In this document: piece by piece, positions 1 through 64,000 of the stretch
Layout: the number at the start of each line of letters is the position of its first letter
Position numbering within the stretch: the stretch's first letter is position 1
Source: Octopus vulgaris
Lineage: Eukaryota
Reading direction: 5' to 3'
DNA: 64,000 bases
NCBI GenBank assembly: GCA_951406725.2
Contig: OX597826.1
Span: 52,080,001-52,144,000, forward strand
Program-made: the position numbers and the translations under genes
The notes under the pieces: model-generated
Told to the model about the DNA's origin: nothing
What the model saw: only the letters and a program-made list of their open reading frames with translations
Databases searched by the model: none

Positions 1-561
1 ACATATAATTGTGTGTGCGCGTGTGTGTTTGTGTATGAATGTATTTACAATGATTTACAAGAATATAAGCATAATGCAAATATTTCAGGCACATTGTTTT
101 CACAACGGTACACGCTAATAAAACGGAATACAATACTTCAAAGCAGAACTAAATGTATCATAATGTTTCAATGAAGATATGGTACACATGGACTTCTATC
201 TGAAGGAATCCATATGTATTACACTCGATTGAGATGATAGAAGCATTTATATGGCGGCTTATTTGAATATTTAAATTGAGTGCAAAGGTCAATACTGATA
301 AAATGAGCTCCGAGATTACATTTGAATATGGTTAATTGAGGCTACTCCTGGTTTAGTATGTGCGTTTGTATTTCCAATTATCTATCTTCTAAATATAATT
401 AGTTCTTAAGTATTAGCTGTTGATCTAGTAAAGCAATTTTTTTCCTCTCTTCTTTTGCCTCAAACTGTTAATTGTCAAGCATAATTATATAACTGTGTGT
501 TTGCATGTATTTGCGTCTCTGTGTATGTAGGTATGTTTGTATTTAGTTGTGTGATGTGTGC

Positions 562-564
<3 letters not shown>

Positions 565-607
<43 letters not shown>

Positions 608-704
608 ATGTTGTATAAATTACGTGAGTGGGAGATGGATAAGACTGGCAAATATCTGCTTCTGTGTTCCGGCATGTATGTGTATGTATGCATGGGTGTG
701 TGTG

Positions 705-782
<78 letters not shown>

Positions 783-810
783 AAGAAGAAGAAGAAGAAG
801 AAGAAGAAGA
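565..810. repeat. (GT)n and compound (TAA)n(GAA)n microsatellites
   Basis: Direct reading. Confidence 0.95.
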
Positions 811-1420
811 ATTATAATATATCACGAAAATGGAAGTTAGCAGGCTTTAATAATGGATCACAAGGTACGTGTCTGCACCCCACATCAGCTTGAAGTTGCT
901 GGGTTAATATTTATATAGCGTTATGGAAGATTATTCTTAATTACTATGTATTTGAATATTGTTCAACAACAGCAATCTGCGGGTGCTCAATCGGATGAAT
1001 ACAATCAAGAACTTCTAGATTTTTCTCAATATTGTAACTCAAAGATGCCCTATAGTTTCCACCAAACAAATAATTACAGTCTGGTGGTAGGTGGTGCTTA
1101 CGAATAACAAACCAAAAACCTCATCACAATAATCGTAACTGCATCAAAAGTACCAACAGTAGCAGAGACAGCGTGACCTTCATCAACTGCTGTGAAGGAT
1201 GAGAAAGCAGCAGAGACAATAGTGTTGGTCAAATGAAAATAAATATAAAAACAAAAATAAAATCAAAGTATGATTAAAAACCTAGGATGACTTTTAACAC
1301 GTCTACGAGAAAGTATGTTAATAGGCTAAAAATAAATCTTTCAATATATGAATGTATGTTTATACCTAGATATATCTATTTCTTATATGCGTGTGTATAT
1401 GTATATGTACGCATGTATAT

Positions 1421-1462
<42 letters not shown>

Positions 1463-1558
1463 GTATATATAAATGTATTTATGTATATACATATACGTAT
1501 GAATACATATATATATATATATACAAGTATATTATGTATATATATATGTGTGTGTGTT

Positions 1559-1595
<37 letters not shown>

Positions 1596-1633
1596 ATGTA
1601 TAGCTTGCTTGAAGTGGTGTACATATTTTATAC

Positions 1634-1753
1634 ATTATGAAAGACGAGGTAGTCAGAATTTAGGATGATTATTTTGCGTTTGCACCTCGTGAGAAATGAT
1701 AATTTTACAGAAAATTTATGTTCTTTATATGTATGTGACTTTGTTGAGAAAAT
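1634..1753 (-). CDS. Candidate internal coding exon of an unidentified host gene (IFSTKSHTYKEHKFSVKLSFLTRCKRKIIILNSDYLVFHN)
   Basis: Pyrimidine-rich acceptor ctcttcccaattcaactccAG, 120 nt open in phase 0, GT donor (gtataa). Phase-compatible with the exon at 2252-2545. Confidence 0.4.
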
Positions 1754-2251
1754 CTGGAGTTGAATTGGGAAGAGAATGTTTTTTTTTGTTTTGCTATTTT
1801 GAATGTATATGTATCTTTCTATATGCATATGTGTGTATATGTGTGTGAGGAATTTTTGGCGGCCTGGTGAGAGGGAGAAAAATAGAAACAAAGATAGACA
1901 GGATGAAAGAAAGAAGGATAGAAAAAGAAGGAAGAAAAAAGAAAGTAAGTTTTTTTTTTTCTGAGACGGTTGCAATTGTTTACGTCAAATTCGACTTAAG
2001 GTACTCAAGGGCTTCCTAAAAAGAAAAAAAAAATATCCCTTAAAATTAATAAATGAGGAAATTATAAGCGCGATGAGACTGGGCATCATAAAACTGAGGA
2101 GACCTAGGAAAAATTAAAGAACATGATATTTCATTTATCAATAAACATAATAATCCAGGATTGACTAAAATGTTCTACACTATAAAAACAACCCTACCAA
2201 TATTCTTACAAAATACATAAATAGAAAGTCTGGTTGATGAAAACCTCATAC

Positions 2252-2545
2252 GAAACAATAAACGTCAGCCAAAAGTCGTTTAATATATCTCACGAGGGCA
2301 AAGTTCACTTCAGAAGATAATTCAGCATTCTCCGTGAAGGAGTGTGGCGATAATAGATATTGAACATGTAACAATAACATGTTTTTAAATATGTGTAATG
2401 TATACACATAAAATTTTTTCCACTGCACGATACCTAGAGGAATTGAAGCTCTGAAGCTAGGCGCAGGCATGAAAATGGAAGAAAATATGGTTGAAACATA
2501 TCCACCCAAAAAGCCAGTCTTCAACATATTAATATCTCTTAATAT
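2252..2545 (-). CDS. Candidate internal coding exon (ILRDINMLKTGFLGGYVSTIFSSIFMPAPSF...RYIKRLLADVYCF)
   Basis: Acceptor ttcgccgtAG, 294 nt fully open (98 codons), donor GTatga. Complex, non-repetitive peptide. Family not recognised. Confidence 0.45.
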
Positions 2546-2819
2546 CTACGGCGAAAGTGCACTTACTATGAGAATGGAACAATTCCTCATAACCTTCACT
2601 GCTTTGCATATGTGTAGTTTTGTGGATATGTGGATATATAGCCTTTTTGTAATCCTGCCTTTAAAATGGATCTTATGCGTGTGTATGACTGTAATAGTTT
2701 TGATGAACAGATGAAAATAGGATGAAAAGGAAGAAAGTCGTTCTTAAATCTATCCATTTACTGAATCAGGAAACAAAATAGCCTAAAGGTAAGTTTTCGC
2801 TCTACCATAATAAGGAACA

Positions 2820-3260
2820 AAATATTTAAGATAAAAATAACATACAGACAAAGAGATGAGAGTGAACCTAGCCGACATCATTACAGAAGACAAGAGATCC
2901 AAATCTTCTACACTAATTGATGTGGCTTGCTCGAATGACAATAACATCTCGGTAATGGGAGATTGAAAACCTCAGGTATGAAGATATGGATGTTGGAAAT
3001 AACGAGGATGTAGACTATGGACATAGGAAGAGACTCGTTTCTAAGAAGGAAGGGAGATAAAAACCTCAAGTATGAAGATATGGATGTTGGAAATAATGAG
3101 AATGTAGACTTTGGGTATAGGAAGAATTTCGTTTCTAAGAAGAATGTCGAGGACGAGAAATAGAAAAGGAGGTCGAAGAATATCTTGACAAATCCTGTGT
3201 AGTTTAATTTCAGAAAAAGTTTTCCCAGGAAGTAACATACATTGGGCTTTAAAAAAATAC
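2820..3260 (+). mobile_element. Decayed 3' fragment of an R4/Dong-like non-LTR retrotransposon with an internal ~93-bp tandem duplication
   Basis: Remnants TDKEMRVNLADII / LIDVACSNDNNIS resemble a restriction-like endonuclease region. AAACCTCARGTATGAAGATATGGATGTTGGAAATAA occurs at about 2968 and 3061. Confidence 0.45.
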
Positions 3261-5303
3261 GAAAGGTGTAAAGCTAATTCTATTCCTCTGGTGTAGCTGT
3301 TTACTGTTGTATTTAATAGGTTCGTGTTCACTCAAACTAGAAATATTTGCGCTGCGAAAACTTTCTTGGGGGAGACATGTGTGAAAACACACTTTCAAAG
3401 CGTGCCATAACACATGGCTTTGTAGTACTGGACTAGAGCACAACAGTTTATAGTAAAATAAAATAAAAACTATGGAAAACTACTTAAAAACCACCATATA
3501 TGATACAAGATCTCCAATACCCAATCACTGCACATCCTAAGGAAGGAAGCTGGCAGCGGTTACTGGTTACCATGGAGCAATATAAGACGTTATTTGTTAT
3601 CCACTTGAGTTGAAATCTTGCTGAGGTCAGCTTAACTTTTCATTCCTCCGATAAAAATAAAACCTTGTCAGTCAAATGCTGGGGGTTAATGTAATCGACT
3701 AACCTTCTCCCTCAAAATTGGTAACTGAATTAAAAACCAGTAATGCTATTCACTGTCTTTCCAAATCACAAAAAGGCTTACTACATGTCTTTCCTTGCTG
3801 TGGTAACAAATATAGCAAATCAATCATATTTGCAATACTTGTAGCAAAACGGTTTATATCGGCAAGTAACTAGTTTTTCGATAAATACAGCGGAATTATG
3901 TCAGGTTGCAGCAAGGCGACGAAATATTTTCACTGTACTTGTAAGAAATAAACAAAAAGTTAATGTAACAGATTTTATGTTAGTGTTTTCTTAAATGCCC
4001 AAAGCGCCCATCTGTGAAATAATTGCTTCGTGTCTAAAACACCTCCCAAACGATTATATATATATAGTGGATTTTTCCGTCGAGTTTGACATAGAACGTC
4101 CCAATAGCCAACGTTATTGCTGTTAAACTACCTACGGAGAAAATTTTATGTTAATGGTGAAGTCTTATATAAGACATGCCACGCTTAGATGGAAATGCTG
4201 ATAGCAAAAAGTTGGTGTAAATATTTGCCAAAAACTCAACGGTCAGCAAAGTTCGGACTTTTATACTGAAGTTCTTGTACGTGCATGTATGTATGTATGT
4301 ATGTATGTATGTATGTATGTATGTATGTATGTATGTATGTATGTATGCATGTATGCATATCTGTATGCATGTTCATCCGTCTTTGTCTATTCGTATATCG
4401 ATTTATGTATCAGTCTCTTTGTTTCTATGCTTGTCAGCAAGTATACACATGTTTTATTTTCCATATTATTCTGGAAATAAAATAAAAATTCTCTAAATCA
4501 ACACACACCCACCATCCTATGGTAATTTAGACAATAATAATTCTCTAAAATTACACGTTAAGCTGTGAAATGTTTTTGATATTCATCTGTTCTATGGCGG
4601 CGAGTTAGCAGAATCGTTGGCACGCCGGGCAAAATGTTTAGCAGCATTTCCTCTGTCTTTATGTTCTGAGTTCGACTTTGCCTTTCAACCTTTCGGGGTC
4701 GATAAAATAAGTACCCGCCCAGTAATGGATTGGATGCAAAACGACTTACTCCTTCTCCCGAAATTGCTGGCCTTGTGCTAAAATTTTAAACCGATATTTG
4801 TCAGTTCTGCAAAACCCTCGAATTTGCAGAATTCGTGTTGCTTAGTTTGCTTAAGCACCACAGATTATTAACCATAGTAATAGAACAAGAATATCAAGTC
4901 TCCTGTGGTATTCTAAAGTCATATATCACTTTAAGACTGGATCTCAAATTAATAAATACCCAACCTCATGCTATCAAAAATTATTTGTGGAACTATTTGC
5001 TCTCCACTCTTCGTTAGTGAGAAGACAGAGTTGCAAGTTTAAACATTTTTTTAACTATCTTTATTTTATTAAACATGATGATTTGTTCGTCTTCCTTTTC
5101 AAGAATCACAACCCTCCTTCCCTCATGAGAAATACTATACTGGTGCATATATATAACTTATCGGTAGGAATTTAATCCATAACGCTTGCTAAATAACAAA
5201 CTATAAAGCCAAGTATCTGAGAAGAGGACTGGTGATGAATGGCTATGTCAGCGACAATAAACTGAAAGTAAAGCTAGTGAAATATTCAGTAATTTCAACT
5301 TAC

Positions 5304-5427
5304 GTGAGGATTCTTTCCCATTTCTTTTTATCTTTTTCTTCCACTCTGACAAAGAGCAACAGCCCAAAACGGTCAGACATTTTACTTCTCGTTGGAAATG
5401 AAATTATTCGATATTTCGCCAACACTC
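5304..5427 (-). CDS. Candidate coding exon (VLAKYRIISFPTRSKMSDRFGLLLFVRVEEKDKKKWERIL)
   Basis: Consensus donor GTAAGT at 5298-5303 on the minus strand, plausible acceptor ttttgttcgacaaaAG, open frame. Confidence 0.4.
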
Positions 5428-6849
5428 CTTTTGTCGAACAAAATAGCAGATACAAGAGAAAACCATAGGCACACGCACGCGTGCACGCACATATACACAC
5501 ACTTATGCATCTACACATACAAGCACACATATGTATACACATGTATTTGTGAATACGCATGCAGTTTTTATCACATGCACGTGTTTATTCAGATTCAATT
5601 CATACACCACAAATCCACGTTCACACACAAGCACACACATGCGAACTCACAAGTTAGTACACTCATATTCTGTCGGACACAAATTCTCATATACAAACTT
5701 TCTTTCTCTCACGCAAACATACACACAAACATGCTCAATATACACACATTTTTGCATAAAATATACATCCTCAACCTTCATACATATATCCTCACACACT
5801 GATTGTATCAGTCGGAAACTCTCTCACACGCAAACACATACGCATAATCATGCATATACTTACAGCCAGAAGCACTCTCATACTTTCACGCTCATATACA
5901 CAAACATCAACAAGCTAACAAACCCTTATACACACGTATCAACAAAATGACGGACAAACATGAAAACAAATGCACATGCACACACAAATTGACACATACG
6001 CACATACATATATGCACGCATCAACAAACTAACTTTTACAAACTAAGAGCAACAAACTTATGCCCAAATTCACCAGCACTCGTACATAAACACACATGCA
6101 AGTACATACTTAACAAACTCACATTCATAAATGCCTACACAACAACACATATGCACGCAAATGTATAAACTAATACATAAGACATTCAAGCACTCAGATG
6201 TACACATAATGGTACATACCTCTTCCCCAACAAAACTATTTTCTATTAGTCAAGATATTTTAAGTGGTTTGTACTTTTAAACATTTTGATGTTCAACAGA
6301 ACTTTTCTAATAGTAATACGCTTTCTTCAAGATCATCTCCTCTTCATCATTCTAAATTTTAAAACAAAAAAGAAAAAAAAATACATCCTCCGTCAGTTTC
6401 AAGGATGACTGTTTTAGCTGCTCAGTTATCGGAACTACCAATTCATGACATTATAGTGTGAGTGAGCTCTGTACTTACACAAGTGTATCCTTAAAGTAAT
6501 TCTCAATATTACTCAGCATGTTACGGTGCCCGAAAATACTGGTTCATTGAATTACGGATACATGCCCCCCCCCCGAAGGGCTTCCAAGCAGTTTCTGTTT
6601 ACCCATTTTCACTCGAAATGTTTGAGCCGACTCAACATCACTTAATATACGCGTATTCTCATCAACATTGTCTTTGCCGACACACCGACATCACCTTCAC
6701 GACAGCCTCTACAACTAATAGCAACACTACTATCACATCTTTTCTCTCTCACGCCATCACCAATGCCAATGAGAGAGCATCTACGTGGTCACTGGTTCTG
6801 CTAAAAGAAAACAAGAAGAGCAAATTATATAATGTTTTCTAAGTTTAAG

Positions 6850-9470
6850 TATGTCTGAAAACTTTACTGTATGCGTGTTACACAGGACTATTTACAGCAG
6901 GTCTATCAGAAATTGAAATAGATTTTAATTAAACTTCCTGCACAGAAAGCTACACGTTCATTGAGGGATGACTGTCCTCATTCTAAGATTTGCAATCTTT
7001 CATTGTTACCCAACATCCACACCTCTTTTGCGGTTCCCAGATGCGTTGGTTTCCTTAAGAATAAAATTATGCGACACATAGACTCCTTCCCTACATCTTG
7101 CTCTAATTCTCCAGAGTGCTTGATCCTAAGCTGCTATGATTAATTCTTCTGTCTCGTTTTTTAGAATTCCCTTTTTCAATCAATTCCAAGTGTCTTCACC
7201 TCTATTCACAACATTGTTCTTCATAAACATTTTCCATATAATTTTGCTTTCTCTTTTCAGGTACTTCATCTTTTAGTTGTCCTTCTAGTATGTTTGCATT
7301 GCATATTGCTACAAGCAATTCTTCAGTACATTAGCTAACATACTGATTGAGACTTTTCATTTCCATATTCACATAGTCCCTCACCTTCCTCTATTTTTAC
7401 GTTTCGTGTACAGCTTATCCACAACTGCCTTTTTATGCAAAACCTCGTGCATTGTCTTTATTTTCTGAGTTTTTCGATCAATATCTTGCAGATCTGCCAC
7501 ATATCTCACAATTGATACAGCCTTTGAATCTATTGCCTTTACAATGTTTCCAGAATTTAACTGAGATTTCAGCGTCAGCTTGATCCTTCTGAAGTACACC
7601 TTTGAAATGGTTTCTTTCATTTTTGTTTTTTATGGTATCTGATTCCAAAATTCCCAAATAGTTGTATCCTTGACTTTCTTCCAAACTTTTCAATACCTGA
7701 TTATTTGTCAGTTTAAATCCTTAATTCTGTTTTACCTTACCAATCTTCAGTATGAAAATGTCACATTTACTGATTCCAAACTCCAGACCTGTGTCAATGC
7801 CGAAAATTCTTATTATGTTCACCAGTGTGCCAAATTGTTCTTCATTTTGTTCATAAAGCTTTAAATCGTTCATGTATTGTAGGTGGTTAACCACTTCCAC
7901 ACACCAATTCCCAAATCATATACTGCTTTAACATCTCTTAAAACCATCGATAGTATAATCAATATTAACACGAACAAAATTGGCAAGAGACTATGTTCCT
8001 GAACTATTCTTCTCCCGATTTTCACTGTACCAAATGACTTTCCTGCAGAAAAAACTCCGTTATATTTCTTTTTTGCAATCTTTGTACATTCTCTACCACA
8101 CCAAATATCTCCATACATTTACCTATCCAGCTGTGAAGCACCATATCAGAGGCCTTTTTGTTATCTATACAATTCCTAGTCCGTTAACCTTCTTTTGCAT
8201 CTTGTTTATTAACACCTGAGCTTTTAACACCATTTGGCCTGCGTTTACAACCCTTCTGTTCACCTGGTAATAATCTTTCATTACCCAACACTGCATAGCT
8301 CATTAGCAATTATTCTTGTCAACAGTTTGTTTTATTGGTAAACAAATCTCACCCCCAAACCACATAAATGGTAAACATGTTATTGGTGGATAGTTTGACA
8401 CTTCATTACGCTTTAACACAATCTTCAAGACTATAGTTGTTCTTCTATTGTGGAACATTCAGAAATCCTTGAAATTGACTTACAACTCTCAAGTGGCATA
8501 TCGTTAATACTTTAATCCAATATTTTTGCAATTCATCAGGGTCTAGTGACTTCAAGTTTCCCTTTTTCTTATTTGTTTTTCCATTGCTGTCAGTGATACT
8601 GTGCTGTTTTTTGTCTGTTTTATCTCTCATCTTCTCCTCAACATTTTTCATCCAATTAGCTTCATCATTATGCACAATTGATCGATTCCAGATATCACTC
8701 CAAAACCGTACACGTTCTTCCCTATTTGGTATGACACCATTGTCTTGAATCTCTTTCTCTAACATTTCGAACAATATTTTCTAATTCGACTGAAACATCC
8801 TTTTCTGTATAAATTGTTCTTTCCAGCTAGCTTGCTAGATTTCCTGATAGTGCAATAATTTTGCTAGCTTTCCTGATTGTACAATAATCTTGCTAGCTTT
8901 CCTGATTGTGCAATAATTCCAAATCTCTTCAACTACTACTTCAATTCCTTTACTGCGAACTGTGTTTTCTTTCCAACTGATCTTTAATTCGAATGTTCCA
9001 CAATTCACTGTTTCTCCAACTTTCTAACTTGTTCATATCTTTTCGCAATTCTTCAATCTTCTCAACTATTTTATTTCTCCACTGTGTTTCTTGTTTGTGA
9101 CCTCTTGTCTAATTTTTTATTCCTAGTTGTTTAGTTGTTACACATGCAGCTGCTTCGAGCAGCTCATTCATTCCAATGATGTCAGCAGTTTGTATGTATC
9201 CTATTTATTTTTTTTTGGCAATCAGCATTCTTAAAATTTGGTGGTGCTTTCTTCATCATCATTTGCTCCACAATTTCTTCTGCTATTTTGATTTCTTCTT
9301 CAATTTCTCTGCTTTGCAATTCTCTCTTAATGGTTCCTTTATCTATATTAAGCATCATGATATTTTCGAACATTGCTTTTAGCTTGAACGGATGCTGCAT
9401 CTCTTTGCCTTTCATCCATTCGATTATCTAATTGCTCTTCACTAGGTTCATTCACCTCTGTCAAATTCCA
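6850..9470 (-). mobile_element. Decayed R4/Dong-like (RLE) non-LTR retrotransposon
   Basis: Frameshifted ORF pieces FWSDIW...HNDEANW, GYNYLGILE, YFRRIKLTLKSQLNSGNIVKAI, DIDRKT...LH.KA.VDKLY.KRK.RGR. (TTA)n tract adjacent at 9480-9511. Confidence 0.8.
8832..8918. repeat. 29-bp tandem repeat x3 (TTGCTAGCTTTCCTGATTGTGCAATAATT) inside the R4-like relic
   Basis: Direct reading. Confidence 0.8.
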
Positions 9471-9668
9471 TTGCAATGTCATTATCATCATTATTATTAT
9501 TATTATTATTATCTTTTGTTTTTCTTCTTTCAAATTTGCTTCCATTTCTTGCCGAGTGTCTTCCCGACTCCTAGGGCAAAGAAACTCATAGTATACATTG
9601 GTAGGCCATTAAACTAAACTTACTAGTTCGTTCATTTTTTTTTAAAGTTAAATTAAAATACATGGGTA

Positions 9669-9702
<34 letters not shown>

Positions 9703-9894
9703 GGTCGCGGGCAGGTAGAATCTTTAGTGCGTCGGACAAAATACATAAGCAGCATGTCTTCCGGCTCTATACGCTCAGAGTCCAAATGCCGACGACGTCG
9801 ACTTTGCCTTTAATCTTTGCGAAGTCGATATGAGTACCATTTGAGCACTGGGGTGGCTGTAATCGACTTAGCCATTCCCCATAAAATTGCGGAC

Positions 9895-11672
9895 GTTCTG
9901 CATCTCGTGTTGCTGGCATGTGTGCAGCATTTTGTGTTCTTTACTGCTGTTAGGAGTGTGTGAACTCTTCCCAGTACTGTATTGTGTTAGCTTTTTTTCT
10001 TTGAGATGTGGTGCTGTCTTTTATTGTGTAACTGCTTGTATTGTGTGCTGAGTGTGTAATGCTTTGGTTTTCTAGCTTGCTGGTGCGAGTTTATTTCACT
10101 GGGTAAATGCTTTATAGAGTGTGTTTTGCATTTGTGGGTTGTTTTGTTCAGGTTGTATTATTGGATTGATAATATCTTGCGTAGGATGTGGGCTGTTCCT
10201 AGCAGGACTATTTTTTGGACAGCATAGTGTTGAGGATCAAGGTATAGCTTCTGCAGTGTTGTTCATATGATATTTTATTATGCCCAATGCTCCAATTATT
10301 ATGAGTATTGTTTTTACCTTCATGCCCCACATTTTGAATTCTTCAATTTTAAGGCTTTTGTACTTCGACTATTTCTCCTATTTTGACAATATTTTGATCA
10401 GGGGTGAGTACAGTGTCCGTCAGTAAGCAAGTGTTTTTCCCCCCATTCATTGACTATTATGTCTGGGCGATTAGCTTTTGTTTCTTGCTTGGTTTGAACC
10501 TGCATACTCCAAATGATCGTGACCTGATCTTTGTCTTGTACCTTGCTTGGCTCATGCTTATATTACCTGCTGTCAGTTTTGATGTTGTAATGTTGGCATA
10601 TTTTCCAGTGGATATAACTGTTTACTTACTTTATGGTGTCTGCATACATATTCAGACTTGGAAAGAACTGGACAGCCCGAGATGATGTGGTCAATTGTTT
10701 CATTGTGCTGGTTGCATATTCTGCATTTGGTGTTGAGGCTTTTGTCATTATTTTGTTTTTATAATTGTCTGTTGTCAAGCATTGGTCTTGTGCAGCGAGA
10801 ATCAGTCCTTCCGTTTCAGCTTTTAGTCCTGGGCTTTTGAGCTATTGTTGGCTTTTACTTAGGCTCTCTTCGTCTTTGTCAAGCCTTGCGGGGTTCTGAC
10901 CATGAAGCGGTTTTTTTCTCTATATCTTCTTCAGTGTCTTTTGTCATTCAGTTTTCATGTTGATCTTTGTCCCTTTGACCATTTCTGCTATGTTGTCATC
11001 TGAGATCAGTGTACTTTGCTTCTGTTTTGTATTTTGTCACCTACTTTCGTATAGAGAAAAGCGTTTTATTTTTCCATCTCATGTTGCATTACAACATGCA
11101 GTAGTCTTCTCTTTTTTAGTCCAACTGTTGTTATTTTATAATGGTTTTCTATTTGTATCCGGCCACGGGCTCCTTCTGCGTCTGCTTTGGAGTGGTAACT
11201 TTGATACTCAGTAGTTTTCTGGTTTTTCTACCTAGGTTTCTCAATTCACTGATCTTCCAGTTTATTATGTTGAAGCGGTGACTGGTATGGCTAGCATGTT
11301 TGTCCCTATTATCTTATTTTAATCATTAAATTCACAGTTTAATATTAGTCTAACTCTTGTGTAATACTCTCTCCTAATTTTCTCTTTCATTCCTATTTCT
11401 TTTATTCCTAGATATTTGTATGGGCGGTTGTGGTCTAATTCTCTAATTTCTGTGTCTATGTCGAGTGCAGTGTTTTCAGTGCTGAATAATTTACCTCTAC
11501 TCGGTGTGATTCTGGCACATTTGTCCAGCTCCGTGCTCATTCCGACGTCATTCCTGAAACTCTGAACAACTTTGATAAGATTTCTCTGTTCCATGGTGCT
11601 TTTAGCGTAAAGTTTTACGTCATCCATGTGCAGGAAACGGCTTACTTTTTGTCTATAGCACCTATAACCCAT
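9895..11672 (-). mobile_element. 5'-truncated decayed R4/Dong-like retrotransposon
   Basis: LHMDDVKLYAK, LDKCA, YKYLGI, REYYTRVRLIL; C-terminus VQKIVLLGTAHILRKIL at about 10170-10220. 5' end abuts (TTA)n(TTG)n. Confidence 0.82.
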
Positions 11673-12412
11673 TGTTATTATTATTATTATTATTATTATT
11701 GTTGTTGTTGTTGTTGTTGTTGTTGTAAATGTCGTTGTTCTTGTAATTATTATGCTTCTTAAGAATGAAAATGTATGATTAAAGTAGATTGATTTTGCTA
11801 CTTATACAATCAAATCGTCAACTAAATTTAAAATGAATCTTTCATAAATGAATATAGAAATCATTTCGCGAAATTTGTTCTCTGAGAAGAAGGAGAAAAG
11901 CAGAAGGAATAATTGAGAAGTATCTTTGTAGGCGACATATTACAATTGATGTTATCCTTAACACGTCAACGACCATCGTTTGTAAAATATTAGGTACTAA
12001 AATTTTTATGCATATTTTATTGTTTTCACTTGATATTAATATCATTATTCTGATTATTATAACTTGTTATATCGTATCAAAGTAGGATCAGGCTATGTAC
12101 TTCACACACACACATGTATGATTGTCTGTCCGAGTTAAAATAAGTTTTTCAAAGACAACCCTACAAACACTTATACCCATCCCAAGACGTTCCACCCTTT
12201 AGGTTATGTCACGGTGCTGAGCAACCTGGCTAAGGGTGAAATTCAGAGCTGACTGTCAAATAAATATCCAACCAATGTACCCAGTTTCTTAAGTTCTATA
12301 TCGGATAATGTTTACATTATCCAAAAGTTATTTATGCATTCTTAATATAGTTTACATTTCATTACGATATACTTACGTACATATCTACATACATGTGTGA
12401 TTGACATACAAA

Positions 12413-12460
<48 letters not shown>

Positions 12461-13822
12461 CAAAATAAGCAACAAGGATATCCAGAGATAATGCAGTACG
12501 ATCGTTTCATGCAACTCCAATTAAAGTGAGTGTTCTCTCTATAAATATGCTAGAAATTATGTGATGCCTTGAAATTGGTTTTTTCATTTTTTTTATTCTA
12601 GTTTACCTCGACCATTACACGGCCTAGTATTCCGACACTTAAACGTCGGTGTTATGGCACCTAGTTTGGTCTGCGCACTTACTGTACATGTCATTTAACA
12701 TTTTACATTTTCTTAACCGCCACTGTGTGTGCGTAAGTGTGTCTGTATGTACGCCTGCGTTCGTGTGTGTATTTGTGTGCACACGAGCACTCGTGAGACT
12801 TATTACCATGCGTATATCATTAATCATACCTACTCTGAAAATGATGCAAAAAAGAAATAAACCAATACACGTGTCACTTGAGGATCATTCCGGTTGTTAG
12901 AAATATGAGCCAATTACCGCTTAAATGACAGAGTACCAACTTAAGAAACGACGCAAAGGATGATGTTATACAGAAACATTATCCGTGGTACGACTATCTT
13001 TGATCTTGATTGTCTTCGAATGAGTGTGTGTCTGGGTGTTTCCCTACGTGTGTGTGTGTGTTTGTATTGTTGTATTTTTATGTGTATATTTGCATATGTA
13101 TTTGTATATAGATATAGACAAATGAACTACATTCCAAAAGCCAGTAAATGTGCAATTTCTCTCATTACTTCAAGCTGTTGTAATTGCAAGCCTAGTTCTT
13201 TCCTTTATACATTCAATCTTCGTAATTTATGAGAGCATTTGGCGAAGATACAGTATCTTTTGAAATAGTTATAACAGCGATGTATTGCAAAAGTGAATGA
13301 AACTGGATTTTGCATAAAAACTGGAGGACAGCCAAAATATCTATTTCTACATCTTAACTTGCAGCTATTATTTTACACCTACATGATTTAGTTATCAGTT
13401 ATGCACACATGGACACTGTTTAATGAGGAAACAATTTTGTGGTCGATAAACCTGTTAGCAACAGTAGCCAAATCTTCCTCAAAATACAACCTTCCTTCTT
13501 GTAGCAATTATGTATGAAGCAAAAGCTTCCTTTATAAACATAGCTCCGTAAACTAAGAGACATTGCTAAGAAAAAGGGGAAATTTAAACAGGGTTGATTT
13601 AAACGTACTTCTTCCTTCAGGAATATAGCAGAAAAAATAAATAAATGTAATTGAATTATCAAAGTGATTGGAAGTTGAAAGAACACAAACCTTCGTTCAA
13701 TATCAAATTTAATATCACATATTCTTGAAAAAGGTAAACGGCATTGGAATGGGATTACAAACTGCAGAACTTGTAAAGCTGAAAAAACGTTAATATGCAT
13801 AAGCTTTAATAAATATATCAAA

Positions 13823-14900
13823 TATCAAGCTGAGTAAAAAGTAAGCAACGTTTTGAAACCTGAAATTCATCACAATATATTTCAACAATTCGGAAATTTT
13901 ATCCATCAAAATAAGTACCGTTACAATCAACACAGTTTTGCCAACGAGTTACAAGTTTGTTTATTCCGGTAACATAAAAATCTGGAGTTCTGGAGCTGAT
14001 GAACGTTTTGAACGCACTTTCAGCATCGGGTTAATTTTTGAACACTTTCTCTTACAAGAAACCATCAAGGCGCTTTAAAAAATGGTAGTCGGTAGGAGAA
14101 ATGCCTGGGGAATAAGCTGGGTGGTGAAGAATTTCGAAGCCAAGTTCCCTCAAATTCTGGAATGTCATTAGAGAAACGTGTGGTCGAGCATTGTCATGAA
14201 GAATTGATTGGCCCTCTTCTGTTGACCATTCGGGGACGAAGGAGTAGCAGTTTTTCGTTCATTTTGGTAATTTCATGGCAATATGTTTCTGCAGTAATGG
14301 TTTTTCTGAGTTTTAAGAAGTTATAGTCCAGCAGTACACCACCAAACAGTCACCATAACCTTCTTTGTGAAGAGCTCGGGTTTAGGGATGGTTTTCGGTG
14401 CTTCATTTTGGTCCAACCAATGCGAAGAACGTTTTTTTTATTGTACAGAATTCACTTTTCATTGCAAGTTACAATACAGTCGATAAATGGATCGGTCTGG
14501 TTATGAAGAAAAAGCGACGAGTAAATTTCATATCTGTGCATTTTCTGATTTTTATTCAAATCGTGTCGTACACATTTGTCGAGCATTTTGATTTTACGAT
14601 CGCATGCAAATGGTTGCAGGCAGTTTTCTGGCTACTTTGAAGTTCTTTTGCCAGTTCTCGAGTGGTTTTATGTGGTTCTTTCTCAATGACGGTCTTTAAT
14701 TGACCGTCATCGATAACAGATGTCCGTCCACTACGCTCACGATCTTCAAGGCTTAGGTCTTCACTGCGAAATCGTTTAAACCATTTTCGAGCTGACCACT
14801 CACTGGTCATTTCCTCACCAAACGTTTCATTGATATCAGCTGCTCAAAACTCTGCAAAAGTCCTGCACAAATTTTTCATGGTTCAAAATTTTGCTTACGT
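13823..14900 (-). mobile_element. Decayed mariner (Tc1/mariner) DNA transposon
   Basis: HTH WFKRFRSEDLSLEDRERSGR; HDNARPH (~14180-14198); HPAYSPGISPTDYHF (~14080-14125); C-terminus LVTRWQNCVDCNGTYFD; TIR-like TATCAAGCTGAGTAAAAAGTAAGC at 13823. Confidence 0.88.
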
Positions 14901-15592
14901 TAGACCAGAAATTTCAGTAAATGCAGACACTTTGGAAAGTTACTTCTAACTTACAAGAATAACCACAATCATTGGACTGATCCAGTACAACAATCACAAG
15001 AGCTTTCTCATTCAAATAATTCTTTATTTCTTTAGGGTCTCTAATCTAAGCTTTCGTTTATATTTTACTGATTTTTAACGTTACACTTCACAATTAATGT
15101 ATTACCACAAATCAGGTTACTAAGTATCTTGATAGTTTAACTTATCTCTCCCACATTTGTGAGACTGTGTCACGCTATGCGTGTACATAAATACATACAA
15201 TCATACATTCATAAATACACACACGCACACACATGTATAGATACATATAGACATACAAACATACACACAGTTATCAAATATGTAATTATTTCAACATGGT
15301 TCTACACAGCCCTAAAGAAGTGACTGCATATTTAAAATCAAATATATATATGAGTATATATGTGTGTGAGTGTGTGTGTATGTATGTGTGCTGTATGAAT
15401 GTGTGTATGTGCATGAATGCATGTATATTAGTTATTAGGTTCATAATAATCCTGGATACAATGACAAACCTAAATCAAATTCCCCTTTGGTGTTTTACAA
15501 GAAAAAAACTGCAACAAACATCAGCATTTACAAAGCATGCACATGCATGTGCAAACACTTGTGCACAAAGCAGAGATAAAAAAAATAAACAA

Positions 15593-15640
<48 letters not shown>

Positions 15641-16479
15641 GAGAGAAAGAGACATTGGTAGAGGTAAACACTGGTGAGATAGAAAATGAACATCTTAAAG
15701 CAAATGCTCTGTGTGTGTGTGTGTTTGAGTGTGTGTCTGTGTTTGTGTGTGTGCGTGTGTGTGTGTGTGTGTGTGTGGGTGTGTGTGCGTTTGTAAACGT
15801 GGAAATGTATGCATGCTCAACTGAATCCAGCATAGCAAGCAGAAAGTATAATCTAGAGATAAGTAGGTTGGTGTATAAGACAGATTAAAACATTTATTTT
15901 TGTTGTGAAAATCTATGAATAGTTGAAATCAGAATTGTAAGTCACTAAAGTAACAGTTTATATGTAAAAGCTTTTAATTTCTTCAATTGCTTGATGCTTA
16001 CAAAAAAATGACAGAAGAAACTGTAAACAAAATGAAATGCAAGGAAATTATTTTTATCTCTCTCTCTATTTGAGTATAGATCTAGCTAAATACATCCAAT
16101 GTATCTTAAATGAGGATATCTATATAACTATCTGATTCTATGACAGAATGTCTGTCTGTCTATCTCACAATATGTATGTCTCTCAACTCATCAATCTATA
16201 CACACACACACACAAACACATGCACACAAAGACATGCAAACACACACACTCAAACATATGAATGCACCTGCGGTTGGCTTCATGTGGGAATGCATGAATA
16301 AATGCATGTGGGTGCAACTGTATGTTTCTTTGTATTTCCACATCTGTATTTCCACATGTACAGATAAATGTGAATATGTGTGTGTTGAGTGTGTGTGTGT
16401 GTGTGTGTGTAACATTTATGGAATAAAATAAATAGAAGTCAAAACATGAGTATATACACACACCCTCACACACACGTGC

Positions 16480-16496
16480 ATATGTGTGGTATATAA

Positions 16497-16535
<39 letters not shown>

Positions 16536-16831
16536 TGCATACATATATATATATATATATACATATATGCATACATATATGCATATATATATATGTATAT
16601 ATAAACATATATATGTAAATATATACATATATATATAAATATATACATAGATATGCATATATATATATATATATAAAATTATATATATAAATATATATAA
16701 ATGCATATATATGTGTATATATGTGTATATATATATATATGTGTGTATGTATATATACATATTTGGATATATGTGTGTGTGTTTATATATATATATGTTT
16801 ATGTATATATATGTGTATATATGTATATATG

Positions 16832-16925
<94 letters not shown>
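16480..16925. repeat. Long degenerate (TA)/(CA) low-complexity tract
   Basis: Direct reading. Confidence 0.95.
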
Positions 16926-16929
16926 AATC

Positions 16930-17225
16930 AAGGCACATGGTTTAGTAAGAGTGTTGCACTCACGATTGTGAGATCGTGGGTTGGATTCCCAGTCCGGGTG
17001 TTGCATTGTGTTCTTGAGTAAAGCACCTCATTTCACATTGTTCTGTGATCATGTTGACATCTGATATGTGGCACCCAGTTCCACCTGTACAGGTAATGTC
17101 GATTTGATGGAGGGAGTGAGCTTATGTCTACACAAACATTTGATCACTATAAACAACTCAAATGTGTGGTTGTTAGGTGAGGAACTGTTGAACCCTCATA
17201 TGTCATCTAATGATGGGAGAGTCCA
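16930..17225 (+). mobile_element. tRNA-derived SINE (related head in reverse at ~39850-39958)
   Basis: GGCACATGGTTTAGT...GGGTTGGATTCCC...TTGTGTTCTTGAGTAAAGCAC.TCATTTCAC. Confidence 0.6.
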
Positions 17226-17400
17226 TTATATATTTATATATGTATATATGTTATTTAATATTATGTCATGCTATATGATATTCATAATGTTAAATGTAAT
17301 ATTGTAATATAAATAAATCATTGGATTGTCAATAGTACATCTCTATCTTTAATTTATCTTTATATATATATGTGTGCATGTGTATATATATATATGTATT

Positions 17401-17455
<55 letters not shown>

Positions 17456-18242
17456 ATATATGTATTTGATTATATATATATGTGTATGTATATATATATA
17501 TGTGTGTGTGTGTGTAGAAGTTTGATAAGTGCCATGTACAAACTTTTTGTCCTTGAGTTACTTTTGTAACTTTCTTTTGATTAATATACATTTATATACA
17601 CACATATTTATATACGTATGTAAAAGACTCTATGTATGTGTGTGTATGTATGCATGTATGTATGTATATATATATGTATGCATGTATGTATATGCATAAA
17701 TTTATTTATGAATTTATATACATTTATACGTGTGTGAATATGTGTATATATATATGTGTGTGTGTGTGAGTGTGTGTGTATGTGTGTGTGTGTGTGTGCT
17801 TGCATGTATGCATTTATTGTTTTGTATAGGAATTACCATTATGTGTTGTGTGACCTAAATTCATAGCCCTTGTGTCACAAAAACATTTTCCATGTAAAAA
17901 ACATTTAAAAAACCAAAATGAAAGCAAAACAAAACAAACAAAACAAACAAAACTCTCTATCAATTACTTATGGTGCAGAATGTTATCTATTATGCTATGC
18001 TTAATCGATAATGTCTTCAGAAATTTATACAAGTCAAAATGTACTTTAAAGATGAGTTATAATTAAAATACATAGATAACATTATATATCTGATTTAATT
18101 TCCAAAGTATACACAGAGGTATATTCTTTTCTTGCATGCATATTAAATGGATCTTTAAAATGATAGATATTGTTCCTTTTATTTAATCTAGTTAATTTTC
18201 TGTTATCTCCTGCCCTTCTTCCACACCCTATGTATGTTATAC

Positions 18243-18279
<37 letters not shown>

Positions 18280-18814
18280 CAGACAACAGGCAGGCTATCC
18301 TTTGTAACTCATTGAAATAGAATGTACTTTTTGTTTAATTTACTTTTTAGTTTTTTCAAAAGTAATTTTATAAAAATATGTTTACACACATTCTCTAATT
18401 GTGGAGCGAATGTGTGGAAGGAGAAAACCCAGGAAGACTTAGGATGAAGTGATGAGAATTGATCTTCAGATGTTGGGCCTTACAGAGGGAATGACAAGGG
18501 ATTGAGACTTCTGGTGGTTTGCTGAGCTTTGGAAGACATGCCAAGCTAGGTAAAATCATGGTTGTCCGTGCATACAAGCATATCCCCTGCAACCCCTCTC
18601 CAAGCACAGCAATCCTGACCGTGTGAGCTAATGGGTGCTGATACCATGTAAAGAGCACCCATGATAGTGTCACATAAAAACACCCATGCTGGTGCTGCAT
18701 AGTGGCACTCAGTACACCCTGTAGAATGGTTGGCATTAAGAATGGTATCCAACCATAGAAACCATGCCAAAATAGACATGGAGCTGAAGCATCTCTTCAG
18801 TTGGCTGGCTCAGT

Positions 18815-18873
18815 TGGTGATGGAGGTGGTGGTGGTGAGGATGATGGTGATGATGATAATGATGATGATGATA

Positions 18874-18905
<32 letters not shown>

Positions 18906-19054
18906 ATTGATGATGCTGATGATGTTGATGATGCTGATGATGTTGCTAATGATGATGATGTTGATGATGCTGCTGATGATAATGATGGTGATGATGATGA
19001 TGGTGATGATGATGATAATGGTGATGATGGTGATGATGATGGTGATGTTGATAG

Positions 19055-19085
<31 letters not shown>

Positions 19086-19092
19086 GATGATA
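18815..19092. repeat. Degenerate (GAT)n microsatellite grown from an RTE-type tail
   Basis: Direct reading; preceded by tail-family sequence. Confidence 0.9.
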
Positions 19093-19239
19093 CATATTTC
19101 CTTGACATGGCAGCATGCAATGGTATGGATTATTCCGTTCTGCAGAATAAGCTCTGTTGTCTGACCAAGATCGGTTGCTTTCTTAAAAGGAATATTTTCC
19201 ATAACCTACTGAATGGTGGAGACTTCATATCTTTTATCT

Positions 19240-19623
19240 TTTACTTGTTCCAGTCATTAGACTGCAGCTATGCTGAGGCACCACCTTGAAGAATTTCTAA
19301 CTGGATGTGTTGATCCCAGTACTTATTCAGTTAGGGGTTGGTGCTTATTATATCAGTCTCATTTGCTGAACAGCTAAGTTACAGGAACATAAACACACCA
19401 GCACCAATTGTCAGTGGTAGTGGTGGTGGACAAACATAGACACAAAGACACGCACACACATACACATACACATATATGATGGGCTTCTTTCAGTTTCCAT
19501 CTACCAAATCCAGTCACAAGGCTTTGGTCTGTCTCAGGCCATAGTAGAAGACATGCAGTGAGACTGAACCTTGAACCATGTGGTTGAGAAGCAAGCTTCT
19601 TACCACACTGCCATGCTCATGCC
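19240..19623 (-). mobile_element. SINE family A, older copy (further partial copies at ~20318-20540, 42150-42345, 45481-45580, 50495-50805, 52690-53072)
   Basis: Shared blocks TTACTTGTTTCAGTCA, GTACTTATTCTAT, CTACCAAATCCACTCACAAGGC, GAACCATGTGG. Confidence 0.75.
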
Positions 19624-20685
19624 TATATTTCAAATTTGAAGATTTTGTCGTACATACATATTTATGTTATATGTATGTGTTTATATGTAAGGGCATGTGT
19701 GTATGTATGTACATATATGTATGGATGTGTATATATATATATATGAGTTTGTGTGTGTTTTTGAGAGGTTGTGTATATATGTGCATGTGTATATGTATGC
19801 TTGTACATATGGGTGTGCATAAATATATGTATGAATATATATATGTGTGCATGTATGTGTTTTTATATATGTATGTCATTTTGAACTCTTTCAAGTCTTG
19901 CTATGAAGCAGCTGGCTTCAAAGAAACAAAGTGTTACCATTGGAATTTAGAAAGAAATAGCAGCAAAAATTTACATATTGAATTTTAGAATAGTCTTGCA
20001 TAGTTCAGTGTGTGTGTGTGTGTGTGTTTGCATATTGTATGTGTAGTGTATGGTATATCATAAATAACTTGTTTTCTAAACATTTGGAACTTTGACTCAC
20101 ATTTTGAAAATGGTTTTTTTCATGCAGTGTATCTTTAGCAATGAATTGTGATGGAATTCTTCTACATTCAACGTGAATTCCATGAACAGATTTGAACACA
20201 GTACTGCAAAATAACAGAAAACTGTCAATTATGAAATGCTGTTGCAGCTTCCCTCCACAATTAGGATATTCACATCAGCGTACTCACATCTGGGTACCCA
20301 AAGCATATTACACACATCACTCTTTTACTTGTTTCAGTCATTTGACTGTGGCCATGCTGGAGCACTGCCTATATTCGAGCAAATCGACCTTAGGAATTAT
20401 TATTTGTGAGCCTAGTACTTATTCTAGCAGATCTCTTTTGCCAAACCGCTAAGTTATGGGGACGTAAACACACCATCATCAAGCGATGTTTGGAGGACAA
20501 ACACAGACATACAAACATATACACACACATACATACATATATACATGTGTATATCTAGGGCTAAAAACCACTGTGTGAACAGTCATATGCTAGAAGTAGA
20601 TCACATACGATCAAACTACAAAGAAAAAATGTTCTCCAGAGAAAATTCAATGAACACCAGAACATAGGCGGGCAAGACAGATGAA

Positions 20686-20809
20686 AATTATATAAAAATC
20701 AAGAATTAATCGTATTCTGGTTTCGTCTATCACTGAATAAATTACTTACGTAATTTATTCGGTGATAGACAAAACCGGTATACAATTAATTCTTGATTTT
20801 TATATAATT
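20686..20809. repeat. 124-bp near-perfect palindrome (hairpin/MITE-like)
   Basis: 60-bp arms with about 5 non-Watson-Crick positions around a 4-nt loop (TTAC). Confidence 0.85.
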
Positions 20810-22166
20810 GACTGGCTTCCGTACCGGTGGTACGTAAAAAGCACCAACCGATCATGGCCGTTGCCAGCCTTCCCTGGCACCTGTGCTGGTGGCACATAAA
20901 AAGCACCCACTACACTCACGGAGTGGTTGGTGTTTGGAAAGGCATTCAGCTGTATATTTTATCTATATTATTCAGTATTCTCATCTGTGTTGGAAGTTAC
21001 ATGTTTTGTTTTCAAACAAACTCATCTCTGGTGATAAGTTAACCTTTAACTCAGCTGTATTACTATTATAGTACAACTGTTATAAATTATATTTAAATCA
21101 ATTTTATTTATCATATAGTAGTACAGAGGTTCAGTGGGCATATGGAGGGTTGACTTGGCTGATAAAATCCTTCAAGTTTATGCCCCAGCATGACCACAGT
21201 CCAGTGACTGAAACAAATAAAAAGAAAATGCTAGCTGTCTATATTTGAAAGTAGCTTGTTGATCTCAGCCCATATCTGGCCCCTGTTTTATGTTCAAACT
21301 GACCAGATCTCTCTTCTCACACCTACCCGACAAAGTCATTCTAATAATATACAATCACATCATTGACATTTCAAAGCTACAAGATAATGCATGATTAATT
21401 TAACACAATGTGAATAAATAAGCTTTACATTTGACAGAGTAACCTGAATGCTAAAGGATTAAGACTTAAACTATATGAACCTGAGTTTACAGATGGTAAG
21501 ATGCTTGTGGAGAATATATCCTTGCTACAGTGAATCAGTGAAATAAATAGAAGCTTCCTTATTGGATCAAGCATGGTTTTTTTGTTGGTTTCATGTTGGT
21601 TCCAGCCAATTAGTATTTATTTACTTGCTTTAATAATTTCTGTCAATAGCCTCTATAATTGTGTATTATTTGATGCTCAGCATTTCATGAAAATCATTAC
21701 ATCAGTTAACTTACACAAAAATAACACAACCACATTCAGATTATTTACTCACCTCAATACCAAAATCTTTTATATGTTATCTTTCTAATCATTTCACTAG
21801 TTAAAACTCATAACCAATACAGACTTTGAACTTATGTAAAATGATAACAATATTGGTGCCAGGTCAACAGTTATCCATCACATTATTTGAACTTTGAGTT
21901 ATCACTGTCATATCTCTAATCAAATCAAACCAATTTAATACAAAATTACCATCATTGCTTCTCCTTACCAAAAATATCAAATGCTGCTTGTATTCTTAAC
22001 TTTCTTCCCAACACTTTCAACTTCCGTTATTATCAGTCATATTGACCTTGCATTCATTTTCCTATCCTCTTATTGCTTTTATCAGACAGCCATTATCTCA
22101 CTTGATTACATTCTATTGATCTGCAACTCAGCAATATTCCAATCATTTCCCATCACTCTCTCTCTC

Positions 22167-22228
<62 letters not shown>

Positions 22229-22390
22229 GTCTATTCTTTTAATGCACATCAAAAGGTAAAAATGAAGAATGTCTATTCTTTAATTTGCTGTCTCCAAAAA
22301 TTCTTCAGCTTCTGTTGTTCCTCTTTTTCTTGGAATAATTTTTTAAAATCTTATTCAAAAGCATTTTTTATTTTTTGCTTCTTAGATGTG

Positions 22391-22457
<67 letters not shown>

Positions 22458-22547
22458 ATAAAACGGTAAGATAACAAAAGAAAGAAAGAGACCTCAATAT
22501 TATGTAAATAGAGGAAATTTATCTATACAATATGTTACATTACTCGG

Positions 22548-22621
22548 TAGTCAAGATAAAACTCTGAGTTTCAGATGCCGAAGTGGAAATCCACAACACC
22601 ATCTCTTCGGTTATCTGGCTA
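22548..22621 (-). ncRNA. Hammerhead-ribozyme-like motif (copy 1)
   Basis: Identical to 25138-25211. Confidence 0.65.
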
Positions 22622-22812
22622 TTTGAAAACGTTATGAAAAAATACCGTTAAAAATGAAGGGAAATTACTCTGTTATAACTCTGCTTTGCCTGCGTACTTA
22701 TACATCGCTCGCATTTTTCGTCATAAAAATTATATAAAAATACATAAAAAAATATATAAAAATATATAAAAATATATAAAATCTTCTTGGGACATAACAC
22801 AGAAAGCATGTT

Positions 22813-24938
22813 CTATCCGTTTTCTTTAGGGGACCAAAAACGTAACAGAAATTTAGTCACATGTGGGCATGATCCGAAAAGTTCTGTCCTTGTATTTAGA
22901 CATGTGGTAGGGTCTAAGCTGCTTTTCCAGATAAGCCATCTCTCCATGTCGCATAAACCGCACCTTCCGCTGCCGTTAGTATAGGGCTTACATCTGGCCA
23001 AAATCTTCCATTGTATGTTATAATCGACACCTTTATCTCTTAAAGACCAAATATGATTGGATAATTGTGTCGCTTTTCTTTTGTTCCAGTGCCTAAAGCT
23101 CAAAGTGTGGTTATTGAACCTGGCCTTGAAATTACCCTCTGTCAGGCCCACGTATTTCTTCGTCAAAACGGTGTCTTTAGTGGTTATAGAGTTTACGGTA
23201 GCCTCATATATGATGGTCTTGGACATGCAAGCTCCATTTAGCGGGCACAATTCTTTATTCCTGCATGAACAGCTGTTTTCTTCTTGTGTTTTTTGTATGT
23301 TATGATTGATTATGTTTTTAAAATTGGTAGTTGAACTAAAACTAATTTTTAAATTGTGTCTATTGAAGAGTTTCCTATAAGCATGGTTAACTGGAAAATG
23401 TCTATCTATCAGTGCTAGGAAATATTTACCTATATTGAAGGCCACCTCGGGTGAGTAAGGGGGCGTAAACCAGATGACCTTCCTATTTCTATTATTCCTT
23501 TTCCTTATTGTTGGGCTGGTGATAGGTGTATATTTTATTTTTTCGCTAAAACCACTATCTTTTAAAGCTTTATTATAAACTGGGGCAACGCTATTGAAGA
23601 TGTCCTCATTAGATGAGAGGCTAGAAATCCTCTTACTAATATTTTTAACTAAATTTTTGAATACTATAGGGGGATGGCATGAACCTACATTAATATAACT
23701 TAGTCTATCATTGGGCTTCCTATAAGGCTTATAAATATTATTATTAAGATCTAAGGAAACGTCTAAGAAATTGACAACCGTCAGGTTAGTGTCTATAGTT
23801 ATACTAAGTCCGAAGTGTTTCATTAACTGGATAATATCCTTCCTAAAACGATCTTGTGCTGGTCCATTTGTATTAGCTGTTAAGGCGAGGGCATCATCTT
23901 TGTAGATGGCGAAATGTACGTTAGGGAATGTCTTACTGAAGGTATCTAGGAGAAAGAGTCCAATTAGATCACAGATGCCTGCCCCATCATATGAACCCAT
24001 GCTCACATCGAAAGCGCCCTCCGTGTCGGTGTTTTTTACCCACTTTGCATTCTCACTGAAAAGTAATGTCTTTCTAGCATGGAAGATTATATCCTTATCA
24101 TTGGTACTAATTTCTATGAAGTCACTAGCGAAGATTAGGGCTTTATCTAGCAGTTCTTTAGAGATAGAGGCATAAAAATCAACAATATCGAATTGTGTAA
24201 ACCTCGCTTTTTTCTTATTCTTAATAGCTTTAAACCAGTCTACGACTTCTATACTATTGGACCATTGCACTAGCCTAGTATCGGTCTTAATTTTCGTATT
24301 TATTTTATCTAAAATTTCTTTGCTAATAATCCCTAGTTCTGACTTGGCTGGGTTGATAAGCCTACATTTAGGATTGGAAAGGAAGTTTTCTTTGTGGTCT
24401 TTAATAGTAATAAAGGCCTCTTTTTGGGGGAGGGTTTCTATTTTTTTATCTAATTTAAGTTTAGCGGCGATGACGCTAGCTTCTTTATTAATTTCGTTAT
24501 ATGTCTGTGCCCTAGCCTTAGTATAATTATTAATGATGCTGTTGTGTAAGAGTTGTGTGTATTTGCTGTTATCTACCAGGTATAAGTTCTTGGTTTTATC
24601 CGAAAAAAGTGCTTTTTTCTTGGAGCTTTTTATATGATCAATATCTTTCTTCAATTTATGTTGGAAATTGTTAAAAGACTTACGAAACTTTATTTTGCTC
24701 ATGATCTTCAGCAGGTCCGCTTCGAAATCTTCCAAGCCTTTAATCCTAGGAGGGAATTTTTGGATTTTATCCGATAGCAAATGTTTTCCTTGGTGTTCGC
24801 TTCTGTGTCAAAAAAGAAAGCCTTCCATCTCATACGCTTAATTACATCAGTAATTTTTTGCAGAAGTTTCTTAGAGTAAAAATCCTTTGATGGGATCGGT
24901 ATATTTTTCATAGAATAATCTATGTGATATGCGTCCAT
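22813..24938 (-). CDS. PLE reverse transcriptase + Cys-rich linker + C-terminal GIY-YIG endonuclease, split by a single 1-nt frameshift (about 708 aa if repaired)
   Basis: ORF 24708-24938 (MDAYHIDYSMKNIPIPSK...IKRMRWKAFFF) overlaps ORF 22813-24780. Motifs: RT FDIVDFYASI, MGSYDGA, IYKDD, VNFLDVSLDL; linker CSCRNKELCPLNGAC; GIY-YIG IIYEATV...KYVGLTE..FKARFNNH; C-terminal CGLC...CPH. Adding one A to the A5 run (T-run 24757-24761) joins the frames as ...IKSKKFPPRIK... Confidence 0.88.
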
Positions 24939-25042
24939 ATTAGATTCTTTTGTTTGTGAGAGTCCTCAACCGATGTTAGGCGATAATCCCAAAAAGGTCG
25001 TATTAGCTCTTAGTTGAGAATAACGTCGTCCGGGAGGTGATT

Positions 25043-27124
25043 TATTGATAAAACGGTAAGATAACAAAAGAAAGAAAGAGACCTCAATATTATGTAAATA
25101 GAGGAAATTTATCTATACAATATGTTACATTACTCGGTAGTCAAGATAAAACTCTGAGTTTCAGATGCCGAAGTGGAAATCCACAACACCATCTCTTCGG
25201 TTATCTGGCTATTTGAAAACGTTATGAAAAAATACCGTTAAAAATGAAGGGAAATTACTCTGTTATAACTCTGCTTTGCCTGCGTACTTATACATCGCTC
25301 GCATTTTTCGTCATAAAAATTATATAAAAATACATAAAAAAATATATAAAAATATATAAAAATATATAAAATCTTCTTGGGACATAACACAGAAAGCATG
25401 TTCTATCCGTTTTCTTTAGGGGACCAAAAACGCAACAGAAATTTAGTCACATGTGGGCATGATCCGAAAAGTTCTGTCCTTGTATTTAGACATGTGGTAG
25501 GGTCTAAGCTGCTTTTCCAGATAAGCCATCTCTCCATGTCGCATAAACCGCACCTTCCGCTGCCGTTAGTATAGGGCTTACATCTGGCCAAAATCTTCCA
25601 TTGTATGTTATAATCGACACCTTTATCTCTTAAAGACCAAATATGATTGGATAATTGTGTCGCTTTTCTTTTGTTCCAGTGCCTAAAGCTCAAAGTGTGG
25701 TTATTGAACCTGGCCTTGAAATTACCCTCTGTCAGGCCCACGTATTTCTTCGTCAAAACGGTGTCTTTAGTGGTTATAGAGTTTACGGTAGCCTCATATA
25801 TGATGGTCTTGGACATGCAAGCTCCATTTAGCGGGCACAATTCTTTATTCCTGCATGAACAGCTGTTTTCTTCTTGTGTTTTTTGTATGTTATGATTGAT
25901 TATGTTTTTAAAATTGGTAGTTGAACTAAAACTAATTTTTAAATTGTGTCTATTGAAGAGTTTCCTATAAGCATGGTTAACTGGAAAATGTCTATCTATC
26001 AGTGCTAGGAAATATTTACCTATATTGAAGGCCACCTCGGGTGAGTAAGGGGGCGTAAACCAGATGACCTTCCTATTTCTATTATTCCTTTTCCTTATTG
26101 TTGGGCTGGTGATAGGTGTATATTTTATTTTTTCGCTAAAACCACTATCTTTTAAAGCTTTATTATAAACTGGGGCAACGCTATTGAAGATGTCCTCATT
26201 AGATGAGAGGCTAGAAATCCTCTTACTAATATTTTTAACTAAATTTTTGAATACTATAGGGGGATGGCATGAACCTACATTAATATAACTTAGTCTATCA
26301 TTGGGCTTCCTATAAGGCTTATAAATATTATTATTAAGATCTAAGGAAACGTCTAAGAAATTGACAACCGTCAGGTTAGTGTCTATAGTTATACTAAGTC
26401 CGAAGTGTTTCATTAACTGGATAATATCCTTCCTAAAACGATCTTGTGCTGGTCCATTTGTATTAGCTGTTAAGGCGAGGGCATCATCTTTGTAGATGGC
26501 GAAATGTACGTTAGGGAATGTCTTACTGAAGGTATCTAGGAGAAAGAGTCCAATTAGATCACAGATGCCTGCCCCATCATATGAACCCATGCTCACATCG
26601 AAAGCGCCCTCCGTGTCGGTGTTTTTTACCCACTTTGCATTCTCACTGAAAAGTAATGTCTTTCTAGCATGGAAGATTATATCCTTATCATTGGTACTAA
26701 TTTCTATGAAGTCACTAGCGAAGATTAGGGCTTTATCTAGCAGTTCTTTAGAGATAGAGGCATAAAAATCAACAATATCGAATTGTGTAAACCTCGCTTT
26801 TTTCTTATTCTTAATAGCTTTAAACCAGTCTACGACTTCTATACTATTGGACCATTGCACTAGCCTAGTATCGGTCTTAATTTTCGTATTTATTTTATCT
26901 AAAATTTCTTTGCTAATAATCCCTAGTTCTGACTTGGCTGGGTTGATAAGCCTACATTTAGGATTGGAAAGGAAGTTTTCTTTGTGGTCTTTAATAGTAA
27001 TAAAGGCCTCTTTTTGGGGGAGGGTTTCTATTTTTTTATCTAATTTAAGTTTAGCGGCGATGACGCTAGCTTCTTTATTAATTTCGTTATATGTCTGTGC
27101 CCTAGCCTTAGTATAATTATTAAT
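25043..27124 (-). mobile_element. 5'-truncated tandem PLE copy 2 (long pseudo-LTR upstream of copy 1)
   Basis: Matches 22453-24534; the only difference I found is C at 25433 vs T at 22843 (synonymous TTG/TTA). Breaks off after ...GTATAATTATTAAT. Confidence 0.9.
25138..25211 (-). ncRNA. Hammerhead-ribozyme-like motif (copy 2)
   Basis: Exact reverse complement of 28841-28914. Confidence 0.65.
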
Positions 27125-27126
27125 TA

Positions 27127-28942
27127 TAGGGATTATTAGCAAAGAAATTTTAGATAAAATAAATACGAAAATTAAGACCGATACTAGGCTAGTGCAATGG
27201 TCCAATAGTATAGAAGTCGTAGACTGGTTTAAAGCTATTAAGAATAAGAAAAAAGCGAGGTTTACACAATTCGATATTGTTGATTTTTATGCCTCTATCT
27301 CTAAAGAACTGCTAGATAAAGCCCTAATCTTCGCTAGTGACTTCATAGAAATTAGTACCAATGATAAGGATATAATCTTCCATGCTAGAAAGACATTACT
27401 TTTCAGTGAGAATGCAAAGTGGGTAAAAAACACCGACACGGAGGGCGCTTTCGATGTGAGCATGGGTTCATATGATGGGGCAGGCATCTGTGATCTAATT
27501 GGACTCTTTCTCCTAGATACCTTCAGTAAGACATTCCCTAACGTACATTTCGCCATCTACAAAGATGATGCCCTCGCCTTAACAGCTAATACAAATGGAC
27601 CAGCACAAGATCGTTTTAGGAAGGATATTATCCAGTTAATGAAACACTTCGGACTTAGTATAACTATAGACACTAACCTGACGGTTGTCAATTTCTTAGA
27701 CGTTTCCTTAGATCTTAATAATAATATTTATAAGCCTTATAGGAAGCCCAATGATAGACTAAGTTATATTAATGTAGGTTCATGCCATCCCCCTATAGTA
27801 TTCAAAAATTTAGTTAAAAATATTAGTAAGAGGATTTCTAGCCTCTCATCTAATGAGGACATCTTCAATAGCGTTGCCCCAGTTTATAATAAAGCTTTAA
27901 AAGATAGTGGTTTTAGCGAAAAAATAAAATATACACCTATCACCAGCCCAACAATAAGGAAAAGGAATAATAGAAATAGGAAGGTCATCTGGTTTACGCC
28001 CCCTTACTCACCCGAGGTGGCCTTCAATATAGGTAAATATTTCCTAGCACTGATAGATAGACATTTTCCAGTTAACCATGCTTATAGGAAACTCTTCAAT
28101 AGACACAATTTAAAAATTAGTTTTAGTTCAACTACCAATTTTAAAAACATAATCAATCATAACATACAAAAAACACAAGAAGAAAACAGCTGTTCATGCA
28201 GGAATAAAGAATTGTGCCCGCTAAATGGAGCTTGCATGTCCAAGACCATCATATATGAGGCTACCGTAAACTCTATAACCACTAAAGACACCGTTTTGAC
28301 GAAGAAATACGTGGGCCTGACAGAGGGTAATTTCAAGGCCAGGTTCAATAACCACACTTTGAGCTTTAGGCACTGGAACAAAAGAAAAGCGACACAATTA
28401 TCCAATCATATTTGGTCTTTAAGAGATAAAGGTGTCGATTATAACATACAATGGAAGATTTTGGCCAGATGTAAGCCCTATACTAACGGCAGCGGAAGGT
28501 GCGGTTTATGCGACATGGAGAGATGGCTTATCTGGAAAAGCAGCTTAGACCCTACCACATGTCTAAATACAAGGACAGAACTTTTCGGATCATGCCCACA
28601 TGTGACTAAATTTCTGTTACGTTTTTGGTCCCCTAAAGAAAACGGATAGAACATGCTTTCTGTGTTATGTCCCAAGAAGATTTTATATATTTTTATATAT
28701 TTTTATATATTTTTTTATGTATTTTTATATAATTTTTATGACGAAAAATGCGAGCGATGTATAAGTACGCAGGCAAAGCAGAGTTATAACAGAGTAATTT
28801 CCCTTCATTTTTAACGGTATTTTTTCATAACGTTTTCAAATAGCCAGATAACCGAAGAGATGGTGTTGTGGATTTCCACTTCGGCATCTGAAACTCAGAG
28901 TTTTATCTTGACTACCGAGTAATGTAACATATTGTATAGATA
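27127..28942 (+). mobile_element. Inverted, 5'-truncated and 3'-shortened PLE copy 3
   Basis: Reverse complement of 25110-26925. ORF 27192-28649 encodes the same RT-GIY-YIG C-terminal sequence. Ends ...ATTGTATAGATA into (TA)n, 67 nt short of the end of copies 1 and 2. Confidence 0.9.
28841..28914 (+). ncRNA. Type I hammerhead-ribozyme-like motif in PLE 3' region (copy 3)
   Basis: Stem I AGATAA/TTATCT (extendable by TAG/CTA); core CCGAAGA (canonical CUGANGA); stem II GATG...CATC with inner GTGG-ATTT-CCAC; GAAA; very short palindromic stem III CTC-A-GAG; GUU triplet with predicted cleavage after 28902. Folded by eye. Confidence 0.65.
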
Positions 28943-29338
28943 TATATATATATATATATATATATGAGTGTGTGTGTTGTGTACGCACACAACTCATGCA
29001 CACACAAACTATGCAGATTGGAGTATGCATATTATATATATTCATATATACATACATATATATATACATTCATATATACACACACACACACAAGCATATA
29101 CATATATGTATACATACATGTATATATACATATATATGTATATTTACATACAAAAATGAACATGTCTAGGTATGTAACTACATGCATGAGAATACATACA
29201 TAAAACATAGATATCTGCATATACATACATACAAACGAACAAAATTACACTTGTTGAGGTTGAAATTCTAATGAAGGAGACTTGGATCTTGGTTAGAAAC
29301 CAGTTCTTATATATATATATATATATATATATACACAA

Positions 29339-29406
<68 letters not shown>

Positions 29407-29483
29407 CATTATGATATATATCATCATCATCATCATTGTTTAACGTCCGTTTTCCATGCTAGCATGGGTTATATATATATACA

Positions 29484-29872
29484 TACTCTCTCTTTACTCT
29501 TTTACTCTTTTACTTGTTTCACTCATTTGACTGTGCCCATGCTGGAGCACTGCCTTTAGTCAAGCAAATCGACCCCAGAGCTTATTCTTTGGAAGCCTAG
29601 TATTTATTCTATCGGTCTCTTTTGCTGAACTGCTAGGTTACGTGGATGTAAACACACCACTATCGGCTGTCATATGCACACACATACTTATATATACATA
29701 TATATATATACAATGGGCTTCTTTAATTTCCATTCACCAAATCCACTCACAAGGCTTTGGTCAGCCTGAGGCTATAGTAGAAGACACCTTCCCAAGGTAC
29801 CACACAGTGGGAATGAACCCGGAGCCATGTGGCTGGTTAGCAAGCTACTTACCACACATCCACTCCTGTGCC
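29484..29872 (-). mobile_element. SINE family A copy
   Basis: Collinear with 37225-37618. Confidence 0.8.
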
Positions 29873-29947
29873 TATGTTTGTGAGTGCATATCTGTATGAG
29901 CATGCATGTGCATGTGTGTGCGCATGTATGTATGTATGTGTGTGTGA

Positions 29948-29992
<45 letters not shown>

Positions 29993-30599
29993 TCCTCATC
30001 ATCATCTAATGTCCGCTTACCATTCTGGCATGGGTTAAACAGTTTGACTGGAACTGGTAAGCCAGGGGGCTGCACCAAGTTCCAGTCTGATTTGGCATCG
30101 TTTCTATGGCAGGATACCCTTTCTAATGCCAATCACTCTGAGAGTGTAGTGGGTGCTTTTTATATGCCACTGGCATGAGGGCCAGTCAGGCGGTACTGGC
30201 ATCGGCCACGCTTGGATGGTGCTTTTTACATGCCATCGGCGCAGGTGCCAGTCAGGCAGCACTGACATATATATGTATGTGTATATATATGTAGTAAAAG
30301 ACATTTGCAAAAGTACCACACACAGGACTGAACCTAGAACCATGTGGTTTCAAAGCAAGCTTCTTAGCACATAGCCATAACTGCACCTATATATATATCA
30401 TCATCATCATTATCATCATCATTTTATGTCCATTTTGATAACCATTTTGACATGGGTTGGATGATGTGACCAGAGCTGATAACCCAGTGGACTGCACCAG
30501 ACTCCAGTCTGATTTGGCATTGTTTCTATGTCTGGATGCCGCTCCTATAGAGTGTGCTGGATGCTTTTATGTAGTACCTCCTATGTGCTTTTACATGGT

Positions 30600-31022
30600 A
30601 TCTTCGTCCTTTGTCATCTCACCTGAAAGGTTTAGTTTCCTATGGTCGTTTTTCACTACTTCAACCCATGAGTCTCCCACTTTAACATGTTCCATCCACC
30701 TTGAAAGATTAGTGTTTCATTATCGAGCTGTCAGCATCCATCAACATCACATGATCAAACCAGCACATGACCACTGCAACGAATTCCTCTTATACCTAAC
30801 TTCTCTCTCAGAACATTGGCACTCTGTCAATTACACATCCAGTGAAGCATACTAGCTTCATTCCTTTCTAACCTTAACATGTCTTCTGCATTCATGGTCC
30901 ATGTCTCATTACCACTTGGAGAGGGAAACTTTCATGGCTCTCTGAATTTCCTCTATACTATTCTTATTCTATTGCACTCTCTGTACATCCTTCCCACTAC
31001 TAATTTGGTCCCTTATGTAGCA
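30600..31022 (-). mobile_element. Decayed RTE-like 3' fragment
   Basis: Minus strand gives EVVNNFCYIRDQIS and WSCAG-like remnants paralleling 31420-31810. The RTE-type 3' tail continues in reverse at 30400-30600. Confidence 0.5.
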
Positions 31023-31029
31023 GAAATTA

Positions 31030-32210
31030 TTTACTACCTCAAATGAGATAGGATGCGCCTGAGAGCTCTTCTATGCTGATGACCTTGCTCTAATTGCTGA
31101 GTCACTATCAGAACTAGAGGAGAAGTTTCAGGTGTGGAAGCAAGGATTAGAATCAACCTAGCTAAAACCAGAGTCCTAATAAGTAGGAAGACAGACAAAT
31201 CACAAATCCCTTCAGGTAGATGGCCCTACTGATCTGTAGAAAAGGCATAGGTAGAAACTCTATAAGATGTACCCAGTGTAAGCTATGGACACATAAGAGG
31301 TGCAGCAATATCGAAGGAAGGCTAATTGGGAGGATAGTTTTTGTATGTAGCAGATGCTCAGGAGCAATAAATAACATTGAAAATGTGCAGAGAACAACTT
31401 CCACCACATTCCAGGGAGAAAAACTAGAAGTAGTTGATAGCTTCCATTACCTAGGTGACCAAGTCATTAGCAGGGGAGGGTGCACTGAAAGTGTAACTGC
31501 TAGAATAAGAATAGCCTGGGCAGAGAGCTCTTACCTCTGCTGGTGACAGAGGGCCTCTCACTCAGAGTAAAAAGTAAACTGTATGACATATGTGTATGAA
31601 CAGCCGTGCTACATGGCAGTGAAACATGGGTTGTCACTGCTGAGGATATGTGTAAGCTCATAAGGAATGAAGCCGGTATGCTCTGCTGGATGTGTAATGT
31701 CAGTGTGCATACTCGACAGTGTGTAAGTACCTTGAAAGAAAATTTGGACCAAAGAAGCATCAGATGTGGTGTGCAAGAGAGACGGCTGCACTGGTATGGT
31801 CATGTGGTGAGAATGGATGAGGGTAGCTGTGTGAAAATGTGCCACATCCTAGGGTTGAGGGAGCCTGTGGAAGAGGTAGGCCCAGGAAGACCTGGAATGA
31901 GGCAATGACTAGTGACCGAGACTTTTGGAAATATGCTGTGCTTGAGAAGGCTCAGCAAGCCAAGTGAGACCATAACCCATGGCCTATGCCAGGTGTATAA
32001 CCAGCCCACTTATTCCTTCATTGGACACTAAACTCTGCTTGCAAAGACCTGTTGAGGCAAGTGAAATCAAAATCAAAATCAAAATCAAATTCAATGACTG
32101 GCATCCATGCTAGTAGAGCACTAAAAGCACCATCGGAGCGTGATCATTGCCAGAGCAGCTGACTGGCTTCTGTGCCAGTGGCATGTAAAAAGCATCATTC
32201 AAGCAGGATC
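31030..32210 (+). mobile_element. 5'-truncated RTE-clade LINE with a PHD-like Cys/His insert after the RT core, plus 3' UTR
   Basis: LFYADDLALIAES; ICRKGIGRNSIRCTQCKLWTHKRC...FVCSRC; LEVVDSFHYLG; LHGSETW; RRLHWYGHVVRM. Contains stops and frameshifts. Confidence 0.85.
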
Positions 32211-32212
32211 AT

Positions 32213-32880
32213 AACCAGTGTAATATTGCAGTGGAAGTTGTTGAAGATATTTTGGACCTTGGTCACCTCATCTCTGGAATGGGTTAGGACAAAGGCATCA
32301 TCAATGTATCTCCAGTATAATGCAATGTGCCATTTTGCATGGAGGGGCTTGCATTTCTGGTCATCCACAATAAGGGTGTCCTGGATTTTACTGAATCTGA
32401 CCCCATTGGGAGGCTGCTGCATCGCTGATAAGTGGTATTTTTGTACTGGAAGTAGGTATTGGTGATGCAGAATTCAAAGATGAATCTGAGGTCCATTGGT
32501 GGGACGTCTGCTGACAACCTCTAGCCACTTTCTAAGCATTCCTCAATGGTTTGTATGGCATCATTCTGTGGTGTGCTTGTATAAATAGACTGTACATCTA
32601 GGTTGAGAGTGTAGTTGCTGTGTGAGATGGTTTCCAGTGGAAGCTTATGGAGTTCAACAAGTTGTCACCTGTTTTCTATGTGTAGTAGCAGAGGTTTGAA
32701 TAGCCATGCATAGAGCCATTCCATCTTGTGGAGTGAAGATTTTGTGCTGGCAATGATCAGGCATACACTGAGCTGCCTCAGGTCACTGGTGTCCTTGAGT
32801 ATTTTGATTAGGCAATAGAACCATGGCATGGTGGAGTGGTATGCTATGCATATTGAATTGCATCCTACTGGATATTTGTG
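32213..32880 (-). mobile_element. Old Penelope-like RT fragment of a different family (YIDD type)
   Basis: PWFYCLIKILK, LNLDVQSIYTSTP, FCITNTYFQYKNTTYQR..SLPMGS, YWRYIDDAFVL, FNNFHCNITL across frameshifts. Confidence 0.8.
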
Positions 32881-33727
32881 TATAAATGGGTTTATATATG
32901 TAAATTTATTTAAAGCGAGATGCCACTGAACATGAAAAGCATAAAGTATGAACACACACACATGGACATTATATACATATATAAGTATATCTATACTTGC
33001 AAACACACTCACTATGGCATACAAGTATATATATATATTACACGCATATCAATCTATCTATATGTATACATACATTTATATACATATACATATACACGCT
33101 TACATACAATCATGCATACTAATGGACATTATAGATGTATACAGATATACATACACACATGCATATAATATCTATACATATATAAAACACAGAAATGCAC
33201 TTAAAATGCACACACATACATACATATTCATATGCAACACATAAATGCATATATATATATATATACATACAAATATATAAACAAAGCATTGATTACATAC
33301 ATATATTTTAATGCACATGCATTATGAAACATTTGGTAGGATCTAAGTCGGCATATTGATTTTTACATGTGCAAATGTGCATCTGTTTCAGAAGTATTGC
33401 ATGAAATATTCATATTTATTTGATGCAACTGTCTGTTTTCATACAATAACTTATTCTGCACTAGTATAAATTTCTCTTCCAGTAGCACCTGAAATAATTC
33501 ACATCACCTAGACAGATTAACAGGTGCTGTTGTCTTTAACTACTTTTGCCCTGGGGTTATATCATCAATAATAAATTACAATTGCTTATTACACTGGAGA
33601 AACTATATTTTGTTTCTTGCTTTTGTTCCACAATCATTTCTGGTCAAAACTGTTTATTGCTGTATTCTTTTTTTTAACTTTGACAGCATTAGTTATATTA
33701 TATTTGATAATGAAATTTAAAGAATTT

Positions 33728-33750
33728 ATAATAATAATAATAATAATATA

Positions 33751-33808
<58 letters not shown>

Positions 33809-34045
33809 GGTGGTGGTGGTGGTGGTGGTGGTAGTAGTAGTAGAAGTAGTAGTAGTAGTAGTAGGAGGAGTAGTAGTAGTAGTAGTAGTTGCAGTAGTTG
33901 CAGTAGTAGTAGTAGTAGTAGTGGTGGTGGTGGTGGTGGTGGTGGTGGTAGTAGAAGTAGTAGTAGTAGGAGGAGGAGTAGTAGTTGCAGTAGTAGTAGT
34001 AGTAGTAGTAATTGCAGTAGTAGTAGTAGTAGTAGTAGTAGTTCT
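33728..34045. repeat. Compound (TAA)(TAG)(TGG) trinucleotide repeat with a partial higher-order duplication
   Basis: Direct reading. Confidence 0.95.
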
Positions 34046-34397
34046 CGCAGTAGGAGTAATATGAAACAATGATATAATAATACAAAAAATTAATATGCAA
34101 TTAAAGTAAATATGAGTGCATACACTCACACACACACACACACACACACATGCATACACACACATGCTTTATTTGTGAGTTAACAAGGCTACCAACGGTT
34201 TCATGAGAGAGGAAATTTCCCAACAATTATGAAGCTGCCTACAACATAGTAACGTTTGTGAAATGCTTGATAATTACTGAAAGATTTCTCTCTACATGAA
34301 ACCAGTGGTAACCTTGTTAAAATGAATAATATTTATCCACCAATGCGGTCTTGACCACTCATACTCACCTTTTGATATGTGTTTGTGTGTGTGTGTG

Positions 34398-35432
34398 TGT
34401 AGCTACTAGAATAAGAATAGGCTGGGCAAAGTTCTGAGAATCCCTACATCTGTTGGTAATTAAAGGCCTCTCTCTCAAAGTGAAAGGTAGATTGTAAGAT
34501 GCCTGTGTGTGAACAGCCATGCTACATGGCAGTAAAACATGGGCTGTGATTGCTGAGAACATGCATAGGTCTGAAACAAATGAAGCTAGTATGCTTTGCT
34601 GGATTTGTAGTGTCCAGTTTGCATGTACAACAGAGTGCAAGCGTCTTGAGAGAAAAGTTGGGCATAAGAGGCATCAGATGTGGTGTGCAGGAGAGATAAC
34701 TGTAGTGGTGTGGTCATGTGATGCATATTGATAAGGACAGCAGTGTAAAGAGGGGCTGATCTCTAAATGTGGAGGGAACCTGTGAAAGAGGTAGACCCAG
34801 GAAGACACGGGACAAGGTTATGAAGCATGATCTTTGAATATTGGTCCTCACAGAGGCAATGACAAGTAATAGAGACCTTTGGCGATATGCTGTGCTTGAG
34901 AAGATCTGTCAATTCAAGTGGAATCTTAGTCATGGCTGATGCCAATGTCACATTACTGGCACCCATGTCAGTGGCATGTGAAAAGCACCCTTCAAATGCT
35001 GGACCTCATGAAGGTGATGACAAGTGACCAAGACTGTTCCTGTCAAGCCAAGTTAAATTGTAGTCATGGTCGATGCCAGTGTTACATAAGTGGCACCCAT
35101 GCAGGTTCCATGTAAAAGGCACCCTTCAAACATTGGGCCTCGTGGAGGTGATACTGTTAGTGATATGCCTTGCATGAGAAGATTCATCAAGCCAAGTGAA
35201 ATTGTAATCATGGCCAATGCTGGTGTCACATAACTGGCACCCATACCAGTGGCATGTAAAATGCATCCATTACACTCTTGGAGTGGATGGTGTTAGGAAG
35301 GGCATCCAGCTGCAGAAACCATGCCAAATCAGATTGGAACTTGGTAGAGCTTTCCAGCTTACCAGTTTCAGTCAAAGTGTCTAACTCATACCAACATGGA
35401 AGGCAGATGCTAAATGATGATGATCATCATCA
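34398..35432 (+). mobile_element. RTE-like 3' fragment with 3' UTR ending in (GAT)n
   Basis: RIRIGWAKF, GLSLKVKGRL, MLHGSKTWAV; collinear with 31495-31960. Confidence 0.8.
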
Positions 35433-35521
35433 TTTAGCATCTGCCTTTTGTACTGTCCCCTCTATGTTCGCCCCTAGTGGGTAATAATAAAACAGATGAT
35501 GATGATCATCATCATCTTCTG

Positions 35522-35753
35522 AAGCACAGCATATCGCCAAAGGTCTCTGTCACTTGTCATTGCCTCTGTGAAGCCCAATATTCGAAGATCATGCTTCATA
35601 ACCTTGTCCCATGTCTTCTTGGGTCTACCTCTTTCACAGGTTCCTTCCACACTTAGAGATCAGCACTTCTTTACACTGCTGTCCTCATCAATACGCATCA
35701 TATGACCATACCACTACAGTCATCTCTCCAGCACACCACATCTAATGCCTCTT
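35522..35753 (-). mobile_element. Inverted RTE-like fragment closely matching 34666-34897
   Basis: Reverse-complement alignment by eye shows few substitutions. Confidence 0.8.
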
Positions 35754-36250
35754 TAAATGATATTTAAATCCAAACTGAGGGAGAGGAACAGGTAAAATTC
35801 AGGCTACATATGTTTGTGTAGTACAGTATTCAGTGCATGACAGTTAACCAATGCTTGTAACTCCATTTACTAAACAAAAGTTTGAAACATTCATTCATGA
35901 ATAAAAGACAAATTGTTTCTCTTGATATCCTGCAGTAATTATCCTTTGAAATTTGATCACAGAGTACATATATATAGAGAAACGATAATGTAGATAAGTT
36001 TTCATGTTTATCAATATGGTTTTATATATATTTCATTAATGAATATATTGGTTAAGCAATATAATACTTTACAATTAGAATACATCATCAAATCATCAGG
36101 GATTTTTGTAACAAAACAAATTACCTTTAGTCACTTAAAATTGATTGACAAATACATGGCTTCCACTAAAATGGAGTCTTCAGAAGTGGGGCTGTTATTT
36201 TGTGTGTATGTGAGTGAGTATGTGTGTGCTTGTGAATGTGTGTGTATTTA

Positions 36251-36302
<52 letters not shown>

Positions 36303-36350
36303 TATGGACAGATAGATGGGTAGTTAGACAGACAAGACAGACAGACAGAG

Positions 36351-36423
<73 letters not shown>

Positions 36424-37224
36424 TTCTTTCATTTTGTGTTCCCTTTTCTAAGCAAGTAAAGTTTAGACAAATATATTATCACGGTATTGCTTTACATCCA
36501 CATGCCTTCTTGTTGCTAACCCTTACTCATCTTCATGTAATTACATACATCATCAAAGATACAAAGTGAATGGATGATTTATTGCTAGGAGAAATAAGAA
36601 GAAAAACACTGCAAGCAGCTCATATCTTTTGTAAAGCACAACTATAAACACACAAACAACACAGATGTGTACCCATACATGCACCCTTCTCCGCTCCTCT
36701 CCTCTCCTCTCGTCATTCATTTTGTGTTTCTCCTTCCGGTCTTCAGCTAACCACTATCTTTAGTTTTTCCTTCCCAGAATGTCAACTCTGCAATTGCTTT
36801 TCTACCTCTGTATTTTCTACAAGTGTCAACTTACAACTATTGGAACTGCAGGGAAATGCTTGGATCTCGTATTACCACTTATAAGGATTCTTGCAAAGAT
36901 TATGGGCACAGTTCTAGCTTTCTAATGAAAACCATAAAAAAAAAGAAGAAAAATAGGAAAATGGATAAATTGGTGCATGCTGAGTCAAATGTCCAAGCCA
37001 GAACTATAAAATGCATTATATACAATGAATTTATAATTAAAACCTATGTGTTTCAGGGTGCAGAATTTCATTTACCTGATCATTTCACATCTAGATTATT
37101 ACAAAAGTATAAAAGAACGGAGGGATATGTGAGGTGCAATTTAAGAGTTTCTTGAAAAAGTAATAAAAGAACATATGGTGAGGCACCTGTAGACTCAAAA
37201 TGCTACCAGACATCCACCTTAGAA

Positions 37225-37618
37225 TACTCTTTTACTTGTTTCAGTCATGTGACTGCGGCCATGCTGGAGCAACGCCTTTAGTCGAGCAAATCGACCCCAA
37301 GACTTATTCTTTATAAGCCTAGTACTTATTCTATTGGTCTCTTTTGCCGAACCGCTAAGTGACGGGGATGTAAACACACCAGAATTGGTTGTCAAGCAAT
37401 GCTAGGGGGACAAACACAGACAAACACACACGCACATACATATATATACATATATACGACAGGCTTCTTTCAGTTTCCATCTACCAAATCCACTCACAAG
37501 GCATTGGTCAGCCCGGGCTATAGCAGAAGACACTTGCCCAAGATGCCATGCAGTGGGACTGAACTCGGAACCATATGGCTGGTTAGCAAGCTACTTACCA
37601 CACAGCCACTCCTGCGCC
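37225..37618 (-). mobile_element. tRNA-derived SINE family A, full-length copy
   Basis: Head GGCGCAGGAGTGGCTGTGTGG (A-box-like) ...GTTCAGTCCC (B-box-like); internal (TA)/(TG) tract; AGTAAAAGAGTA tail. Repeated many times in the window. Confidence 0.85.
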
Positions 37619-39188
37619 TATGTAACATTTTAGATACAAAGTGTTTTATATTTAAAGAGAAGGAAAAGGATAATTTGTGATGTTGATGGTTTATCTAAAG
37701 ACATTATTCCCTTGAATCACTAAATAGAGTTTGAAGTCTTCATCAGTGTCTCAACAACTCAATTACACATATCTGTTTGATCCAAGCAATTGCTAAATAA
37801 TTGGTGACATCATGACAACGCTCATTATTTTGAAATTATTATACTATGCCTAAAAACTTACATATATCAACTTTCAATTGTGATTGATGGAATCCTAATA
37901 CATTCATATTTGATATGATTGACTTTGGATATTATTTGGATATTATTACCTTATAATTAAATATCATATTCTTCGACATCTGTTTATGAAGCCACATTGA
38001 AAATCAATTTCCTCAGGTCAAGTCTTCATATAACAGTTTTTTTTTAATACTATTAGCAATATTTATCAATGAACTCTGCACATTTTCTACATTTTCCCCA
38101 TAAAATATATCGCAAAATGGCAATATTGTGTTTGAAATACAATTTCCCAGTTGTCTTCCGGACTTTTACGAACTATTAAGAAGGGTGTTTTAGAATATAT
38201 TTTCCCTTTTTCCTTTTCTCTTTTTAGCTAGCTATAATAGAGGTTTAGATTTCTTCAGAGAAATTGCTTTCAATCCATGACCAAATTCTATATGTAATGT
38301 TTTGCAAACAAGAATGCTTGCAGAATCTGGGGAATTTTTCCTTTCTTTCTTTTCTTTCTTCTTTTCGTTATAACTGGATACATTTTCTAACAGGAACAAT
38401 TTAGCTGTGAAATGGAAGTTTATAGCATTTTCTTTTTGGTAAATTGAGCACAGAGTAATTTAATTAGCCTAAAGATAAAAATTGATCACAGATTAAATCT
38501 TCAAAATGCTCTATCAAGTATAACAAGAAATAATTTGTAGTTAATTATTTGGTGTTAATAACCAAGATTGCTTTTATAGTCTAATTTCAATCATAACAGA
38601 AAATGAAAAAAAAATCACATGACTTTGGATATATATTTTGCATAAATCTCAAATTCATGCTAAATATTATGAAAAGAATTTTATTGCATAACCTAAAATT
38701 TGCAACATGTTTTTATCCTATCAGATGCACACATAAACACCACATAATTTAAATATCAAAACCAAAATATTTTATATCTGATCAGTTATTTAGGTTTTAA
38801 TTATTTAAAACTACAAGTTTACTTCCCAGTCACATGGTCCACATTCAGACTCTTTGAGTGTTACCTTGTTTTCTGTTATAGTCTTGAATGACCAAAGACA
38901 TACGAGTGAATTCACTTGAGAGAATCTGAAAGCAGTTCACTGAATGTGTTTGTGCATATGTATGTGCATGTGGTTCTGTGTCTCCTTGTCTTGATATGAT
39001 GTGATATTTGTAAGCAAGTGTCAGCATCATGCAAGTGGTGACCTTCGTTTCAAATCAGTAAAATAATAACTAACCGAGGGAAACAGATGCTAGAAATAAC
39101 AGCTGCATCCTACTCAAATCACACCCTCCACGCACACACACCCGTGCACACACACTCTCTCTCTCTCTGCCAGTATATCAAAGAGAGC

Positions 39189-39372
39189 GGTATTTTGGCT
39201 GCCCTTACGTTGTGAGCTCAAATTCCGCCGTGGTCGACTCTGCCTTTCATCCTTTCGGGGTCGATAAATTAAGTACCAGTTACGCACTGCGGTCGATGTA
39301 ATCGACTTAATACCTATGTCTGTCCTTGTTTGTCGCCTCTGTGTTTAGCCCCTTATGGGTAATAAAGAAATA
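39189..39372 (+). mobile_element. 5'-truncated SINE family B copy with a perfect 17-bp target-site duplication
   Basis: AGTATATCAAAGAGAGC at 39172-39188 and 39373-39389. Confidence 0.85.
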
Positions 39373-39394
39373 AGTATATCAAAGAGAGCTATAT

Positions 39395-40020
39395 AAGTAC
39401 TATACATGAAGTACAATACATGCGGTACAAAACATGAAGTTCAATACATGAAATACAATGGATGAAGTACAATACATGAAGTACAAAAACAAAAAAGGAG
39501 GATCAAGGATCCTTCCCAAACTGTAGATTTGTAAGGTTGGCTTCCTGGATTCTAGGGCATTCAAGGGGGTGCTGAAAAGTTCCTGGCAGTAAGGGTATTG
39601 TGAAGGGCCTAGTAGGGGTCCAACCTTTCAAGTTCTTTTACAATGCTTAGAAAATCTGAAGGACTGCTGCAATACGTGTGTGAATCTAAGAGGAATATGT
39701 TGAGCAAAATCATAATTAACTGATCCTCCTGTATTTTCTTTTACCCAAAGACAGGAACTTTTCAGCACCTCCTCATATATTTTCCCACAACATGGGTCAC
39801 TGATTCGTTGCAGAATTATTCATTTTTACCAACTCCGTAGGCTGCAGGGACGTGAAATGAAGTATTTTGCTCAAGAACACAACACATCACCCTGTCAAAG
39901 AATCAAAACCACAATCTTACAATAATGAGAACAACACCCAACCACCAAGCCATGTGTCTCTACATGAAGTACAATACATGGAATACAGTGCATAAACTAC
40001 AATGCATGAAATACAATACA
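39395..40020. repeat. 14-bp minisatellite (TACATGAAGTACAA) split into two blocks by an insertion
   Basis: About 6 units at 39395-39485 and about 4 at 39961-40020. A minus-strand SINE-like head and the MITE lie between. Confidence 0.7.
39560..39776 (+). mobile_element. Mariner-derived MITE (~215 bp)
   Basis: TIRs GGGGGTGCTGAAAAGTTCCTG / CAGGAACTTTTCAGCACCTCC. Internal remnant resembles the mariner C-terminus (KCV...GEYVE-like). Confidence 0.75.
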
Positions 40021-40881
40021 ATGAACCATTTAGATTTGTGGACAACATCTTGACATTCGATTCTGTGCAAATTTTACTTTAGTCAGTTCAATAGGTTTCT
40101 TTCTTGAACTAATTAATAACAAGTTTATCCAGTGTTCAGTACTTAATCAATGCCTTTCTCTATAATAATCTCTCTCCTTCTCACCTGTCCTCTCTCTCCC
40201 GCTTCCCCTTTCTTTCTCCCTCTCCCTCTCTCCCCCTTTCTCTCTCTTTCTGCACAGCTATAGTTTCCCCCTCTCCCAAGCAGTCAACTCCATCTGTTAG
40301 AGGAGTTATTTTCTTAGTAGTTCTTTAATGCTTATTTGTAACATGTCCTATATAATTGGTTGTTTCACATACCTTATTCCTTCACACTGCTCATAAACAT
40401 GCACTTGTCATTGACTGACATTCTACCACCTTCTCCTTTTCTTCATTAGTCTAATCACAATCTCTCACTTTCTTCTCTGCTTTCATCTGTGATTTACATT
40501 TTCAGCTCAGATCAAAGTGAAGGTTAAAGTCTGAGATGTCAATTTATCATAAAGTTAATCATGTCCACCATAAATAAATCTGACCATAAATAGTGTCTGG
40601 CTGGAACATTTCCATCTTCAGGTCATTTAAAGACTTATTTCCTTCCTTGTCTGTTATTTTTAAAACCCATGACCAACTCTGATAAAGAAAACCAACATCC
40701 AAGCCATGATGCTGCTTTTCCTTCTGTTTTTCCTGAGTGTATTTTAAGATCAAATCATTGAACAAGTTCTTTCATTTTTAAAGCTGTAGAATGTAATTTG
40801 ATGGAGATTTTGCTGCTATTTCTATCATGTCACATAACAACATAAAGTGTTTTTCATTGGCTTGTCCTTATATTTAGCCTA

Positions 40882-41107
40882 ACTCTCTTTACTCTTTACT
40901 CTTTTACTCTTTTACTTGTTTCAGTCATTTGACTGCGGCCATGCTGGAGCACCGCCTTTAGTCAATCAAATCGACCCCGGAACTTATTCTTTGTAAGCCC
41001 AGTACTTATTCTATCGGTCTCTTTTGCCGAACCGCTAAGTGGCGGGGACGTAGACACACCAGCATCGGTTGTCAAGCAATGCTAGGGGGACAAACACAGA
41101 CACACAA

Positions 41108-41140
<33 letters not shown>

Positions 41141-41308
41141 CATATATACGACAGGCTTCTTTCAGTTTCCATCTACCAAATCCACTCACAAGGCATTGGT
41201 CGGCCCGGGGCTATAGCAGAAGACACTTGCCCAAGATACCACGCAGTGGGACTGAACCCGCAACCATGTGGCTGGTTAGCAAGCTACTTACCACACAGCC
41301 ACTCCTGT
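40882..41308 (-). mobile_element. SINE family A, full-length copy
   Basis: Highly similar to 37225-37618. Confidence 0.85.
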
Positions 41309-42115
41309 GATAGAAAAAATTAGTACTTGCTTTATGAATTCCACAAAGATGAGTAAATCCCATTAACATTTGATCTCAGAACAGAGTAAGATCGAATGGA
41401 ACTAAATATTGTTAATCATTTAGTTGAGCTCTATTTGATGTCTGAAAACTTGCTACTCTTAAATCTCAAAAAAAACATATAACAAGGAATATATGTAAGT
41501 TTGATTTATGTAGAAAATATTCCATCCCAAATATAATCTTTGCTTAACATTCATATAACATACATAACATAGATCAAATGTAAAAAGTCTTATCCATATA
41601 CCCATAATTCTTAGAGAAAATTGCATGCTGTCAAAGGTTACTTTGCTTAACTCAAACAGTTTATTTATTATCTCCCTTGTATTTATCACTCTTCTATTCG
41701 ATAACAATTTTATTTTTATAATCTGAAATCCAATTTTTTTGTGTTTCTGTTTATCGTCTTTCTGTCAGCACCAATATTTTCTATTACTATCCCACTTAAT
41801 ATATATATTTTTCCCTTCCATGCTGAAGACACATAACTTCTTGTTGATTAAATCAAACTGTCATTTACTGTGTCATAATCTTACTTATGTTCTGAGACAA
41901 AATTAAACAAATATATCATGTGAAATGAAAATAAATATTGGTAATTCTTGAAGTAATAATCCCTTTCTGGAATAGCTGAATGTTTTATTGCAGAAGAACC
42001 TTAGAAGAAATTTAAAGGAATGGTTTATTCTCTTCAGAGATTAATGAGAAATATTCGTATGTTTAGCAACTTAATTTTCATCTTGATTTTTATATTTATA
42101 TATATGTGTGTGTAT

Positions 42116-42148
<33 letters not shown>

Positions 42149-44619
42149 GATTCAGGTGTGGTTGTATGATAAGTAGCTTGTTTACCAATCTCATGGTCCT
42201 AGGTTCAGTCCCACTGCATGGCACCTGATAGAATAAGTACTAGGCTTACAAAGAATAAGTCCTGGGGTTGATTTGCTTGACTAAAGGTGGTGCTCCAGCA
42301 TGGCCACAGTCAAATGACTGAAACAAGTAAAAGAGTAAAAGAGATAAACTTAACCTGTTTCATGACCCACATAGTATCATTTCATTTTGTACATTCACAT
42401 AGACAAAGGTATACATTGATTTCTTTAATTTTGTGGTAGAGGTTATACAGATGACTGAAATACCTGAAGTATATTACAGACAGGAACATCCAGGAAAAGA
42501 AGTTCAAAGTTAACCCTGGTGGATTTTGAAGACAGAGAATGGATTTATGTACTTTACACAATATAGTCCTGCTGAAGGCTATCTCTGCTACTATACTACT
42601 CAAGATTGTAGATACCCAGCAACATATGAAAAAAGTACCATTCAAGCATGGCCGATGCCAGTGCCACCTGACTGGTACCTGTGTTGGTAGCAAATAAAAA
42701 GCACCATTTGGGCATGGTCAATGCTAGTGCTGCCTGATTGGCTCCCGTGCCGGTGGCAAGTAAAAAGTACCCACTATATTCTCCGAGTGATTGGTGTTAG
42801 GAAGGGCATCCAACTGTAGAAATCTTACCAAATCAGATTGGAGCCTGGTGCACTTCCCGACTTGCCAGTTCTCAGTCAAACCGTCCAACCCATGTCAACA
42901 TGGAAAGTGGATGTTAAACGACGGAGATGCTGATGATGTTGATGATGGATAAAATAATAGCAGAACAAAAAGATGAACGATCAGATATTTAGATTTGCAT
43001 TTACCTATTAAGCCAATTATATTTCTATTTAATCAAATGAACAGTAAATAGCAGTTGCTCAATGTGGTTTACATGTATCTGGTGTACTAGCTTACTTTTA
43101 TAGAATATCAAATCTAAACCCCTTTCTGTCTCTGTGTTCTCAGCTGAATACAATTTAAGAACATTGTAAATGCTGCCAAAGTAATTATTACTTATCTTCA
43201 TGTTGTTTAAATGAATCTAATTAAGACTCCTAACAAGCTGTTGTTAATTAAAACATCTGACAATTATTACTTGAAACATTAGGCCCCTACCAATGAGTGA
43301 GGCTCGTATTAATCTTTCTAATTAGTGCTAATAAAGTTGAAACAAGTTTTCCAATAATTACTGAGATTTATTTATTACACCTAGATGCTGCTGTCAATGC
43401 GTATTTTACATATTCATGTTATGAGTATTGCAGATAGCAGTTACTGAGTTTTAAGGTATGGCTGTGCATAAATGTTAGAATAATTTTACTGCCTCTCTTG
43501 AATGTTATCCAAATACTACTACAAATCGTCTGCTTGATTGCTATTAAGAAGCTTTATCAATATATTGAATCCATAATATCAAAATTTGCAGCCTGCAACA
43601 GGCTGATTTGATAGCTTTTCAAAGCTAACACTTGACCATGAGCTGATGGTTTTGCATTCCATCTCAGTTGCTATACAGTGTTCTTATATAAGATACATTG
43701 AAACAAAGTGCACTGATGCTCTGATAATTAATAAGTGATTCATTAGTTTGCAGAGCTGAATTTAAATAATTCTGTGTAACTGAAGAAGCAACAAGAAACC
43801 ATTCAAATGTATTTCATTTTGAAACAGTTCATGAATACAGAGTATTTGTGTTCTGACACTGTGATGGGTTGCTAAACTAAGCATCATCGATACCTTGACT
43901 ACAATGATGACGATGATGATGATGACAACAACAATGATGACGATGATGATAGCACTGAGGATGGTAATGACAATAATGATGATGATGATGATGATAGCTC
44001 CTCCCCTACATATTTTGTCTCTTTTGATTCTTCTTCTTGTGATGATAGTGGTGGTAATGGTACTAGTATTGGTGGTGGTAGAGTAACGATTGTGATGGCT
44101 ATGGCTATTTATGATTGTAGTTGTGATTGTAGTGTTGGTGATGGTAGTGATAGCAATGGTTGTGATAATAGTGGTAGAGATGGTTGTGATGGTAATGATG
44201 GTAATGGTAGTGGTGGTGATGATTATGGCAATGTAGTCATGGTAACGGTTATAGTAGTGGTTTTTAATGTTGGTGATGACATCCTTTTTTGTTTACTATT
44301 TAGCCCCAGGTCAATTCACATCAAATATAACAACAGCATTATGGCTGGGATAATCCAGTCTTTTTACCATTTTTTACTAGGCATTGTGTGTCTAGGCTTT
44401 TATAATTCAGTCTGTCCATCTCCATTTTAAGATGTAGAATATGATGATCAAAATTTGGCAACTACTTCTGGCAGATTGAGTAGCCATATGGAAATGTCTT
44501 TGTTGCTTTATTGTTGTTAGTGCAGATGGTGGTGGTGGTGGTGATGTCGACATTGATGTTGATGATGAGGATGATGATGATAATGATGATGATGACAATG
44601 GTAGTGATGGTAGTAGATG

Positions 44620-44949
44620 TAAGCGGAAAGTGTAACCCCTCGAAAGAGCTGTTCTTCACTCCTGCTCCAGAGCGTCGGCTGTGGGGTCACTCCGAAAAGC
44701 TCTATCTGCGACGATTTCATCTCAATCAAAGGAGAGGGGCTTTCTCCACCCGGGTTGCGGATCCGTGGAATAAGCTGCTGGACGAGATAGTGAAGATGCC
44801 GATGACCGCTCGGTTCAAAGTCTCTCTTGACCAGGAATGGCCTGAACTCTTTGCATGAACACCACCCTGTACATATCTCCATGTCCCCCTACATGGCCTG
44901 GTTTTTTGCTTTTTGAGCCAAAGAATTAACTTAACTTAACTTAACTTAA
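44620..44949 (+). mobile_element. Young-looking CR1-like LINE 3' end with (TTAAC)n tail
   Basis: GHSEKLYLRRFHLNQRRGAFSTRVADPWNKL.DEIV......FKVSLD is a typical CR1 C-terminus. CpG-rich; tail TTAACTTAACTTAACTTAAC. Confidence 0.75.
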
Positions 44950-45690
44950 ATCATCAAAGTTTTGGTGATTAGGACTTTTATTTAACAATTCAGATCGCTA
45001 ATTTTTCAGTTTTGACTGACTAGGAGGTATGGAAAATGCACATAGAGCCATTGGGATCACAGGAAGGAAGAAAGAAAGGTAGCTGTTTGCAATATGAAAG
45101 ATGCAAGCAAGAAAATGGGCCTCTGGCTGTCTGTAAGGCAAAGAGGGAAGAGCCAAACAGGAAACCAGGAAAAGAAGATGCATTGTGACTTGGACCACTA
45201 CTGCTAACCCATTAACAGTGGGGTATTATAATTCAGGGCCAAAGCACTCATTGTATCAGTCGACACTGCTTGGTGGCATCAGCTCACCCCCAGTTCACAC
45301 TATATTCACTGAAGGTGAATAAAGGAGAGGCATTTTCTTTTGGATGTAATCAATGAGAAATAAAGTAAAATCACTGGAAAGGGATTCAACATATTTTGCT
45401 ATCTCTGCTCAATATTTGCATGTCTCATATCATCATCATCATCATTGCCATTTCAAGCAACTTACCACACATTCACTCTATAGGCACAGGAGTGGCTGTG
45501 TGGTAAGTAGCTTGCTTACCAACTACATGGTTCCAGGTTCATTCCCACTGCGTGACACCTTGGGCAAGTATCTTCTACTAATATATGTATGTATATTAAT
45601 GTTTGTTTTTATGTTCAGTTATAATGAAAACAATTTTACATTAATCTGATGGCTAATTCTATACCGTTGTAGAATATAAATTTTATTAAA

Positions 45691-45921
45691 GACGGCGAGC
45701 TGGCAGAATCGTTAGCACGTCAGGTGAAATGCTTAGCAGTATTTTGTCTGCCACTACGTTCTGAGTTCAAATTCCGCTGAGGTCGATTTTGCCTTTCATC
45801 CTTTTGGAGTCAATAAATTAAGTACCAGTTACGCACTGGGGTCGATGTAATCGACTTAATCCGTTTGTCTGTCCTTGTTTGTCCCCTCTATGTTTAGTCC
45901 CCTGTGGGTAATAAAGAAATA
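45691..45921 (+). mobile_element. SINE family B, full-length copy
   Basis: GGCGAGCTGGCAGAATCGTTAGCAC head, GAGTTCAAATTCC B-box-like motif, core TTTGCCTTTCATCCTTT..GGTCGATAAA.TAAGTACCAG. Related copies at ~3540-3740, 4596-4795, 9700-9895, 47080-47270, 47690-47870, 48455-48670 and (minus) 55575-55780. Confidence 0.8.
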
Positions 45922-46545
45922 TGAATATACATTTATTATTCTTAAACAACAATGTTGTTGACAGTAACTTCAAAGTTTCAGCCAGTTAAGCCATTGTTGG
46001 ACAGTCTTCAGAGTTTCAGCCAGCTTGTCTGACTGTGACTTAGCTGGCCGAAACTTCAAAGCCACTGCCAACAACAACCTTCTTGTTTAAGAATAGCAAG
46101 TATACATGTACAACATATGAGAATGCATATGTTAACTCATATTCTGTGTCTAACCCTTCAGTCATTGATTTCTTGTTACATTTACACTATTGTACTTAGA
46201 ACACACAGCACTATTATCAAAGATCTGATAAAAATAGATATTAAACTTTAATCCATTTGTAGCTTATTTTATGCTCTCTCTCTCTCTCTCTTTCTCTTTC
46301 TCTCAAGCCCTCACTCATGTTTTTTTTAACTCCCAAATTATTTCACTGCGGAACTAATAATTTTTTACATTCTATTTATTTATCGATATCCTTAATCAAA
46401 TTTATTTATTAACATCAATATCAATGTTGAGAATAAAAGGAAAAAAAACAGGGTTAATTGATCACTGTGTCTGTATTGTAATGTTTATCTGTATGAATCA
46501 TTTCAATTTATTTGTTAATATTCTTTTGTTGTTTCTCTTTTGCAG

Positions 46546-46622
46546 AAAAATAAACTAGCTGATATGGCAAAAACAAAAAGATTAAACAGAAATTTTTGTG
46601 ATGTTGTAGCAAAAGCAAAATG
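46546..46622 (+). CDS. Candidate coding exon (KNKLADMAKTKRLNRNFCDVVAKAK-W)
   Basis: Strong polypyrimidine acceptor ttcttttgttgtttctcttttgcAG, donor tg/GTaggt, open frame, set in unique AT-rich flanks. Confidence 0.45.
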
Positions 46623-46999
46623 GTAGGTTTTGTAAAAATTTATTTATCTACAAAATAATTCTTAATTTCTCGTTTTCAATTCATGCAGTGTTTCTTGTTT
46701 TCTGTTATTCTTCTTTTTGGTATTTTACTATTTTTTTCTTTTTACAATTGCTGACATATTTCATTTAATACTTAACAATTAACAATTTCCTCAAAAATTT
46801 TTATTTTTTAAAAAAAATTTCTATTTTTATTTTATGCAACAGTTTTCTTCATGGTTCACTTTCCTTCTCAAACTTTTCTTCTGAAACTATTCTGCTCTAC
46901 TCCGTAATCATTCATTTTGCTCTATTCACATTCATTCACATTTTACTTATTCACCTATCTTTAATAAGACTTTTTTTCTCAAATTATTACATGCAAACA

Positions 47000-47046
<47 letters not shown>

Positions 47047-47284
47047 TGTTGGTGGTGTTGTTATTAAATCATTAGTTCATTAGACAAAATGCCTAATGGC
47101 ATTTCTTCGACCTCTTAATGATCTGACTTGAAATTCTGTCACTGTTGATTTTGCTTTTCATCCTTTCAGGTCTGATGAAATAAGTACCAGTAATGTACTG
47201 GGATCAATGTAATTGACTAGCCGCATTCCCCCAAACTTTTAGGGCGTATACCTATAGTAGAAAGGATTAATATTAATATTATTA

Positions 47285-47453
47285 ATGCTGAACTGGTTAC
47301 GGTCAAACAACTGACAAGCAAATCTGTGATAATGAGCAGAATATTTGCCGTAGCCCATCTTTTATACCAAGACAAAACATTGTATATGATAACACTTCCA
47401 ATCAGCTAAGATCAGAAGCCATGATAGCCGATGCCTGGTACTGCATCAGGGCA

Positions 47454-47455
<2 letters not shown>
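47285..47455. repeat. Dispersed repeat fragment (second partial copy in opposite orientation at ~56945-57000)
   Basis: GTACCAGGCA..GGCT.TCATGGCTTCTGATCTTA.C.GATTGGAAGTGTTA is shared; both copies lie beside (TAA)n. Confidence 0.6.
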
Positions 47456-47484
<29 letters not shown>

Positions 47485-47672
47485 GATTATTATTATCATT
47501 ATTATTATCATTGTTATTATTATCATTATTATTATTATTATTATCATTGTTATTATTATCATTATTATTATTATTATTATCATTGTTATTATTATCATTA
47601 TTATTATTATTATTATCATTGTTATTATTATCATTATTATTATTATCATTATTATTATTATTATTATTATAA
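47456..47672. repeat. (TAT)n with 36-bp higher-order periodicity (CATTGTTATTATTATCATTAT...)
   Basis: CATTGT recurs every 36 nt, four times. Confidence 0.9.
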
Positions 47673-47870
47673 TTATAAAAGCTGTGAGCAGGTACAATTG
47701 TTAGTGCTTATTCATGTTTTGAATTCAAATTCTACTGAGATGAACTTTGCCTTTCATCCTTATTGGATAAAAAAAAACAAAAGAAAAAAAGGATTCTGAG
47801 GTTGTTGTAATTGACTATTTCCTTACCCCTAAACTTGCTGGACTTGTACCAAATATTGAAACCATTATTA

Positions 47871-48403
47871 AGGCAGTTTTTCCTTTGAATGGTGGCTGTG
47901 GCAAAAGGGGTTGTTTGATGGACCAAGGCTGAAAGGCATGAGAACAGATACATTCCTCTTTGGTAGAGCTCTCATTGACTTCTTCAAGTTTCACTTGAAA
48001 AGGAAGTTGAGAGTGGAGAGGGAAGTGCTGTCCTTGAGTGAGTTTATTGAAATTTGGGTGAAATTTGCGAAAATGGCAAGAGTGGATGGTACCTCTCTAA
48101 GTGTAGACCTGTGAGTAGAAGAGAAGGAATTAGAGAAGGCACTTACTCCTAGGGTTTCAGGGAAATCTCGGACAGTGGGATTCCTCGATTATCCCTAGAG
48201 GCCTTCCTGTATCAGGAGGGCAACATCTCTCTCATCCTCCGTGATCCTTTTTTTTTTACCTTTGTATGCTATGCATATATCCCTTCTTTTTCAGTGTATA
48301 CCATGTATACTTACATTTTTTTTTATCATTTCATTATTATGTGTAAACCCCAACACTTTATGTCAGTCTTTGTATTGTCCCCCTCATCCTTCACTCTTGT
48401 GGC

Positions 48404-48405
<2 letters not shown>
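47871..48405 (+). mobile_element. Probable L1/Tx1-like LINE 3' end
   Basis: VAVAKGVV*WTRLKG...LIDFFKFHLKRKLRVEREVL...FIEIW resembles Tx1 ORF2 C-termini; followed by a T-rich 3' UTR. Confidence 0.45.
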
Positions 48406-48440
<35 letters not shown>

Positions 48441-48668
48441 GTGGTGGTGGTGGTAGCAAGCTGACAGAATCATTAGCACATTGGACAACATGTTTAGCAG
48501 CATTTCTTCCACCTCTTTATGTTCTCTGTTCAAATCCTGTTGAAGTCAACTTTACCTTTCTTTCTTTTGGGGTTGATAAAATAAGTACCAGCTGAGCATT
48601 AGAGTCAATGTAATTGACTAACCCCTGTCCCACCAAATTTCAGGCCTTGTGCCTATATTGGAAAGGAT

Positions 48669-48724
<56 letters not shown>

Positions 48725-49044
48725 TCAATAATATCATTGCCAATGAACTATTATTGTTATTATATATTTATTCTACTTTTTACACTTTTCAATTGATACA
48801 TTTGTTTCAATTTAAACTTTCATACTGTCTATATTTTTCTTGGACTTTTCAGCAGAGACCTAAGCAAAACCACAGTAACTGTGCTCTGCTGAGTGGTGTA
48901 GTAGCTACAAAGTCAGTTGAACTCTCAGTTTGGGAGCTAAACCTTTCATAGTTTTGTTTCTGGAGCAAAACCAATTTAATATATCAATTATCCATCTAAA
49001 AACTTTAACTGAAATATCTTTATATTTCACCATATCTGAGAGAG

Positions 49045-49075
<31 letters not shown>

Positions 49076-52000
49076 TGTTTCAGTAATATAAAATCTTAGA
49101 AATTTTTGCTTAGTAGGAAAATATGAAACCATTATTTCTTTAATGCTGCAAAAAAAAAAAAAAAAGGTGGGGGAGAAGAAAAAAATCTAAGAATATTCCA
49201 AGTTAGCTGAAGGAATCTTTTGTCAAAGATTGAATGTCAATGTACAAGTCATGAAATTACTCTAAAGATATAAAAGAATTTATAGTCAAGGTTATTGCTC
49301 AGTCGGGTCTACTTGGCAGTAACCTATCCAATATTTAGCTCCATTCCATATATAACCTACACTCTGGATCTGAAGAGATAAATGTCAAGTACACTTGATT
49401 AAGTAAAACATCTTTGCAGAATTAACTTACTTGCTGTAACCATCTCACCTTTATGCTATTGTTGTTGTTTTGTTCCAAAGTCAGCCCTGTTTCACCAGAC
49501 CAAAGGTCTTCCATCTATGACAATCCCTTCCATCTTTTTCTCTTTTCTCACATGGTATATCTAGGACTATATTATATAATGATTTCCTATATATATATGT
49601 TTTTTTTTTAGATCATTGGTTGGGATTTGAGGGAAATTTAATTTACCATTTCTAACAGGTGAAGCAATCCTGTAGAAACTTTCACTGCATTGCAAGCTCT
49701 CTTTTATTGTCAATAACTCATACTTTTAATATTTTCTTCATGTCACACAAGAAAACATATATTGATATTTTGCCATCATTATATGAAGGCTAAACTACTG
49801 CAGAGAAATGTTTAGAATTGTATAATCCAATTTTGCACCTTTCTTTTAAAGATAACTGAATGCGATCTGAGAGAGATTTAGCTGCTATTCCTGACATGCT
49901 TCATGATCATATTGAGGTTTCTCTCATTGATTTCACCACACTTCAATTATAAGCATGATATGCTAAATTTGAATAATTAATTTATTTGATCACTATTAAT
50001 CAAGGATCTCATTTGAGACAGGTGTAAATGCTGTGTTGTATAGGGAAATTTGCTACATTGTATTCGTTAACTCATATATTAGGATTTGAAATGATACTTT
50101 ACAATAAGAAAGTCTTCATAACAAAATGTTGTATGACTCCAAATTGTACAGACAAATGTAATTTAGTTTTACTCTTGACCAAAAATGATTGTCAGTATCT
50201 GTTCAGAAATAAGGACAAAGCCATACAAAATGAGGCTAAATTGAAACCAAAACATTTGTTCATAACTGATCCTCACTTCTGAAACAAAGCTCAAACTTTT
50301 CACATTTTGTAAGCATGTCAATCGAATCATGGAATTTTTCAAAAAAATTTCTTGAAGTTATCTCCCTTTCTCATTCTGAGTTACCAATAATTATTTCTAG
50401 GTTTATATTTTCCTTCTCTGTCCTTGAGGAAAATTTAGTAAATTAGGAATTTAGTATGCATGGCATTTGATAATCTTCAACATGTACCTTCTTAAACAAA
50501 TTGACCCCAGTACATTTTTTAAAGCCTGGTACTTATTCTATTGATCTCTTTTGTTGAACCACTAAGTTACAGGGATGTAAACACACCAACACTGGTTGTC
50601 AAGCAGTGGTGGAGGACACACACACACACAAATCTATACAGTATACTTATTTCCGTTTCTGTCTCCTAAACCCACTCACAAGGCTTTGGTCAGCCCAAGA
50701 TAGATCAAATAAAAAGATACTTACCCAAAGTGTCATGCAGTGGGACTGAACCTGGAACCATGTGGTTGGGAAGCAAGCTTCTTACCACATAGCCATGTCT
50801 GCACCTTTAATGAAAACCTTTTTATTTTTTATTTTACTAAAACTCCACCACATTCTTGAATTATTTTGAAAATGTCATCCTCAACACCTATTCTCTTTTA
50901 TATCCACCCCCCTCACTATTCCCTCTCTCTTTTTATCTCACTTCCTCTCCCATACATTCTTGCAACCTCACACCAACTCGTGCTCTGTTCTTTTGTTGAT
51001 CACACTCACTTCTACCCACCTCATACCCTGAAGGTCCACCCAAACACCACATCACCCCTATTTTCTCTCTTTCCAACTCCACTCTAGTCACTTTCACCCT
51101 CTCTACTATCATGTGAGTAGTCATGCAGCTCTGGGCCCTTCTCTCATACATTTTCCCCTTGTCTCCTAGTATAAAGCCATCTTCCTCTCTTCTGTAGCCC
51201 CAACTAATTCAAAGGTCTTTCAAGCTGCAGAGTGACCTTATTAGCACTGGTATCCCAAAAACAAAACACCCAGCACACTTTGTAAAGTGGTTGGTGTTAA
51301 GAAGGGCATCCAGCCACTGACAGTATGCCAAAGCAGACACTGGAGCATGTAGTAGTTCTCTGAACTATCAGGTCCTATCAAACTAGTCAATTCATGCTAG
51401 CATAGAACATGGGCATAAAATGATGATTATGGTGGTGGTGGTGGTGGTGATGTTGATGATGATGATGATGATGAAGAAGAAGAAAATTAGATAAAGTCTA
51501 ATCTTGTTACAAAGATGTCAAGAAAAAGATATAATTTGTTTAAATAATCAAAAACATCTTATTTATTATCAATTTCCACATTATCTATGATCCTTAGAGT
51601 AGGGTGGGTTGCATATCTCGTTTCTATATAACATAGATTACAATAAGATTTGTATGCTGATTACTGAAATGTCACAAGCTTTGATTAGATTCAGTCGTTG
51701 CATTCTTTATAAAGGCAAAAAATAACAACTTAATAAATGCATTAGTGATATGAATATATTCATTAGTCTTACTATATTGCTGAGAGGTCAGGAGTATTTC
51801 AAATATACAACTATTACAGTCATGCTTTGCTCATTTTATTTACTTTTATATACATTATTTGAAGCTAGTAGGGTTATACAAATACATTACAGAGGCATTG
51901 CTTTACAGCTGAATGTCCTGTCATTAACCTTTTCTTGTCTTTCAAGTAAGGGATGTCTTATTCCACACATCCTTGAAAGCACATAAGCCAGTGGAGGGTT

Positions 52001-52239
52001 TGCTGGGAGAAGAAATGACAATAACAACATCGTTTGTAACTGTGATTTTTGAAGAAGCACAAATGTAAACACACACATACACACACACACATATATCTGT
52101 ATATATATATACATATTTCTGTGAGGGGATTGTTTTCAGTTTGTCTCTGCTGAACCCATTCACAAGGCTTTGGCCAGTCTATTGTGATAATGGAAGACAC
52201 TTACTGAACATGCTGTGCTGTGGGACAGAATTCAAAACC

Positions 52240-52631
52240 AGTGCCGTTGGCACTTAAAAAGCACCATCCGAACGTGGCCGATGCCAGCACCGCCTAGACT
52301 GGCTTCCGTGCTGTGGCACGTAAAAAGCACCATCCGAACGTGGCCGATGCCAGTGCCGCCTTGACTGGCTTCCATGCCGGTGGCACGTAAAAAGCACCAA
52401 TCCGATCGTGGCCGTTGCCAGCCTCGCCTGGCATGTAAAAAGCACCCACTACACTCTCAGAGTGGTTGGCGTTAGGAAGGGCATTCAGCTGTAGAAACAC
52501 TGCCATATCAGACTGGAGCCTGGTGCAGCCTTCTGGCTTCCCAGATCCCCGGTCGAACCGTCCAACCCATGCTAGCATGGAGAACGGACGTTAAACGAGG
52601 ATGAGGATGATGATGATGATGATGATGATGA
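52240..52631 (+). repeat. RTE-type 3' tail element with ~67-bp tandem units and (GAT)n tail (relatives at ~18650-18810, 20810-20955, 30000-30265 minus, 42630-42945, 51225-51470, 56040-56250)
   Basis: TGGCACGTAAAAAGCACC recurs four times, followed by GAGTGGTTGGCGTTAGGAAGGGCAT and AACCCATGCTAGCATGG...(GAT)n. The same tail directly follows RTE ORF remnants at 32090 and 34920. Confidence 0.75.
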
Positions 52632-55314
52632 TTGGGAAGCAAAGTTTTTATCCACACAGTCATACCTGCACCTATGCATATCTTTCTTATGTTTTCATCT
52701 TTTTAATTGTTTCTGGGGCACCACCTCGGAGAATATTTGAGTCGAATGAATCAACCCCAATACTTATTTTTTTAAAGCCTGGTACTTATTCTATTATTGG
52801 TCGCTTGTGATGAACCACTAAGTTACAGGTGCATAAACACACCAGCACCGGTTATCAAGCAGTGATGGGAGACAAACAACGAAACAAAGATAATACACAC
52901 ACACATACATAATGGGCTTCTTTCACTTTCCATCTCCCAAATCTACTCGCAAGACTTTTGTTGGCCTGAGGTTAAAGTAGAAGACACTTTCCCAAGGTGC
53001 CACACAATGGGACTGGACCTGGAATAATGTGGCTGGGAAGCAAGCTTCTTACCTCACAGCCATGCCTGTGCCTTGCTAGAAATTTTCAAACAGCCTCCGG
53101 TCTGTAGCAGAACAGAAATAAAATTAAAGTGAAACAGTGTTATGTAAATAAAAAATTTTAAAAAACCAAAGGAGTAATACCAATATTGTATAGGTCATTG
53201 ATAATTTTTACATATTGATTACTGATAGAGAAAAGATGTGTATATTTTGATATTTTTCCACAATAAAAACACTGATTTTTTAAAATTTTATTGTTTGATT
53301 TTCTTTGTGAGACTTAATGTCTGATAGCTGAAGGAAAATTCAATGGTTGACTGTAAGTTGACAACTTGAATTCCAAGTCCTACCTCAGGCATTGTATTAG
53401 GTTACTAAGTAAATTATCATACTGTATTTGATTAAGTTTGTATAATAAGAGGAAAAGTGCATTATGTACCAAAAATATCTAGGTACAAGTTGAACTGGGT
53501 TTAGATCTTTTTTTTTCAAAAATGGTTGGTTTTTGGAGAATAATGAAACAAACCTGACATGAAATTTAAAACCAGAAATTATTAAATTATTTTAAGCATT
53601 TAAAATGTATGTAAGTGCCTGTGTGGTTGTGTGGTTAAGGCCGTTTCAGTAAGTCTTCAAGCACAGACCTTGGTTAACCTATGTTTGTGAGTGTATTTGC
53701 TGGCTAGAAACTGTACAGAATGCTCTCATATCCATGTATATATTTGTGTGTATGTGTATATGTGTGTGTAAGAAAGAGAGAGTGTGTGTGTGTGTATGTG
53801 TGCATGTGTATATATGTGTATTGGCATTCTATAACTTTGCTCATTGCCATTGCCATCTGAGTGAAACAGTGATGTGATGTTTTTATTCTTTGTGACATTA
53901 TCACTGGCTGCTCTGCTTTTTTAAAGATCGATGGAGTAGAAACCCCTTCCTCGGAAAACAGGTTAGATTGGTGATACAAAGAGCATCTAGTCATAAAATC
54001 TATTTCATATTATTACCCAACAAAGCCATACTTTTATGGAAAAATGTACATTAAATAAAAAAATTTAGCTTATTAACTTACTGTGACTATCCAAACAATC
54101 AAAGAGGTGTAACAATATAACAAAGTATTTTAAAAGTTTGCTTTATAAAATAATGGGCAGATTTTTTATAGACATTACTAATCATTGTTTAATAGTGTAG
54201 AAAATATGAAAATGCCTAGAATTTTTAAACATCTCAGTTTAAATTTTTATTTCCTATATAGCACCAGTACATATTGGAAATTTTTTAAAATATCAGACTT
54301 TGCCATTCTACTCTCCAACAAAACTCTGACTTTATCTCAATGCAAGAAACCGTTCTTCTAAAAGAAAATACTTTAAAACTATCAGAAAGTTCTGAAAATA
54401 CTAAAATATTTTATTGGAGTCTGAAAAAATTTCAGGATATTGAAAGTAAAAAACTCTGTGAAGCCACAAGAATATCTTGGAAGCAAGAAAATAATCTATA
54501 GTTTTTATGAACTATAATAGCCTAATTTGCCTCATAGATGATATTGAAGAAAAACAAAATCAATGAGAGAAATATATTTAGCAGTCATGCATAGACTTGT
54601 GAACAGAAATGAAAAAGAAAATTAGGTAAACTTGTTTTTTGTAATGCAGTTTTATAACTACATATTGTCTAACAGATGTAAGCCATTGTGGTAATTTAAA
54701 ACTTATTGGAGAAAATTTCAGCAAAAACTTAAATGGAACATGCTTTCTCTATTCCAATAATATGCAAAAAAAAAGCTGCACAATTAGAAGTGATAAAAAT
54801 AAAAAACATATTTGCATGAATATATTTAGTTTTAGACAATACAATATATAATAATAATACCCTCAATTGAGACAGCCATATTCTTCCAATACAGCTAAGA
54901 CTGTATAAAAATACATCTAAGTACACACAGCTAAGACTATAAAAATGATTGGGTTTTCCTTTTTAAGCCTGAAAAATTTTTCCTTGTATATTTTAAAGTA
55001 GAAACGCATAGTCTTTAAATGATAACTTAGAATATATCCATGTTTCTTGCTCACATCAGAAAAACACCAGCTCATAACAAGTGTCTCACTAACAAGGACT
55101 CATTGATGAAACGATGTTCTTTTTTTGTATATTCTGCTTTATTCTTGAATATTCTGTGTCTATTCCATCTCTTCATTTATCCACACTAACTGTTCTTACT
55201 ATATTTCACATTTGGCCTGTATGTTTAACACTTAATTCAAGCCTCCTTTGGAACTACAAATTTGTTCTCAGATTTTCCCATCGACTACGGACTATGAATA
55301 TATATGTATATATG

Positions 55315-55400
<86 letters not shown>

Positions 55401-56440
55401 TCTTTAAGTATCCATTCAGTATGTTATTTTACTCAAAATGTGAAATGTTATGTTTTAGCTGATAAATGCAAACATGAAAATGGAAAGACAGCGCTGGAAG
55501 CGGGCTCACTAGTAGTAGTAATAGTAGTAGTAATGATGATAATGATGATTATGATAGTAATTATAATGTTCTGAATTTTGGTACAAGTCCAGCAATTTTA
55601 AGGGAAAGGAGCAAGTTGATTACATCAACTCCCATATTTGAATGATATTTATTTTACTGATCCTGAAATGATTAAGGGCAAAGTCAAACCTCAGCAGAAA
55701 AATTTGAACTCAGACTGTAATGAGTCTTAAAAACTACCATGAAACACTTTTTCTGACACTCTAAAAGTTCTGTCATCTTGAGGCTGAAATAGTAATGGTA
55801 ATAATACTACCACATTCATTTGTCTACTCTCTCCTTCCCTCACCAGACTTATGTATGAGAAATATTCAACATCCAGCTAGCATTCTAACTCTACACATCT
55901 TTCTCTCCTCAGCATAATTTCTGTTTATCTGTCCCAGCTATAAATCTGTCCCTCTTATCAAACTTCACTCTCCCTTATCACCTTGCTGCTCTGTCTCCTA
56001 TCCTTTAAACTATTTAGCTTTAAGGCTATCTCACCAAGGCTAGTGCCACACACAAAAAAAAAAGAAGCTAGTATATGCTGTGATGTAATTTGGCATTAGG
56101 AAGGGCATCCAACAATATAAACCATGCCAGAAGTGATACTGGAGCATAATTAGGTCCTCTGACTTGTTGGTTATTGTTAAATTGTCCATCCATGCAAGCC
56201 GAGAAAGCAGACAGTAAATGGTTATTGTGATAATTATGATGATGATGTTTCTAAGTAAGTCACAAAGCAAACAACTTTTAGGTTGAAGTACTTGAAATCA
56301 GTAGGATTTGAAGTAGAATGTTAAAAAACCATTCAATGCTCTAAGAATTCTGCCAATCCACTACCTTAATATTCAATGTGCTAAGAATTCTGCTAATACT
56401 CTACCATAATAATAATAATAGTAATAATAATAATAAATGA

Positions 56441-56925
56441 TCCAGGCTAATTGACCAGACATAGTCATTAATGAGAGGGAGATAATACTTGTGGACTAAT
56501 AGACGTGTTTCCACTGATAAAAATATACCTGTAAAGGAATTTGACAAAGTAAGTAAATATAAGGACTGGAAATTGAAATACAAAATATGTGGCATCTTAA
56601 AGTGAGAACTGTTCATGTTATTGTAACTGCCCTAGGTATGATAAAAAAGGGATGTCAGAAACCTCTAGATAAGATCCCAGGAGAACCATGTCTCAGAAAA
56701 ATCCAAAAGATTGTGCAGACAAGTACTGCTCACATCCTTAGAAAAATCCTATCTGTTTAAATGTCTGTGTTGTATTACATGAAAATATTTTGCTACTGCC
56801 CTGGCCACATCCCCACCCCAAGCTTTCAGTCATACTGTACCATCTCTTATCCTTCACTCACCCTAGGATGCTGAATGCGTTTCAGCAAGTGATTGTAACA
56901 AACATGCAGATTAAAAGTAAAAAAA
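56441..56925 (+). mobile_element. R4/Dong-like 3' fragment (RLE domain + 3' UTR) between (TAA)n tracts
   Basis: PDIVI, LIDV, EFDKVSKYKD, EIQNMWHLK, VIVTALGMIKK, IQKIVQTSTAHILRKILSV*. Confidence 0.8.
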
Positions 56926-57109
56926 AAAAAATAATGATGATAATGTACCAGGCAGTGGCTCTCATGGCTTCTGATCTTAACCGATTGGAAGTGTTACATA
57001 TAAGTGTTACAAATGTTGGTGACTGGACAGCCCTCAGTTCATAACTGGTATTTATTTCATTGACCTTCTGCAGAGATGAAAGAAAAAGTACCACAGCAAT
57101 AATAATAAT

Positions 57110-57272
57110 GATTTCAAATTGTAGCAATGGCCAGCAATTTTGGGGGAGGGGATAAGTTGATTACATCAACCACAGTGTGTAACTGGTACTTATTTTATAG
57201 ACCCCAAAAGTATGAAATACCACTAAGCATTTTGCCCAGTGTACTTGTTGGCATAACAACAACAACAACAAC

Positions 57273-57323
<51 letters not shown>

Positions 57324-58102
57324 GATGATGATGATGATTACAAATTTTGGCATGAGGCCAGCACTTTTGGGGAGGGGTTAAATTGATTGCCTCAACCCCA
57401 GTGTTTAACTGGTATGTATTTTATCAGCCTCAAAAGGATGAAAGGCAAAGTCAACCTTGGCAGAATTTGAATTCAGAACATAGAGATGGATAAAATGCTG
57501 CTAAGCATTTTGCCAGGTGCACTAACGATTCTGCCAGCTCACTGTCTTAAAAATAATGATAATAATGATAACAATAATAATAATAATAATAATAATCCTT
57601 TCTTCTATCTGCTGTAGGCACAAGGTCTGAAATTTTGTGGAAGGGGTCTAGTCAACTTCATCAACCCCAGTACTTGATTTGTACATACTTTATTGACCCC
57701 GAAAGGATGAAAAAGTAAAATTAACCTCAGTAGAATTTGAAATCACATTGTAAAACCAAAAGAAATGCCACTAAGCATTCTGCCGGCCCTAATAAAGCTA
57801 ATAGTAGTAGTAATAATAATAATAAGGATAAAAAAACCCAAAATGGCAGAAATTCAAAAGATAGTGCTCATGGGAACTACTCATATCCTACGCAAAATAC
57901 TTTCTATGTAATCTCAAGTTTTAAAACAAACATAATTTTTGTATGGGTTTTTTAGACATTCACTAGTATAACACTAAATACAAAACCAAATATATGGCAC
58001 ACTAGGAATAACAACAAGATGAACTTCCAACCTGTTGTCTCTTGAGGTCTCTGGGTGAGACTTGGAGCCAACTTGTACAAATGTAAAACAAAGTCAAACA
58101 TA

Positions 58103-58159
<57 letters not shown>

Positions 58160-58372
58160 TGATTTCAAATTTTGGCACAAGGCCATCAAGTCCAGGGGAA
58201 GGGGTAAGTCAATTACATTGACCTCGGTGCTCAGCTGGTACTTATTTTATTAACCTCGAAATGTTGAAAGGTAAAGTCAACCTTGGCAGAATTTGAACTC
58301 AAAATGTAAAGATGGACGAAATGCTGCTAAGCATTTTGCCTAGCATACTAATGATTCTGTCAGCTCACCACA
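57110..58372 (-). mobile_element. Cluster of four SINE family B copies separated by (AAT)n tracts
   Basis: Repeated CAAATTTTGGCA..AGGCCAGCA...CTGGTACTTATTTTAT...GCAGAATTTGAA...CTAAGCATTT at about 57110, 57340, 57610 and 58160. Confidence 0.75.
57830..58104 (+). mobile_element. R4/Dong-like extreme 3' fragment between (TAA)n tracts
   Basis: EIQKIVLMGTTHILRKILSM* then a 3' UTR running into (AAT)n. Confidence 0.75.
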
Positions 58373-58974
58373 ATAATAATAATAAGAATAATAATAATAA
58401 TGATAATAATAATAATAATAATAATAATAAGAATAAGAATATTAATAATGATATCCAAAATTTCTGAGACTAATTATAGGTTCTTTGAATAAAGTTAGAT
58501 AATTCCATAGTTCATGAATATTTTATTTAGTTTGACTTCAGATAATACCAATTCTAATGAATATTTGACCTTCATGGAAGTATCAGAATTATTAGTCAAA
58601 TACTTTGATTTAAATATTTAAAAGAGTTTCAGTGTTTTGATGCACAGATTATTATTAATTTAGCTTGATTCTGACAATAACTAAACATATCAGATATGAG
58701 TTTTAAAAAAAAACATCAAACAAACAAACAAAAGACAAAAGAAAATATAGTCATTTTTTTTCTGCTACAATATTGTTTCTACATTAGAATCATACCTGTG
58801 GAACAGTTTCAAAAACACTGGTACAGTATGGAAATATTTTAAACTAGAACCAATTTCTCTGGTTTAAAAAATTAATATCATTTGTATTTAGACTTTCTCT
58901 TTCATATTGAACCTTTGACAAAGAACCAAACACCTTTCTACTCAATCAACTCAGTGTAATTACAAGCCTGTTAC

Positions 58975-59121
58975 CATATGTATTTTGATGTTACTCCTTT
59001 CTGATATTTCAGGCGTTCCAGTTCCAGGTAGGTCTTCTTGAAGTCAATTGATTCAGCACAAATGCTTGTGTCTTGTGTCTTTTGAGAGATACTGTTACCA
59101 AGCATGGCAAACAAATCTTTG
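58975..59121 (-). CDS. Candidate coding exon (KDLFAMLGNSISQKTQDTSICAESIDFKKTYLELERLKYQKGVTSKYI-W)
   Basis: T-rich acceptor tttttttttggttttttgttaaaAG, 147 nt symmetric phase-2 exon, donor tg/GTaac, higher GC than flanks. Confidence 0.5.
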
Positions 59122-59530
59122 CTTTTAACAAAAAACCAAAAAAAAACTAACATGTACTAATAAACATAAATTTTTCAAATTGTTTCCCTTGCTTTACTTA
59201 TAGCATATTCTTTAAACTGTGGTCATAGCAAGTTGTGTTCTGATGGGATTTCTATCTAGAAAAAAAAAAGTTTAAAAAATATATCTTGGAAAATCTCATT
59301 AACAATGAACAGGACCAAGAAATATGGCAGCAGGGGAGGGAAATGCTATCTTATCTTTTTTTGATGTTACCCTAATATTATCCTACCATTCTTTTTTTTA
59401 CTGTTGTTCTATGATTCACCAAATATTTCACTGTCAAATGTTAACCCAGTTTTTAGTGTTCAGTTATATTTAACCCTTACCCTACTATTGTTTACTTCAC
59501 GCAATGGTTTATTCTTCTTCTTATAATTAC

Positions 59531-59590
<60 letters not shown>

Positions 59591-61501
59591 CAACATCATT
59601 TACAGGTTGGTTTAGAACTGCTTCATATTTTTATGATTTATTTATGTATGTGGTCGACATTATTTGGATGGCTATTTACTGTGATGACCTACTATAAGTG
59701 TCAACTTTATCCAAATACTAGCAAGCTACAGCTAAGCTATTCTTTTCACTCATTACAGAAAAAACAAAACAAATAAGATATTTCATACTTAGACACTGTT
59801 TTATCAGTTATGTTAGTTTCTAGATCTATTTGATAAAAGTATTTGAGCACTTGAGCATAAATGGAAGAGTAAAAAAAAGTGATGAGTTAACAGTTGAAAT
59901 GTCAGTGATTACAGGATACTGTATAACTGTTGTGCTCGTAGCGATCTGTCTCTAGCTAACACATTTAACTACCAGTAGCCCAGTTTACCAAAAACCACAC
60001 ACTAAACAATGGTGCCATAGTATAATTCGCTGGTGTTTCATAGTACAGCTCAGTGTGATCAGTGGTACCATAGTGATATTAGTAAGTGTTTCATCAACTT
60101 GCACTTAAAACTTACTTGGAGGATGAATTTTGAGATTGTGATTCTAGTTTAATTAGCTGTAGCTTCTCCTTGAAATTGGAGTCTTCAACGATATACATAA
60201 ATGCTATTTAATGACATTTTCTGTTATTTGATATTTAATACTATACTGCATGAAATAACAGATATAGAATTGAAGTATGATTTCAGATACTGGGTTCAGA
60301 CAAATAACAGGTGTGGTGTGCTCAGCATAGAATTCTATAACTCTTCTCACCCAGATAGTGGACATTATATAACCCTGATCACCTAGATATAAGAAATTCT
60401 ATAACTTTGGTCATCTAGGTGTCTTAATTCTCTAAGCTACATATTGAATCTATCAGAGCATTTAGAAATGTTATTTTCCTTAGACTACCCCAAAGAAGAT
60501 CATCCACGACATAATATAATATAAAGCTGGAGCTAAAAGTAAGCTCTTAAGAACCCCTAAATGATATTACAATTCTTTAATTAATTCAATTATATATTTT
60601 ATACATGTGTTTTGTATTAAGTTTATAAATTGTGCTTTTTATCTGTGATTTTTTTAAACCATAAATTCAGCCATAAATCTTCCCAATAATTTGGCTAACC
60701 TGCCGAGCTATTGTCAGTTGTATTGATGTGCTTTTTATTTTGAAAATGCCAAAAACGTCTAAAACTACAATTTCAGTGCTTAAGCAGCCAAGAATCTCTT
60801 TCATAACTTGTTCAAGTTTGTGCTATGGAAATGGAATATGTTCTGTGTTTTTGTGTATTTTTCATGTCTCGTCTTTATTCACCATGTGTGAATTATTAAA
60901 TATTTTAAATTCCCATCACTTACCTCATCATTGACCAGTTTTTCAGAATACCAGGTTAGTAGCTAGGCTGTCTCTAACTAAACATTTTCCTTCTGAATAG
61001 AAAAGTTTTCGTGATATTTTAAGCTTCATGATATATTTAACTGCATCATATTTTATGCTTCATTATATCTCGAACTTCATAATACTTTTAAACATCATAT
61101 CACTAAGGAAGGACAAGTGATTGCACCAAAAAATATTTTATTAACACTGAATAAATAAACATTATTGTTATGAAATTTAGCTCACCAGTTTCAATAAACT
61201 TTTTAAAAAATCAATTTTATAACTAAAAAATCATTTCCAGAAAATTCCCATATTCATTGAAATACTCAAATGAAAAAAAAAATACTTTGATTTTTCCTGC
61301 TAACACATTGAAATCAATCAAATATCTATGAATATCCCATCACTTCAGGAAAATTTATAGATATTTGCATTTTTTTTTTGTATTTTATTCATTTATTTAT
61401 TCATTTATTTTTTATGTGTTGTTTGCGAACCTCTTTCAATTTACCTCTTCCACATTTTCTACTTTTCTCTCAGTAACTCATTCTGTTTCTGTCTCTCTCT
61501 T

Positions 61502-61565
<64 letters not shown>

Positions 61566-62372
61566 TCTATCTATCTTCACCATTTATATCCATGTTTGCC
61601 AATTGTGTTCATAGTTCCAGTTAAATAACTTCTTGAATGTAAACATATTTCTAGACCTGACAAAATATGATCAATATGAAGGAAATAATTTCTTTAATAA
61701 ACTTTAAAATATTGTTATATTATATAAAAATATATCAGAAAAACAAAAAAACTCCCCAAACATTTTGATATACATGCGGTAGTTTATTGAATGGCCAATT
61801 TATTAACTATATCTAATATCTGATAAATTGGATATTTTATATGTCGTTTGTAGCAACCAGTTTATTGCATACAGTTAGTATCTATTAAATTGAGTATTTT
61901 ATATGGTATCAACATCCCCCCTCTTCCCACTCCTCACCATTATCATTGTTGTCATCATTGTCATCATCATCACCATTATCATCCCCATCATCATTACCTT
62001 CCCTTGTCATCTTCGCCATCATTATCTTCCTCTATCATCATCATCATCATCATACCACATTACCACCACAACTGCTGCTGTTACCAGTGCTGTCATTGTC
62101 TTCTTCATCATCATCTTCCACCTGCACCATCACCTCCACATCTTCCTCATCATCATCATCATACTACTGCAGCTGCCAATGCTGTCATAATCATCATTTC
62201 ATATCTGTTCTTCCTTCTGCGGATAGGACAGACCTCACAGCATTTTCAACATCTACTGCAGTACTTTGTTATTTGGTATACACACAGCTGCCAATGTGAG
62301 AGTTATTATGCGATTGCTTGATCTGTTGGAAATAGCAGCCAAATATTTTATCAATCACACCCTACTGTCTTC

Positions 62373-62407
<35 letters not shown>

Positions 62408-62515
62408 GTCAGTACAGATAAAGGGTGAAATATAATTAATCTAGTAAAAATCAACAAATTTCACCAAGTAGTATTTCGGTATGGAAAAGGACCATATTTG
62501 GTAAAATTATATCTA

Positions 62516-62709
62516 ATTATAACAATGAGGGTCTTTGCAACAAGTTGCTAGACCACATACTGAAAGTATTAGAAATAGCAGCCAGAGGACTGTTATTTGT
62601 AACAAATACTGTTGTCGATGGGGACATATTTTTGTAGTAAAAGAAATAACAGTCCTCTGGCTGCTATTTCTAATACTTTCGTTGTTGCAAAGACCCTCAT
62701 TGTTATAAT
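62516..62709. repeat. Foldback/MITE-like inverted repeat
   Basis: ATTATAACAATGAGGGTCTTTGCAACAA and GAAAGTATTAGAAATAGCAGCCAGAGGACTGTTATTT are both mirrored exactly. The left arm has an extra ~18 nt; ~45-nt spacer. Confidence 0.85.
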
Positions 62710-62732
62710 CATATATGTATATATGTAGTGTG

Positions 62733-63035
62733 TTTTTTGTTCCGTCTCGAGCCATGCCCAGCTCATAAGGGCTGGTTTCCCAGTTTCCTTGGCATATAGG
62801 TTCCCCACCTGGATGGGACGCCAGTCCATCGCAGGTGAGCTGCAAGATGCAGGAGAAAAGAGTGAGAGAAAGTTGTGGCGAAAGAGTCAGCAGAAGTTCA
62901 CCATTACCTTCTGCCGGAGCCGCATGAAGCTTAGGTATTTCGCTCATAAACACACACATCGCCCGGTCTGAGATTCGTACCTGCGATCCCTCGACCATGA
63001 GTCCACTGCTCTAACCACTAGGCCATGTGCCTCCA
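62733..63035 (-). mobile_element. tRNA-derived SINE with a V-SINE-like central motif
   Basis: Head GGCACATGGCCTAGTGGTTAGAGCAGTGGACT...CAGGTACGAATCTC; internal CCTGCGATGGACTGGCGTCCCATCCAGG. Confidence 0.7.
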
Positions 63036-63807
63036 CATTTATTTTTTCTAAAATTTTTGTTATCTCTTACAACCTCTTCAATAGTTGTTGACTCTGTCCA
63101 TTATTGGAGCTGGGTTCTTTTTGTTTGTTTGTTTGTGCAGATGTGTGTGCATCAGTGTGCATGTGTATACACATATGTATATATGTATGTGTGTATGTAT
63201 GTAGGCATGTGTGCATATATGCATATACATATGTATGCATATGTGTGTTTGTATGTATGTATTCTGCATATTCATTTATTTTCATGTGTTTATGTGTTCT
63301 TGTTTGTGCATTTGTATGTGTGTGTGTGTGTATTTGTGTGTGTACCACTGTCTCCTTGTGTGTACATGTTTCTACCTTCTACATGCATATGTATACATAC
63401 ATACGTATGCACACACATACATATATACATCTATCCATCCACCCGTCCATACATACATACAGATATATATATACACATGCACACTGATGTACAGACATGT
63501 GCACAAACAAACAAATAGAATGCAGCTCCGGTAATGGATTGAGTTAACGCTTATTTAAGAGGTTGCAAGAAGCAATGAAAATTTTAGAAAAAGTAAGTAA
63601 TATGACTGGAAATTGAACCAGCGAATGTGATAATTAATAAGGCATTAAAACAGAATTACTCTCCCCAGACTATAAAATATGCTCCAACACACGAATTCAC
63701 ATAAAAAATCTTGCAACCAAATCCAAAAACGAAATATATATATATAGTTGGAATTTAAAAGTAACAAACAAAACAAAAGACGAATATAGGTGTGTAAACA
63801 ACAAAAG

Positions 63808-63986
<179 letters not shown>

Positions 63987-64000
63987 GTAGGAATGTAGAT

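Follow-up and report, generated by a model that had tools for sequence, protein, structure and literature searches.

How does a single insertion of a mobile element come to carry copies of itself in opposite orientations, with both 3' ends running outward into the same simple repeat? This question is raised by a locus in the window analyzed here, a 64,000-nt stretch of Octopus vulgaris DNA, for which the first-pass annotation proposed a very young head-to-head insertion of a Penelope-like element, made by independent priming from the two ends of one break in a (TA)n tract. The proposed layout was re-derived from the window: a full unit (copy A), a tandem copy B joined to it seamlessly at 25042/25043, and an inverted copy C, with the outward 3' ends in (TA)n (Table 1; unit positions 1-2590 are those of copy A in the sense direction). 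The sole difference in the A/B overlap is 22843 T against 25433 C, and A matches C at every position along 1,816 bp; this near-identity of the copies bears out the very young age. By way of illustration only, one difference over ~5,980 lineage-sites would correspond to ~46,000 years (1,000-260,000) if the rate implied in the available part of PMC13282606 applies.

The two 3' ends, whose terminal letters are ...TTATCAATA and ...GTATAGATA, are unequal: copy C is without the last ~68 letters of the unit, and we refer to the two forms as the long and the short end. The hammerhead-like motif recurs at 25144-25206 (-) and 28846-28908 (+), and equivalents of the putative transcript start lie at 22624 and 28838. 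At the inversion joint, the two letters 27125-27126 come from neither arm and may be a snap-back templated insertion of the kind that end joining can leave. An A5 run at 24757-24761 splits the reading frame of copy A; most copies have A6 (A5 in 7/43 copies), the longer run is present in contigs of all four public runs (X3, X20, X1, X9), and slippage or an assembly error is a possible origin of A5.

Table 1. Features of the insertion, in window positions
Feature	Position	Strand	Basis
(TA)n target, left half	22397..22454	.	window letters
Copy A, one full 2,590-bp unit, terminating at the long 3' end	22453..25042	-	
Tail of ~68 nt, long arm only; repeated at 25043-25110 within the tandem	22453..22520	-	
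Hammerhead-like motif, type I, variant core CCGAAGA	22554..22616	-	own descriptor, 0/300 shuffles
Predicted hammerhead cut	between 22560 and 22559	-	
3' UTR AT-rich tract of 10-bp repeats, matches a TA primer, almost never an end	22723..22781	-	
ORF: RT and C-terminal GIY-YIG-type, 708 aa in intact copies, split here	22813..24938	-	
Copy B, tandem copy truncated 5', spanning unit 509-2590; single difference at 25433	25043..27124	-	
Putative transcript start, unit 2419 (TCA/AAT), at the family-wide 5'-end peak	25214	-	
Inversion joint; inserted 27125-27126 complete the 8-bp hairpin TATAATTA-T-TAATTATA	27112..27128	.	
Copy C, inverted relative to A and truncated 5', covering unit 708 to ~2522; short 3' end	27127..28942	+	
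(TA)n target, right half	28941..28964	.	window letters

The unit is below 3 kb and has a single ORF, whose 708-aa frame is intact in 16/25 near-full copies. The translation contains RWK and, in place of DKG, DKT (MRWKAFFF, SDKTKN), the YKDD of reverse transcriptase (RT) at 23904, a CxCx5C linker (CSCRNKELC), CxxC (CGLC) and CxH (CPH), and close to its C-terminus the nuclease motifs IIY...YVG...R, which are kept in relatives; CCHH is absent, with no Cys between IIY and YVG. RWK, DKT, CxCx5C and CxxC/CxH without CCHH are features of the Hydra clade in the available portions of PMC8557442, and by these motifs and the (TA)n target we assign the element, on sequence criteria, to the C-terminal-nuclease Penelope-like elements of this clade. 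Naiad and Chlamys elements require an N-terminal nuclease, whereas the nuclease motifs are C-terminal here, and Penelope/Poseidon, Neptune and Nematis need CCHH in the nuclease and DKG, both missing here; these assignments were rejected. Among 7,999 candidates scored, 1,011 are relatives, the best 120 at 42-52% identity. The Pfam GIY-YIG match was weak and below the cut-off (E=0.022), with none for the 708-aa copy, and a PDB sequence search returned a single irrelevant match (E=0.28). The predicted protein model (pLDDT 93.7) has reverse transcriptases and telomerases as its best folds (TM 0.26-0.36), and these modelled matches are by themselves no confirmation of a nuclease. As a side observation, none of the public runs with listed matches to the element is on record as RNA; the unit is covered by contigs whose RNA origin is a guess, and we do not count them as expression evidence.

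With the Hydra clade, including Hydra-1_Obim, as described in the accessible parts of PMC8557442, the element has in common the length below 3 kb, the single ORF, the motifs, (TA)n and the hammerhead layout near the 3' end. The tail is 30-40 nt in that clade, against ~68 nt in the window family, which also has a CCGA core in young copies. Since the hammerhead sequence is unlike the Hydra-1_Obim row of the supplement at hand, the element appears to represent a new Hydra-type family other than Hydra-1_Obim, a separation made by hammerhead sequence. The repeat library of PMC13282606, of which a part was available, may contain this family.

The hammerhead-like motif lies at unit 2427-2489, with a palindromic stem III and the core CCGAAGA against the expected CUGANGA. 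Its positions follow the usual hammerhead numbering, and its layout agrees with the Hydra table in the portion of the PMC8557442 supplement covered. The CCGA core occurs in 159/161 sampled family matches and CTGA in 0/161. CTGA-core matches number 233 genome-wide, the three inspected being older copies; the CTGA core is also found in all 45 loci with a motif match out of 77 related metagenome loci, while one older locus, L247, has one arm of each kind. CTGA might be taken for the ancestral core; CpG decay would yield the same letter. An Rfam search of the motif gave low-complexity microRNA matches and no hammerhead, and folding of the hammerhead with the tail gave weak z-scores (-1.3, -1.6) and did not yield the active fold, and we base no conclusion on these foldings.

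Across the family, 5' ends concentrate at unit 2400-2430, with a spike at 2419 (10/205), just after TC in TCA/AAT. An extra GA or GAA precedes 5/10 of the ends at 2419 and may be the trace of a copied cap; in one of these five cases the G possibly came from the other arm. Presumably the G is cap-derived and the TCA initiator-like, and unit 2419 would be the transcript start. Only 1/205 5' ends falls at the predicted hammerhead cut site (2484), so these data give no support for hammerhead cleavage as the origin of the 5' ends, and we rejected it. Of the system of RT, endonuclease and ribozyme proposed in the first-pass annotation, the ribozyme part is unsupported, given its variant core and the near absence of ends at the predicted cut.

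Exact-match searches, which give lower bounds, found at least 2,243 occurrences of an internal 28-mer in the genome and at least 152 tandem joints; on (TA)n, long 3' ends number at least 1,355 and short ones at least 1,044. The family has expanded recently on a very large scale and has kept intact ORFs. We tabulated flanks and orientation in two sets of loci, all from one assembly and mostly from one contig. Set 1 comprises 59 loci chosen by position on contig C1 from the first listed internal-28-mer matches (its last three clusters were shifted into set 2), and set 2 comprises 60 further C1 loci chosen by end patterns; in one of the latter, L147, a third, older piece was removed by hand. A further 17 loci picked for full length entered the allele and arm comparisons only. 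In set 1, 35/59 loci were clean head-to-head insertions, 23 were single-arm (12 long, 11 short) and 1 was interrupted; set 2 gave 39 clean head-to-head loci, 19 of a single type, 1 complex and 1 too short to match. Three loci scored as single (L082, L116, L160) actually have a tiny or scrambled short arm.

Both the (TA)n preference and the head-to-head form recur in the other copies. The (TA)n targeting proposed for the window insertion holds for both end types genome-wide, and in set 1 it is not circular, because the loci were picked on the internal 28-mer. The head-to-head arrangement is the norm by the position-sampled count. The window locus is no special snapshot but ordinary for its family, and the one full copy that it carries has a frameshift. 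The older copies L246 and L247 have the same long/short asymmetry. An inverted repeat was found in 11/77 related metagenome loci, three of which were inspected; two, L228 and L234, were informative, with the same asymmetry and a tail of ~70-80 nt in this related family, and the third, L235, was cut.

Analysis of the end types in the 74 clean head-to-head loci of the two sets revealed a near-strict pairing: 69 join a long with a short end, 4 are unresolved, 1 is long/long and none is short/short. The rule holds in set 1 (31 long/short, 1 long/long, 3 unresolved; n=35) and in set 2 (38 long/short, 1 with cut sequence, 0 same-type; n=39), and the sole long/long locus, L075, is nested, a single arm standing beside a short/long pair. 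Under independent choice of start sites, ~35 same-type pairs would be expected among the 69 resolved loci. Outward pairs defined by coordinates alone (C1 0-198 Mb), which overlap the two sets, were long/short in 49/49 cases, with ~25 same-type expected. The absence of clean same-type pairs, together with the shared donor haplotype described below, indicates that the two primings are coupled. Of the earlier proposal, then, the priming of both target ends stands and its independence does not; two-ended priming is supported in a coupled form.

We lean towards coupled twin priming on one element RNA with two fixed start sites ~68 nt apart as the explanation, which we regard as somewhat probable. 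A complex of the element protein, probably a dimer, would bind a linear transcript, in part tandem and beginning near unit 2419, at its 3' end, and the nuclease of the complex would open both (TA)n strands. Of the two 3'-OH groups, one would be assigned by the complex to the long site and the second to the short site, and TA pairing of 3-8 nt would do no more than help. Both cDNAs would then grow towards the RNA 5' end along one and the same stretch, the cDNA behind displacing the one in front, and synthesis would terminate where the RNA ends, where it is broken or at a random position. The cDNA 3' ends would be joined by short microhomology or by snap-back insertion and filled in; where one end fails, an insertion with just one arm, long or short, would result. 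In line with such joining, non-gapped joints overlap by >=2 nt in 29/49 cases against 17% of random pairs, a microhomology inflated by BLAST overlaps at a natural palindrome near unit 2404-2421 (e.g. L111). For the dimer, the strand displacement and the geometry of the cuts, the suggestion comes in part from work on Poseidon. The six groups of results (pairing, donor, reach, 5' ends, site choice and the asymmetry in relatives) are all accommodated by coupled twin priming on a single RNA.

Evidence for a shared donor comes from polymorphic sites, at which the two arms of a locus were discordant in 5/191 comparisons of the first set (66.8 expected) and in 4/85 at held-out loci (15.5 expected), or 9/276 pooled against ~82 expected. 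In the first set, the difference between arms over all sites is 0.15% within loci and 0.62% between them; the corresponding figures for set 2 are 0.36% and 1.52%. The exceptions, L035 and L154, with 2 or 3 discordant sites, point to two donors at times. At L071+72, where the array combines different haplotypes, its two terminal units agree in register with the short arm; the mixed haplotypes rule out a single circular RNA template for the tandem array there. Gene conversion or assembly polishing could account for part of the arm identity, and L056, with 9 arm differences within 300 nt and none shared, runs against both.

The shared alleles and the correlated stops described next are consistent with one RNA as well as with two of the same donor. 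In the latter case a single complex would asymmetrically accommodate two RNA molecules transcribed at one donor locus, paired for instance through the palindromic stem III of the hammerhead, with one copied from the long site and one from the short site. This is a serious if rather unlikely competitor, which fits most of the results and makes almost identical predictions. RNAs captured together at the donor would yield both the long/short rule and the shared alleles, strand displacement would be unnecessary, the discordant loci L035 and L154 would find room, and dimeric hammerheads have been proposed for such elements in the part of PMC4209133 covered. Many active haplotypes would nevertheless be expected to produce more mixed loci than ~2/81. 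Arm ends lie within 50 nt of each other in 29/67 pairs, reach being compared in 67 simple loci after two with complex joints were left out. In the 37 loci with both arms longer than 250 nt, 7 pairs stop <=50 nt apart against 1.7 in shuffled pairs (p ~0.001), and such joint stops far from the transcript start are poorly explained by separate templates.

That one strand folds back and is copied from itself, with staggered resolution of the hairpin by the nuclease leaving the one-sided tail, we judge improbable. The components of this scheme are in print, self-priming in PMC3846280 and nuclease-mediated resolution in PMC8557442, as far as these sources were available, and it would yield shared alleles, near-palindromic joints such as those of L112 and L136, and equal arm ends as natural outcomes; the short end GTATAGATA is moreover similar to the target. 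A fold-back copy, however, cannot outreach its template, and the longer reach should therefore always go with the same end type; yet the short arm extends further 5' in 28/67 loci (by >50 nt in 16), and in 22 loci it is the long arm that leads by >50 nt, which excludes the simple form of the scheme. In four loci (L031, L044, L045, L046) neither arm is contained in the other, and single-arm insertions are common with either end.

Independent priming at the two break ends, guided only by ATA microhomology to (TA)n, is very improbable. It has in its favor that both ends lie on TA-like letters and that each end type occurs alone at a similar rate, but the pairing counts refute it, barring a selective loss of same-type pairs from genome or assembly, and the concordant alleles of the arms also speak against it. 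The unit holds 104 ATA triplets, and an internal tract at unit 2263-2311 is as good a match to a TA primer as the short site is; this tract was read through 1,243 times and served as an end twice, and at one of the two ends, L244, it forms a true partner arm. Because this equal match is almost never used, ATA microhomology does not determine the priming site.

The joint 27124-27127 was bridged by no contig in the 14 of 90 listed matches from X3, X20, X1 and X9 (X3 contigs being covered to ~80%, and long (TA)n being uncrossable by contigs), and no empty allele was seen among these matches either, so the assembly of this joint draws its support from the family pattern. An inversion made by fold-back chimeric reads would agree with the unbridged joint, also in X3 with its depth of ~50 on the unique left flank, but hardly deserves credence, for chimeras would not yield a fixed 68-nt asymmetry with (TA)n ends dozens of times over, other inversion joints of the family and both end types on TA are present in X3 and X20 contigs, and the metagenome contigs L228 and L234 of the related family have the same asymmetry. 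The insertion at this locus is genuine and young, and an ordinary one for a Hydra-type Penelope-like element.

Inverted copies, the one-sided tail and (TA)n targeting are already in print in the parts of PMC8557442 covered. The canonical Penelope unit of PMC8557442 and PMC3846280, in the portions at hand, has the same pseudo-LTR tandem, inverted 5'-truncated copy and one-sided tail; the tail is optional there, whereas the long/short rule is near strict in the window family, and those papers suggest self-priming or nuclease resolution, while the counts in this family disfavor fold-back. In the anole Poseidon element PAc, as covered in part of PMC11167929, two adjacent RNA start sites likewise bound the tail, both strands are cut and extended in vitro, a dimer is predicted and hammerhead cleavage is not required. 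PAc belongs to another clade, its start sites lack homology to the target whereas those of the window family are TA-like, and no difference in start site between the two strands was seen in vitro; the missing homology and the missing strand difference both count against coupled twin priming. The inverted insertion is not modelled in the sections covered. In L1 twin priming (bioRxiv 10.1101/2024.08.27.596794, in part), both nicks also prime on one RNA with joining by microcomplementarity, but the second primer acts at spurious, variable sites and the arms are mostly different parts of the RNA. In the window family, the two-armed form is the majority product and a constant distance of ~68 nt separates the second start site from the first, with the result that the two arms are copies of one and the same stretch. 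An explicit model of coupled priming was not found in the literature searched, in which older Penelope work is thinly covered.

The origin of tandem and inverted structures and the microsatellite bias are named as open Penelope questions in the available text of PMC8557442, and the steps after first priming are left unvalidated in that of PMC11167929. The value of the present family lies in statistics that sharpen a known question, a single locus adding little: in it, the competing models make predictions that can be checked by counting, and the tallies disfavor fold-back and independent priming. Whether programmed twin priming, in which one complex would assign the two strands to two sites on a single RNA, two polymerases would copy this template in succession and the cDNA ends would be fused, is general to Penelope-like elements appears to us evenly balanced. 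If true, one rule would explain why a copy is inverted, why the tail is on one side only and why joints are palindromic. The compact, intact (TA)n-targeting enzymes (708 aa) are offered for biochemistry, and a family with intact copies and more than 1,000 near-identical insertions is a ready system in which programmed twin priming may be proved.

The two arms of the head-to-head insertion L071+L072, a multimer locus of 13.8 kb, are related in a way that bears on the template. One arm carries four full Penelope-like units of mixed haplotype, and the other matches the two terminal units of that arm in register, pointing to a template that would have been a linear multimer transcript made from a mixed array. 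At a second locus, L060, there are 33 non-majority alleles common to the two arms, the greater part of them absent from every other sampled locus; either a decayed donor mobilised in trans or arm-to-arm conversion could account for them.

In two insertions (L246 and L161) a fragment from the 5' end of the element itself (unit 1-120) is lodged between the arms, which suggests a template jump at the joint. Mini head-to-head insertions of ~270 bp with arms ending at unit 2419, the inferred transcript start, are common. Arms ending there carry an extra GA or GAA at the joints of L054, L095, L113, L132 and L141, a possible signature of cap plus slippage.

Features discussed in the text
Feature	Position	Remark
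L060	G000:C1:22212450-22216500	
L071+L072	G000:C1:57208350-57223100	
Fragment between arms, L246	1537-1656	
Hammerhead-like motif	window 22554-22616	
Inverted pair	window 34666-35753	240 nt, 92% complementary, spacing 608 nt; flanks repeat-like sequence
Reverse transcriptase fragment (LHMDDVKLY)	window 11319-11801 (-)	other than the Penelope-like one

The inverted pair has no relation to the Penelope unit, and the additional reverse transcriptase fragment is likely an old LINE.

Five public sequencing runs labelled as three other organisms (X11, X12, X14, X16 and X17) contain 83-86% of the unit's sampled words, and contigs of X11 and X14 carry the unit with 7-8 differences in 2,255 nt. These occurrences may reflect close relatives, label differences or transfer.

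Both in the window and family-wide in the young burst, the hammerhead-like motif has the core CCGAAGA and an additional U ahead of GAAA. The hammerhead of the young burst may be a ribozyme that has lost its activity while the Penelope-like element thrives.
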